In this document: positions 1 to 64,000 of the stretch, in pieces | How positions within the stretch are numbered: position 1 is the stretch's first letter | Layout: each line of letters opens with the position of its first letter | Assembly: GCF_003334385.1 (NCBI RefSeq) | Contig: NZ_QOWN01000014.1 | Length of the DNA: 64,000 bases | Reading direction: 5' to 3' (one strand) | DNA from: Escherichia coli | GTDB taxonomy: Bacteria > Pseudomonadota > Gammaproteobacteria > Enterobacterales > Enterobacteriaceae | Position numbers and translations under genes: made by a program | Notes under the pieces: model-generated | What the model was told of the DNA's origin: nothing | Seen by the model: only the letters and a program-made list of their open reading frames with translations | Database searches by the model: none

Positions 1-320
<320 letters not shown>

Positions 321-383
321 GCCTCTCATCTGTATAAATTTCGAACTACACTTAACTGGCTTCTCTTAACTGAGGTCACCATC

Positions 384-827
384 ATGCCGTTAAGTCCCTA
401 CCTCTCTTTTGCCGGTAACTGTTCCGACGCGATTGCCTATTATCAACGTACGTTGGGCGCGGAACTGCTCTATAAAATCAGCTTCGGCGAAATGCCAAAA
501 TCAGCGCAGGACAGCGCCGAGAACTGCCCTTCCGGAATGCAATTTCCCGATACCGCCATCGCCCACGCCAATGTGCGCATTGCCGGAAGCGACATCATGA
601 TGAGCGATGCCATGCCGTCAGGAAAAGCCAGCTACTCCGGCTTTACGCTGGTGCTCGATTCGCAACAGGTCGAAGAAGGAAAACGCTGGTTTGACAATCT
701 TGCCGCTAACGGAAAAATCGAAATGGCCTGGCAGGAAACTTTCTGGGCGCATGGCTTTGGCAAAGTCACCGATAAATTTGGCGTACCGTGGATGATTAAT
801 GTCGTCAAACAACAACCAACGCAATAA
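384..827 (+). CDS. yjdN: YjdN/PhnB, glyoxalase-like (VOC superfamily) protein
   Basis: 147-aa ORF MPLSPYLSFAGNCSDAIAYYQ... recognised as PhnB/YjdN; position immediately upstream of phnC. Confidence 0.85.
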   Translation: MPLSPYLSFAGNCSDAIAYYQRTLGAELLYKISFGEMPKSAQDSAENCPSGMQFPDTAIAHANVRIAGSDIMMSDAMPSGKASYSGFTLVLDSQQVEEGKRWFDNLAANGKIEMAWQETFWAHGFGKVTDKFGVPWMINVVKQQPTQ

Positions 828-853
828 CCCGCCGGGAGGCCCGCCCTCCCGCA

Positions 854-920
854 CTGTCATCGAATTCCCGTTAACTCTTCATCTGTTAGTCACTTTTAAT
901 TAACCAAATCGTCACAATAA
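854..920 (+). promoter_or_regulatory. phnC promoter region with Pho box (PhoB-binding CTGTxA-type direct repeats) preceding the -10
   Basis: CTGTCAT at 854-860 and CTGTTAGTCACTTTTAATTAACCAAATCGTCACAAT at 883-918, about 40 bp upstream of the phnC ATG; the phn operon is a classic Pho regulon member. Confidence 0.55.
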
Positions 921-959
921 TCCGCCACGATGGAGCCACTTTTTTAGGGAGGCTGCATC

Positions 960-1748
960 ATGCAAACGATTATCCGTGTCGAGAAGCTCGCCAAAACCTT
1001 CAATCAGCATCAGGCGCTGCATGCGGTTGATCTGAACATTCATCACGGTGAAATGGTGGCTCTGCTTGGGCCGTCGGGTTCCGGAAAATCCACCCTTTTA
1101 CGTCACTTAAGCGGTTTGATTACCGGCGATAAATCTGTCGGTAGCCATATCGAGCTGCTGGGCCGCACAGTCCAGCGCGAAGGCCGCCTGGCCCGCGATA
1201 TCCGCAAAAGCCGCGCCCATACCGGCTACATATTCCAACAATTCAACCTGGTGAACCGCCTGAGCGTACTGGAGAACGTGCTGATTGGCGCGCTCGGCAG
1301 CACGCCGTTCTGGCGCACCTGTTTTAGCTGGTTCACCGGCGAGCAGAAACAGCGCGCGTTACAGGCGCTGACCCGCGTTGGCATGGTGCATTTTGCCCAT
1401 CAGCGCGTTTCCACCCTCTCCGGCGGCCAGCAGCAACGTGTGGCGATTGCCCGTGCGCTGATGCAGCAGGCGAAAGTGATTCTGGCCAATGAACCCATCG
1501 CCTCGCTGGACCCAGAATCAGCGCGCATCGTGATGGACACCCTGCGCGACATCAACCAGAACGACGGCATCACCGTGGTCGTCACGCTGCATCAGGTGGA
1601 TTACGCCCTGCGCTACTGCGAACGCATCGTCGCCCTGCGCCAGGGGCACGTCTTCTACGACGGCAGCAGCCAACAGTTTGATAACGAACGTTTTGACCAT
1701 CTCTACCGCAGCATTAACCGCGTCGAAGAGAACGCGAAAGCTGCCTGA
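960..1748 (+). CDS. phnC: Phosphonate ABC transporter ATP-binding protein PhnC
   Basis: 262-aa ORF with Walker [10 protein letters not shown] and ABC signature LSGGQQQR; matches PhnC. Confidence 0.95.
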
Positions 1749-1772
1749 CATCCCCATCATTGAGGAAAACGA

Positions 1773-2789
1773 ATGAACGCTAAGATAATTGCCTCGCTGG
1801 CCTTCACCAGCATGTTCAGCCTCAGCACCCTGTTAAGCCCGGCGCACGCCGAAGAGCAGGAAAAGGCGTTGAATTTCGGCATTATTTCAACGGAATCACA
1901 GCAAAACCTGAAACCGCAATGGACGCCGTTCTTGCAGGATATGGAGAAGAAGCTGGGCGTGAAGGTCAACGCCTTCTTTGCCCCGGACTACGCGGGCATT
2001 ATCCAGGGGATGCGCTTCAATAAAGTGGATATCGCCTGGTACGGCAATCTGTCGGCGATGGAAGCGGTGGATCGCGCCAATGGCCAGGTCTTCGCCCAGA
2101 CGGTCGCGGCGGATGGATCGCCGGGTTACTGGAGCGTGTTGATCGTCAACAAAGACAGTCCGATCAACAACCTGAACGATCTGCTGGCGAAGCGGAAAGA
2201 TCTCACCTTTGGCAATGGCGATCCTAACTCCACCTCTGGCTTCCTCGTCCCCGGCTACTACGTCTTCGCCAAAAACAATATCTCCGCCAGCGACTTCAAG
2301 CGCACCGTCAACGCCGGGCATGAAACCAACGCGCTGGCCGTCGCCAACAAGCAGGTGGATGTTGCCACCAACAACACCGAAAACCTCGACAAGCTGAAAA
2401 CCTCCGCGCCAGAGAAGCTGAAAGAACTGAAGGTGATCTGGAAGTCGCCGCTGATCCCAGGCGATCCGATCGTCTGGCGCAAGAATCTTTCCGAAACCAC
2501 CAAAGACAAGATCTACGACTTCTTTATGAACTACGGCAAAACGCCGGAAGAAAAAGCGGTGCTGGAACGCCTGGGCTGGGCGCCATTCCGCGCTTCCAGC
2601 GACCTGCAACTGGTGCCGATTCGCCAGCTCGCGCTGTTTAAAGAGATGCAGGGCGTGAAAAGCAATAAAGGACTGAATGAGCAGGACAAGCTGGCAAAAA
2701 CCACCGAGATTCAGGCGCAGCTGGATGACCTGGACCGCCTGAACAACGCGCTAAGCGCGATGAGTTCGGTGAGTAAAGCGGTGCAGTAA
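1773..2789 (+). CDS. phnD: Phosphonate ABC transporter periplasmic binding protein PhnD
   Basis: 338-aa ORF with N-terminal signal peptide (…LLSPAHA/EEQ); matches PhnD. Confidence 0.95.
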   Translation: MNAKIIASLAFTSMFSLSTLLSPAHAEEQEKALNFGIISTESQQNLKPQWTPFLQDMEKKLGVKVNAFFAPDYAGIIQGMRFNKVDIAWYGNLSAMEAVDRANGQVFAQTVAADGSPGYWSVLIVNKDSPINNLNDLLAKRKDLTFGNGDPNSTSGFLVPGYYVFAKNNISASDFKRTVNAGHETNALAVANKQVDVATNNTENLDKLKTSAPEKLKELKVIWKSPLIPGDPIVWRKNLSETTKDKIYDFFMNYGKTPEEKAVLERLGWAPFRASSDLQLVPIRQLALFKEMQGVKSNKGLNEQDKLAKTTEIQAQLDDLDRLNNALSAMSSVSKAVQ

Positions 2790-2791
2790 AT

Positions 2792-2884
2792 CGTAGGTCG
2801 GATAAGACGCCCCGGCGTCGCATCCGACAATGTGCAGGCGTTGATGCCGGATGCGGTGCAAGCACCTTATCCGGCCTACAGACC
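2792..2884. repeat. REP/BIME element between phnD and phnE
   Basis: GTAGGTCGGATAAGACGC…GCGTCGCATCCGACA and GATGCCGGATGCGG…CCTTATCCGGCCTACA palindromic units. Confidence 0.8.
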
Positions 2885-2894
2885 GGAGCCAAAC

Positions 2895-3682
2895 ATGCAA
2901 ACCATCACCATCGCCCCACCCAAGCGCAGCTGGTTCTCGCTTCTGAGCTGGGCCGTTGTACTCGCCGTGTTGGTCGTCTCGTGGCAGGGCGCGGAAATGG
3001 CCCCGCTTACGCTGATCAAAGACGGCGGCAACATGGCGACGTTCGCCGCCGACTTCTTCCCGCCCGATTTCAGCCAGTGGCAGGATTACCTCACCGAAAT
3101 GGCCGTCACGCTGCAAATCGCCGTCTGGGGCACCGCGCTGGCGGTGGTTCTCTCCATCCCCTTTGGCCTGATGAGCGCCGAAAACCTGGTGCCGTGGTGG
3201 GTTTACCAGCCCGTTCGCCGCCTGATGGACGCCTGCCGCGCCATTAACGAAATGGTCTTCGCCATGCTGTTCGTGGTCGCCGTCGGCCTCGGCCCGTTCG
3301 CTGGCGTGCTGGCGTGCTGGCGCTGTTTATCCACACCACCGGCGTGCTCTCCAAGCTGCTTTCCGAAGCGGTGGAAGCGATTGAACCCGGCCCGGTGGAA
3401 GGCATTCGCGCCACCGGTGCCAACAAGCTCGAAGAGATCCTCTACGGCGTGCTGCCACAGGTGATGCCACTGCTGATCTCCTACTCCCTCTATCGCTTCG
3501 AATCCAACGTCCGCTCGGCGACCGTCGTCGGCATGGTCGGCGCAGGCGGGATCGGCGTCACCCTGTGGGAAGCGATTCGCGGTTTCCAGTTCCAACAAAC
3601 CTGCGCCCTGATGGTGCTTATCATCGTCACGGTCAGCCTGCTGGATTTCCTCTCTCAACGGTTGCGTAAGCACTTTATCTGA
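2895..3682 (+). pseudogene. phnE: phnE (phosphonate ABC permease) inactivated by an 8-bp tandem duplication frameshift
   Basis: ORF from ATG 2895 ([13 protein letters not shown]…) leaves frame at ctggcgtg-ctggcgtg (3301-3316); PhnE C-terminal sequence continues in the +2 frame (ORF 3314..3682, …[23 protein letters not shown]…RLRKHFI). Confidence 0.9.
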
Positions 3683-3702
3683 TAAGCGAGGCATTGATAT
3701 CT

Positions 3703-4428
3703 ATGCACTTGTCTACACATCCGACCAGCTACCCAACACGCTATCAAGAGATAGCCGCAAAACTTGAGCAGGAGCTTCGTCAACACTACCGCTGCGGCGA
3801 CTATCTTCCCGCCGAGCAGCAACTGGCAGCGCGCTTTGAGGTGAATCGCCACACCCTGCGCCGCGCCATCGACCAACTGGTGGAAAAAGGCTGGGTACAG
3901 CGCCGTCAGGGCGTCGGCGTGCTGGTGCTGATGCGCCCGTTCGATTACCCGCTCAACGCCCAGGCGCGTTTTAGCCAGAATCTGCTGGATCAGGGCAGCC
4001 ATCCCACCAGCGAAAAACTGCTTTCGGTATTGCGCCCCGCGTCCGGCCACGTCGCTGACGCACTGGGGATTACCGAGGGGGAGAACGTCATCCACCTGCG
4101 CACCCTGCGTCGTGTCAACGGCGTCGCGCTCTGTTTAATCGACCACTACTTCGCGGACCTCACCCTCTGGCCGACGCTGCAACGCTTCGACAGCGGCTCG
4201 CTGCACGATTTTCTGCGCGAGCAAACCGGAATTGCGCTGCGCCGCAGCCAGACGCGGATCAGCGCCCGCCGCGCCCAGGCCAAAGAGTGCCAGCGTCTTG
4301 AAATCCCGAATATGTCGCCGCTGCTGTGCGTGCGCACCCTTAACCACCGTGACGGTGAAAGCAGCCCGGCGGAGTACTCCGTCAGCCTGACGCGCGCCGA
4401 CATGATTGAATTCACTATGGAGCACTGA
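3703..4428 (+). CDS. phnF: GntR-family transcriptional regulator PhnF
   Basis: ORF MHLSTHPTSYPTRYQEIAAKLEQELR… with GntR-type HTH; ATG at 3703 chosen over the upstream TTG of the ORF track. Confidence 0.9.
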   Translation: MHLSTHPTSYPTRYQEIAAKLEQELRQHYRCGDYLPAEQQLAARFEVNRHTLRRAIDQLVEKGWVQRRQGVGVLVLMRPFDYPLNAQARFSQNLLDQGSHPTSEKLLSVLRPASGHVADALGITEGENVIHLRTLRRVNGVALCLIDHYFADLTLWPTLQRFDSGSLHDFLREQTGIALRRSQTRISARRAQAKECQRLEIPNMSPLLCVRTLNHRDGESSPAEYSVSLTRADMIEFTMEH

Positions 4429-4881
4429 ATGCACGCAGATACCGCGACCCGCCAGCACTGGATGTCCGTGCTGGCGCACAGCCAACCGGCTGAACTGGCA
4501 GCACGCCTGAACGCGCTAAACATCACCGCCGACTATGAGGTGATCCGCGCCGCTGAAACTGGCCTGGTACAGATTCAGGCGCGGATGGGCGGCACCGGCG
4601 AACGTTTTTTTGCCGGCGACGCCACGCTGACCCGCGCCGCCGTGCGCCTGACTGACGGCACGCTCGGCTACAGCTGGGTGCAGGGGCGTGATAAACAGCA
4701 CGCCGAACGCTGCGCGCTGATTGACGCGCTGATGCAGCAATCTCGCCACTTTCAAAACTTATCAGAAACCCTTATTGCCCCGCTGGACGCTGACCGTATG
4801 GCACGCATTGCCGCACGCCAGGCCGAAGTGAACGCCAGCCGGGTCGACTTCTTTACGATGGTTCGCGGAGACAACGCATGA
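4429..4881 (+). CDS. phnG: C-P lyase core complex subunit PhnG
   Basis: 150-aa [30 protein letters not shown]…; operon position. Confidence 0.9.
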
Positions 4882-5462
4882 CCCTGGAAACCGCTTTTAT
4901 GCTTCCCGTGCAGGATGCCCAGCACAGTTTTCGTCGCCTGTTAAAGGCCATGAGCGAGCCGGGCGTGATTGTCGCCCTGCATCAGCTCAAACGCGGCTGG
5001 CAACCGCTGAATATCGCCACCACCAGCGTGCTGCTGACGCTGGCCGATAACGACACGCCGGTGTGGCTTTCTACCCCATTAAATAACGATATCGTCAACC
5101 AGAGCCTGCGTTTTCATACCAACGCGCCGCTGGTCAGCCAGCCGGAACAGGCGACCTTCGCGGTGACGGATGAGGCGATTTCCAGCGAACAGCTCAACGC
5201 CCTTTCCACCGGCACCGCCGTTGCGCCGGAAGCGGGTGCGACGCTGATTTTACAGGTCGCCAGCCTGAGCGGCGGACGCATGTTGCGCCTTACTGGTGCG
5301 GGTATTGCCGAAGAACGAATGATCGCTCCGCAGCTGCCGGAGTGCATTCTGCACGAACTCACCGAGCGCCCGCATCCGTTCCCGCTCGGCATCGACCTGA
5401 TCCTGACCTGTGGCGAGCGCCTGCTGGCTATTCCGCGAACCACTCATGTGGAGGTGTGCTGA
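4878..5462 (+). CDS. phnH: C-P lyase core complex subunit PhnH
   Basis: 194-aa [33 protein letters not shown]…; 4-nt overlap with phnG stop. Confidence 0.9.
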
Positions 5463-6520
5463 TGTACGTTGCCGTGAAAGGGGGCGAGAAGGCGATCGAC
5501 GCCGCCCACGCCCTGCAAGAGAGCCGACGCCGAGGCGATACCGATTTGCCCGAACTGAGCGTCGCCCAGATTGAACAGCAGCTTAACCTCGCGGTAGATC
5601 GCGTGATGACCGAAGGCGGCATTGCCGACCGCGAACTGGCGGCGCTGGCGCTGAAACAGGCCAGCGGCGATAACGTTGAAGCGATTTTCCTGCTGCGCGC
5701 CTACCGCACCACGTTGGCGAAGCTGGCGGTAAGCGAGCCGCTCGACACCACCGGGATGCGTCTCGAACGCCGTATCTCCGCCGTTTATAAAGACATTCCC
5801 GGCGGCCAGCTGCTTGGCCCAACCTACGACTACACCCATCGCCTGCTCGATTTTACCCTGCTGGCAAACGGCGAAGCGCCGACGCTGACCACCGCCGACA
5901 GCGAACAGCAGCCGTCGCCGCACGTTTTCAGCCTGCTGGCGCGTCAGGGGCTGGCGAAGTTTGAAGAGGATAGCGGCGCACAGCCGGATGACATCACCCG
6001 CACGCCGCCGGTTTACCCCTGCTCACGCTCCTCCCGTTTGCAGCAGTTGATGCGCGGCGACGAAGGCTATTTGCTGGCGCTGGCCTACTCCACCCAACGC
6101 GGTTACGGGCGCAATCACCCGTTCGCAGGCGAGATCCGCAGCGGCTATATCGACGTGTCGATTGTGCAGGAAGAGCTGGGATTTGCGGTGAACGTCGGCG
6201 AACTGCTGATGACTGAGTGTGAAATGGTTAACGGTTTTATCGACCCGCCGGGTGAGCCGCCGCACTTCACGCGCGGCTACGGGCTGGTGTTCGGCATGAG
6301 CGAGCGCAAAGCGATGGCGCTGGTCGACCGCGCTCTGCAAGCCCCGGAGTACGGCGAGCACGCGACAGGCCCGGCGCAGGATGAAGAGTTCGTGCTGGCA
6401 CATGCCGACAACGTCGAAGCCGCAGGCTTTGTCTCACACCTCAAACTCCCCCACTACGTCGATTTCCAGGCCGAACTGGAGCTACTCAAACGTCTGCAAC
6501 AGGAGCAGAACCATGGCTAA
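5456..6520 (+). CDS. phnI: C-P lyase core complex subunit PhnI (ribosyl-transferring)
   Basis: ORF …[26 protein letters not shown]…; likely GTG start at 5456 (ATG at 5462 is the alternative), overlapping the phnH stop. Confidence 0.88.
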
Positions 6521-7358
6521 TCTGAGCGGCTACAACTTTGCCTACCTCGACGAGCAGACCAAACGCATGATCCGCCGCGCCATCTTAAAAGCGGTGGCGA
6601 TCCCCGGTTATCAGGTGCCGTTTGGCGGGCGCGAGATGCCGATGCCGTACGGCTGGGGAACCGGCGGCATTCAGCTTACCGCCAGCGTGATTGGCGAAAG
6701 CGACGTGCTGAAGGTGATTGACCAGGGCGCGGATGACACCACCAACGCCGTGTCGATTCGCAACTTCTTCAAGCGCGTGACCGGGGTAAACACCACGGAA
6801 CGTACGGACGATGCGACGGTTATCCAGACGCGTCACCGCATCCCCGAAACGCCGCTGACCGAAGATCAGATAATTATCTTCCAGGTGCCAATCCCCGAGC
6901 CGCTGCGCTTTATCGAGCCGCGCGAAACGGAAACCCGCACCATGCACGCGCTGGAAGAGTACGGCGTGATGCAGGTGAAACTGTATGAAGATATCGCCCG
7001 CTTCGGTCATATCGCCACCACCTACGCCTATCCGGTGAAGGTAAATGGGCGCTACGTGATGGACCCGTCGCCGATCCCGAAATTCGATAACCCAAAAATG
7101 GACATGATGCCCGCCCTGCAACTGTTCGGCGCGGGGCGCGAGAAGCGCATCTATGCGGTGCCGCCGTTTACCCGCGTGGAAAGTCTCGATTTCGACGATC
7201 ACCCGTTCACCGTTCAGCAGTGGGATGAGCCATGCGCCATCTGCGGATCGACCCACAGCTATCTTGATGAAGTGGTGCTGGATGACGCCGGAAACCGCAT
7301 GTTTGTCTGCTCCGATACCGATTATTGCCGCCAACAGAGCGAGGCAAAAAACCAATGA
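6513..7358 (+). CDS. phnJ: C-P lyase PhnJ (radical SAM-dependent C-P bond cleavage)
   Basis: [40 protein letters not shown]…CAICGSTHSYLDEVVLDD…; ATG 6513 overlaps the phnI stop. Confidence 0.93.
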   Translation: MANLSGYNFAYLDEQTKRMIRRAILKAVAIPGYQVPFGGREMPMPYGWGTGGIQLTASVIGESDVLKVIDQGADDTTNAVSIRNFFKRVTGVNTTERTDDATVIQTRHRIPETPLTEDQIIIFQVPIPEPLRFIEPRETETRTMHALEEYGVMQVKLYEDIARFGHIATTYAYPVKVNGRYVMDPSPIPKFDNPKMDMMPALQLFGAGREKRIYAVPPFTRVESLDFDDHPFTVQQWDEPCAICGSTHSYLDEVVLDDAGNRMFVCSDTDYCRQQSEAKNQ

Positions 7359-8113
7359 ATCAACCGTTACTTTCGGTCAATAACCTGACCCACCTTTACG
7401 CGCCGGGCAAAGGCTTTAGCGATGTCTCTTTTGATTTATGGCCGGGGGAAGTGCTGGGCATTGTCGGGGAATCCGGCTCCGGGAAGACCACGCTGCTGAA
7501 GTCGATCTCCGCGCGCCTGACGCCGCAGCAGGGGGAAATTCACTACGAGAACCGTTCGCTGTATGCAATGAGCGAGGCCGACCGCCGTCGCCTGCTGCGT
7601 ACCGAATGGGGCGTGGTGCATCAGCATCCACTCGACGGCCTGCGCCGCCAGGTGTCGGCAGGCGGCAATATCGGCGAGCGGCTGATGGCGACCGGGGCAC
7701 GTCATTACGGCGATATTCGTGCCACCGCGCAGAAGTGGCTGGAAGAGGTGGAGATTCCCGCCAACCGGATCGACGACCTGCCGACCACCTTTTCCGGCGG
7801 TATGCAGCAGCGTTTGCAGATTGCCCGCAACCTGGTGACGCATCCGAAGCTGGTGTTTATGGATGAACCGACCGGCGGGCTGGATGTGTCGGTGCAGGCC
7901 CGCCTGCTCGACCTGCTGCGCGGCCTGGTGGTGGAGCTGAACCTCGCGGTGGTGATTGTCACCCATGATTTAGGCGTCGCCCGCCTGCTGGCGGACCGTT
8001 TGCTGGTGATGAAGCAGGGGCAAGTGGTGGAGAGTGGGTTAACCGACCGCGTGCTCGACGACCCGCATCATCCGTATACACAGCTGCTGGTGTCATCGGT
8101 TTTGCAGAATTGA
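7355..8113 (+). CDS. phnK: ABC-type ATPase PhnK (C-P lyase accessory)
   Basis: [18 protein letters not shown]… with Walker [14 protein letters not shown] overlap with phnJ stop. Confidence 0.93.
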
Positions 8114-8117
8114 GCCG

Positions 8118-8212
<95 letters not shown>

Positions 8213-8223
8213 CGAGGCGAAAA

Positions 8224-8904
8224 ATGATTAACGTACAAAACGTCAGTAAAACCTTCATCCTGCACCAGCAAAACGGCGTGCGCCTGCCCGTCCTCAATCG
8301 CGCCTCGCTCACCGTCAACGCGGGCGAATGCGTGGTGCTCCACGGCCATTCCGGCAGCGGCAAATCAACTCTGCTACGCTCGCTGTACGCCAACTATCTG
8401 CCCGACGAAGGTCAAATCCAGATCAAACACGGTGACGAGTGGGTAGACCTGGTCACCGCGCCAGCGCGCAAAGTGGTGGAAATCCGCAAAACCACCGTCG
8501 GCTGGGTGAGCCAGTTTCTGCGCGTCATCCCGCGTATCTCAGCACTGGAAGTGGTGATGCAGCCGCTGCTCGATACCGGCGTTCCGCGTGAAGCCTGCGC
8601 CGCTAAAGCCGCGCGTCTTCTCACCCGCCTGAACGTGCCGGAACGCCTGTGGCACCTGGCACCATCGACATTTTCCGGTGGCGAACAGCAGCGCGTCAAC
8701 ATCGCCCGCGGCTTTATCGTCGACTACCCCATTCTGCTGCTTGACGAACCTACCGCCTCGCTGGACGCCAAAAACAGCGCCGCGGTGGTGGAACTGATTC
8801 GCGAAGCCAAAACCCGTGGCGCAGCCATCGTAGGCATCTTCCATGACGAAGCTGTACGTAATGACGTCGCCGACCGCCTGCACCCAATGGGAGCCTCTTC
8901 ATGA
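8224..8904 (+). CDS. phnL: ABC-type ATPase PhnL (C-P lyase accessory)
   Basis: [27 protein letters not shown]… with Walker [10 protein letters not shown]; the ORF-track upstream extension runs into the REP element, so ATG 8224 is preferred. Confidence 0.9.
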
Positions 8905-10037
8905 TTATCAATAACGTTAAGCTGGTGCTGGAAAACGAGGTGGTAAGCGGTTCGCTGGAGGTGCAGAACGGCGAAATCCGCGCCTTTGCCGAAAGCCAGA
9001 GCCGCCTGCCGGAGGCGATGGACGGCGAAGGCGGCTGGCTGCTGCCGGGGCTGATTGAGCTGCATACCGATAATCTGGATAAATTCTTCACCCCGCGCCC
9101 GAAAGTTGACTGGCCTGCCCACTCGGCGATGAGCAGCCACGACGCGCTGATGGTGGCGAGCGGCATCACCACCGTACTGGATGCCGTGGCAATTGGCGAC
9201 GTGCGCGACGGCGGCGATCGGCTGGAGAATCTGGAGAAGATGATCAACGCCATCGAAGAGACGCAGAAACGCGGCGTCAACCGCGCCGAGCACCGTCTGC
9301 ATCTGCGCTGCGAACTGCCGCATCACACCACGCTGCCGCTGTTTGAAAAACTGGTGCAGCGCGAGCCGGTGACGCTGGTGTCGCTGATGGACCACTCGCC
9401 GGGCCAGCGCCAGTTCGCCAACCGCGAGAAGTATCGCGAATATTATCAGGGCAAATACTCCCTCACTGATGCGCAGATGCAGCAGTACGAAGAAGAGCAA
9501 CTGGCGCTCGCCGCACGCTGGTCGCAGCCGAATCGCGAATCCATCGCCGCCCTGTGCCGCGCGCGAAAAATTGCGCTTGCCAGCCACGATGACGCCACCC
9601 ACGCCCACGTTGCTGAATCTCACCAGCTTGGCAGCGTGATCGCCGAATTTCCCACCACGTTCGAAGCGGCGGAAGCCTCGCGCAAGCATGGCATGAACGT
9701 GCTGATGGGCGCGCCGAATATTGTGCGCGGCGGCTCGCACTCCGGCAACGTGGCGGCCAGTGAACTGGCGCAGCTTGGCCTGCTGGATATCCTCTCTTCC
9801 GACTACTACCCCGCCAGCCTGCTCGATGCGGCATTTCGCGTCGCCGATGACCAGAGCAACCGCTTTACGCTGCCGCAGGCGGTGAAGCTGGTGACTAAAA
9901 ATCCAGCGCAGGCGCTTAATCTCCAGGATCGCGGGGTGATTGGCGAGGGCAAACGCGCCGACCTGGTGCTGGCGCATCGCAAGGACAATCATATTCATAT
10001 CGACCACGTCTGGCGTCAGGGTAAAAGGGTGTTCTGA
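8901..10037 (+). CDS. phnM: PhnM, amidohydrolase-family RPnTP diphosphatase
   Basis: 378-aa [32 protein letters not shown]… with metal-dependent hydrolase HTD motif (LHTDNLDKF). Confidence 0.92.
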
Positions 10038-10594
10038 TGATGGGAAAACTGATTTGGTTAATGGGGCCGTCCGGCTCCGGGAAAGACAGCCTGCTGGCGG
10101 AACTCCGCCTGCGGGAACAAACTCAGTTACTGGTGGCGCATCGCTACATCACGCGCGATGCCAGCGCCGGAAGTGAAAACCATATCGCCCTGAGCGAGCA
10201 GGAGTTTTTTACCCGCGCGGGGCAAAATCTGTTGGCCTTAAGCTGGCACGCTAACGGTCTGTATTATGGCGTCGGCGTCGAGATTGATCTCTGGCTGCAC
10301 GCCGGATTCGACGTGCTGGTCAACGGCTCACGCGCCCATCTGCCGCAGGCGCGGGCGCGCTATCAATCGGCGCTGCTGCCCGTCTGTTTACAGGTTTCGC
10401 CGGAGATCCTCCGCCAGCGCCTGGAAAACCGTGGCCGTGAAAACGCCAGTGAAATTAACGCCCGCCTGGCGCGCGCCGCCCGCTATACTCCACAGGATTG
10501 CCATACGCTCAACAATGACGGCAGCCTGCGCCAGTCGGTCGACACGCTGCTGACGCTGATCCATCAGAAGGAGAAACACCATGCCTGCTTGTGA
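10037..10594 (+). CDS. phnN: Ribose 1,5-bisphosphate phosphokinase PhnN
   Basis: 185-aa ORF with P-loop [14 protein letters not shown] overlap with phnM. Confidence 0.92.
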
Positions 10595-11015
10595 GCTTCG
10601 CCCGGCCACGCAGTACGACACCGACGCGGTTTACGCGCTGATTTGTGAGCTAAAACAGGCGGAGTTTGACCACCACGCGTTTCGCGTGGGTTTTAACGCC
10701 AATCTGCGCGACCCAAACATGCGCTACCATCTGGCGCTGCTTGATGGCGAAGTTGTCGGCATGATCGGCCTGCATTTGCAGTTTCATCTGCATCATGTCA
10801 ACTGGATCGGCGAAATTCAGGAGTTGGTGGTAATGCCGCAGGCGCGCGGTCTGAACGTCGGCAGTAAGTTACTGGCGTGGGCAGAAGAAGAAGCCCGCCA
10901 GGCCGGGGCCGAAATGACCGAACTTTCGACCAACGTGAAGCGCCACGACGCGCACCGTTTCTATCTGCGCGAAGGCTACGAGCAGAGCCACTTCCGCTTC
11001 ACCAAGGCGCTGTAA
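10581..11015 (+). CDS. phnO: Aminoalkylphosphonate N-acetyltransferase PhnO (GNAT)
   Basis: 144-aa [35 protein letters not shown]…. Confidence 0.92.
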
Positions 11016-11016
11016 C

Positions 11017-11775
11017 ATGAGCCTGACCCTCACGCTCACCGGCACCGGCGGCGCACAGGGCGTTCCGGCATGGGGCTGCGAGTGTGCGGCCTGCGCCAGA
11101 GCGCGGCGCTCGCCGCAGTATCGCCGCCAACCGTGCAGCGGCGTAGTGAAGTTTAACGACGCAATCACCCTGATCGACGCCGGGCTGCACGATCTCGCCG
11201 ATCGCTGGTCGCCCGGATCGTTCCAGCAGTTTTTGCTGACGCATTATCATATGGATCACGTCCAGGGGCTGTTTCCGCTGCGCTGGGGCGTTGGCGATCC
11301 GATCCCGGTTTACGGCCCGCCGGATGAACAGGGCTGCGACGATCTGTTTAAACATCCGGGCCTGCTTGATTTCAGCCACACGGTGGAACCGTTTGTGGTG
11401 TTTGATTTGCAGGGGTTACAGGTCACGCCCCTGCCGCTCAACCACTCAAAACTGACCTTCGGTTATCTGCTGGAAACGGCACACAGCCGGGTGGCGTGGC
11501 TGTCTGACACCGCAGGCTTACCGGAAAAAACGCTGAAATTTTTACGCAATAATCAGCCGCAGGTAATGGTGATGGATTGCAGTCACCCGCCGCGCGCGGA
11601 TGCACCGCGTAATCACTGTGATTTAAATACCGTGCTTGCGCTGAATCAGGTTATCCGCTCGCCACGGGTGATTCTGACCCATATCAGCCACCAGTTTGAT
11701 GCGTGGCTGATGGAAAACGCACTACCGTCAGGGTTTGAGGTGGGGTTTGATGGGATGGAGATTGGGGTGGCGTGA
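11017..11775 (+). CDS. phnP: Phosphoribosyl 1,2-cyclic phosphate phosphodiesterase PhnP (metallo-beta-lactamase fold)
   Basis: 252-aa ORF with HxHxDH motif ([11 protein letters not shown]). Confidence 0.92.
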
Positions 11776-11794
11776 TGAGAGGGAATGTGCGCGC

Positions 11795-11902
11795 TGGCCC
11801 CCTCACCCTAACCCTCTCTCCAGAGGGGCGAGGGGACCGATTGTGCTCGATATTGAATATTGCGCTCGTTTTCTCCCTCTCCCCATTGGGGTGAGGGGCG
11901 AT
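11795..11902. repeat. Two GC-rich imperfect palindromes, not REP-type, in the convergent phnP/yjdP spacer
   Basis: CCCCCTCACCCTAACCCTCTCTCCAGAGGGGCGAGGGGACC (about 11798-11839) and TTCTCCCTCTCCCCATTGGGGTGAGGGGCGA (about 11869-11900); arms CCCTC…/…GAGGG are self-complementary. Confidence 0.6.
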
Positions 11903-11921
11903 GCCTGCTCCATACCCAACC

Positions 11922-12251
11922 TCATCGCCCATACTCATCTTCCATTCTCCGCTCTTCATCCTCCAGTTGCCGACGCTCCTGATCAAGCTGGCGCTGGCGA
12001 TCGTCCAGCTGCCTGCGGCGATCTTCAAACTGGCGGCGGCGGTCGTCATATTGTCTGCGCCGATCGTCGCTCACTTCACGCTGCCAGCCGTCGTCGCGCG
12101 AATCTTCATAGTCTCGCCCACGGTCAGGGTTATAAGCGTCATTAATCGCCTGCTGAATATTGCCAATGGTGTCGTCGATAATATCGGCCTGGGCCGGAAC
12201 GGTGGACAGCGTGAGCAGGGTGAATAAAAGAAATAGCGGAAAGCGTTTCAT
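11922..12251 (-). CDS. yjdP: YjdP, small secreted highly charged low-complexity protein
   Basis: 109-aa ORF MKRFPLFLLFTLLTLSTVPAQA… followed by DDRRRQYDDRRRQFEDRRRQLDDRQRQLDQERRQLEDEERRMEDEYGR. Confidence 0.8.
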   Translation of the reverse strand: MKRFPLFLLFTLLTLSTVPAQADIIDDTIGNIQQAINDAYNPDRGRDYEDSRDDGWQREVSDDRRRQYDDRRRQFEDRRRQLDDRQRQLDQERRQLEDEERRMEDEYGR

Positions 12252-12319
12252 TAGCCAACCTCAAAAAGAAACTCTATCCACATTAATCATTACTCATCCA
12301 TGCAAGTAGTGGATGAATC

Positions 12320-12769
12320 TCAATTTCTCCGCTGCTCTATTGCCGTAATCGCCTCCACGCGTTGTTGATGACGACCGCCTTCGTACTGTGCGCCCAGCCA
12401 CGCATCCACAATCATTTTTGCCAGTTCGAGGCCAACCACTCGTGAACCAAAAGCCAGCACGTTGGTGTCGTTATGCTGCCGCGAAAGTTGCGCGGAATAA
12501 GGTTCGCTACAGACGACCGCGCGAATTCCGGCAAACTTGTTCGCCGCTATCGAAATACCGACGCCAGTACCACAAATCAAAATCCCGCCATCAACCTCTC
12601 CGCCAGCAACAGCCAGTGCGACTTGACTGGCGTAATGTGGATAATCAGTACGCTCTGACGACCAGGTTCCTTTATCAATCACTTCAACGCCACGCTCAAC
12701 TAAATGTGCCACTATTTCATGTTTTAAAATGAAACCGACATGATCACAGCCAAATGCAATCTTTTTCAT
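12320..12769 (-). CDS. rpiB: Ribose-5-phosphate isomerase B / allose-6-phosphate isomerase
   Basis: 149-aa ORF MKKIAFGCDHVGFILKHEIVAHLVERGVEVIDKG… (RpiB/LacAB family). Confidence 0.93.
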   Translation of the reverse strand: MKKIAFGCDHVGFILKHEIVAHLVERGVEVIDKGTWSSERTDYPHYASQVALAVAGGEVDGGILICGTGVGISIAANKFAGIRAVVCSEPYSAQLSRQHNDTNVLAFGSRVVGLELAKMIVDAWLGAQYEGGRHQQRVEAITAIEQRRN

Positions 12770-13127
12770 TCATCTTCCCCGTCCGTGCAAAACTTCACAA
12801 TCAAAAAACATTTGTGATGTTAATGAATTAAAAACACCCAAAATCGATGAATTACGCCTTCCTGATCTGTTTTACAGAGTTACATCTGACAGCGCAATAG
12901 CGTTAAAGACACTCACCATCCAGCAACATCTATCATCTAAAAAACCAGAAAAACAAATAACATCATGTTTTTAAACTAATTAAATGAAATAAAATTTTAA
13001 GCCACTCGCCATTGTTCACAATAAAATAAACTTTATAAATTTTATTTTTTTGTGAAGTCGCCAGCATCTTTTCTGTTCTTGCTGTGGTGATATAGTGGCG
13101 TCTTCAATTCAAGGACAAGAGAACGTG

Positions 13128-14018
13128 ATGAGCCAGTCAGAGTTTGATTCAGCGCTTCCGAACGGTATAGGGTTAGCGCCTTACCTGCGAATGAAGCAGG
13201 AAGGAATGACAGAAAATGAAAGCCGCATCGTGGAGTGGTTACTCAAACCCGGTAACCTGAGTTGTGCACCCGCAATTAAAGATGTCGCAGAAGCTCTGGC
13301 GGTATCTGAAGCGATGATAGTTAAGGTATCAAAGCTGCTGGGGTTTAGCGGCTTTCGTAACTTACGCAGTGCGCTGGAAGATTATTTTTCTCAGTCAGAA
13401 CAGGTATTGCCTTCCGAGTTGGCTTTTGATGAAGCGCCGCAGGATGTGGTGAATAAGGTATTTAACATCACTTTACGCACCATTATGGAAGGTCAGTCGA
13501 TCGTCAACGTTGATGAGATCCACCGTGCCGCCCGCTTTTTCTATCAGGCCAGACAGCGGGATTTGTACGGTGCCGGAGGATCAAATGCTATCTGTGCTGA
13601 TGTACAGCACAAGTTCTTGCGCATTGGCGTACGCTGTCAGGCCTATCCTGATGCTCACATCATGATGATGTCCGCTTCGTTGTTACAGGAAGGAGATGTT
13701 GTGCTGGTAGTGACCCATTCCGGGCGAACCAGTGATGTAAAAGCGGCCGTAGAACTGGCAAAAAAGAACGGGGCAAAGATTATTTGTATAACCCATAGCT
13801 ACCATTCACCGATAGCGAAACTGGCCGATTATATTATTTGCTCACCAGCCCCGGAAACGCCGTTATTAGGTCGTAATGCCTCGGCAAGAATATTACAACT
13901 AACTTTGCTGGACGCTTTTTTTGTCTCTGTCGCCCAGCTCAACATTGAACAAGCTAATATTAATATGCAAAAAACCGGCGCAATTGTTGATTTCTTCTCA
14001 CCAGGCGCGCTGAAATAA
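13128..14018 (+). CDS. rpiR: RpiR/AlsR transcriptional repressor (HTH + SIS domain)
   Basis: ORF MSQSEFDSALPNGIGLAPYLRMKQEGMTENESRIVEWLL…; ATG 13128 preferred over the upstream ORF-track start. Confidence 0.88.
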   Translation: MSQSEFDSALPNGIGLAPYLRMKQEGMTENESRIVEWLLKPGNLSCAPAIKDVAEALAVSEAMIVKVSKLLGFSGFRNLRSALEDYFSQSEQVLPSELAFDEAPQDVVNKVFNITLRTIMEGQSIVNVDEIHRAARFFYQARQRDLYGAGGSNAICADVQHKFLRIGVRCQAYPDAHIMMMSASLLQEGDVVLVVTHSGRTSDVKAAVELAKKNGAKIICITHSYHSPIAKLADYIICSPAPETPLLGRNASARILQLTLLDAFFVSVAQLNIEQANINMQKTGAIVDFFSPGALK

Positions 14019-14076
14019 GAAAAAGGTAATTCCGCCATCGCGGAGTTACCTGTCCCCTTACCGTGAGAACATTATT

Positions 14077-15012
14077 ATGAATAAATATCTGAAATATTTC
14101 AGCGGCACACTCGTGGGCTTAATGTTGTCAACCAGCGCTTTTGCTGCCGCCGAATATGCTGTCGTATTGAAAACCCTCTCCAACCCATTTTGGGTAGATA
14201 TGAAAAAAGGCATTGAAGATGAAGCAAAAACACTGGGCGTCAGCGTTGATATTTTTGCCTCTCCTTCAGAAGGCGATTTTCAATCTCAATTGCAGTTATT
14301 TGAAGATCTCAGTAATAAAAATTACAAAGGTATCGCCTTCGCTCCATTATCCTCAGTGAATCTGGTCATGCCTGTCGCCCGCGCATGGAAAAAAGGCATT
14401 TATCTGGTTAATCTCGATGAAAAAATCGACATGGATAATCTGAAAAAAGCTGGCGGCAATGTGGAAGCTTTTGTCACCACCGATAACGTTGCTGTCGGGG
14501 CGAAAGGCGCGTCGTTCATTATTGACAAATTGGGCGCTGAAGGTGGTGAAGTCGCAATCATTGAGGGTAAAGCCGGTAACGCCTCCGGTGAAGCGCGTCG
14601 TAATGGTGCCACCGAAGCCTTCAAAAAAGCAAGCCAGATCAAGCTTGTCGCCAGCCAGCCTGCCGACTGGGACCGCATTAAAGCACTGGATGTCGCCACT
14701 AACGTGTTGCAACGTAATCCGAATATTAAAGCGATCTATTGCGCGAATGACACGATGGCAATGGGTGTTGCTCAGGCAGTCGCAAACGCCGGAAAAACGG
14801 GAAAAGTGCTGGTCGTCGGTACAGATGGCATTCCGGAAGCCCGCAAAATGGTGGAAGCCGGACAAATGACCGCGACGGTTGCCCAGAACCCGGCGGATAT
14901 CGGCGCAACGGGTCTGAAGCTGATGGTTGACGCTGAGAAATCCGGCAAGGTTATCCCGCTGGATAAAGCACCGGAATTTAAACTGGTCGATTCAATCCTG
15001 GTCACTCAATAA
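14077..15012 (+). CDS. alsB: D-allose ABC transporter periplasmic binding protein AlsB
   Basis: 311-aa ORF with signal peptide (…STSAFA/AAEYAV), sugar-binding protein family. Confidence 0.93.
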   Translation: MNKYLKYFSGTLVGLMLSTSAFAAAEYAVVLKTLSNPFWVDMKKGIEDEAKTLGVSVDIFASPSEGDFQSQLQLFEDLSNKNYKGIAFAPLSSVNLVMPVARAWKKGIYLVNLDEKIDMDNLKKAGGNVEAFVTTDNVAVGAKGASFIIDKLGAEGGEVAIIEGKAGNASGEARRNGATEAFKKASQIKLVASQPADWDRIKALDVATNVLQRNPNIKAIYCANDTMAMGVAQAVANAGKTGKVLVVGTDGIPEARKMVEAGQMTATVAQNPADIGATGLKLMVDAEKSGKVIPLDKAPEFKLVDSILVTQ

Positions 15013-15020
15013 AACTGAAT

Positions 15021-15105
15021 GATGCCGGATGATGATGCTAATGAAGTGTCTTATCCGGCCAACAAAATAACCTGAACGTAGACCTGATAAATGTAGCCAT
15101 CAGGC
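15021..15105. repeat. REP-like palindromic units downstream of alsB
   Basis: GCCGGAT…ATCCGGCC and CCTGAT…ATCAGG inverted repeats directly after the alsB stop. Confidence 0.5.
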
Positions 15106-15138
15106 AATAATACGATATTTCGTGCAGAGAGGTTATTT

Positions 15139-16671
15139 ATGGCCACGCCATATATATCGATGGCGGGGATCGGCAAGTCCTTTGGTCCGGTTCACGCATT
15201 AAAGTCGGTTAATTTAACGGTTTATCCTGGTGAAATACATGCATTACTAGGAGAAAATGGCGCGGGTAAATCCACGCTAATGAAAGTTTTATCCGGAATA
15301 CATGAGCCGACCAAAGGCACCATTACCATTAATAACATTAGCTATAACAAGCTGGATCATAAATTAGCGGCACAACTCGGTATCGGGATTATTTATCAGG
15401 AACTCAGCGTTATTGATGAATTAACCGTACTGGAAAATTTATATATTGGTCGTCATCTGACGAAAAAAATCTGTGGCGTCAATATTATCGACTGGCGAGA
15501 AATGCGTGTCCGCGCCGCCATGATGTTATTACGCGTGGGCTTGAAAGTTGATCTAGATGAGAAAGTGGCGAATTTATCTATCAGCCACAAGCAGATGCTA
15601 GAAATTGCCAAAACGCTGATGCTCGATGCCAAAGTCATCATCATGGATGAACCCACCTCCTCACTCACCAATAAAGAGGTGGACTATCTGTTTCTGATCA
15701 TGAATCAGTTGCGTAAAGAGGGTACGGCCATCGTCTATATCTCGCATAAGTTGGCGGAAATTCGCCGTATTTGCGACCGCTATACGGTGATGAAAGACGG
15801 CAGCAGCGTTTGCAGCGGCATAGTAAGCGATGTGTCAAATGACGATATCGTCCGTCTGATGGTAGGCCGCGAACTGCAAAACCGTTTTAACGCGATGAAG
15901 GAGAATGTCAGCAACCTTGCGCACGAAACGGTTTTTGAGGTGCGGAACGTCACCAGTCGTGACAGAAAAAAGGTCCGGGATATCTCATTTAGCGTCTGCC
16001 GGGGAGAAATATTAGGCTTTGCCGGACTGGTCGGTTCCGGACGTACTGAACTGATGAATTGTCTGTTTGGCGTGGATAAACGCGCTGGCGGAGAAATCCG
16101 TCTTAATGGCAAAGATATCTCTCCACGTTCACCCCTGGATGCCGTGAAAAAAGGGATGGCTTACATCACTGAAAGCCGCCGGGATAACGGTTTTTTCCCC
16201 AACTTTTCCATCGCTCAGAACATGGCGATCAGCCGCAGTCTGAAAGACGGCGGCTATAAAGGCGCGATGGGCTTGTTTCATGAAGTTGACGAGCAACGTA
16301 CCGCTGAAAATCAACGCGAACTGCTGGCGCTGAAATGTCATTCGGTAAACCAGAATATCACCGAACTCTCCGGGGGAAATCAGCAGAAAGTCCTGATCTC
16401 CAAATGGCTGTGCTGTTGCCCGGAAGTGATTATTTTCGATGAACCTACCCGCGGCATCGACGTTGGCGCGAAAGCCGAAATTTACAAAGTGATGCGCCAA
16501 CTGGCGGACGACGGAAAAGTCATCCTGATGGTGTCATCTGAACTACCTGAAATTATCACCGTCTGCGACCGCATCGCCGTGTTCTGCGAAGGACGACTGA
16601 CGCAAATCCTGACGAATCGCGATGACATGAGCGAAGAGGAGATTATGGCATGGGCTTTACCACAAGAGTAA
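15139..16671 (+). CDS. alsA: D-allose ABC transporter ATP-binding protein AlsA (duplicated ABC domains)
   Basis: 510-aa ORF with two Walker A motifs (GENGAGKST, GLVGSGRTE). Confidence 0.93.
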   Translation: MATPYISMAGIGKSFGPVHALKSVNLTVYPGEIHALLGENGAGKSTLMKVLSGIHEPTKGTITINNISYNKLDHKLAAQLGIGIIYQELSVIDELTVLENLYIGRHLTKKICGVNIIDWREMRVRAAMMLLRVGLKVDLDEKVANLSISHKQMLEIAKTLMLDAKVIIMDEPTSSLTNKEVDYLFLIMNQLRKEGTAIVYISHKLAEIRRICDRYTVMKDGSSVCSGIVSDVSNDDIVRLMVGRELQNRFNAMKENVSNLAHETVFEVRNVTSRDRKKVRDISFSVCRGEILGFAGLVGSGRTELMNCLFGVDKRAGGEIRLNGKDISPRSPLDAVKKGMAYITESRRDNGFFPNFSIAQNMAISRSLKDGGYKGAMGLFHEVDEQRTAENQRELLALKCHSVNQNITELSGGNQQKVLISKWLCCCPEVIIFDEPTRGIDVGAKAEIYKVMRQLADDGKVILMVSSELPEIITVCDRIAVFCEGRLTQILTNRDDMSEEEIMAWALPQE

Positions 16672-17630
16672 AAAGCGAAGCGAGCGAGAAGAAACCGTTC
16701 AACTTTGCGCTGTTCTGGGATAAATACGGCACCTTTTTTATCCTGGCGATCATCGTCGCCATCTTTGGTTCGCTGTCACCAGAATATTTTCTGACCACCA
16801 ATAATATTACCCAGATTTTTGTTCAAAGCTCCGTGACGGTATTGATCGGCATGGGCGAGTTTTTCGCTATCCTGGTCGCTGGTATCGACCTCTCGGTTGG
16901 CGCGATTCTGGCGCTTTCCGGTATGGTGACCGCCAAACTGATGTTGGCAGGTGTTGACCCGTTTCTCGCAGCGATGATTGGCGGTGTACTGGTTGGCGGC
17001 GCACTGGGGGCGATCAACGGCTGCCTGGTCAACTGGACGGGGCTACACCCGTTCATCATCACCCTTGGCACCAACGCGATTTTCCGTGGGATCACGCTGG
17101 TGATCTCCGATGCCAACTCGGTATACGGCTTCTCATTTGACTTCGTGAACTTCTTTGCCGCCAGCGTAATTGGGATACCTGTCCCCGTTATCTTCTCACT
17201 AATTGTCGCGCTCATCCTTTGGTTTCTGACAACGCGTATGCGGCTCGGGCGCAACATCTACGCACTGGGCGGCAACAAAAATTCGGCGTTCTATTCCGGG
17301 ATTGACGTGAAATTCCACATCCTGGTGGTGTTTATCATCTCCGGTGTTTGTGCAGGTCTGGCAGGCGTCGTCTCAACTGCACGACTCGGTGCCGCAGAAC
17401 CGCTTGCCGGTATGGGTTTTGAAACCTATGCCATTGCCAGCGCCATCATTGGCGGCACCAGTTTCTTCGGCGGCAAGGGGCGCATTTTCTCTGTGGTGAT
17501 TGGCGGGTTGATCATCGGCACCATCAACAACGGTCTGAATATTTTGCAGGTACAAACCTATTACCAACTGGTGGTGATGGGCGGATTAATTATCGCGGCT
17601 GTCGCCCTTGACCGTCTTATCAGTAAGTAA
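16650..17630 (+). CDS. alsC: D-allose ABC transporter permease AlsC
   Basis: 326-aa polytopic membrane ORF; 22-nt overlap with the alsA 3' end. Confidence 0.92.
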   Translation: MGFTTRVKSEASEKKPFNFALFWDKYGTFFILAIIVAIFGSLSPEYFLTTNNITQIFVQSSVTVLIGMGEFFAILVAGIDLSVGAILALSGMVTAKLMLAGVDPFLAAMIGGVLVGGALGAINGCLVNWTGLHPFIITLGTNAIFRGITLVISDANSVYGFSFDFVNFFAASVIGIPVPVIFSLIVALILWFLTTRMRLGRNIYALGGNKNSAFYSGIDVKFHILVVFIISGVCAGLAGVVSTARLGAAEPLAGMGFETYAIASAIIGGTSFFGGKGRIFSVVIGGLIIGTINNGLNILQVQTYYQLVVMGGLIIAAVALDRLISK

Positions 17631-17640
17631 GGAATTGAAC

Positions 17641-19252
<1,612 letters not shown>

Positions 19253-19524
19253 GTAAAACGTTGGCACAGTAGCGCAATGTCCCGCTGTGCCAACGACAGG
19301 TACAATATATATAATAAACACATAAAACGACTCATATTATTTTCTGCAATGATAGTTTTACTGTAATTTTCCCTCTTCAGCACAAATGCCTAATAAAATG
19401 GCGCGTTCCGCTCACACTTCCACTTATTAAAGTCGCAATTTCCCAATTATGATAACGCCAGCTTTAAATGACGTATTTTGCATGGATTACATATTTACGA
19501 CATAAATGATAAATGGAGATTTAT

Positions 19525-21510
19525 ATGAATAACTCTCGGTTATTCCGTTTGAGCAGGATTGTTATTGCGTTAACTGCCGCCAGCGGCATGATGGTAAATA
19601 CCGCTAACGCGAAAGAGGAAGCGAAAGCCGCCACTCAATATACCCAACAGGTTAATCAGAATTACGCCAAATCATTACCGTTTAGCGATCGTCAGGATTT
19701 TGACGATGCCCAGCGTGGATTTATCGCCCCGCTGCTGGATGAAGGTATTCTGCGTGATGCGAACGGTAAAGTTTACTACCGCGCGGACGATTACAAATTT
19801 GATATTAATGCCGCAGCGCCGGAAACCGTAAACCCCAGCCTGTGGCGTCAGTCGCAAATCAACGGTATTTCTGGCCTGTTCAAAGTCACCGATAAAATGT
19901 ATCAGGTGCGCGGCCAGGATATCTCTAACATTACGTTCGTTGAGGGCGAGAAAGGCATTATTGTTATCGACCCGCTGGTGACGCCGCCTGCCGCAAAAGC
20001 CGCACTTGACCTTTACTTCCAGCATCGTCCGCAAAAACCGATTGTTGCCGTTATCTACACTCACAGCCACACCGACCACTATGGTGGCGTGAAAGGCATT
20101 ATCTCTGAAGCCGATGTTAAATCCGGCAAAGTTCAGGTGATTGCCCCTGCAGGCTTTATGGACGAAGCCATCAGCGAAAACGTGCTGGCGGGTAACATCA
20201 TGAGCCGCCGTGCGCTCTACTCTTACGGTCTGTTACTGCCGCACAACGCGCAAGGCAATGTGGGTAATGGCCTTGGCGTGACGCTGGCAACGGGCGACCC
20301 GAGCATTATTGCACCGACGAAAACTATCGTCAGAACTGGCGAGAAGATGATTATCGACGGCCTGGAGTTTGACTTCCTGATGACCCCAGGTAGCGAAGCG
20401 CCAGCCGAAATGCACTTCTATATTCCGGCCCTGAAAGCCCTGTGTACCGCCGAGAACGCCACGCATACCCTGCACAACTTCTACACTCTGCGCGGCGCGA
20501 AAACCCGCGACACCAGCAAGTGGACCGAGTATCTGAACGAAACGCTGGATATGTGGGGTAACGACGCGGAAGTGCTGTTTATGCCGCACACCTGGCCGGT
20601 CTGGGGCAATAAGCATATCAATGATTATATTGGTAAATACCGCGATACCATCAAGTACATTCACGACCAGACCCTGCACCTGGCGAACCAGGGCTACACC
20701 ATGAATGAAATCGGCGACATGATTAAGCTGCCGCCTGCACTTGCCAATAACTGGGCCAGCCGCGGCTATTACGGTTCTGTCAGCCACAACGCCCGCGCGG
20801 TGTATAACTTCTATCTTGGCTATTACGACGGTAACCCGGCTAACCTGCATCCGTATGGTCAGGTGGAGATGGGTAAACGTTACGTGCAGGCGCTGGGCGG
20901 TTCTGCCCGTGTCATCAACCTGGCGCAAGAAGCGAACAAGCAAGGTGATTACCGCTGGTCGGCAGAACTGCTGAAACAGGTGATTGCCGCCAACCCGGGT
21001 GACCAGGTCGCGAAGAATCTGCAAGCGAATAACTTTGAACAGCTGGGCTATCAGGCCGAGTCCGCCACATGGCGCGGTTTCTACCTGACCGGCGCGAAAG
21101 AGCTGCGCGAAGGGGTGCATAAGTTCAGCCACGGCACCACCGGTTCCCCGGACACCATTCGCGGGATGTCGGTCGAAATGCTGTTCGACTTTATGGCCGT
21201 TCGCCTCGATAGCGCGAAAGCTGCGGGTAAAAATATCAGCCTGAACTTCAATATGAGCAACGGCGATAACCTCAACCTGACGCTGAACGATAGCGTGCTT
21301 AACTACCGGAAAACGCTGCAACCGCAAGCCGACGCCTCTTTCTACATCAGCCGTGAAGATCTGCACGCCGTGCTGACCGGACAAGCCAAAATGGCGGATC
21401 TGGTAAAAGCGAAGAAAGCCAAAATTATTGGCAATGGCGCGAAACTGGAAGAAATTATCGCCTGTCTGGATAATTTCGATTTGTGGGTGAATATCGTAAC
21501 CCCAAATTAA
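19525..21510 (+). CDS. yjcS: YjcS, metallo-beta-lactamase-fold alkyl/aryl-sulfatase (SdsA1-like) with signal peptide
   Basis: [32 protein letters not shown]… with HSHTDHYGG metal-binding motif; GGAG Shine-Dalgarno precedes ATG 19525. Confidence 0.88.
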
Positions 21511-21518
21511 TGTCACTC

Positions 21519-21556
21519 GCTTTTGGGGGCGCTGAAGCCCCCAAAAGTATTTATTT
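21519..21556 (+). terminator. Rho-independent terminator after yjcS
   Basis: TTTTGGGGGC-gctgaa-GCCCCCAAAA hairpin followed by a T-rich tract. Confidence 0.75.
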
Positions 21557-21718
21557 TAAAAATATATACAGCCAATTAATAAATAAAATATATAAGTTAT
21601 GAATGCGGTGGCTGAATAAAGCTATTTTTATTCATCAAGAAAATAGCCATACTGACGCCTTCAATGGATATTGATATTCACTACAGATATTGTTCGCAGC
21701 AGACAGGATGTATTTAAT

Positions 21719-21994
21719 ATGCCAACAGTTCTCTCTCGCATGGCGATGCAACTCAAAAAAACAGCCTGGATAATTCCCGTCTTCATGGTTTCGGGATGCT
21801 CATTATCTCCGGCAATCCCGGTGATCGGCGCTTATTATCCCAGCTGGTTTTTCTGCGCCATTGCCAGCCTTATTTTGACGCTCATCACGAGGCGAGTTAT
21901 TCAGCGGGCAAATATCAATCTGGCATTTGTCGGAATTATTTATACCGCCCTTTTTGCTCTCTACGCCATGCTGTTCTGGCTGGCATTTTTCTAA
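21719..21994 (+). CDS. ytcA: YtcA, small lipoprotein encoded upstream of mdtN
   Basis: ORF MPTVLSRMAMQLKKTAWIIPVFMVSGCSLSP… with lipobox (VSGC). Confidence 0.75.
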   Translation: MPTVLSRMAMQLKKTAWIIPVFMVSGCSLSPAIPVIGAYYPSWFFCAIASLILTLITRRVIQRANINLAFVGIIYTALFALYAMLFWLAFF

Positions 21995-22012
21995 TCTATT
22001 TGAGACGCGCTC

Positions 22013-23044
22013 ATGGAAAGTACGCCGAAAAAAGCTCCTCGCAGTAAATTCCCTGCTCTGTTAGTGGTTGCGTTGGCGCTGGTTGCCCTTGTTTTCGTTA
22101 TCTGGCGCGTAGACAGTGCGCCATCAACTAATGACGCTTACGCGTCAGCAGATACCATTGATGTGGTACCGGAAGTCAGCGGCCGCATTGTAGAACTGGC
22201 GGTCACCGACAACCAGGCAGTCAAACAGGGCGATTTGCTGTTCCGCATCGACCCGCGCCCGTACGAAGCCAATCTGGCGAAAGCTGAAGCCTCCCTCGCG
22301 GCGCTGGATAAGCAAATTATGCTCACCCAGCGTAGCGTTGACGCGCAACAGTTTGGTGCCGACTCGGTTAATGCCACGGTAGAAAAAGCCCGTGCCGCCG
22401 CGAAACAGGCCACAGATACATTACGCCGCACCGAGCCATTACTGAAAGAAGGTTTTGTCTCAGCGGAAGATGTTGACCGTGCAAGAACGGCGCAGCGCGC
22501 CGCAGAAGCGGATCTTAATGCCGTATTGTTACAGGCGCAGTCAGCCGCCAGCGCCGTCAGCGGCGTGGATGCATTAGTTGCCCAGCGTGCGGCGGTCGAA
22601 GCGGATATTGCCCTGACCAAACTGCATCTGGAAATGGCGACCGTTCGCGCGCCGTTTGATGGCCGGGTCATTTCCCTCAAAACCTCCGTCGGGCAATTTG
22701 CTTCTGCCATGCGCCCTATTTTTACCCTAATCGACACTCGTCACTGGTATGTGATCGCCAACTTCCGCGAAACCGATCTGAAAAATATTCGCTCAGGTAC
22801 ACCCGCAACGATTCGCCTGATGAGTGACAGCGGCAAAACCTTCGAGGGTAAAGTGGATTCGATTGGCTACGGCGTGCTACCGGATGACGGCGGCCTGGTG
22901 CTGGGCGGCCTGCCGAAAGTGTCTCGTTCTATTAACTGGGTCCGCGTTGCCCAGCGTTTTCCGGTCAAAATCATGGTCGATAAACCTGACCCGGAAATGT
23001 TCCGCATCGGCGCTTCGGCAGTCGCTAATCTTGAGCCGCAATAA
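22013..23044 (+). CDS. mdtN: MdtN, membrane fusion protein (HlyD/EmrA family) of the MdtNOP efflux system
   Basis: 343-aa ORF with N-terminal TM anchor and coiled-coil region. Confidence 0.9.
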   Translation: MESTPKKAPRSKFPALLVVALALVALVFVIWRVDSAPSTNDAYASADTIDVVPEVSGRIVELAVTDNQAVKQGDLLFRIDPRPYEANLAKAEASLAALDKQIMLTQRSVDAQQFGADSVNATVEKARAAAKQATDTLRRTEPLLKEGFVSAEDVDRARTAQRAAEADLNAVLLQAQSAASAVSGVDALVAQRAAVEADIALTKLHLEMATVRAPFDGRVISLKTSVGQFASAMRPIFTLIDTRHWYVIANFRETDLKNIRSGTPATIRLMSDSGKTFEGKVDSIGYGVLPDDGGLVLGGLPKVSRSINWVRVAQRFPVKIMVDKPDPEMFRIGASAVANLEPQ

Positions 23045-47860: not shown

Positions 47861-48315
47861 TCATCTTCCAGCAAGCGTGCGCCGGTACCTTCTTCTCCTA
47901 AGCGGTCGCCCGGGTTACGCAACGGGCAATCACTGCGCGAAAGGCAGCCACAACCAATACATCCGTCCAGTTCGTCACGCAGCGCCACTAAGGTATGAAT
48001 GCGCCGATCCAACTCTTCTCGCCATTGGGACGAAAGCTGTTTCCACTCTTTCGCACTTAACGTATGCCCTTCGGGCAACACGCCAAACGCTTCACCAATG
48101 GTCGCCAGCGGAATGCCAATACGCTGAGCAATTTTGATAATTGCAACATATCGCAACACATCACGTTTATATCGCCGCTGATTGCCGCTGTTACGGATAC
48201 TGGTAATCAACCCTTTACTTTCATAGAAATGCAGCGCCGATACCGCCACACCGCTGCGTTTCGCCACTTCGCCGGGGGTTAGCAGCGCTTTAATGCGGGG
48301 TAATTTCTTTTCCAT
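47851..48315 (-). CDS. soxR: Redox-sensitive MerR-family regulator SoxR
   Basis: 154-aa [39 protein letters not shown]… with [12 protein letters not shown] [2Fe-2S] motif. Confidence 0.96.
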
Positions 48316-48326
48316 AAATCGCTTTA

Positions 48327-48344
48327 CCTCAAGTTAACTTGAGG
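48327..48344. promoter_or_regulatory. SoxR-binding palindrome in the divergent soxR/soxS promoter
   Basis: Perfect palindrome CCTCAAGTTAACTTGAGG centred between the two divergent genes, the classic SoxR box. Confidence 0.85.
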
Positions 48345-48400
48345 AATTATACTCCCCAACAGATGAATTAACGAACTGAACACTGAAAAGAGGCAGATTT

Positions 48401-48724
48401 ATGTCCCATCAGAAAATTATTCAGGATCTTATCGCATGGATTGACGAGCATATTGACCAGCCGCTTAACATTGATGTAGTCGCAAAAAAATCAGGCTATT
48501 CAAAGTGGTACTTGCAACGAATGTTCCGCACGGTGACGCATCAGACGCTTGGCGATTACATTCGCCAACGTCGCCTGTTACTGGCCGCCGTTGAGTTGCG
48601 CACCACCGAGCGTCCGATTTTTGATATCGCAATGGACCTGGGTTATGTCTCGCAGCAGACCTTCTCCCGCGTTTTCCGTCGGCAGTTTGATCGCACTCCC
48701 AGCGATTATCGCCACCGCCTGTAG
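48401..48724 (+). CDS. soxS: AraC-family superoxide-response activator SoxS
   Basis: 107-aa ORF MSHQKIIQDLIAWIDEHIDQPLNIDVVAKKSGYSKWYLQRMF…. Confidence 0.96.
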   Translation: MSHQKIIQDLIAWIDEHIDQPLNIDVVAKKSGYSKWYLQRMFRTVTHQTLGDYIRQRRLLLAAVELRTTERPIFDIAMDLGYVSQQTFSRVFRRQFDRTPSDYRHRL

Positions 48725-48726
48725 TT

Positions 48727-50313
48727 TTATTGCCCGCGCGTTAACTCCCGCGCGGGTAATTGCTCCATCCATTGCATAAACACCTGCGGCGGCATCGCCT
48801 TCGCAAAAAACCATCCCTGGCAATAGCGCACGCCGCGTTTGCGCAGCCAGTTAACCTGCTCCTCAGTTTCGACGCCTTCAGCGATCGTTTTTAACCCCAG
48901 GCTGTGCGCCAGCTCGATGATGTGTTCCGCAATCAAATGACTGGTTTTGTGGGTGGTCAGCGTTTCAACAAACGATTTATCGATTTTCAAAATATCGACA
49001 TTCAATGATTTAAGGTTATGCAAGTTAGAGTAGCCAATACCAAAATCATCAATTGCCACTTCGTAACCAGCCTGGCGGAAAGCCAGAATAATCGGCGTCA
49101 TTTTTTCGACATCAAGAAATGCATGCTCAGTCACTTCAAATTTAATTTGCTGCGGACGCACCGCGTATTGCTCTGTTTTCTGATTGATTCGCGCTATCAA
49201 CCGTGACGTATGAAAATCGGAGGCCGACAGGTTAATAGAAACATAGCGATCGGCATGTGTTGCCAAGTACGCGCCCAGATCACGGAAGACATTATCAATA
49301 ACATAATCAGTTATCTGTTCTATCATCCCCTCCTTTTCTGCCAGCGGAATAAACTCTGCCGGATTCATTATTTGCCCCTGCTCACCAAGCCAACGTAACA
49401 ACGCTTCAGCGCCGATACATTTTTCTGTTTTGATATCGATTATTGGCTGGTAATAAAGACAAAGTTGATGTTTTTCGAGGGCGCGTTGCAATTTACGTTT
49501 GGGAGATAAATAGTTTTGTCGAATACGTAGCCAGAGTAATAGCAGAACAAGACTCCCCAAAATACCGGCGGGCAACGCAAAAATAAGATGATTATAAAAA
49601 TGGGTTATAAGACGTTGATATGAAGTCGCAACAATGGCTGCAATTGGGCGTTTTGTCGAATAAACTGTCGCATATAAATAGCCATTTCTTTGTACGGTTA
49701 AATCCTTCAAATGAATCAGCGGAGAAAACGTTGCTGCCGAGGCCTCTTTGCTTAACGAGAAAAAGGTTTTCGTCACCGTATCATACACACCCCATTGCAA
49801 TGTCGGATCATCAGACATCACTTCACTCCAGAAGAGAGGGTTGATAACTGCCACATAATTTCCCCGCTGCATATAGGTCATTTTATAGCCAGAGAAAAAA
49901 GGCGTATCGCGGTAATAATAGATAGAAACGTTAGGTTCACGCTTATAATCGGCCGGTGCAATCGTATAGCCGTTTACAGGCGCTATCAGCGATGAGCATA
50001 AAAAATGGTTATCACGGGCATAGATCAATTCATTAATATAAAGATAGCCACGAATAATATTCAACATTCGCTTTTGATGGGCTGGAGTGCAAACTTGCCC
50101 CTGATAGCGTTCAGCTGCATCGCTCACTAAATCTGCCTGGCGAATGACCAGCTCGGATTTATCCAGTGCCAGTTGAGCAAAGGTTCGGAGCTGATTATTC
50201 ACTTCTGATTTTGCCCAAAGGAAGGCAATCCATAGCGAAAGAATGATGGGAAAGAGAACTAAAAAGATAATGCCCGGCAACGCCAGTAATTGGTGTCGTG
50301 CACGATGACTCAT
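48727..50313 (-). CDS. pdeC: c-di-GMP phosphodiesterase PdeC (YjcC; CSS-motif sensor + EAL domain)
   Basis: ORF with two TM segments and C-terminal EAL domain ([15 protein letters not shown]); ATG at 50313 preferred over the TTG of the ORF track. Confidence 0.88.
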
Positions 50314-50742
50314 TGCTATCAATTTCCTGCCTGTTTATACCCGGCCATTGCAAGGTGAAAACCCTGGGTACCGACGTCTTTAGATAAATCTTACGGTATA
50401 AATAGCACTTTTGCCTGATTTGAAATTGATACCTTTCTAATCGTCACCTGGATGAAAATAATTCATTGATATTCAAAATTAATTTCCTACAGGAATGCAG
50501 AGGCGGCGGGAAGATATGCCCTTAATGCCACTGAAAAACCACATAATCTGTACAGCAATAAAAGTCACGGCCTAATATGGCTAACAAACAATCAATTGTG
50601 ATATAGTTCACAAAATTAATGAAACAAACAGAGTGTTTCATTTTTGTGTTCTGCAAGCCCCGCGATAGCCAGAGTGTACCACGCCTCCCGTGAACAACGC
50701 CGCGCTGTCCAGGGCATCGGCTCTTTTCAGAGGAATTGTTTG

Positions 50743-51024
50743 ATGGCTACCCTCACCACTGGCGTGGTTCTTCTTCGCTGGCAACTTCTTAGTGCCGTAA
50801 TGATGTTTCTGGCCAGCACACTCAACATCCGTTTTCGTCGGTCTGATTATGTCGGGCTTGCGGTGATCAGCAGCGGTCTGGGCGTTGTTTCCGCCTGTTG
50901 GTTCGCAATGGGGTTGCTTGGCATCACAATGGCGGACATCACCGCTATCTGGCACAACATCGAGTCGGTGATGATAGAAGAGATGAATCAGACACCGCCA
51001 CAATGGCCAATGATTTTGACCTGA
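50743..51024 (+). CDS. yjcB: YjcB, small inner membrane protein
   Basis: ORF MATLTTGVVLLRWQLLSAVMMFLASTLNIRF…; ATG at 50743 inside the longer ORF-track frame. Confidence 0.7.
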   Translation: MATLTTGVVLLRWQLLSAVMMFLASTLNIRFRRSDYVGLAVISSGLGVVSACWFAMGLLGITMADITAIWHNIESVMIEEMNQTPPQWPMILT

Positions 51025-51030
51025 TACGTA

Positions 51031-51059
51031 GAAGCCTCCATAACGGAGGCTTCTTTTTT
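51031..51059. terminator. Bidirectional rho-independent terminator (yjcB / ssb)
   Basis: GAAGCCTCC-ataac-GGAGGCTTC hairpin followed by TTTTTTA. Confidence 0.8.
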
Positions 51060-51122
51060 ATGGCTGGCAGATGCTTTAATCATCCACCTTAAAACAATAT
51101 AACCTATTGTTTTAATGACAAA

Positions 51123-51659
51123 TCAGAACGGAATGTCATCATCAAAGTCCATCGGCGGCTCGTTAGACGGCGCTGCCGGAGCGGACTGCTGCGGGCGAGA
51201 CTGCGCGCCGCCGCTGAACTGATTGCCACCCTGCGGCTGCTGAGGCTGACCCCAACCGCCCTGCGGCTGACCACCACCGATATTGCCACCTGCCGGAGCG
51301 CCACCACCCTGACGACCACCCAGCATCTGCATGGTGCCGCCAACGTTCACCACGACTTCTGTGGTGTAGCGATCCTGACCGGATTGATCGGTCCATTTAC
51401 GGGTACGCAGCTGACCTTCGATATAAACCTGAGAACCTTTACGCAGATATTCGCTGGCCACTTCTGCCAGTTTGCCGAACAGCACAACGCGGTGCCATTC
51501 AGTCTGTTCTTTCATCTCGCCGGTCGCTTTATCACGCCAGGATTCGGAAGTAGCCAGCGTAATGTTGGCAACTGCGCCACCATTTGGCATGTAGCGTACT
51601 TCCGGGTCCTGACCCAGATTACCAACGAGAATAACCTTGTTTACGCCTCTGCTGGCCAT
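51123..51659 (-). CDS. ssb: Single-stranded DNA-binding protein SSB
   Basis: [47 protein letters not shown]… with Gly/Gln-rich linker and acidic tip DFDDDIPF. Confidence 0.97.
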
Positions 51660-51809
51660 GTTCGTGTCTCCTGAAAAAAATCGTTCTGAATAAGTGTAAA
51701 CGCGCGATTGTACCATTACCAATAGCGCTTTTACTATGTTGTGACCTCGGTTCCGGGAAACAAACCTGGCCAGACATTGTTACACAACACTCCGGGTAAT
51801 GCATTCCAA

Positions 51810-51829
51810 TACTGTATATTCATTCAGGT
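51810..51829 (+). promoter_or_regulatory. LexA (SOS) box in the divergent ssb/uvrA regulatory region
   Basis: TACTGTATATTCATTCAGGT matches the CTGT-N8-ACAG consensus; about 85 bp upstream of the uvrA start. Confidence 0.85.
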
Positions 51830-51912
51830 CAATTTGTGTCATAATTAACCGTTTGTGATCGCCGGTAGCACCATGCCACCGGGCAAAAAAGCGTTTAATC
51901 CGGGAAAGGTGA

Positions 51913-54735
51913 ATGGATAAGATCGAAGTTCGGGGCGCCCGCACCCATAATCTCAAAAACATCAACCTCGTTATCCCCCGCGACAAGCTCATTGTCGTGA
52001 CCGGGCTTTCGGGTTCTGGCAAATCCTCGCTCGCTTTCGACACCTTATATGCCGAAGGGCAGCGCCGTTACGTTGAATCCCTTTCCGCCTACGCGCGGCA
52101 GTTTCTGTCACTGATGGAAAAGCCGGACGTCGATCATATTGAGGGGCTTTCTCCTGCCATCTCAATTGAGCAGAAATCGACGTCTCATAACCCGCGTTCT
52201 ACGGTGGGGACAATCACCGAAATCCACGACTATTTGCGTTTGTTATTCGCCCGCGTTGGCGAGCCGCGCTGTCCGGACCACGACGTCCCGCTGGCGGCGC
52301 AAACCGTCAGCCAGATGGTGGATAACGTGCTGTCGCAGCCGGAAGGCAAGCGTCTGATGCTACTCGCGCCAATCATTAAAGAGCGCAAAGGCGAACACAC
52401 CAAAACGCTGGAGAACCTAGCAAGCCAGGGTTACATCCGTGCTCGTATTGATGGCGAAGTCTGCGATCTTTCCGATCCGCCGAAACTGGAACTGCAAAAG
52501 AAACATACCATTGAAGTGGTGGTTGATCGCTTCAAGGTGCGTGACGATCTTACCCAACGTCTGGCCGAGTCGTTTGAAACCGCGCTAGAGCTTTCCGGTG
52601 GTACCGCGGTAGTGGCGGATATGGACGACCCGAAAGCGGAAGAGCTGCTGTTCTCCGCCAACTTCGCCTGCCCAATTTGCGGTTACAGTATGCGCGAGCT
52701 GGAGCCGCGACTGTTTTCGTTTAACAACCCGGCGGGGGCCTGCCCGACCTGCGACGGCCTTGGCGTACAGCAATATTTCGATCCTGACCGCGTGATCCAG
52801 AATCCGGAACTGTCGCTGGCAGGTGGTGCGATCCGTGGCTGGGATCGCCGCAACTTCTATTATTTCCAGATGCTGAAATCACTGGCAGATCACTATAAGT
52901 TCGACGTCGAAGCGCCGTGGGGCAGCTTGAGCGCGAACGTGCATAAAGTGGTGTTGTACGGTTCTGGCAAAGAAAACATTGAATTCAAATACATGAACGA
53001 TCGTGGCGATACCTCCATCCGTCGTCATCCGTTCGAAGGCGTGCTGCACAATATGGAGCGCCGTTATAAAGAGACAGAATCCAGTGCGGTACGTGAAGAA
53101 TTAGCCAAGTTTATCAGCAATCGCCCATGCGCCAGCTGCGAAGGAACGCGTCTGCGTCGGGAAGCGCGCCACGTGTATGTCGAGAATACGCCGCTGCCCG
53201 CCATCTCCGACATGAGCATCGGTCATGCGATGGAATTCTTCAACAATCTCAAACTCGCAGGTCAGCGGGCGAAGATTGCGGAAAAAATTCTTAAAGAGAT
53301 CGGCGATCGTTTGAAATTCCTCGTTAACGTCGGCCTGAATTACCTGACGCTTTCCCGCTCGGCAGAAACGCTTTCCGGCGGTGAAGCCCAGCGTATCCGT
53401 CTGGCGAGCCAGATTGGTGCGGGCCTGGTTGGCGTTATGTACGTGCTGGACGAGCCATCTATCGGCCTGCACCAGCGCGATAACGAGCGCCTGTTGGGTA
53501 CGCTTATCCATCTGCGCGATCTCGGTAATACCGTGATTGTGGTGGAGCACGACGAAGACGCGATTCGCGCCGCTGACCATGTGATCGACATTGGCCCGGG
53601 CGCAGGTGTTCACGGCGGTGAAGTGGTCGCGGAAGGTCCACTGGAAGCAATTATGGCGGTGCCGGAGTCGTTAACCGGACAGTACATGAGCGGTAAACGC
53701 AAGATTGAAGTGCCGAAGAAACGCGTTCCGGCGAATCCGGAAAAAGTGCTGAAGCTGACAGGCGCACGCGGTAATAACCTGAAAGACGTGACGCTGACGC
53801 TGCCAGTCGGTCTGTTTACCTGCATCACAGGGGTTTCAGGTTCCGGTAAATCGACGCTGATTAACGACACACTGTTCCCGATTGCCCAACGCCAGTTGAA
53901 TGGGGCGACCATCGCCGAACCGGCACCGTATCGCGATATTCAGGGACTGGAGCATTTCGACAAAGTGATCGATATCGACCAAAGCCCAATTGGTCGTACT
54001 CCGCGTTCTAACCCGGCGACCTATACCGGCGTGTTTACGCCTGTGCGCGAACTGTTTGCGGGCGTACCGGAATCCCGTGCGCGCGGCTATACGCCGGGAC
54101 GTTTCAGCTTTAACGTTCGTGGCGGACGCTGCGAGGCCTGTCAGGGCGATGGCGTGATCAAAGTGGAGATGCACTTCCTGCCGGATATCTACGTGCCGTG
54201 CGACCAGTGCAAAGGTAAACGCTATAACCGTGAAACGCTGGAGATTAAGTACAAAGGCAAAACCATCCACGAAGTGCTGGATATGACCATCGAAGAGGCG
54301 CGTGAGTTCTTTGATGCCGTACCTGCACTGGCGCGTAAGCTGCAAACGTTGATGGACGTTGGCCTGACGTACATTCGACTGGGGCAGTCCGCAACCACCC
54401 TTTCAGGCGGTGAAGCCCAGCGCGTGAAGCTGGCGCGTGAACTGTCAAAACGCGGCACCGGGCAGACGCTGTATATTCTCGACGAGCCGACCACCGGTCT
54501 GCACTTCGCCGATATTCAGCAACTGCTCGACGTACTGCATAAACTGCGCGATCAGGGCAACACCATTGTGGTGATTGAGCACAATCTCGACGTGATCAAA
54601 ACCGCTGACTGGATTGTCGACCTGGGACCAGAAGGCGGCAGTGGTGGCGGCGAGATCCTCGTCTCCGGTACGCCAGAAACCGTCGCGGAGTGCGAAGCAT
54701 CACACACGGCACGCTTCCTTAAGCCGATGCTGTAA
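51913..54735 (+). CDS. uvrA: Excinuclease ABC subunit A
   Basis: 940-aa [56 protein letters not shown]… with two ABC ATPase modules and zinc-finger Cys clusters. Confidence 0.97.
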
Positions 54736-54740
54736 TCGTT

Positions 54741-54768
54741 AAGGCCGCTTTCTGAGCGGCCTTTTCCT
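54741..54768. terminator. Bidirectional terminator between convergent uvrA and yjbR
   Basis: GGCCGCT-ttctg-AGCGGCC hairpin followed by TTTT. Confidence 0.75.
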
Positions 54769-54769
54769 T

Positions 54770-55126
54770 TCAGAGTTGCACCAGCAATTTACGTTTTTCT
54801 TCCGGCAGTAAATTCACCGCCTGCTGATAAGACGCATCCACCAGATAATAGATTTGCGAATCTGGCAGCGAACCGTCGAGATACACGGTGCTCCAGTGCG
54901 CTTTATTCAGATGGCGGCTTGGACGCACATCGCTGTGCTGCTGACGTAGCAGCTCCGCCAGCTCCGGGCTGGTTTTCAGCGAAACAGCTGGGCGATTTTC
55001 TACTTCTTTCACCATCGCAAACAGTACATCTTCCACTTTGATCTGCGTCGCTTTCCAGTCGTTATGCACGCTCTGTTCTGCGCCTGGTTTTGCCATGCAA
55101 TATTGTAGCAACTCCGAAATGGTCAT
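54770..55126 (-). CDS. yjbR: YjbR (MmcQ/YjbR family, DNA-binding-like fold)
   Basis: 118-aa ORF MTISELLQYCMAKPGAEQSVHNDWKATQIKVEDVLFAM…. Confidence 0.85.
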   Translation of the reverse strand: MTISELLQYCMAKPGAEQSVHNDWKATQIKVEDVLFAMVKEVENRPAVSLKTSPELAELLRQQHSDVRPSRHLNKAHWSTVYLDGSLPDSQIYYLVDASYQQAVNLLPEEKRKLLVQL

Positions 55127-55129
55127 TTT

Positions 55130-55546
55130 TTACTCCCCTTGTAGTGTCGCGATGATGCGACGCGATCCGCCGTGGATGCGATGTTCCCCCAGCCAAATGC
55201 CTTGCCAGGTGCCGGTCTGAATACGCCCTTTATGCACCGGCAATACAAGCGATGTTCCCAGCATTGAGGATTTGATATGAGAAGGCATATCGTCTGCTCC
55301 CTCATAGTCATGCTCATAATTTCCGTTGTCGGGAACGGTGCGGAGGAAAAAACGCTCCATGTCGTGGCGTACGGTGGGATCGCAGTTCTCATTAAGTGTC
55401 AGAGAGGCGGAGGTATGTTGCAGCAACAGATGCAGTAAGCCGATGTTAACGCGCGGCATATCAGCCAGCTGATTCAGAATTTCATCCGTTACCAGATGAA
55501 ACCCACGAGATTTGGCGCTAAGCGTGAGCGTCTTTTGATACCACAT
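55130..55546 (-). CDS. yjbQ: YjbQ (UPF0047 family)
   Basis: 138-aa [57 protein letters not shown]…. Confidence 0.85.
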
Positions 55547-55656
55547 GTGCTGCTCCTTGATAAAACTCTCTTAATCAGTTTGCAGCAAGACAGCGAAAGG
55601 ATAAAGGTGTGATTAAAAAAACAGCATTCGGGAGAGCATCACGCTCTCCCGCTCTG

Positions 55657-56649
<993 letters not shown>

Positions 56650-56732
56650 TTAATGAACTTAATGATACAGCATTACAAAAACAATCGAAGTTTATAAAGA
56701 TGATTCCTGATTGACCAGAACCCTATCCTACA

Positions 56733-57158
56733 ATGGTGACTAATTTTATTACTCCCGATGGAGATGATGATATGAATATATCATATGTGAATAGCAACAA
56801 AACGACATCTTTACCTGTTGAGCTAGATGCACTAAATAATAAAGATACCTCTTATGCCAAAGATTTTTCTTATGCTAAAGATTTCTTTTTATACATAGAA
56901 ACACAGTTAAAAATTGCAAAAGATTTTTGTAGACCTGGAGAAGAAGTATCAAGTTCTATTGCAAGTAAAGTTTTTCACGCATTTATTGATTTAGTTAACA
57001 AAATCAGGGGTAAGAAAGACTTTATGTATATTTGCACGCTTTGCTGTTTTGCCGAGGAGGTTAAAGGTGATTATTCTCATTACAGGACCTTTTTATTTGA
57101 TATTGGTAATCAATATAAGGTTAAACTTACACAAAGCGGAAAAAATAGCTCTCTTTAA
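56733..57158 (+). CDS. Hypothetical AT-rich ORF in the aphA-tyrB spacer (position corresponds to the K-12 yjbS locus; true start uncertain)
   Basis: 141-aa ORF MVTNFITPDGDDDMNISYVNSNK… with an internal repeat (YAKDFSYAKDF); low GC; no family recognised. Confidence 0.35.
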   Translation: MVTNFITPDGDDDMNISYVNSNKTTSLPVELDALNNKDTSYAKDFSYAKDFFLYIETQLKIAKDFCRPGEEVSSSIASKVFHAFIDLVNKIRGKKDFMYICTLCCFAEEVKGDYSHYRTFLFDIGNQYKVKLTQSGKNSSL

Positions 57159-57496
57159 CATTAGAATTTAACGATACTATAATTGAATCTCAGAAAGTCA
57201 CAGGTAATAAGGCAAAGCATATTCTTGAGGATATAGAAATATTCTATCGTAACAAACCCGATACTTATTATTAAATTTAATAATGGTTAGATGTGCAGAA
57301 ATTATTACTCCACACGAAAAAATAGGGAAAGGAATTCCAGATAATTGGGATAAACTTAACAATAAAAGAACTGACAACGTTTTATTATCTCTCACGTAGA
57401 ACAACGGCATCAAAAAAATCATCTACAAAGAAATAGTGAAAGCGACGACAGTTTAATTTCACTGCAGGCTGGGTAACTCCAGCCTGCTTTCCTGCA

Positions 57497-58690
57497 TTAC
57501 ATCACCGCAGCAAACGCCTTTGCCACACGTTGTACATTTGCCGTATTTAACCCGGCGACACACATGCGACCGCTGGCGATGAGATAGACACCAAATTCTT
57601 CACGTAGTCGGTCAACCTGAGCGGCACTTAAACCGGTATAACTGAACATGCCGCGCTGATTAAGCAGATAATCGAAATTGCGTTCTGGCATCTCTGTGCT
57701 TAATACCTTCACCAATTCCTGACGCATTGCCAGAATGCGAGTACGCATCTCTTCTACTTCCGCCAGCCAGCTGGCTTTCAATGCCTCGTCATTCAGCACT
57801 GCAGCCACCACCTGCGCACCAAAATTCGGCGGGCTGGAGTAGTTGCGGCGAACTGTTGCTTTCAATTGCCCCAGTACGCGGCCAGCGGCTTCGGCATCTT
57901 CACACATAACAGAAAGTCCGCCGACGCGCTCGCCGTAAAGGGAGAAAATTTTCGAGAACGAATTGCTCACCAGAGCGGGTAATCCAGCGCTGGCAATGGC
58001 GCGAATAGCGTAGGCATCCTCTTCCATACCGGCACCAAATCCTTGATAGGCAATATCGAGGAATGGAATAAGCTCGCGGGCTTTGAGAATTTCAATCACC
58101 GCATCCCACTGATCATTAGTGAGATCGGCACCCGTTGGGTTGTGGCAACATGGATGCAGCAACACAATACTGCGGGCAGGTAATGTTTTCAGCGTCGCCA
58201 ACAGGTCATTAAAGCGCACGCCGTTAGTCGCTTCGTCATACCAGGGGTAAGTACTCACTTCGAATCCAGCCCCGGCGAATATTGCTACGTGGTTTTCCCA
58301 GGTAGGATCGCTGACCCAGACGCCTGATTCCGGGAAGTAGCGTTTCAGGAAATCCGCGCCCACTTTCAATGCCCCGGAGCCGCCAAGGGTTTGAATGGTT
58401 GCTACGCGCTGTTGTTTCAGTACCGGATGGTCCGCACCAAACAGCAGCGGCGCAATGGCATGGCGATAGCTGTTAAGCCCTTCCATCGGTAAATAAAGCG
58501 AAGCGCCATGAGGCTGCGCATTCAGGCGCGCTTCCGCCTCCGCCACGGCTTGCAGTTGTGGAATAATTCCGTCTTCGTTGTAGTACAGACCGATACTTAA
58601 ATTCACTTTGTCGCTGCGAGGGTCTTCTTTAAAACGCTCCATAAGCGTAAGAATCGGGTCGCCAGCGTAGGCGTCAACTTTTTGAAACAC
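57497..58690 (-). CDS. tyrB: Aromatic amino acid aminotransferase TyrB
   Basis: ORF (V)[36 protein letters not shown]… with PLP-lysine region [17 protein letters not shown] start at 58690. Confidence 0.95.
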
Positions 58691-58886
58691 GCGATGGTTC
58701 TCCAGGTTTACGGGCAGGTGGTTAAAACACAATAAACCGGAAGAAGGCGAAGATCGAGTGGATGTTCAGGAGCGAACGGCAATTAGCAACAGAGTGAGAC
58801 TCATGACAAACGTACATCCGCCAGAGGCACGACCTTTATAAGAGCATGAAAGAACATCAACTTATTGAATTTTTAGGATTTTATTG

Positions 58887-58915
58887 GCCGGATAAGGCAT
58901 TCACGCCGCATCCGG
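58887..58915. repeat. Single REP palindromic unit between alr and tyrB
   Basis: GGCCGGATAAGGCATTCACGCCGCATCCGGC. Confidence 0.75.
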
Positions 58916-58942
58916 CACAGACAATCAAATATTACAGAACGA

Positions 58943-60022
58943 TTAATCCACGTATTTCATCGCGACCCTTGAAGTCAGGCGCGTAATAAGTTCGTAAGCG
59001 CTTACTTTCGTCATTTCAGCGATACGTTCTACGGGCAAACCTTCGCCCCATAAAATGACCGGATCCCCGGCTTTGTCCTGCGCCTGTGGACCTAAGTCTA
59101 CGCAGATCATATCCATCGCCACGCGCCCGACAATCGGTACTTCGCGACCGTTCACCAGCACTGGCGTACCGGACGGCGCGGCGCGCGGATAACCATCGCC
59201 ATAGCCCATCGCGACTACGCCAAGACGGGTATCACGTTCGCTTACCCAGGTTCCACCATAACCAACAGGTTCTCCGGCTTTATGCTCACGCACGGCAATC
59301 AGGCTGGAGGTTAGTGACATCACTGGCTGACAGCCAAAATCGGCACCGGTGGAGCGATCTTCCAGCGGCGAGACGCCATAAAGAATGATGCCCGGGCGCA
59401 CCCAGTCAAAATGCGACTGTGGCCACAGCAGAATGCCACCCGATGCGGCAATGGAACGTTGACCAGGTTTGCCTTCGCAAAAGGTATTAAAGATAGCGAG
59501 TTGTTTCTCGGTTGCGCCACATTTTGGTTCATCCGCGCGCGCAAAATGGCTGACGATATTCACCGGCTGACGAACGTTTTTGCACTGGGTCAGGCGATGA
59601 TAAAACGCCTCAGCCTGTTCCGGCCTTACGCCCAGACGGTGCATACCGGTATCGAGTTTCATCCAGACGGTAACCGGCTCGTCCAGGCTAGCCTCTTCCA
59701 GCGCAGCCAGCTGTTCTTCGTTATGCACGGCGGTATGAAAATGTTGCGCAGAAATCGTCGGCAGATCTCTGGCATCAAAAAAGCCTTCGAGTAACAGTAC
59801 AGGTTTGGTGATTCCCCCCGCACGCAGTCGCAGAGCTTCTTCGAGACGGGCTACGCCAAAGGCGTCAGCATCGGGGAGCGTTCGCGCGGTCTCAAGAAGA
59901 CCGTGACCATAAGCGTTCGCTTTCACCACCGCAACCATTTTACTGGCAGGGGCCAGTTCACGAAGACGTTGCAGGTTGTGTCGCAGAGCGCGGCGGTTAA
60001 TCACAACAGTTGCCGCTTGCAT
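58943..60022 (-). CDS. alr: Alanine racemase (biosynthetic)
   Basis: 359-aa [44 protein letters not shown]… (PLP-lysine motif VKANAYGHG). Confidence 0.96.
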
Positions 60023-60074
60023 TTGTGTTCCTTGATAAGTGTTTGCTTTAATTACCTAATTCATAAAATAATTA

Positions 60075-64000: not shown

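Follow-up and report, generated by a model that had tools for sequence, protein, structure and literature searches.

Classical contingency loci, such as those of Haemophilus and Neisseria, carry tetra- or pentanucleotide tracts that change by slipped-strand mispairing. The closest described system in Escherichia coli is the cryptic phn(EcoK) allele of K-12, treated by Makino et al. 1991 and, as 'reversible phase variation in phnE', by Iqbal et al. 2004. In the latter work (J Bacteriol 186:6118) the OFF form was reportedly thought to be unique to K-12, and K-12 OFF forms are said to build up again when phosphonate selection ends. The cryptic allele has been described as a duplication of 8 bp that Phn+ mutants have lost (PMC3463581), and cryptic K-12 phnE holds three, not two, copies of the 8-bp unit (PMC7566553). 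In a K-12 revertant, 5'-GCTGGCGT is deleted at nt 407-414 of phnE and PhnCDE is activated, while a functional phnE is found in "the vast majority" of strains (PMC6469041). Loss of the unit, at high frequency, has been ascribed to slippage between direct repeats (PMC4759930).

Here we describe a phnE allele found in a window of E. coli DNA (the whole stretch that was analysed, 64,000 nucleotides). The feature is the known cryptic allele of the phn(EcoK) type; its core has already been described and belongs to textbook E. coli genetics. Compared with K-12, the same gene carries the same unit at the same place (phnE nt 406-429), and the three-unit OFF state and the predicted 259-aa product upon loss of one unit are alike. 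The two differ in that the host of the window belongs to a wild lineage, with TO6 and SCU-104 as relatives, and in that its operon adds PhnC D177N and changes in PhnI that are absent from K-12. In E. coli B and in most wild E. coli phnE is functional, of the phn(EcoB) type; it lies in the same operon and contains the same tract, but with two units; the window has one more and is hence out of frame.

Results

Repeat array and reading frame of phnE

Read directly, positions 3300-3323 of the window are GCTGGCGT GCTGGCGT GCTGGCGC. The array lies on the + strand and is made of two full units (3300-3307 and 3308-3315) and a third, imperfect one (GCTGGCGC at 3316-3323), which contributes GCTGGCG. String search places this heptamer at 3300, 3308 and 3316 and the octamer CTGGCGTG at 3301 and 3309, as the original prediction had it (an octamer twice in tandem at 3301-3316 within a run of GCTGGCG); the whole array spans 3300-3322, where Tandem Repeats Finder reports 2.9 copies of GCTGGCGT with period 8 and 100% matches. 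No other perfect array in the 64-kb window reaches 2.875 periods when periods of 4 to 12 are considered, and no period-8 array of at least 23 nt arose when the window was simulated 200 times with a first-order Markov model. By chance a window should hold about 3.7 arrays of at least 15 nt, the length of the functional 2-unit state. These frequencies mark the 2-unit ancestor as an ordinary repeat of the kind that chance produces and the 3-unit state as a duplication event upon it.

The phnE gene occupies 2895-3685 on the + strand (791 nt with its double stop, TGA TAA). In the frame that starts from ATG 2895, PhnE sequence is lost after about residue 140 and a premature stop follows at 3462-3464; the C-terminal half is found in the +2 frame as a 122-aa ORF that begins with GTG 3314 (3314-3682, + strand). 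Removal of one unit in silico joins this ORF with the N-terminal half in one frame, and an 8-base deletion starting anywhere from 3300 to 3315 produces the same 783-nt gene with a single 259-aa ORF. Membership in the PhnE family was judged by a full-length score above the curated cutoff (216.7 bits) of the NCBIfam equivalog model TIGR01097. The restored 259-aa protein scores 311.5 bits and covers model positions 8-251 of 252, and the product encoded at present, of 189 aa, scores 127.7 bits over positions 8-133 only. Since the latter falls below the cutoff with half of the model covered, phnE as it stands is a pseudogene; RefSeq labels the identical phnE of TO6 and SCU-104 'frameshifted'. The ORF reading thus bears out the earlier claim that an extra 8-bp unit shifts the frame of phnE and leaves its C-terminal half in the +2 frame, and the proposed deletion of one copy yields a continuous PhnE that scores above the cutoff. 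Both the observation and its frameshift-and-reversion reading are correct.

In functional genes the tract is GCTGGCGT GCTGGCGC, which encodes ..AGVLAL.. and has one full unit fewer than that of the window. The 2-unit phnE of ETEC1732 and Z217 equals the window gene minus one unit and is annotated as intact PhnE (WP_001193500). Tracts of 1, 3, 4 or 6 units are out of frame, and five units are in frame with 8 additional residues.

Gene order around phnE is that of MG1655, phnCDEFGHIJKLMNOP, with all genes on the + strand. Upstream lie phnC (960-1748), encoding the ATPase of the PhnCDE importer (603.9 bits versus NF007438), and an intact phnD (1773-2789), encoding the periplasmic phosphonate-binding protein (376.5 bits versus TIGR03431). 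Downstream are phnFGHIJKLMNOP (3703-11775), which encode the regulator and C-P lyase pathway proteins. All phn ORFs other than phnE are open, and those other than phnE, phnC and phnI are of normal length. Positions 279-1487, which contain the phnC promoter, are the same as in MG1655.

Lineage of the window

On the strength of this allele the window had also been placed in the K-12 lineage. Over positions 1-25000 the best hits are indeed K-12 strains, at 99.9%, and positions 1-29949 are 99.87% identical to MG1655, with 28 mismatches and 4 indel events; the phnE genes of the window and MG1655 differ at one synonymous base (A instead of G at 3385). K-12 derivatives, however, show only a handful of genome-wide differences from one another, and the near-identity to MG1655 or W3110 that would mark the K-12 lineage does not extend across the window. 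Identity to MG1655 over the distal 34 kb (29689-64000) is only 99.05% (304 mismatches), and the best matches of 39001-64000, at about 100%, are wild isolates (TO6, SW07091, N18-04097, LR-33, KE58, MB51 and SCU-104). These two identity figures refute a K-12 origin. Across the phn region, too, TO6 and SCU-104 are closer to the window than MG1655 is. The allele itself cannot place the window in K-12 because most of the approximately 1,009 3-unit genome records (see below) are wild isolates. No complete E. coli genome in our collection is identical to the window, the source of which is an unsampled relative of TO6, SCU-104 (obtained from a rectal swab of a healthy student) and their kin.

Several further features were noticed along the alignments. 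The fdhF region (27307-28804) has ten differences from MG1655, all synonymous, and is identical to TO6; the K-12-like segment, from phn to mdt, appears to meet a non-K-12 segment here, at a recombination boundary. Between 29965 and 40232 the window and SCU-104 differ at one base only. REP/BIME-like tandem arrays are present at 1-320 (period of 100 nt, 3.2 copies) and 29689-29951 (period of 113 nt, 2.3 copies). At both the alignment to MG1655 slips by whole units, so that the copy number or register of these arrays varies between strains.

Other changes in the operon and its neighbourhood

Comparison with MG1655, TO6 and 17 other strains revealed a G to A change at position 1488 that leaves the phnC ORF intact and results in D177N. 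The substitution is absent in 18 of the 19 other strains compared, and among 1,129 matching complete-genome records the variant phnC occurs in one, that of SCU-104. Alignments to solved ABC ATPases identify residue 177 as the Walker B aspartate (VILANEP in the query, IILADEP in MJ0796). Replacement of this aspartate with asparagine leaves residual activity in some ABC proteins. In CFTR the Mg2+ ligand is lost with the equivalent D1370N, and hydrolysis of ATP is impaired (PMC1289160). Since ABC importers depend on an ATPase that can hydrolyse ATP and PhnC of the window is D177N, a single slippage event would restore the frame of PhnE but probably not phosphonate uptake.

The phnI gene (5462-6520, + strand) carries P236Q (6168) and, after 6310, a 6-bp in-frame loss of one GCGATG unit that turns KAMAMAL into KAMAL, so that the protein is shorter by two residues (AM; 352 versus 354 aa). 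Both changes are unique to the window among 20 strains, and the loss of GCGATG is a second, in-frame slippage event in the phn operon. The description of the operon as cryptic and reversible by slippage is therefore only partly upheld: loss of one unit restores the reading frame, but reversal of uptake is doubtful with PhnC D177N and two changes in PhnI.

Outside phn, mdtO (starting at 23044) has a stop codon private to the window, W373* at 24162, which leaves 372 aa of the MdtO efflux permease, and R570H (24752), which is common to the window and SCU-104. In alsK (18960-18962) an A-run has three bases more than that of MG1655, TO6 or SCU-104, by which allose kinase gains one lysine (310 versus 309 aa). 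Private single-base changes in the phn-mdt segment are mostly G to A on the + strand of the window, a strand-biased spectrum; examples are 1488, 11520, 24162 and 24752 in the window and, in SCU-104, 1708, 4098, 18647, 18826 and 24103.

Number of repeat units in complete genomes

Unit states were assigned in a set of 5,426 complete E. coli genomes from probe matches. The 3-unit probe was 100 nt long with the tract at its centre, and an 8-nt gap in the match to it was read as 2 units. Three units were found in 1,001 records that match with no more than one mismatch, and in 8 others at 95-99% identity, that is, in about 1,009 of about 5,400, and two units in about 3,900. About 80% of the complete genome records have two units, which agrees with the functional phnE of "the vast majority" of strains (PMC6469041). 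A 4-unit probe had exact matches in 12 records, including the urinary isolate VR50, the locus of which was read directly. More than 99% of genomes have a tract of 2-3 units. For 1-unit alleles with K-12-like flanks the band count leaves, indirectly, no room (1,013 = 1,001 + 12).

The exact allele of the window (A3385) is estimated to occur in 630-720 records and the K-12-type allele in about 290-380; these are ranges rather than counts, as the split was derived from evenly spaced rows. All eight window-allele records that were sampled are non-laboratory isolates (from people, a duck and a slaughterhouse), and most of the sampled K-12-type records are laboratory strains. The allele belongs to one haplotype; identity to the 791-nt phnE of the window is 99% or higher in 999 records. 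On this K-12-like haplotype two units are present in only 5 records (ETEC1732, ETEC1734, Z217-2, Z217-4 and one MG1655 derivative), which are at least 99.9% identical to the gene minus one unit; the next 2-unit haplotype is 99.2% identical to it. The haplotype is thus OFF in about 1,000 records versus ON in 5. The phnE genes of the window, TO6, SCU-104, VR50 (4 units) and ETEC1732 (2 units) are identical except for the unit number.

Independent events have occurred on other haplotypes, with 3 units in bovine strain 35, 7 in OkiPb01713 and 10 in 2013C-4974, all out of frame; altogether, about 10 expanded alleles are found on other haplotypes among about 3,900 genomes. The presence of 2, 3, 4, 7 and 10 units in wild genomes means that the tract slips in nature, in both directions, with the reservation that consensus genomes represent the majority state of a laboratory-grown culture and fast within-population switching is invisible to such a census. 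Bovine OkiPb isolates with 2 and 7 units were considered as one recently switching clone, and this was rejected since their neighbouring proteins differ.

Some individual alleles deserve a separate mention. In OkiPb01713 and 2013C-4974 the array starts at phnE nt 406, and RefSeq labels the genes 'PhnE/PtxC family ABC transporter permease', frameshifted. In OkiPb01679 phnE has an 86-nt deletion between two CCCGTTCGC direct repeats, with loss of the segment just upstream of the 8-bp tract, which indicates a separate repeat-mediated route to inactivation of phnE. The tract of YL3 is GCTGGCGTACTGGCGC, in which a synonymous G to A breaks the direct repeat; due to this interruption slippage should be less likely in the YL3 lineage.

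Second-site damage in 3-unit strains

Additional disrupted phn genes were found in two of eight sampled wild 3-unit strains (GD33, phnJ Q54*; TBU0218, a phnI frameshift and phnM W46*) versus none of eight 2-unit strains, both sets being evenly sampled (Fisher p = 0.47). In the close relative SW07091 an IS1-mediated deletion has taken away the phn operon from within phnC onward, together with rpiB, the als genes and yjcS, and IS1 now stands in place of the stretch that ended just before ytcA (L003 20974-22254). Clade-private changes in phnC-P, with TBU0218 excluded, comprise 12 nonsynonymous changes and 1 stop versus 9 synonymous. Singletons of the 2-unit sample stand at 44 versus 182, and the contrast of this with 13:9 (p = 1e-4) is confounded by the young age of the mutations and by one divergent comparator, YL3, from which 169 of the 226 comparator singletons come. 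Nonsynonymous changes are always in excess among young mutations, and a flanking-gene control, with 6 events only, is too small to resolve the age confounding. Decay of the operon once it is OFF is suggested by these data, but not established. Nonsense mutations were also noticed in neighbouring genes of 3-unit strains (yjdN W102* in 5444 and cS76a; crfC L524* in 167), so recent disruptive mutations are not confined to the phn operon.

Discussion

The best explanation, which we hold to be very probably right, is that the window carries a cryptic allele of the phn(EcoK) type in a wild relative of SCU-104 and TO6, shared with K-12 by descent, and that its operon has been damaged further. Replication slippage would have added one full 8-bp unit to a short direct repeat in phnE. 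The added unit shifts the frame by +2, so that the permease ends after about 140 correct residues and the PhnCDE phosphonate/phosphate importer is left without its membrane subunit. The same slippage, by removing any one unit, restores the 259-aa PhnE; this was done in silico here and experimentally, for K-12, in the literature. With haplotypes one synonymous base apart, the window and K-12 would share the allele by descent. In the lineage the OFF state is almost fixed, and the operon of the window has PhnC D177N, the loss of AM from PhnI and PhnI P236Q as further changes.

It might instead be supposed that the window is K-12 itself, with an operon intact in all other respects that the tract, as a contingency switch, turns ON and OFF in a fully reversible way. 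In the tract and the phnE around it the window does equal the K-12 allele except for one synonymous base, K-12 strains top the matches of the first 25 kb, and high-frequency reversion has been published for K-12 (PMC6469041, PMC4759930). This reading is nevertheless very improbable: mismatches to MG1655 in the distal part are counted in hundreds where wild isolates match at about 100%, the 28 mismatches and 4 indel events of the first 30 kb include D177N, both PhnI changes and mdtO W373*, and the 3-unit allele is common among wild isolates. Still less credit can be given to an assembly or sequencing artefact as the source of the extra unit or of the other private differences. Some long-read assemblies are prone to errors in homopolymers and short GC-rich repeats, and two private indels do fall in repeats, the GCGATG of phnI and the A-run of alsK; these indels of 6 and 3 bases are, however, in frame, which is unusual for random indel errors, about 1,000 genomes, each sequenced independently, have the identical 3-unit tract, which experiments have confirmed in K-12, and D177N recurs in the independently sequenced SCU-104.

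More weight, though still on the unlikely side, goes to the idea that the OFF allele is kept by selection, with the tract as a rarely used reserve switch instead of a decaying pseudogene and expression of PhnE costly or dangerous. The cost could, for instance, arise if PhnE let in toxic phosphonates, or if phosphate or phosphite were taken up when this does harm. The ratio of about 1,000 OFF to 5 ON agrees with such selection, given that the tract slips both ways (one haplotype, otherwise identical, has 2, 3 or 4 units), and so do six of eight sampled OFF strains in which all other phn genes are intact, together with the OFF re-accumulation that Iqbal et al. 2004 are said to have seen in K-12. 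On the other hand, the lesions of GD33, TBU0218 and SW07091 and D177N of the window fit relaxed selection at least as well, and 4-unit records (12) outnumber 2-unit revertants (5), as neutral drift of a dead gene would give.

Returning to a wild cryptic allele shared by descent, the question is how far the tract behaves like a contingency locus, as the original prediction had suggested. The tract slips both ways in wild genomes, although on an identical haplotype the variants are rare (5 and 12 records versus about 1,000). As in Haemophilus and Neisseria, gain or loss of a short intragenic tandem unit switches the gene in and out of frame, and natural alleles of several sizes, from 2 to 10 units, also exist in phnE. 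Unlike in those loci, the phnE tract is very short and its unit long (8 bp), and the state is nearly fixed within haplotypes, without the within-lineage scatter of a fast contingency locus; with OFF nearly fixed on the K-12-like haplotype, that part of the suggestion needs to be qualified. In nature the tract looks more like a lineage-fixed, possibly decaying pseudogene than a fast switch. We would give about even chances to the broader view that the 3-unit OFF state is the mark of a large wild lineage in which it is near-fixed and second-site damage is accruing, with the tract a true variable-number repeat in nature; the gene would then be a dying pseudogene, or else one that selection holds OFF, rather than a fast switch of adaptive value.

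The value added beyond the known allele is modest and lies in the population picture. The 3-unit OFF allele is not peculiar to laboratory K-12, and, being present in roughly one in five complete E. coli genome records, it is unfit as a K-12 marker. In annotation and metabolic models phosphonate use is to be taken as absent in a sizeable wild lineage. Finally, ON alleles are rare on the K-12-like haplotype and second-site lesions occur, and it may be asked how far the laboratory picture of "phase variation" holds in nature.

Follow-up and report, generated by a model that had tools for sequence, protein, structure and literature searches.

The phn operon and its gene junctions

The window, that is, the whole 64,000-nucleotide stretch of Escherichia coli DNA analyzed, carries the phn operon. 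By megablast, its positions 4000–12500 fall in this operon, covered at 100% with 99.9% identity, and 5387 of 5426 complete genomes held a place covering at least 80% of that segment. Fourteen co-oriented genes followed each other in the order C-D-E-F-G-H-I-J-K-L-M-N-O-P, which is phnCDEFGHIJKLMNOP in the RefSeq gene table (window coordinates are RefSeq locus coordinates minus 501). The sequence of this operon has been available since about 1990. The genes phnF to phnP all translated cleanly, phnE being the sole non-intact open reading frame (ORF) of the operon. The literature places PhoB binding upstream of phnC and the phn operon genes under positive regulation. A consensus scan for internal promoter-like sites in the operon returned 3, versus 3.8 expected from shuffled sequences, that is, no excess. 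The genes considered below are as follows.

3703..4428, + strand: phnF, GntR-type regulator (RefSeq annotation)
4429..4881, + strand: phnG, C-P lyase core subunit; matches PDB 4XB6/7Z15 chain A, residues 1-150
4878..5462, + strand: phnH, core subunit (RefSeq)
5462..6520, + strand: phnI, core subunit of 352 aa; the K-12 version is 2 aa longer
6513..7358, + strand: phnJ, radical-SAM C-P lyase subunit (RefSeq)
7355..8113, + strand: phnK, ABC ATPase binding PhnJ (RefSeq)
8224..8904, + strand: phnL, second ABC ATPase of the complex; PDB 7Z15/7Z16 chain K, residues 1-226
8901..10037, + strand: phnM, RPnTP diphosphatase (RefSeq)
10037..10594, + strand: phnN, ribose 1,5-bisphosphokinase (RefSeq)
10581..11015, + strand: phnO, aminoalkylphosphonate N-acetyltransferase (RefSeq)
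11017..11775, + strand: phnP, phosphoribosyl cyclic phosphodiesterase, last gene of the operon (RefSeq)

Reading the letters at each junction gave the following list, with the Shine-Dalgarno (SD) motif of the downstream gene where relevant.

4426-4428 (stop TGA) and 4429 (ATG), + strand: phnF/phnG, TGAATG, gap 0
4878..4881, + strand: phnG/phnH, ATGA, -4; SD GGAG, -6.6 kcal/mol, ending 7 nt 5' of the start
5460..5464, + strand: phnH/phnI, TGATG, -1; SD GGAGG, -10.6 kcal/mol
6513..6520, + strand: phnI/phnJ, ATGGCTAA, 8-nt overlap (-8); SD AGGAG, -6.6 kcal/mol
7355..7358, + strand: phnJ/phnK, ATGA, -4; SD GAGG, -8.2 kcal/mol
8114..8223, + strand: phnK/phnL spacer, +110, the sole long break in the chain, with two inverted REP units (BIME)
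8901..8904, + strand: phnL/phnM, ATGA, -4; SD GGGAG, -6.5 kcal/mol
10035..10042, + strand: phnM/phnN, TGATGATG; -1 with ATG 10037, +2 with ATG 10040
10581..10594, + strand: phnN/phnO, 14-nt overlap (-14); SD AAGGAG, -8.8 kcal/mol
11013..11019, + strand: phnO/phnP, TAACATG, gap of +1; weakest SD of the operon, -3.2 kcal/mol

A first-pass annotation of this DNA had proposed that stop and start codons overlap at nearly every junction from phnG to phnP, with a REP element before phnL and a one-base phnO/phnP gap as the sole breaks. This description held: seven of the nine junctions overlap, and the two others are K/L (+110) and O/P (+1). The distances it listed were also correct, but the ATGA overlap that it read at phnM/phnN was not. 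That junction is TGATG, with the stop at 10035-10037 and the ATG at 10037-10039, and the ATGA letters at 10037 are this ATG running into the next one, with no stop/start overlap. The phnF/phnG abutment was absent from its list; since these genes abut at 0 nt, the closely spaced chain begins one gene earlier.

Taking as the range for coupling a distance of about -8 to +6 nt (up to +10) between co-directional neighbors, 8 of the 10 junctions from phnF to phnP lay within -8 to +6 (0, -4, -1, -8, -4, -4, -1, and +1), N/O (-14) and K/L (+110) lying outside. Such spacing is found in 24% of all E. coli unidirectional pairs (707/2987; binomial P = 3e-4) and in 8 of the 29 other same-strand pairs of the window (Fisher P = 0.007). 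Against a within-operon rate of 40-50%, an assumed and not a measured value, P was only 0.01-0.055.

The annotated start codons

Overlaps of this kind could be annotation artefacts, the real starts lying further downstream and the genes having no overlap. Several phn genes do contain in-frame downstream ATG, GTG, or TTG codons, and the second ATG of phnN (10040) is the codon that aligns with the Citrobacter start, which would replace -1 by +2. Likewise, in Citrobacter, PGAP placed phnJ 46 nt past the phnI stop. However, the best-placed SD belonged to the annotated start in every gene, whereas the SDs of downstream alternative starts reached -0.1 to -5.9 kcal/mol, mostly above -4, and phnO and phnP had no alternative in-frame start. 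In N-terminal alignments of 10 operons from Proteobacteria, Firmicutes, Deinococcota, Cyanobacteria, and Archaea, conservation of PhnI, J, K, and L started 0-8 residues from the annotated Met across phyla, which backed ATG 8224 for phnL. As for Citrobacter phnJ, the PGAP call loses the conserved YNFAYLDEQTKR block, and a GTG giving an 11-nt overlap with the phnI stop restores it. M/N stays within the coupling range even with ATG 10040. We thus consider the artefact explanation very improbable: the overlaps survived the check for start reassignment, SD spacing and the cross-phylum alignments both backing the annotated starts.

For phnI, two starts had been put forward, GTG 5456 or ATG 5462. The SD (GGAGG) ends 6 nt 5' of ATG 5462, leaving GTG 5456 without usable spacing, and conservation of PhnI starts at M-YVAVKGGE in 10/10 of the operons compared. 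Spacing and conservation thus favor ATG 5462 over GTG 5456.

A BIME separates phnK from phnL

What had been called a REP element turned out to be two inverted REPs, that is, a BIME, at ~8114-8205, an inverted-repeat search placing its arms at 8120-8149 and 8171-8202. It has the features by which REP/BIME sequences are recognized, namely imperfect palindromic units of ~35 nt, in inverted pairs and highly repeated: among the matches listed, each E. coli genome had no fewer than 31 such places, the highest number being 79. The predicted hairpin starts 1 nt past the phnK stop and folds with -60.7 kcal/mol (z = -6). The SD (GAGG) and ATG of phnL lie 3' of this hairpin, in a site predicted to be open. 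The Citrobacter K/L spacer likewise holds a REP-type element, and in our operon survey K/L was the most frequently spaced junction in other phyla.

An inverted REP pair forming a very stable hairpin in an intercistronic spacer resembles the REP/BIME elements known inside operons, of which malEFG (malE-malF) is the classical case. REP elements stabilize upstream mRNA, and an effect on translation of a REP located near a stop codon was reportedly described by Liang, Rudd, and Deutscher in 2015. The BIME may interrupt the coupling chain by design instead of being a passive insertion: it would hinder phnK termination and lower PhnK relative to G-H-I-J, stabilize the phnC-K mRNA, and leave phnL-P on an independently tuned initiation site. 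We hold this idea to be unlikely. If true, the break would set the amounts of the core complex, of both ABC ATPases, and of the downstream salvage enzymes apart from one another.

Each start has its own initiation signals

The SDs of phnG, H, I, J, K, M, N, and O all fall within the 3' end of the preceding ORF. They ranged from -5.5 to -10.6 kcal/mol and ended 6-10 nt 5' of the start, with phnP at the weaker value listed above, against a background whose mean was -2.5 and which reached -6 or below at only 8% of operon positions. Accessibility was computed as the in-silico unpaired probability over -15..+3 in 132-nt fragments only. Among the initiation sites, those of phnG, J, K, M, and O ranked at the 83rd-96th percentile, those of phnH, I, and N at the 34th-50th, and that of phnL at the 98th (P_unpaired 0.715). 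No phn start was strongly sequestered by structure in these in-silico folds. This predicted openness argues against the RNA-unfolding variant of coupling, not against re-initiation.

With own SDs and predicted open sites, de novo initiation, as in bioBF, is equally compatible with the sequence. The overlaps might then merely result from operon compaction and start/stop drift, with ribosomes recruited mainly de novo by each SD, the strength of the individual initiation sites fixing the ratios, and coupling weak at most. An own SD at all downstream starts and predicted accessibility at or above background at most junctions favor this explanation, the accessibility values being, however, in-silico ones obtained on short fragments. 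So does the extension of the overlaps beyond complex subunits, as does the finding of the same chains in other operons of the window that are unrelated to phn, which points to a generic property. Genetic data on phnO can be cited in the same direction, since the phnO::TnphoA'-9 insertion left phnP function without visible impairment; replacement of phnO by kan does impair phnP, and the two results together are ambiguous for O/P coupling. Studies of native E. coli -4 pairs bear on both sides: four of five were coupled and the SD was needed for re-initiation in four of five, whereas bioBF, with the identical -4 overlap, was uncoupled and initiated de novo (Huber 2019, PMC6728339). Overall, we regard independent initiation as possible but rather doubtful, notably in view of the conservation described below, which is hard to obtain by drift alone.

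The overlaps are conserved outside E. coli

The phn junction overlaps are conserved well outside E. coli. The supplement of Huber et al. 2023 (PMC10666635) gives the same distances for these phn junctions in E. coli K-12, together with median distances of -4 for PhnI-J (n = 204), J-K (n = 218), and L-M (n = 133) and of -1 for PhnG-H (n = 233), H-I (n = 230), and M-N (n = 109), each of these six Phn COG pairs being counted in 109-233 genomes. Among the annotated plasmid-borne operons that we surveyed, overlaps were seen at I/J and J/K in 9/10 and at G/H in 7/10, and H/I lay between -13 and +4 in all of them except Nostoc. In Nostoc, distances of +38 to +155 nt separate these phn genes, with other genes interleaved. 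These long spacers indicate that a C-P lyase gene set can work without overlaps, a point in favor of independent initiation. The phn overlaps are an ordinary compact-operon layout whose junction distances are already catalogued in the literature.

Stoichiometry and transcript protection as possible benefits

The overlaps had been taken as consistent with stoichiometric assembly of the C-P lyase complex. The core of this complex is the hetero-octamer Phn(GHIJ)2, in which PhnG, H, I, and J are equimolar and to which PhnK and PhnL bind together as a double dimer. Short distances are 4.5-fold enriched among E. coli genes for heteromeric complexes, and G/H, H/I, I/J, and J/K are marked as complex pairs (PMC10666635). 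The reading thus fits these four junctions, which join Phn(GHIJ)2 and PhnK. It does not tell the junctions of the operon apart: L/M, M/N, and N/O overlap too, although PhnM, PhnN, and PhnO lack such a mark and are not known to form a complex, and overlaps are equally frequent between non-complex enzymes and between core subunits. The complex partners PhnK and PhnL, for their part, are separated by the only large gap of the operon (110 nt). Because overlaps continue through enzymes that do not assemble while K/L is spaced, the argument from stoichiometry is not specific and is weaker than it appears. Besides, an overlap would pass on ribosome flux, which by itself would not impose a fixed 1:1 output.

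The main benefit could instead be the shielding of the ~11-kb transcript from Rho-dependent polarity and decay through the lack of ribosome-free gaps, stoichiometry not being the driver. Close spacing within phnF-phnK and within phnL-phnP, for regulator, complex, and free enzymes alike, would agree with this, as would the occupation of the sole long spacer by a very stable BIME hairpin and the polarity on phnP of the phnO kan replacement. Yet, overlaps are unnecessary for continuous translation, for which the 20-24 nt spacers found at C/D and E/F would suffice. Moreover, shielding answers why the genes are packed, not how they are translated, and it is compatible with coupling. As the main explanation, we consider it quite unlikely.

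Probable coupled translation of the phn genes

The literature searched contained no mention of translational coupling of phn. Native E. coli pairs with the spacing classes of phn (-4, -1, -8, 0, +1) have shown termination-reinitiation coupling, and coupling is nearly lost with a spacer of ~20 nt (Huber 2023, PMC10666635). The overlaps thus suggest, without proving, coupled translation. The tight coupling initially proposed found support in the spacing classes, which have native E. coli precedent; the word "tight" went too far, since it was drawn from spacing only and the genes have their own SDs and predicted open sites. Because each start site also looks fit for independent initiation, coupling is probably partial, not absolute. 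In our view, the best explanation, and a reasonably probable one, is that this well-known C-P lyase operon, with its standard -4/-1/-8/0/+1 packing, is translated by termination-reinitiation coupling.

In such a scheme, a single PhoB-dependent transcript would be read by ribosomes which, on terminating at each upstream stop, would melt local structure. The terminating ribosome or its 30S subunit would then re-initiate at a start codon a few nucleotides off, helped by the SD that the final codons of the upstream gene contain. Ribosome flux would run along two coupled blocks, phnF-G-H-I-J-K and phnL-M-N-O-P, separated by the stable BIME hairpin, past which phnL would need de novo initiation at a separate, exposed ribosome-binding site of its own. 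Benefits may include matched synthesis and co-localized assembly of the equimolar Phn(GHIJ)2 and a long mRNA without untranslated gaps.

The link between short overlap, coupling, and complex stoichiometry was already put forward as a general rule in Huber 2023 (PMC10666635), and the phn overlaps carry little weight as a discovery. Their practical value lies in engineering. In refactoring C-P lyase for glyphosate or phosphonate degradation or for biosensors, splitting the G-H-I-J-K cistrons may upset subunit ratios, and the phnK/phnL BIME offers a natural break point.

Comparison with known coupled gene pairs

Compared with overlapping pairs coupled by termination-reinitiation (PMC6728339, PMC10666635, and the Brown & Wade 2025 review, PMC12548453), phn shows the same ATGA -4, TGATG -1, and -8 classes, an intragenic SD 5' of the downstream start, and the enrichment in genes for heteromeric complexes. 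In Huber 2023, the phn pairs were only counted, and N/O (-14) falls outside the -8..+10 class of that study. Unlike what the RNA-unfolding model of strict coupling would expect, little structure is predicted at most phn start sites.

The same window offers further chains for comparison, namely nrfABCDEFG (nrfB/C -4, C/D -4, E/F -8, F/G -4), mdtNOP (mdtN/O -1, mdtO/P -4), and yjcH-actP. In these, runs of -4, -1, and -8 join subunits of membrane or redox complexes and extend over 2-3 junctions, whereas the phn chain counts five junctions in a row, a break, and four more, including junctions between enzymes that do not assemble.

Identity of the region and gene map

The region belongs to the E. 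coli phn operon. The E. coli chromosome matched positions 4000-12500 over the full length at 99.9% identity, and at least 80% of this interval was covered at one place in 5,387 of 5,426 complete E. coli genomes. RefSeq gene tables of strains P13-6 and K-12 MG1655 identified it as phnCDEFGHIJKLMNOP, the 14-cistron C-P lyase operon, every gene of which except phnE translated without internal stops.

Genes of the phn operon (RefSeq-based coordinates) and distance in nt to the next gene, taken straight from the window sequence; negative, overlap; positive, spacer
phnC, 960-1748
phnD, 1773-2789
phnE, 2895-3682, frameshifted
phnF, 3703-4428; F/G 0 (TGAATG)
phnG, 4429-4881; G/H -4 (ATGA)
phnH, 4878-5462; H/I -1 (TGATG)
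phnI, 5462-6520; I/J -8 (ATGGCTAA)
phnJ, 6513-7358; J/K -4 (ATGA)
phnK, 7355-8113; K/L +110 (two inverted REPs)
phnL, 8224-8904; L/M -4 (ATGA)
phnM, 8901-10037; M/N -1 (TGATG)
phnN, 10037-10594; N/O -14
phnO, 10581-11015; O/P +1
phnP, 11017-11775

In phnE, the octamer GCTGGCGT occurs three times (3299-3322), and an 8-bp duplication of it is the cause of the cryptic K-12-type operon. The phnE frame runs from ATG 2895 to a stop at 3462-3464, leaving 238 nt untranslated before phnF, so that ribosome cover would be interrupted ahead of the putatively coupled genes. PhnI has 352 residues here and in P13-6 vs 354 in K-12 MG1655, a short repeat having lost 6 bp (ERKAMAMALV to ERKAMALV); it also carries a P-to-Q substitution (IVPEELG to IVQEELG).

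Consensus scans of the operon found promoter-like sites in numbers not above shuffles. Terminator-like matches were weak, none of those on the + strand being convincing as an internal terminator, and the top + strand match was the 8-bp repeat in phnE. An Rfam gathering scan of 1-13000 returned naRNA4/REP matches only, all outside phnG-phnP, and thus no RNA element at those junctions. Repeats and RNA features noticed along the window were as follows.

1-320 (+): upstream of yjdN, a 100-bp unit repeated 3.2 times in tandem as a REP325-type array; every copy matches Rfam naRNA4 (CssrE) over the full length (107-111 bits)
2796-2876 (-): naRNA4-related copy in the phnD/phnE spacer
27168-27222: fdhF SECIS element (87 bits), an ordinary known feature of this chromosomal region
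29689-29951 (-): related 113-bp tandem array, 2.3 copies, where the P13-6 alignment breaks into overlapping pieces with small indels
40409-40480 (-): further naRNA4-related copy
47718-47858: sRNA sraL (146 bits), likewise ordinary and known here

Overlaps and start codons

The first-pass annotation had described stop/start overlaps at nearly every junction from phnG to phnP, broken only by a REP element before phnL and a one-base gap between phnO and phnP. The measured distances bear this out: the REP element is real and consists of two inverted units, and the O/P gap is +1. Three remarks are needed. M/N had been listed as an ATGA overlap, which is incorrect: phnM ends with a stop at 10035-10037, and the ATGA letters at 10037 are two successive ATG codons. 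For phnI, GTG 5456 and ATG 5462 had both been proposed, and the evidence favors the latter. Finally, phnF and phnG adjoin at 0, and therefore the close-spaced run starts one gene earlier than had been described.

Since reassigned starts could abolish overlaps, all in-frame ATG, GTG and TTG codons from -300 to +90 of each start were scored for Shine-Dalgarno (SD) energy, and the N-termini of PhnG, H, I, J, K and L were aligned across 10 operons (E. coli, Sinorhizobium, Variovorax, Nostoc, Mesobacillus, Thermus, Haloarcula, Marinobacter, Paracoccus and a Proteus plasmid). The overlaps stayed. For every gene the best-placed SD was that of the annotated start, and conservation of PhnG-L began within a few residues of the annotated Met. 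Only the phnN start is ambiguous (10037 or 10040): in Citrobacter freundii it aligns with the second E. coli ATG, with an M/N spacing of +2, and therefore the E. coli distance is -1 or +2.

Upstream candidates were rejected. At phnI, GGAGG ends 6 nt before ATG 5462, a spacing unworkable for GTG 5456, and conservation of the protein starts right at the N-terminus (M-YVAVKGGE) in 10 of 10 operons. SD energies and N-terminal alignment likewise dismissed ATG 6381 for phnJ and ATG 8125 for phnL. Within 8110-8226, the phnL frame is open across both REPs back to TTG 8110, which overlaps the phnK stop as TTGA. Because this TTG lacks an SD (-2.4 kcal/mol) and the 38 residues it would add are absent from homologues, an extended PhnL was rejected, and the open frame is probably due to chance.

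The alignments also bear on C. freundii (locus L013, NZ_CP151862), where PGAP puts phnJ 46 nt past the phnI stop and the conserved YNFAYLDEQTKR block is lost. A GTG at L013 5492, which would give an 11-nt overlap with the end of phnI, agrees with the alignment and brings the block back; the true phnJ start (L013 5485-5560) is thus probably 57 nt upstream of the RefSeq one.

Comparison with chance and with neighboring operons

Spacings of -8 to +6 are found in 707 of 2,987 unidirectional E. coli pairs, or 24% (Huber et al. 2023, PMC10666635). Eight of the 10 phn junctions from F to P lie in this range (binomial P = 3e-4 against the genome-wide rate), vs 8 of the 29 remaining same-strand pairs in the window (Fisher P = 0.007). 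If a rate of 40-50% is assumed for pairs within operons, the excess becomes only marginal (P = 0.01-0.055). As a matter of fact, other operons of the window behave alike.

Close junctions in other operons of the window (nt)
mdtNOP (~21700-26600): mdtN/O -1; mdtO/P -4
nrfABCDEFG (~31900-38200): nrfB/C -4; nrfC/D -4; nrfE/F -8; nrfF/G -4
yjcH/actP: -4
Coordinates of mdt and nrf are inferred from our locus L012.

With mdtNOP and nrfABCDEFG, taken as local controls, chained in the same manner, the phn pattern is generic. Given these operons and the marginal excess, the phn chain is a long instance of a common pattern and no anomaly.

Are the phn junctions coupled?

Each overlapped start has an SD inside the upstream ORF. 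Pairing with the 3' end of 16S rRNA gives -5.5 to -10.6 kcal/mol for these SDs; the background across the operon averages -2.5, and -6 is reached at only 8% of positions. The weakest SD is that of phnP (-3.2). Among native E. coli pairs overlapping by 4 nt, four of five re-initiate after termination and four of five required the SD (Huber 2019, PMC6728339), and a spacing of about 20 nt nearly abolished coupling (Huber et al. 2023, PMC10666635). In distance, intragenic SD and conservation, the phn junctions have the sequence-level properties of termination-reinitiation pairs. By analogy with the tested pairs, a ribosome that has just terminated, or the 30S subunit it leaves, most likely re-initiates at the adjacent start. 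Translation of the operon would then proceed in two coupled blocks, one F-G-H-I-J-K, the other L-M-N-O-P.

The claim that coupling is tight is not established. Predicted accessibility places the starts of phnG, J, K, M and O at the 83rd-96th percentile, and those of phnH, phnI and phnN between the 34th and the 50th; masking of junction starts is not predicted. Thus, the RNA-unfolding form of strict coupling is not supported by the folds, and de novo initiation, shown for bioBF (Huber 2019, PMC6728339), is possible at these junctions as well. A full-text literature search found no paper on translational coupling in phn. The one genetic hint found is equivocal: replacing phnO with kan had a polar effect on phnP, and a TnphoA'-9 insertion in phnO had none.

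The overlaps had also been taken as consistent with stoichiometric assembly of C-P lyase. This agrees with the equimolar hetero-octamer Phn(GHIJ)2 that PhnG, H, I and J build (PDB 4XB6, 7Z15-7Z19). It leaves L/M, M/N and N/O unexplained, their products not being marked as complex partners (PMC10666635), and K/L contradicts it in detail: PhnK and PhnL associate jointly with the core, as a double dimer, yet their genes lie 110 nt apart. An alternative or additional benefit would be continuous ribosome cover of the 11-kb mRNA, guarding against Rho-dependent polarity and decay, which would account for overlaps that ignore protein-protein relationships.

The REP pair between phnK and phnL

The two inverted REPs of the K/L spacer (8114-8223), hereafter BIME, fold into a single long hairpin (-60.7 kcal/mol; z = -6 vs shuffles), predicted to begin 1 nt past the phnK stop. 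The spacer has at least 31 matching places per genome, in every E. coli genome. The hairpin would stand between the two putative coupled blocks. Since the phnL ribosome-binding site lies beyond it, where predicted accessibility is the highest in the operon (P_unpaired 0.715, 98th percentile), phnL is most likely initiated de novo. Such placement of a REP near a stop could impede termination, here of phnK, as reportedly described by Liang, Rudd and Deutscher in 2015 on REP and translation. It seems to us rather unlikely that the BIME adjusts the amount of PhnK made and divides the operon into two dosage blocks, and the question is minor. In C. freundii, the K/L spacer (+89) contains a REP-like palindrome.

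Conservation and comparison with published junctions

Our survey covered nine phn operons of other taxa, all annotated and carried on plasmids. Overlaps at I/J and J/K are present in eight, the exception being Nostoc, and at G/H in six; H/I ranges from -13 to +4, Nostoc excepted. Long spacers and inserted genes run throughout the Nostoc phn genes, in agreement with the low overlap fraction of cyanobacteria (Huber 2019, PMC6728339). Spacers are commonest at K/L (+33, +11, +13, +4; -4 or -1 in three operons). The BIME directly after the phnK stop, at the very junction where other phyla most often have a spacer, is the least ordinary element.

For six Phn COG pairs, median distances from a set of 1,695 genomes are given in the supplement of Huber et al. 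2023 (PMC10666635).

Published distances of Phn pairs (median; q1; q3; n; PMC10666635)
PhnG-PhnH: -1; -4; +1; 233
PhnH-PhnI: -1; -1; +2; 230
PhnI-PhnJ: -4; -7.2; -3.7; 204
PhnJ-PhnK: -4; -4; -3.2; 218
PhnL-PhnM: -4; -4; +7; 133
PhnM-PhnN: -1; -4; +2; 109

G/H, H/I, I/J and J/K are marked there as complex-forming pairs. The E. coli K-12 distances from F/G to O/P are listed as 0, -4, -1, -8, -4, 110, -4, -1, -14 and 1, all identical to those of the window. Therefore, both the observation and its interpretation are already in the literature: what was noticed is right, but it is ordinary and had been published before.

Follow-up and report, generated by a model that had tools for sequence, protein, structure and literature searches.

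A head-to-head BoxC pair in the phnP-yjdP spacer of Escherichia coli

Two GC-rich palindromes in the spacer between the convergent genes phnP and yjdP are, with near certainty, a head-to-head pair of BoxC repeats. BoxC is not a new family; it has long been catalogued in E. coli, without a proven function, and the locus of the pair is already listed in two published tables. The pair is very probably a known BoxC copy with no dedicated function, an unstable structured repeat.

The analysis covered a 64-kb window of Escherichia coli DNA. The flanking genes were placed using the open reading frame list and the annotations of the orthologous locus in MG1655 and other RefSeq genomes.

11017-11775, plus strand: phnP coding sequence, stop codon TGA at 11773-11775; last gene of the phn operon.
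11922-12251, minus strand: yjdP coding sequence, stop codon at 11922-11924; DDRRRQL repeat protein, convergent with phnP.

The spacer between them is 146 bp in length (11776-11921). By BLAST, the window is 99.87% identical to MG1655 over its first 30 kb and 99.05% identical over the remainder. Judged by this comparison of sequences, it is from a strain other than MG1655. The spacer itself differs from that of MG1655 at one base, T at 11819 (C in MG1655), and is otherwise identical. RefSeq MG1655 has no annotated feature in it.

An earlier note had described two imperfect CCCTC/GAGGG-type palindromes with two arms each at 11795-11902, and both palindromes do lie within that span. The pattern CCCTCNCCC-N(0-30)-GGGNGAGGG has two matches in the 64-kb window, at 11800-11834 (palindrome 1) and 11875-11897 (palindrome 2). 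It has none in 100 dinucleotide-preserving shuffles of the window, and an origin of the palindromes by chance was rejected on this count (0/100). A repeat search found a 24-nt direct repeat common to both palindromes (11812-11835 and 11875-11898, 83%), with inverted arms. Two details of the description needed revision. Palindrome 1 is not a simple two-arm structure but a three-block unit, CCCTCACCC / CCCTCTCTC / GGGCGAGGG, and by profile alignment the full repeat units reach beyond the span, to approximately 11787-11918.

The palindromes were rejected as members of the REP family, as the earlier note had held. The REP consensus GCCKGATGCGRCG is found 18 times in the window and is absent from 11776-11921. 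BoxC resembles REP and BIME elements in consisting of short, GC-rich, imperfect intergenic palindromes that often lie in spacers of convergent genes and often alternate in orientation, with copy number and presence varying by strain. The two differ in that their consensus sequences are unrelated and that BoxC has three blocks rather than two arms.

Profiles were built from 22 units with 25-nt flanks taken from the other 17 K-12 loci, 14 copies for type A and 8 for type B. Palindrome 1 was assigned to type A with the following features.

11787-11857, minus strand: BoxC type A, with a TTA second loop and conserved flanks (5' ...GCAC-N-CGGTC, 3' GCCAGCGCGCAC); nhmmer profile.
11799-11834, minus strand: three-block core CCCTCGCCCCTCTGGAGAGAGGGTTAGGGTGAGGGG, orthologue of TMECO #22 and HPGQ 51; coordinate mapping and alignment to NC_000913.3.
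11826-11834, minus strand: C block of the core.
11812-11820, minus strand: first G block of the core.
11800-11808, minus strand: second G block of the core.

The type-A profile, made from 14 other MG1655 copies, matches 11857-11787 on the minus strand with E=3.4e-18 and 60.7 bits, conserved flanks included. The core at 11799-11834 maps to NC_000913.3 4,314,285-4,314,320. These coordinates are exactly those of TMECO #22, and the sequence is also the same save for base 11819. TMECO #22 is listed as type A with one mismatch (Holder et al. 2015, Table 1, PMC4666352). HPGQ 51 is listed in class HPG1, between yjdP and phnP (Kaplan et al. 2016, table, PMC5100583). Comparison with catalogued E. coli repeat families, which the earlier note had proposed as a check, returned the locus itself.

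Palindrome 2 was assigned to type B and lies on the opposite strand.

11853-11918, plus strand: BoxC type B, T-rich in its 5' flank and missing 12 nt internally; nhmmer profile.
11875-11897, plus strand: two-block hairpin core CCCTCTCCC CATTG GGGTGAGGG; DNA hairpin of -8.7 kcal/mol, z -2.4.
11835-11874: head-to-head spacer of 40 nt, to which each unit contributes its 5' flank (GACCGATTGTGCTCG... and ...GCGCTCGTTTTCT).

The type-B profile (8 MG1655 copies) matches 11853-11918 on the plus strand with E=1.1e-6, and the match extends over the T-rich 5' flank that marks this type. The alignment has a single 12-nt gap that corresponds to one missing G block and one missing loop. Palindrome 2 is, on this alignment, a truncated type-B unit that is predicted to form a hairpin only. 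It has two blocks and lacks one G block, and is therefore in neither the TMECO nor the HPGQ catalogue.

A minus-strand type A and a plus-strand truncated type B are thus paired on opposite strands, as in the BoxC family. Strain eco-241 has this composite too, at an unrelated locus, with a similar spacer and a type B that is intact. Head-to-head orientation is also found at lldD-trmL in MG1655. In facing head to head, the window pair agrees with TMECO 17+18 and not with the other four K-12 pairs, which are tail to tail. No BoxC copy besides the pair was detected in the 64-kb window with the type-A and type-B profiles.

BoxC was first described beside envM (fabI), and one of the K-12 copies adjoins fabI. 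It is known as a 56-bp E. coli repeat in a survey of stem-loop families. The PIT ("potential intrastrand triplex") element was reportedly published by Hoyne and Maher in 2000. TMECO is the motif formerly named BoxC, which Maher's group found again and called PIT (Holder et al. 2015, PMC4666352). HPG1 and HPG2 are G-quadruplex-hairpin motifs (Kaplan et al. 2016, PMC5100583). The window pair shares with BoxC/PIT/TMECO/HPG copies the block sequences, the TTA loop of type A, the conserved flanks, the intergenic site and the pairing of A and B on opposite strands. It differs from them in a G-to-A change in the first G block of type A, with which the strict triplex and G-quadruplex patterns fail, and in a type-B partner without one G block. 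Despite failing the strict pattern, the window units are degenerate copies of the family and not outsiders. The other K-12 copies do align with both of them, and the homology takes in the flanks.

The family is multi-copy. K-12 has 23 units at 18 loci, all of which sit between annotated genes; seven of the 18 lie between convergent, nine between tandem and two between divergent genes. A blastn search with 11786-11910 (125 nt) as query gave 79,670 places in 5,426 complete E. coli genomes, with partial matches that typically span 11799-11855. The median genome has 16 places and K-12 strains 18. The suggestion of an intergenic repeat family distinct from REP is borne out by these counts. Places per genome vary from 1 to 29, with 4 in Nissle 1917 and 3 in NC101 versus 15-26 in K-12, O157 and many others. 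This wide strain range agrees with a published contrast in repeat copy number between strains 55989 and IHE3034.

The single base that distinguishes the spacer from that of MG1655 lies within the type-A core.

11819, plus strand: C to T relative to MG1655; the G-rich strand has A for G at this position of the first G block.

T at 11819 changes GGGAGAGGG to GAGAGAGGG in the first G block. The strict TMECO pattern CCCTCNCCC-N3-6-GGGNGAGGG-N3-GGGNGAGGG, as defined by Holder et al. 2015 (PMC4666352), matches the MG1655 orthologue and has no match in the window allele. A regular expression for four tracts of at least three G, 1-7 nt apart, matches the MG1655 allele GGGGAGAGGGTTAGGGTGAGGGGG and not the window allele. 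This one base accounts for the failure of both patterns in the window; it leaves the predicted DNA hairpin energy unchanged. The 125-nt segment was not found at 100% identity in any of the 5,426 complete E. coli genomes by blastn. An exact 42-mer with T at 11819 is present in three genomes, and the one that was located carries it in the pstA-pstB BoxC copy, another locus. The variant may be a recurrent mutation at a base adjoining the hairpin loop, or it may come from gene conversion between copies.

The spacer has at least four alleles among the 5,426 E. coli genomes, and the three shorter ones were counted with junction-specific queries. The full-pair form of the window and K-12 is 146 bp; at least 80% of the segment is present in 3,288 genomes. 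An O157:H7-type allele has a 76-bp spacer (353 genomes). An L001-type allele has a 42-bp spacer that keeps one 12-nt block (129 genomes). The shortest allele has a 27-bp spacer with neither palindrome and is found in approximately 1,010 genomes, including the type strain ATCC 11775. The 76-bp allele lacks 70 bp relative to the full form, between two short repeats.

11825-11831, plus strand: GGGGCGA, left copy of the 7-nt direct repeat bounding the 70-bp deletion.
11895-11901, plus strand: GGGGCGA, right copy of the same repeat.

The deletion of O157:H7-type strains is bounded by these two GGGGCGA repeats. The four alleles are consistent with published work on the instability of BoxC/TMECO loci, where rearrangement of the intergenic DNA greatly exceeds that at control sites (Holder et al. 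2015, PMC4666352). The BoxC pair can be viewed as structure-prone, self-similar intergenic DNA. Its C and G blocks, which have a 12-nt period, could misalign in replication or recombination and give rise to the shortened alleles.

The 27-bp allele (L002 971-1002; L044 151-183) has a weak match, E ~0.03, to the third G block and 3' flank of type B. Because even this allele weakly matches the type-B tail, no sampled allele is a clean empty site. The match runs over the last codons of phnP, its stop codon and the 27-bp spacer; at its end, phnP may overlap the relic of an old repeat. The phnP 3' end reads ATTGA in the sampled B2-type alleles and probably also in the E. coli representative genome. 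Strain 2023CK-01509, which has the 42-bp allele, carries yjdP (L001 1019-1348) as an annotated pseudogene interrupted by a stop.

Folding was predicted with ViennaRNA, which allows Watson-Crick and wobble pairs only. The earlier note had proposed folding as a check on the palindromes. Folded as RNA, the whole spacer beats shuffled sequences on both strands (z = -3.3 and -3.2). Individual DNA hairpins gain only modestly or marginally over composition-matched shuffles (z -0.6 to -3.0). In general, the blocks may fold into hairpins in single-stranded DNA or RNA, and a triplex or G-quadruplex would also be possible in intact copies. Only ordinary hairpins are predicted in the window, because both units are degenerate. 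A triplex is formed by a consensus oligonucleotide in vitro, and an in vivo footprint was without triplex (Holder et al. 2015, PMC4666352). In earlier functional work, as summarized by Holder et al. 2015 (PMC4666352), the elements blocked DNA polymerase in vitro and had no effect in vivo.

The reading best supported is that the pair has no dedicated cellular function at phnP-yjdP, an absence that we infer. In its favor, the spacer has neither a terminator pattern nor a REP consensus, and published tests for promoter and terminator activity and for a triplex footprint in vivo were negative. An Rfam covariance search at a permissive E-value returned eukaryotic models only, at chance level (E >=1.7). 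Some observations stand against it. The full form is well kept (at least 97.6% identity in all full-length copies among the matches listed, and 3,288 genomes), which may reflect constraint rather than recent common ancestry. A role at 3' ends would predict convergent neighbors, and these flank seven of the 18 K-12 loci. The marginal gain of individual DNA hairpins over shuffles also counts against the reading as a structured repeat.

Such a role, here as bidirectional terminator or 3'-end stabilizer for the convergent phn operon and yjdP transcripts, would follow what has been proposed for REPs between convergent genes, and it is unlikely. On both strands the hairpins would halt RNA polymerase or hold off 3' exonucleases. 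The convergent loci and the good folding of the spacer RNA on both strands speak for it. As RNA, the hairpins would belong to the 3' untranslated part of each transcript (phn operon and yjdP) and may incidentally slow 3' exonucleases, without the T run of an intrinsic terminator. A 2026 preprint describes REPs as context-dependent 3'UTR regulators, and a terminator role was raised for HPG motifs by Kaplan et al. 2016 (PMC5100583). The stems resemble an intrinsic terminator in being GC-rich hairpins downstream of a stop codon. Unlike one, they are followed by no T run on either strand of the spacer, and a scan of the spacer for promoter and terminator patterns found no site on either strand. 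No promoter or terminator activity of PIT elements was found by Maher and co-workers, in the summary given by Holder et al. 2015 (PMC4666352). Finally, the approximately 1,010 genomes with the 27-bp spacer do without both palindromes. The bidirectional terminator suggested in the earlier note is not supported by these results.

It is quite unlikely that the A-spacer-B composite is a MITE-like non-autonomous element that inserted into an originally short phnP-yjdP spacer. Three observations are consistent with insertion: the head-to-head composite recurs in another strain, at an unrelated site and with a comparable 40-nt spacer; genomes differ widely in copy number (1-29 places, with only 3-4 in Nissle 1917 and NC101); and 1,010 genomes have the short allele. 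That allele, however, keeps its weak type-B tail match over the phnP stop codon (E ~0.03), and neither a target-site duplication nor a clean empty site was seen. Deletions between internal short repeats would explain the intermediate alleles. No transposase, including a dedicated RAYT, is known for BoxC. Only 31 of the 79,670 places are on plasmids, and Holder et al. 2015 (PMC4666352) found BoxC linked to neither transposons nor phages nor plasmids. It is very doubtful that the composite is the mobile unit of an uncharacterized non-autonomous element or a strain-variable tuner of phn operon and yjdP expression.

It is most improbable that the pair is a specific binding site for a protein, such as a nucleoid or regulatory protein recognizing GGGNGAGGG blocks: the blocks are strongly conserved across copies, but common descent of the copies and the need to pair explain this equally well, no binder is reported in the BoxC/TMECO/HPGQ literature examined, and the motif scans of Kaplan et al. 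2016 (PMC5100583) gave no convincing transcription-factor motif and a low-probability MatP match only, so that the binding site proposed in the earlier note finds no evidence.

With the pair read as a BoxC copy without dedicated function, phnP-yjdP provides a compact natural example of repeat instability, with four allele classes and breakpoints in repeated blocks. It would suit tests of whether hairpin-, triplex- or G-quadruplex-prone repeats drive deletions and whether convergent 3' ends are affected by them. Naming BoxC copies removes false leads and has little importance beyond correct annotation. Because the spacer is unannotated in RefSeq MG1655, scans will keep flagging such copies as unexplained palindromes.

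Two 40-codon open reading frames cross the BoxC pair, at 11772-11894 on the plus strand and 11803-11925 on the minus strand (e.g., ...GPLTLTLSPEGRGD...). Almost certainly they are by-products of the repeat, and they could give rise to false "hypothetical protein" calls.

The window also contains tandem arrays of REP-containing units. An array at 1-320 has a 100-bp period, 3.2 copies and 97% matches and is, by position, the yjdM-yjdN REP325 array of the 2026 preprint. A second array, at 29689-29951 between gltP and yjcO, has a 113-bp period and 2.3 copies; its region is approximately 340 bp shorter than in MG1655, or roughly three fewer units.

What the first reader, a model, noticed from the sequence alone, without database searches (positions are those of the whole stretch)
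11922..12251. yjdP encodes a secreted protein dominated by charged DDRRRQ-type repeats
After a clear signal peptide, the C-terminal half is almost entirely a degenerate Asp/Arg/Gln/Glu repeat (RRRQYDDRRRQFEDRRRQLDDRQRQLDQERRQLEDEERR). This is unusual for a periplasmic or secreted E. coli protein and suggests an intrinsically disordered polyampholyte or coiled coil. Function is unknown.
Basis: seen in the sequence. Interest (0 to 1): 0.35.

Follow-up and report, generated by a model that had tools for sequence, protein, structure and literature searches.

The report
YjdP: secreted charged-helix stress protein
yjdP is a real, already catalogued E. coli gene for a small exported protein whose Asp/Arg heptad repeat most likely forms one long, rigid, salt-bridged helix, and whose conserved promoter suggests it is switched on by the Rcs cell-envelope stress system; what it does is still unknown.

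Summary
Window 11922-12251 (minus strand) encodes the 109-aa YjdP: a Sec-type signal peptide (cleavage AQA|D), a conserved amphipathic helix, an acidic linker and six DDRRRQL-type heptads.

It is not new. NCBIfam NF041443 is named 'DDRRRQL repeat protein YjdP', and 5405 of 5426 complete E. coli genomes carry the gene.

What I add:
- **The repeat is translated and tightly constrained.** dN/dS is 0.01-0.07 against Citrobacter with dS saturated. Six heptads are kept across genera, and common length variants are whole heptads.
- **The charge order fits a helix, not a random coil.** There are 36 opposite-charge against 2 like-charge i+3/i+4 pairs (0 of 20,000 shuffles reach this). AlphaFold2 gives one helix, residues 54-108, with pLDDT about 90. 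Only one heptad position is hydrophobic. This favours a charged single alpha-helix-like rod over a disordered polyampholyte or a canonical coiled coil.
- **The promoter carries an RcsB-type box.** TGAGA-N4-TCY is invariant in 23 of 23 loci from several genera and always lies 23 nt before a TAnnnT -10. That is the geometry of the rprA RcsB box. It fits the published ~10-fold induction by a LolCDE inhibitor.

The biochemical role remains unknown. Interest is modest.

The parts
11922..12251 (-). yjdP coding sequence (109 codons plus stop)
   Evidence: ORF list and translation. NF041443 scores 147.9 bits. Annotated as yjdP in RefSeq genomes. Substitutions against 14 orthologues concentrate at codon position 3, e.g. 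16/6/53 against C. werkmanii.
12186..12251 (-). Sec-type signal peptide, residues 1-22, predicted cleavage AQA|D
   Evidence: n/h/c regions and the -3/-1 Ala rule. The AxA|D/N site is kept in 13 homologues while the rest of the peptide evolves fast, dN/dS 0.2-1.1. In about 8% of sampled genomes the h-region carries a 9-bp (LFT)n expansion.
12132..12185 (-). Conserved amphipathic N-terminal helix of the mature protein (residues 23-40, DIIDDTIGNIQQAINDAY)
   Evidence: Conserved as ADIIDDAIGNIQQAINDAY.P across Escherichia, Citrobacter and Trabulsiella, and recognisably in Cronobacter and Buttiauxella. dN/dS is 0.03-0.10. AlphaFold2 gives a helix of only moderate confidence, pLDDT 59-68. Hydrophobic residues are spaced 3-4-3-4 (read from the sequence).
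12069..12131 (-). Acidic, variable linker (residues 41-61)
   Evidence: AlphaFold2 gives no secondary structure at 41-53, pLDDT about 52-61. This is the most divergent mature segment, dN 0.16-0.37. Length and sequence vary in distant homologues. Residues 23-61 carry net charge -7.
11925..12068 (-). Six DDRRRQL-type heptads plus C-terminal EDEYGR (residues 62-109); predicted as one long helix
   Evidence: 21-bp tandem period. Hydrophobic residues exactly every 7. 36 against 2 favourable i+3/i+4 charge pairs, z = 5.2. Helix 54-108 with pLDDT 87-96. dN/dS 0.01-0.07. Net charge per heptad runs +1, +1, +1, 0, 0, -2, -2.
12259..12262 (-). Shine-Dalgarno GAGG, 7 nt before the ATG
   Evidence: Read from the sequence. 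G.G is conserved in the upstream alignment of 23 loci.
12280..12285 (-). Predicted -10 hexamer TAATGT (conserved as TAnnnT)
   Evidence: T, A and the final T are conserved in 23 of 23 loci, always 23 nt after the upstream box. The TSS is inferred near 12273 and has not been mapped.
12309..12322 (-). RcsB-type box TGAGATTCATCCAC; its first three bases are the rpiB stop codon
   Evidence: TGAGA-N4-TC(C/T) is invariant in 23 of 23 loci from Escherichia, Citrobacter, Trabulsiella, Buttiauxella and two unnamed enterobacterial contigs, although the upstream genes differ. It matches 8 of 9 specified positions of TN(G/A)GAN4TC(T/C)NA and 11 of 14 bases of the Salmonella osmC box TGAGATTTATCCTA (PMC7913699). 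The inferred position, -49 to -36, equals that of the rprA box.

Best explanation
yjdP is a translated, near-core E. coli gene, restricted as far as found to Enterobacteriaceae. It encodes a small soluble envelope protein of about 11 kDa mature mass, pI about 4.6.

Proposed steps:
1. It is exported by Sec and cleaved after Ala22 (inferred from sequence).
2. The mature protein has three parts. The first is a conserved 18-residue amphipathic helix, the likely docking or self-association element. The second is a flexible acidic linker. The third is a six-heptad Asp/Arg/Gln/Leu repeat.
3. The repeat folds into one continuous helix of about 55 residues, roughly 8 nm. A dense network of intrahelical i to i+3/i+4 Asp/Glu-Arg salt bridges stabilises it. 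This makes it a charged single alpha-helix-like rod with a narrow Leu stripe and a basic-to-acidic charge gradient. It is not a disordered chain (predicted, not shown).
4. The gene has its own activator-dependent promoter. An RcsB (or RcsAB) box at about -49 to -36 turns it on when the Rcs phosphorelay senses outer-membrane, lipoprotein or peptidoglycan damage (inferred from the conserved box, its geometry and published induction).
5. In the periplasm the rod most probably acts structurally or protectively, as a fixed-length spacer or a charged binding surface presented by the N-terminal helix. This last step is speculation. No partner or phenotype is known.
For: **Real and translated**
- The family HMM scores above its cutoff.
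- 5405 of 5426 genomes carry the gene.
- Third-codon-position changes dominate, and whole-gene dN/dS is 0.05-0.27.
- GAGG lies 7 nt before the ATG.

**Export**
- n/h/c regions and AxA are present, and the site is conserved.

**Helix rather than coil**
- AlphaFold2 gives a helix at 54-108 with pLDDT 87-96.
- Charge order is 36 opposite against 2 like i+3/i+4 pairs, 0 of 20,000 shuffles.
- Repeat dN/dS is 0.01-0.07 with saturated dS.
- Six heptads align without gaps in homologues of 40-58% identity.
- Common indels are multiples of 7 residues.

**Not a canonical coiled coil**
- Hydrophobic residues occur only at i and i+7.

**Own promoter under Rcs control**
- The box and the -10 are invariant in 23 of 23 loci at a fixed 23-nt spacing, whatever gene lies upstream. 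This holds in O157:H7, where an island replaces rpiB (PMC10128022).
- The box matches the consensus and the rprA/osmC boxes (PMC7913699).
- A LolCDE inhibitor raises yjdP from FPKM 10.6 to 100.6 and 112.3, alongside wca, rcsA, osmB, ivy and yjbEFGH. rpiB is not in the induced lists (PMC5105897).
- The consensus scan finds no sigma-70-type promoter there, as expected for an activator-dependent promoter.
Against: - No protein-level evidence (proteomics, localisation) was found in the searched literature.
- SignalP was not run.
- AlphaFold2 predicts long helices for coiled coils as well as single helices, so the oligomeric state is open.
- Asp, not Glu, is the main acidic residue in the first four heptads. 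Asp is rare in known single alpha-helix (SAH) domains, and its salt bridges stabilise helices less. Synthetic AEEEXXX repeats with two or three Arg aggregated (PMC5812594). So a monomeric SAH is not assured.
- The box lacks the terminal A of the RcsB consensus (C in 22 of 23 loci).
- The TSS is inferred, not mapped.
- The LolCDE inhibitor also activates Cpx and sigma-S, so the induction is not Rcs-specific.
- yjdP did not appear in the supplements of four other stress or Rcs papers I searched, which were held only partly.
- The gene is disrupted by IS1 in some strains and frameshifted in C. koseri, so it is dispensable.
Confidence: 0.5

Rival explanations
1. The heptad region is a homo-oligomeric coiled coil. 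In a leucine-zipper-like register with Leu at d, the residues would be g = Arg, e = Asp and a = Arg. Alternatively it is an antiparallel pair in which the basic N-terminal heptads face the acidic C-terminal ones. YjdP would then act as a dimer or trimer.
For: - The hydrophobic period is exactly 7 residues over six heptads.
- With Leu at d, g = Arg and e = Asp could form interhelical salt bridges (read from the sequence).
- The charge gradient from +1 to -2 per heptad would favour antiparallel pairing.
- Arg-rich AEEERRR-type repeats self-associate in vitro (PMC5812594).
- The linked-tandem AlphaFold2 model keeps both long helices at pLDDT up to about 90, with pTM 0.45 against 0.34 for the monomer.
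Against: - Only one of seven positions is hydrophobic. The other core position would be Arg in every heptad, which gives Arg-Arg layers in a parallel dimer or Leu-Arg layers in an antiparallel one.
- The charge order is optimised for intrahelical i+3/i+4 pairs.
- The tandem model is not informative. Overall pLDDT is 61, the N-terminal helix falls to about 40, no PAE or coordinates were returned, and Foldseek found no coiled-coil hairpin match.
Confidence: 0.25
2. The C-terminal half is an intrinsically disordered, well-mixed polyampholyte. It would act through bulk charge, for example as an ion or pH buffer, a hydrophilin-like protectant or a decoy for cationic peptides. Only its composition would matter.
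For: - 67% of residues are charged and kappa is low, 0.04-0.12, as for a well-mixed polyampholyte.
- Asp is a poor helix former (PMC5812594).
- The computed charge of the mature protein switches from -8 at pH 7 to about +19 at pH 3. An acid-triggered change of state is therefore conceivable.
- No fold match was found.
Against: - Sequence, not just composition, is conserved. Repeat dN is 0.03-0.05 while dS is saturated.
- The order of heptad identities and the number of heptads are kept across genera.
- Common indels preserve the heptad phase.
- AlphaFold2 gives a helix at pLDDT 87-96.
- Gly is 4.6% of the mature protein, below the 6% hydrophilin criterion as I recall it.
Confidence: 0.12
3. 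yjdP induction under envelope stress is driven by sigma-S or CpxR rather than RcsB. The conserved upstream element would then be something else: a site for another NarL/FixJ-type regulator, a -35-like TTGAGA, or an anti-Shine-Dalgarno CCTCC.
For: - The LolCDE inhibitor induces Cpx and sigma-S genes as well.
- TTGAGA matches TTGACA at 5 of 6 positions.
- Many species have CCTCC in the box.
- The terminal A of the RcsB consensus is absent.
- A CsiR-induction dataset lists yjdP as mildly repressed (PMC5217608).
Against: - No conserved -10 lies 16-18 nt after TTGAGA. The conserved TAnnnT is 32 nt away.
- CCTCC is not invariant. E. coli has CATCC or CATCT, whereas TGAGA-N4-TCY is invariant in 23 of 23 loci.
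- No GTAAA-N5-GTAAA CpxR-type repeat is visible in the 70 bp (my reading; the consensus is from memory).
- Position -13 is T, not the C favoured by sigma-S (from memory).
Confidence: 0.2
4. The ORF is not a real gene. The repeat would be non-coding repetitive DNA, or one of the long overlapping ORFs on the plus strand (11901-12227 or 11735-12145) would be the real product.
For: Several long ORFs overlap on both strands, as is usual for GC-rich repeats.
Against: - Substitutions fall on the third codon positions of the yjdP frame, which are first positions of the 11901-12227 plus-strand ORF.
- dN/dS is far below 1.
- The SD and ATG are conserved.
- A curated family model matches.
- The transcript is detected and induced.
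Confidence: 0.02

Closest known systems
NCBIfam NF041443 / Pfam PF28054 'DDRRRQL repeat protein YjdP'
   Same: The window protein is the namesake member. It scores 147.9 bits over the full model, and all homologues carry PF28054.
   Different: Nothing differs. The family is defined by sequence only and has no assigned function.
Charged single alpha-helix (SAH / ER/K) domains, e.g. in myosin VI/X and DBHS proteins
   Same: - A long helix made mostly of charged residues plus Gln.
- A 7-residue charge period.
- Dense i to i+3/i+4 opposite-charge pairs.
- No i, i+3/i+4 hydrophobic seam.
- Such domains act as rigid spacers or springs (PMC5812594).
   Different: - Asp rather than Glu dominates the first heptads, and Arg is the only base. 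Both are atypical for SAH domains.
- One Leu, Phe, Tyr or Met occurs in every heptad.
- The protein is free, exported and bacterial, not a connector between two domains.
- Monomeric helicity has not been shown.
Leucine zipper / two-stranded coiled coil
   Same: Leu-type residues lie exactly every 7 positions over six heptads. Possible g-e' Arg-Asp pairs exist.
   Different: The second core position is Arg in every heptad (read from the sequence). This fails the a/d hydrophobic rule.
RcsB-activated promoters with a box next to the -35 region (rprA, osmC)
   Same: - The box TGAGATTCATCCAC fits TN(G/A)GAN4TC(T/C)N.
- 11 of 14 bases are identical to the Salmonella osmC box.
- The inferred position, -49 to -36, equals that of rprA.
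- The -35 is weak (TACTTG).
- yjdP is induced together with Rcs genes.
   Different: - The last consensus base is C, not A.
- RcsB binding, the TSS and rcsB dependence are untested.
- RcsB homodimer and RcsAB heterodimer sites cannot be told apart by sequence here.
Small alpha-helical periplasmic stress proteins (Spy / CpxP / ZraP, LTxxQ family) and Rcs-induced periplasmic proteins (Ivy, MliC, YmgD)
   Same: They are small, Sec-exported, helical, and induced by envelope stress in the same dataset.
   Different: No LTxxQ motif and no Pfam match to those families were found. There is no sequence or fold similarity to any solved structure.

Membership tests
YjdP family (NF041443 / PF28054) | Whole-protein HMM score above the curated cutoff of 90 bits | tested here: met
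   147.9 bits, E = 8.9e-44, model positions 1-101 of 101. PF28054 is precomputed on all 120 listed homologues. The local Pfam-A scan gave no significant hit; PF28054 did not appear in it.
Sec (SPase I) signal peptide | Basic n-region, hydrophobic h-region of about 10-15 residues, small residues at -3 and -1 | tested here: met
   The n-region is MKR. The h-region is FPLFLLFTLLTLSTV with mean hydropathy 2.06. The site is A-Q-A|D. AxA|D/N is conserved in 13 homologues. SignalP was not available.
Sec (SPase I) signal peptide | Experimental cleavage and periplasmic location | not testable with these tools
   No proteomic or localisation report was found.
Bacterial lipoprotein (SPase II) | Lipobox L-[AS]-[GA]-C | tested here: not met
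   The 109-aa protein contains no cysteine.
Tat signal peptide | S/T-R-R-x-F-L-K twin-arginine motif | tested here: not met
   The n-region is M-K-R-F-P with no RR.
Charged single alpha-helix (SAH/CSAH) | Dense i to i+3/i+4 opposite-charge pairs over at least 28-49 residues | tested here: met
   36 opposite against 2 like pairs in residues 61-109, z = 5.2, 0 of 20,000 shuffles. Charge autocorrelation is -0.33/-0.35 at lags 3/4 and +0.47 at lag 7.
Charged single alpha-helix (SAH/CSAH) | Composition up to about 80% Glu/Lys/Arg, with Asp rare | tested here: not met
   Residues 61-109 have 16 Arg, no Lys and 17 acidic residues, most of them Asp (read from the sequence). Glu + Lys + Arg is under half of the residues. 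Asp is rare in SAH domains (PMC5812594).
Charged single alpha-helix (SAH/CSAH) | No hydrophobic seam (no i, i+3/i+4 hydrophobic networks) | tested here: met
   Within the heptad array (residues 62-103) hydrophobic residues occur only at 68, 75, 82, 89, 96 and 103, all 7 apart. The terminal Tyr107 lies 4 after Met103.
Charged single alpha-helix (SAH/CSAH) | Monomeric and helical in solution | not testable with these tools
   AlphaFold2 gives a helix at 54-108 with pLDDT 87-96, but this does not separate a monomer from an oligomer. The linked-tandem model is inconclusive.
Canonical coiled coil | Hydrophobic residues at both a and d of the heptad | tested here: not met
   There is one hydrophobic position per heptad. 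The residue 3 and 4 positions after each Leu is Arg in heptads 1-5.
Direct RcsB target | RcsB box TN(G/A)GAN4TC(T/C)NA (PMC7913699) | tested here: inconclusive
   TGAGATTCATCCAC matches 8 of 9 specified positions; the terminal A is C. The core is invariant in 23 of 23 loci. The full consensus alone is expected 2.2 times per 64 kb by chance, so the weight rests on conservation and position.
Direct RcsB target | Box placed next to the -35 region, as in rprA (-49 to -36) | tested here: met
   A fixed 23-nt gap to a conserved TAnnnT puts the box at about -49 to -36. The TSS is inferred, not mapped.
Direct RcsB target | Induction by Rcs-activating stress, lost in delta-rcsB | not testable with these tools
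   Induction of 9.5- and 10.6-fold by a LolCDE inhibitor is published. rcsB dependence has not been reported, and Cpx and sigma-S are also active in that condition.
CpxP/Spy/ZraP (LTxxQ) periplasmic stress proteins | Match to the LTXXQ Pfam models | tested here: not met
   No such hit appeared in the Pfam-A scan. The best hits have E >= 0.048 and are to unrelated helical families.
Hydrophilins (criteria recalled from memory: Gly > 6%, high hydrophilicity) | Gly content above 6% | tested here: not met
   4 Gly in 87 mature residues, 4.6%.

The most novel reading that the evidence does not exclude
YjdP is an Rcs-induced, free periplasmic 'molecular rod'. It would be an Asp/Arg-based single alpha-helix whose length of six heptads, about 8 nm, is under selection. 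That length is similar, from memory, to the Lpp coiled coil that sets the outer-membrane to peptidoglycan distance. When lipoprotein trafficking or the outer membrane is damaged, the rod would dock through its N-terminal amphipathic helix. It would then act as a spacer, or as a charge-patterned clamp on an anionic envelope polymer or partner. It might also switch state when its 28 carboxylates are protonated in acid. This would be the first SAH-type element with a function in the bacterial periplasm.
Probability: 0.1. Interest if true: 0.6.

Novelty: already known. Interest (0 to 1): 0.3.

Why it matters
The gene and its repeat are already in the curated databases, so the finding as stated adds nothing new.

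It is still a near-universal E. coli gene of unknown function, a 'y-gene'. The analysis here makes it testable in two ways:
- **A specific regulatory prediction.** A conserved RcsB-type box sits at the rprA-like position, with defined bases to mutate.
- **A specific structural prediction.** The repeat should form a length-conserved, salt-bridged helix rather than disordered low-complexity sequence.

If both hold, YjdP would join the set of small periplasmic Rcs effectors. It would also be an unusual Asp/Arg example of a single-helix rod outside eukaryotes. If they fail, it remains an ordinary uncharacterised small exported protein.

Tried and rejected
- **Local Pfam-A scan:** no significant domain. 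The best hit is DUF7900 at E = 0.048; these are helical-bias matches.
- **Weak NCBIfam matches** (FlbB collar protein, RNase Y, MutS2): E >= 0.003, far below their cutoffs, and rejected as charged-helix composition matches.
- **PDB sequence search** with the mature protein at E <= 1: nothing.
- **Foldseek against PDB** with the monomer and the linked-tandem model: no hit with E < 1. A lone helix carries no fold information.
- **Linked-tandem AlphaFold2** (mature-(GGGGS)5-mature, 11-sequence alignment), meant to probe dimerisation: pTM 0.45, mean pLDDT 61, and the N-terminal helices drop to about 40. No coordinates or PAE were returned, so it is inconclusive.
- **Rfam** on 11500-12800 at E <= 1: nothing.
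- **Consensus promoter/terminator scan:** no sigma-70 promoter before yjdP and no terminator after it on the minus strand.
- **Reading TTGAGA as a -35 hexamer:** rejected, because there is no conserved -10 at 16-18 nt.
- **Reading CCTCC as an anti-SD element:** rejected, because it is not conserved in Escherichia.
- **A functional link to phosphonate metabolism:** yjdP lies tail-to-tail with phnP even in homologues of 40-57% identity. I treat this as inherited position only. The genes converge, so they cannot be co-transcribed.
- **Literature:** 'yjdP' occurs in 7 papers, two of them about rice. 'b4487' and 'DDRRRQL' gave nothing relevant. Supplement searches in four further papers gave nothing.
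- **Fraction of genomes with the 5-heptad allele:** the protein database shows the 102-aa form on at least 1000 contigs. Among complete genomes it is only about 18 of 5406 records.
Full report
**1. What is there**

Window 11922-12251 on the minus strand is a 109-codon ORF. It lies between phnP (11017-11775, plus strand, convergent) and rpiB (12320-12769, minus strand, upstream). rpiR/alsR follows at 13095. This is the E. coli K-12 phn-yjdP-rpiB region, and MG1655 matches the ORF at 100%.

NCBIfam NF041443, 'DDRRRQL repeat protein YjdP', matches at 147.9 bits against a cutoff of 90. RefSeq annotates the gene under that name in 5405 of 5426 complete E. coli genomes. The database homologues carry Pfam PF28054. 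So both the gene and its repeat are already catalogued, but no function is attached. The searched literature mentions yjdP only in lists.

**2. Is it translated?**

Yes, by comparative evidence.
- Against 14 orthologues, substitutions concentrate at third codon positions of the yjdP frame, for example 16/6/53 against Citrobacter werkmanii.
- Whole-gene dN/dS is 0.05-0.27.
- Those third positions are first positions of the long overlapping plus-strand ORF 11901-12227. That ORF and the other overlapping ORFs are therefore by-products of the repeat.
- GAGG lies 7 nt before the ATG and is conserved.
- The transcript is detected and induced in published RNA-seq.

I found no protein-level evidence.

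**3. Anatomy**

*Signal peptide (residues 1-22).* The n-region is MKR, the h-region has 15 residues, and the site is A-Q-A|D. The peptide evolves fast (dN/dS 0.2-1.1), but the AxA|D/N site is kept in all 13 aligned homologues. There is no Cys, so it is not a lipoprotein, and no RR motif, so it is not a Tat substrate.

*N-terminal helix (residues 23-40, DIIDDTIGNIQQAINDAY).* This is an amphipathic helix with hydrophobic residues spaced 3-4-3-4. It is strongly conserved.

*Linker (residues 41-61).* This is an acidic segment of variable sequence and length, without predicted structure.

*Repeat (residues 62-109).* It reads DDRRRQY DDRRRQF EDRRRQL DDRQRQL DQERRQL EDEERRM EDEYGR.
- The DNA has a 21-bp period.
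- The hydrophobic residue recurs exactly every 7 positions.
- Net charge per heptad falls from +1 to -2.
- The mature protein is about 11 kDa, with pI 4.6 and net charge -8.

**4. Disordered, coiled coil or single helix?**

Four results argue against a generic disordered polyampholyte.
- The repeat is the most constrained part of the protein. dN is 0.03-0.05 and dN/dS 0.01-0.07 against Citrobacter, while dS is saturated.
- Each heptad keeps its own identity and order across genera. Homologues of only 40-58% identity (Cronobacter, Buttiauxella, Entomohabitans and unnamed contigs) align to the six heptads without gaps.
- Common length variants are whole heptads. There are five in a rare E. coli allele and eight in an E. 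albertii protein. Out-of-phase indels are singletons.
- AlphaFold2 predicts one continuous helix at residues 54-108, with pLDDT 87-96.

The order of charges is far better for intrahelical salt bridges than chance allows. There are 36 opposite-charge against 2 like-charge i+3/i+4 pairs, z = 5.2, reached by none of 20,000 shuffles.

A canonical coiled coil needs hydrophobic residues at both a and d. Here only one position per heptad is hydrophobic, and the residues 3 and 4 positions later are Arg.

The best fit is therefore a charged single alpha-helix-like rod of about 55 residues, roughly 8 nm. It is an atypical one. Asp and Arg replace the usual Glu and Lys, Asp is rare in known SAH domains, and Arg-rich synthetic heptads aggregate (PMC5812594). 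Self-association therefore remains a live alternative. A linked-tandem AlphaFold2 run did not settle it. No solved structure resembles the protein by sequence or fold.

**5. Variation among strains**

Heptad number is nearly fixed in E. coli. Only about 18 of 5406 records are at least 95% identical to the 102-aa, five-heptad allele.

Unexpectedly, the common length polymorphism lies in the signal peptide instead. A 9-bp unit (CTG TTC ACG, encoding L-F-T) is expanded to give genes of 339, 348, 357 and 366 bp. These encode 112-121 aa, with up to (LFT)6 inferred from the 366-bp gene length. The expansion appears in about 5 of 60 systematically sampled genomes in each of two searches.

The gene is interrupted by IS1 in some strains. 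It is frameshifted in C. koseri. It is therefore dispensable.

**6. Distribution and context**

A profile-free scan of 1.84 billion representative proteins found only 53 hits, many of them fragments. Named members come from Escherichia, Shigella, Citrobacter, Trabulsiella, Cronobacter, Buttiauxella, Entomohabitans and a Klebsiella MAG.

In every context examined, yjdP is convergent with phnP at the end of the phn operon, while the upstream neighbour varies. It is rpiB in K-12, a hybrid histidine kinase of island OI-167 in O157:H7, and a nitroreductase or a transporter elsewhere (PMC10128022). Convergent genes cannot share a transcript, so I read this as inherited position.

**7. Regulation: the new lead**

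Because the upstream gene differs between lineages, the promoter must lie in the short spacer. I aligned 130 bp upstream of the ATG from 23 loci. It shows only four conserved islands:
- TTGAGAwTCcTCC
- a TAnnnT hexamer
- the SD
- the ATG

In all 23 loci the 14-mer box TGAGA-N4-TC(C/T)NN starts 71-73 nt before the ATG. It is followed after exactly 23 nt by TAnnnT. With that hexamer as the -10, the box spans about -49 to -36.

The RcsB homodimer box defined structurally is TN(G/A)GAN4TC(T/C)NA. The rprA box (TGAGACGAATCTGA) lies, by my count within the -53 to -33 fragment, at -49 to -36. The Salmonella osmC box is TGAGATTTATCCTA (PMC7913699). The K-12 yjdP box TGAGATTCATCCAC (window 12309-12322, overlapping the rpiB stop codon) matches 8 of 9 specified consensus positions and 11 of 14 bases of the osmC box. 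The -35 region (TACTTG) is poor, and the generic sigma-70 scan finds no promoter there. Both fit an activator-dependent promoter.

Independently, a LolCDE inhibitor raises yjdP from FPKM 10.6 to 100.6 and 112.3, among classic Rcs genes (wca, rcsA, osmB, ivy, yjbEFGH, ymgD/G). The authors attribute that response to Rcs, Cpx and sigma-S. rpiB is not in the induced lists (PMC5105897).

I therefore predict direct RcsB (or RcsAB) activation. The caveats are these:
- The last consensus base is not matched.
- The full consensus by itself is expected about twice per 64 kb by chance.
- The TSS is inferred.
- The induction is not Rcs-specific.

I did not find this link described in the searched library.

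**8. How it most likely works**

*Supported here by sequence analysis or structure prediction:*
- a translated gene under strong purifying selection;
- a signal peptide with a conserved cleavage site;
- a length- and sequence-conserved charged heptad helix;
- a conserved RcsB-type promoter architecture.

*Inferred:*
- Sec export to the periplasm;
- a salt-bridged single helix;
- RcsB activation during envelope stress.

*Speculative:* the role itself. The conserved amphipathic N-terminal helix is the obvious docking or self-association element. The rod could be a fixed-length spacer or a patterned charged surface.

**9. Verdict**

The feature itself is already known and named, so novelty is low and interest modest (0.3). 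The useful outcome is two concrete, cheap experimental predictions for a near-universal E. coli gene of unknown function.

Noticed in passing
window 12195-12221 (codons 11-19 of yjdP); loci L023:401-757 and L024:401-739: There is a 9-bp tandem repeat (CTG TTC ACG, encoding Leu-Phe-Thr) inside the signal-peptide h-region. K-12 has degenerate copies. Other E. coli, including the sampled strain MNCRE44 (L024), carry (LFT)3 to about (LFT)6, giving 112-121-aa proteins. About 5 of 60 sampled complete genomes carry an expansion. The h-region grows from 15 to as many as 24-27 residues, which might alter targeting or cleavage.
   Followed up: partly
window 11796-11898 (between the yjdP and phnP stop codons): Two G/C-rich palindromic repeat units are present: CCCTCTCTCCAGAGGGGCGAGGGG and CCCTCTCCCCATTGGGGTGAGGGG, with inverted arms. 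They correspond to the hairpin/G-quadruplex ('HPGQ') intergenic repeats listed for yjdP-phnP in PMC5100583. The sampled strains L023, L024 and L026 lack them and have only 27 bp between the two genes. They may serve as a bidirectional terminator. No canonical terminator was found.
   Followed up: partly
window 12320-12322; locus L025:1-400: The rpiB stop codon TGA is the first three bases of the conserved RcsB-type box. In O157:H7 the als/rpiB region is replaced by island OI-167 (a hybrid histidine kinase). The box and its 71-nt distance to the ATG are retained, so the island boundary sits immediately upstream of the yjdP promoter.
   Followed up: partly
locus L027:574-1679; hit H1 (NZ_OZ501671.1); locus L022:5001-5400: yjdP is split by an IS1X2 insertion in strain FLI21, and an IS1 lies in the yjdP region of another genome. 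The gene is frameshifted in Citrobacter koseri NCTC10786. It is therefore not essential.
   Followed up: partly
window 11684-12227, both strands: Several long ORFs overlap yjdP: 108 aa at 11901-12227 (+), 136 aa at 11735-12145 (+) and 121 aa at 11684-12049 (-). The codon-position pattern of substitutions shows that at least the antisense 11901-12227 ORF is not conserved as a protein. Gene callers also produce spurious extended or read-through 'YjdP' proteins of 133-184 aa in public data.
   Followed up: yes
loci L028:3849-4181, L029:3828-4169, L030:5001-5342: In homologues of 40-57% identity (Buttiauxella and two unnamed enterobacterial contigs), yjdP still lies tail-to-tail with phnP. In two cases the 3' ends overlap by 4 bp. 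The upstream neighbour is unrelated in each case. The association with the end of the phn operon is thus older than the genus Escherichia.
   Followed up: partly
window 50380-50393: This is the only exact match in the window to the full RcsB consensus TN(G/A)GAN4TC(T/C)NA (TTAGATAAATCTTA, plus strand). One match is within chance expectation (mean 2.2 per shuffle). Its context was not examined.
   Followed up: no
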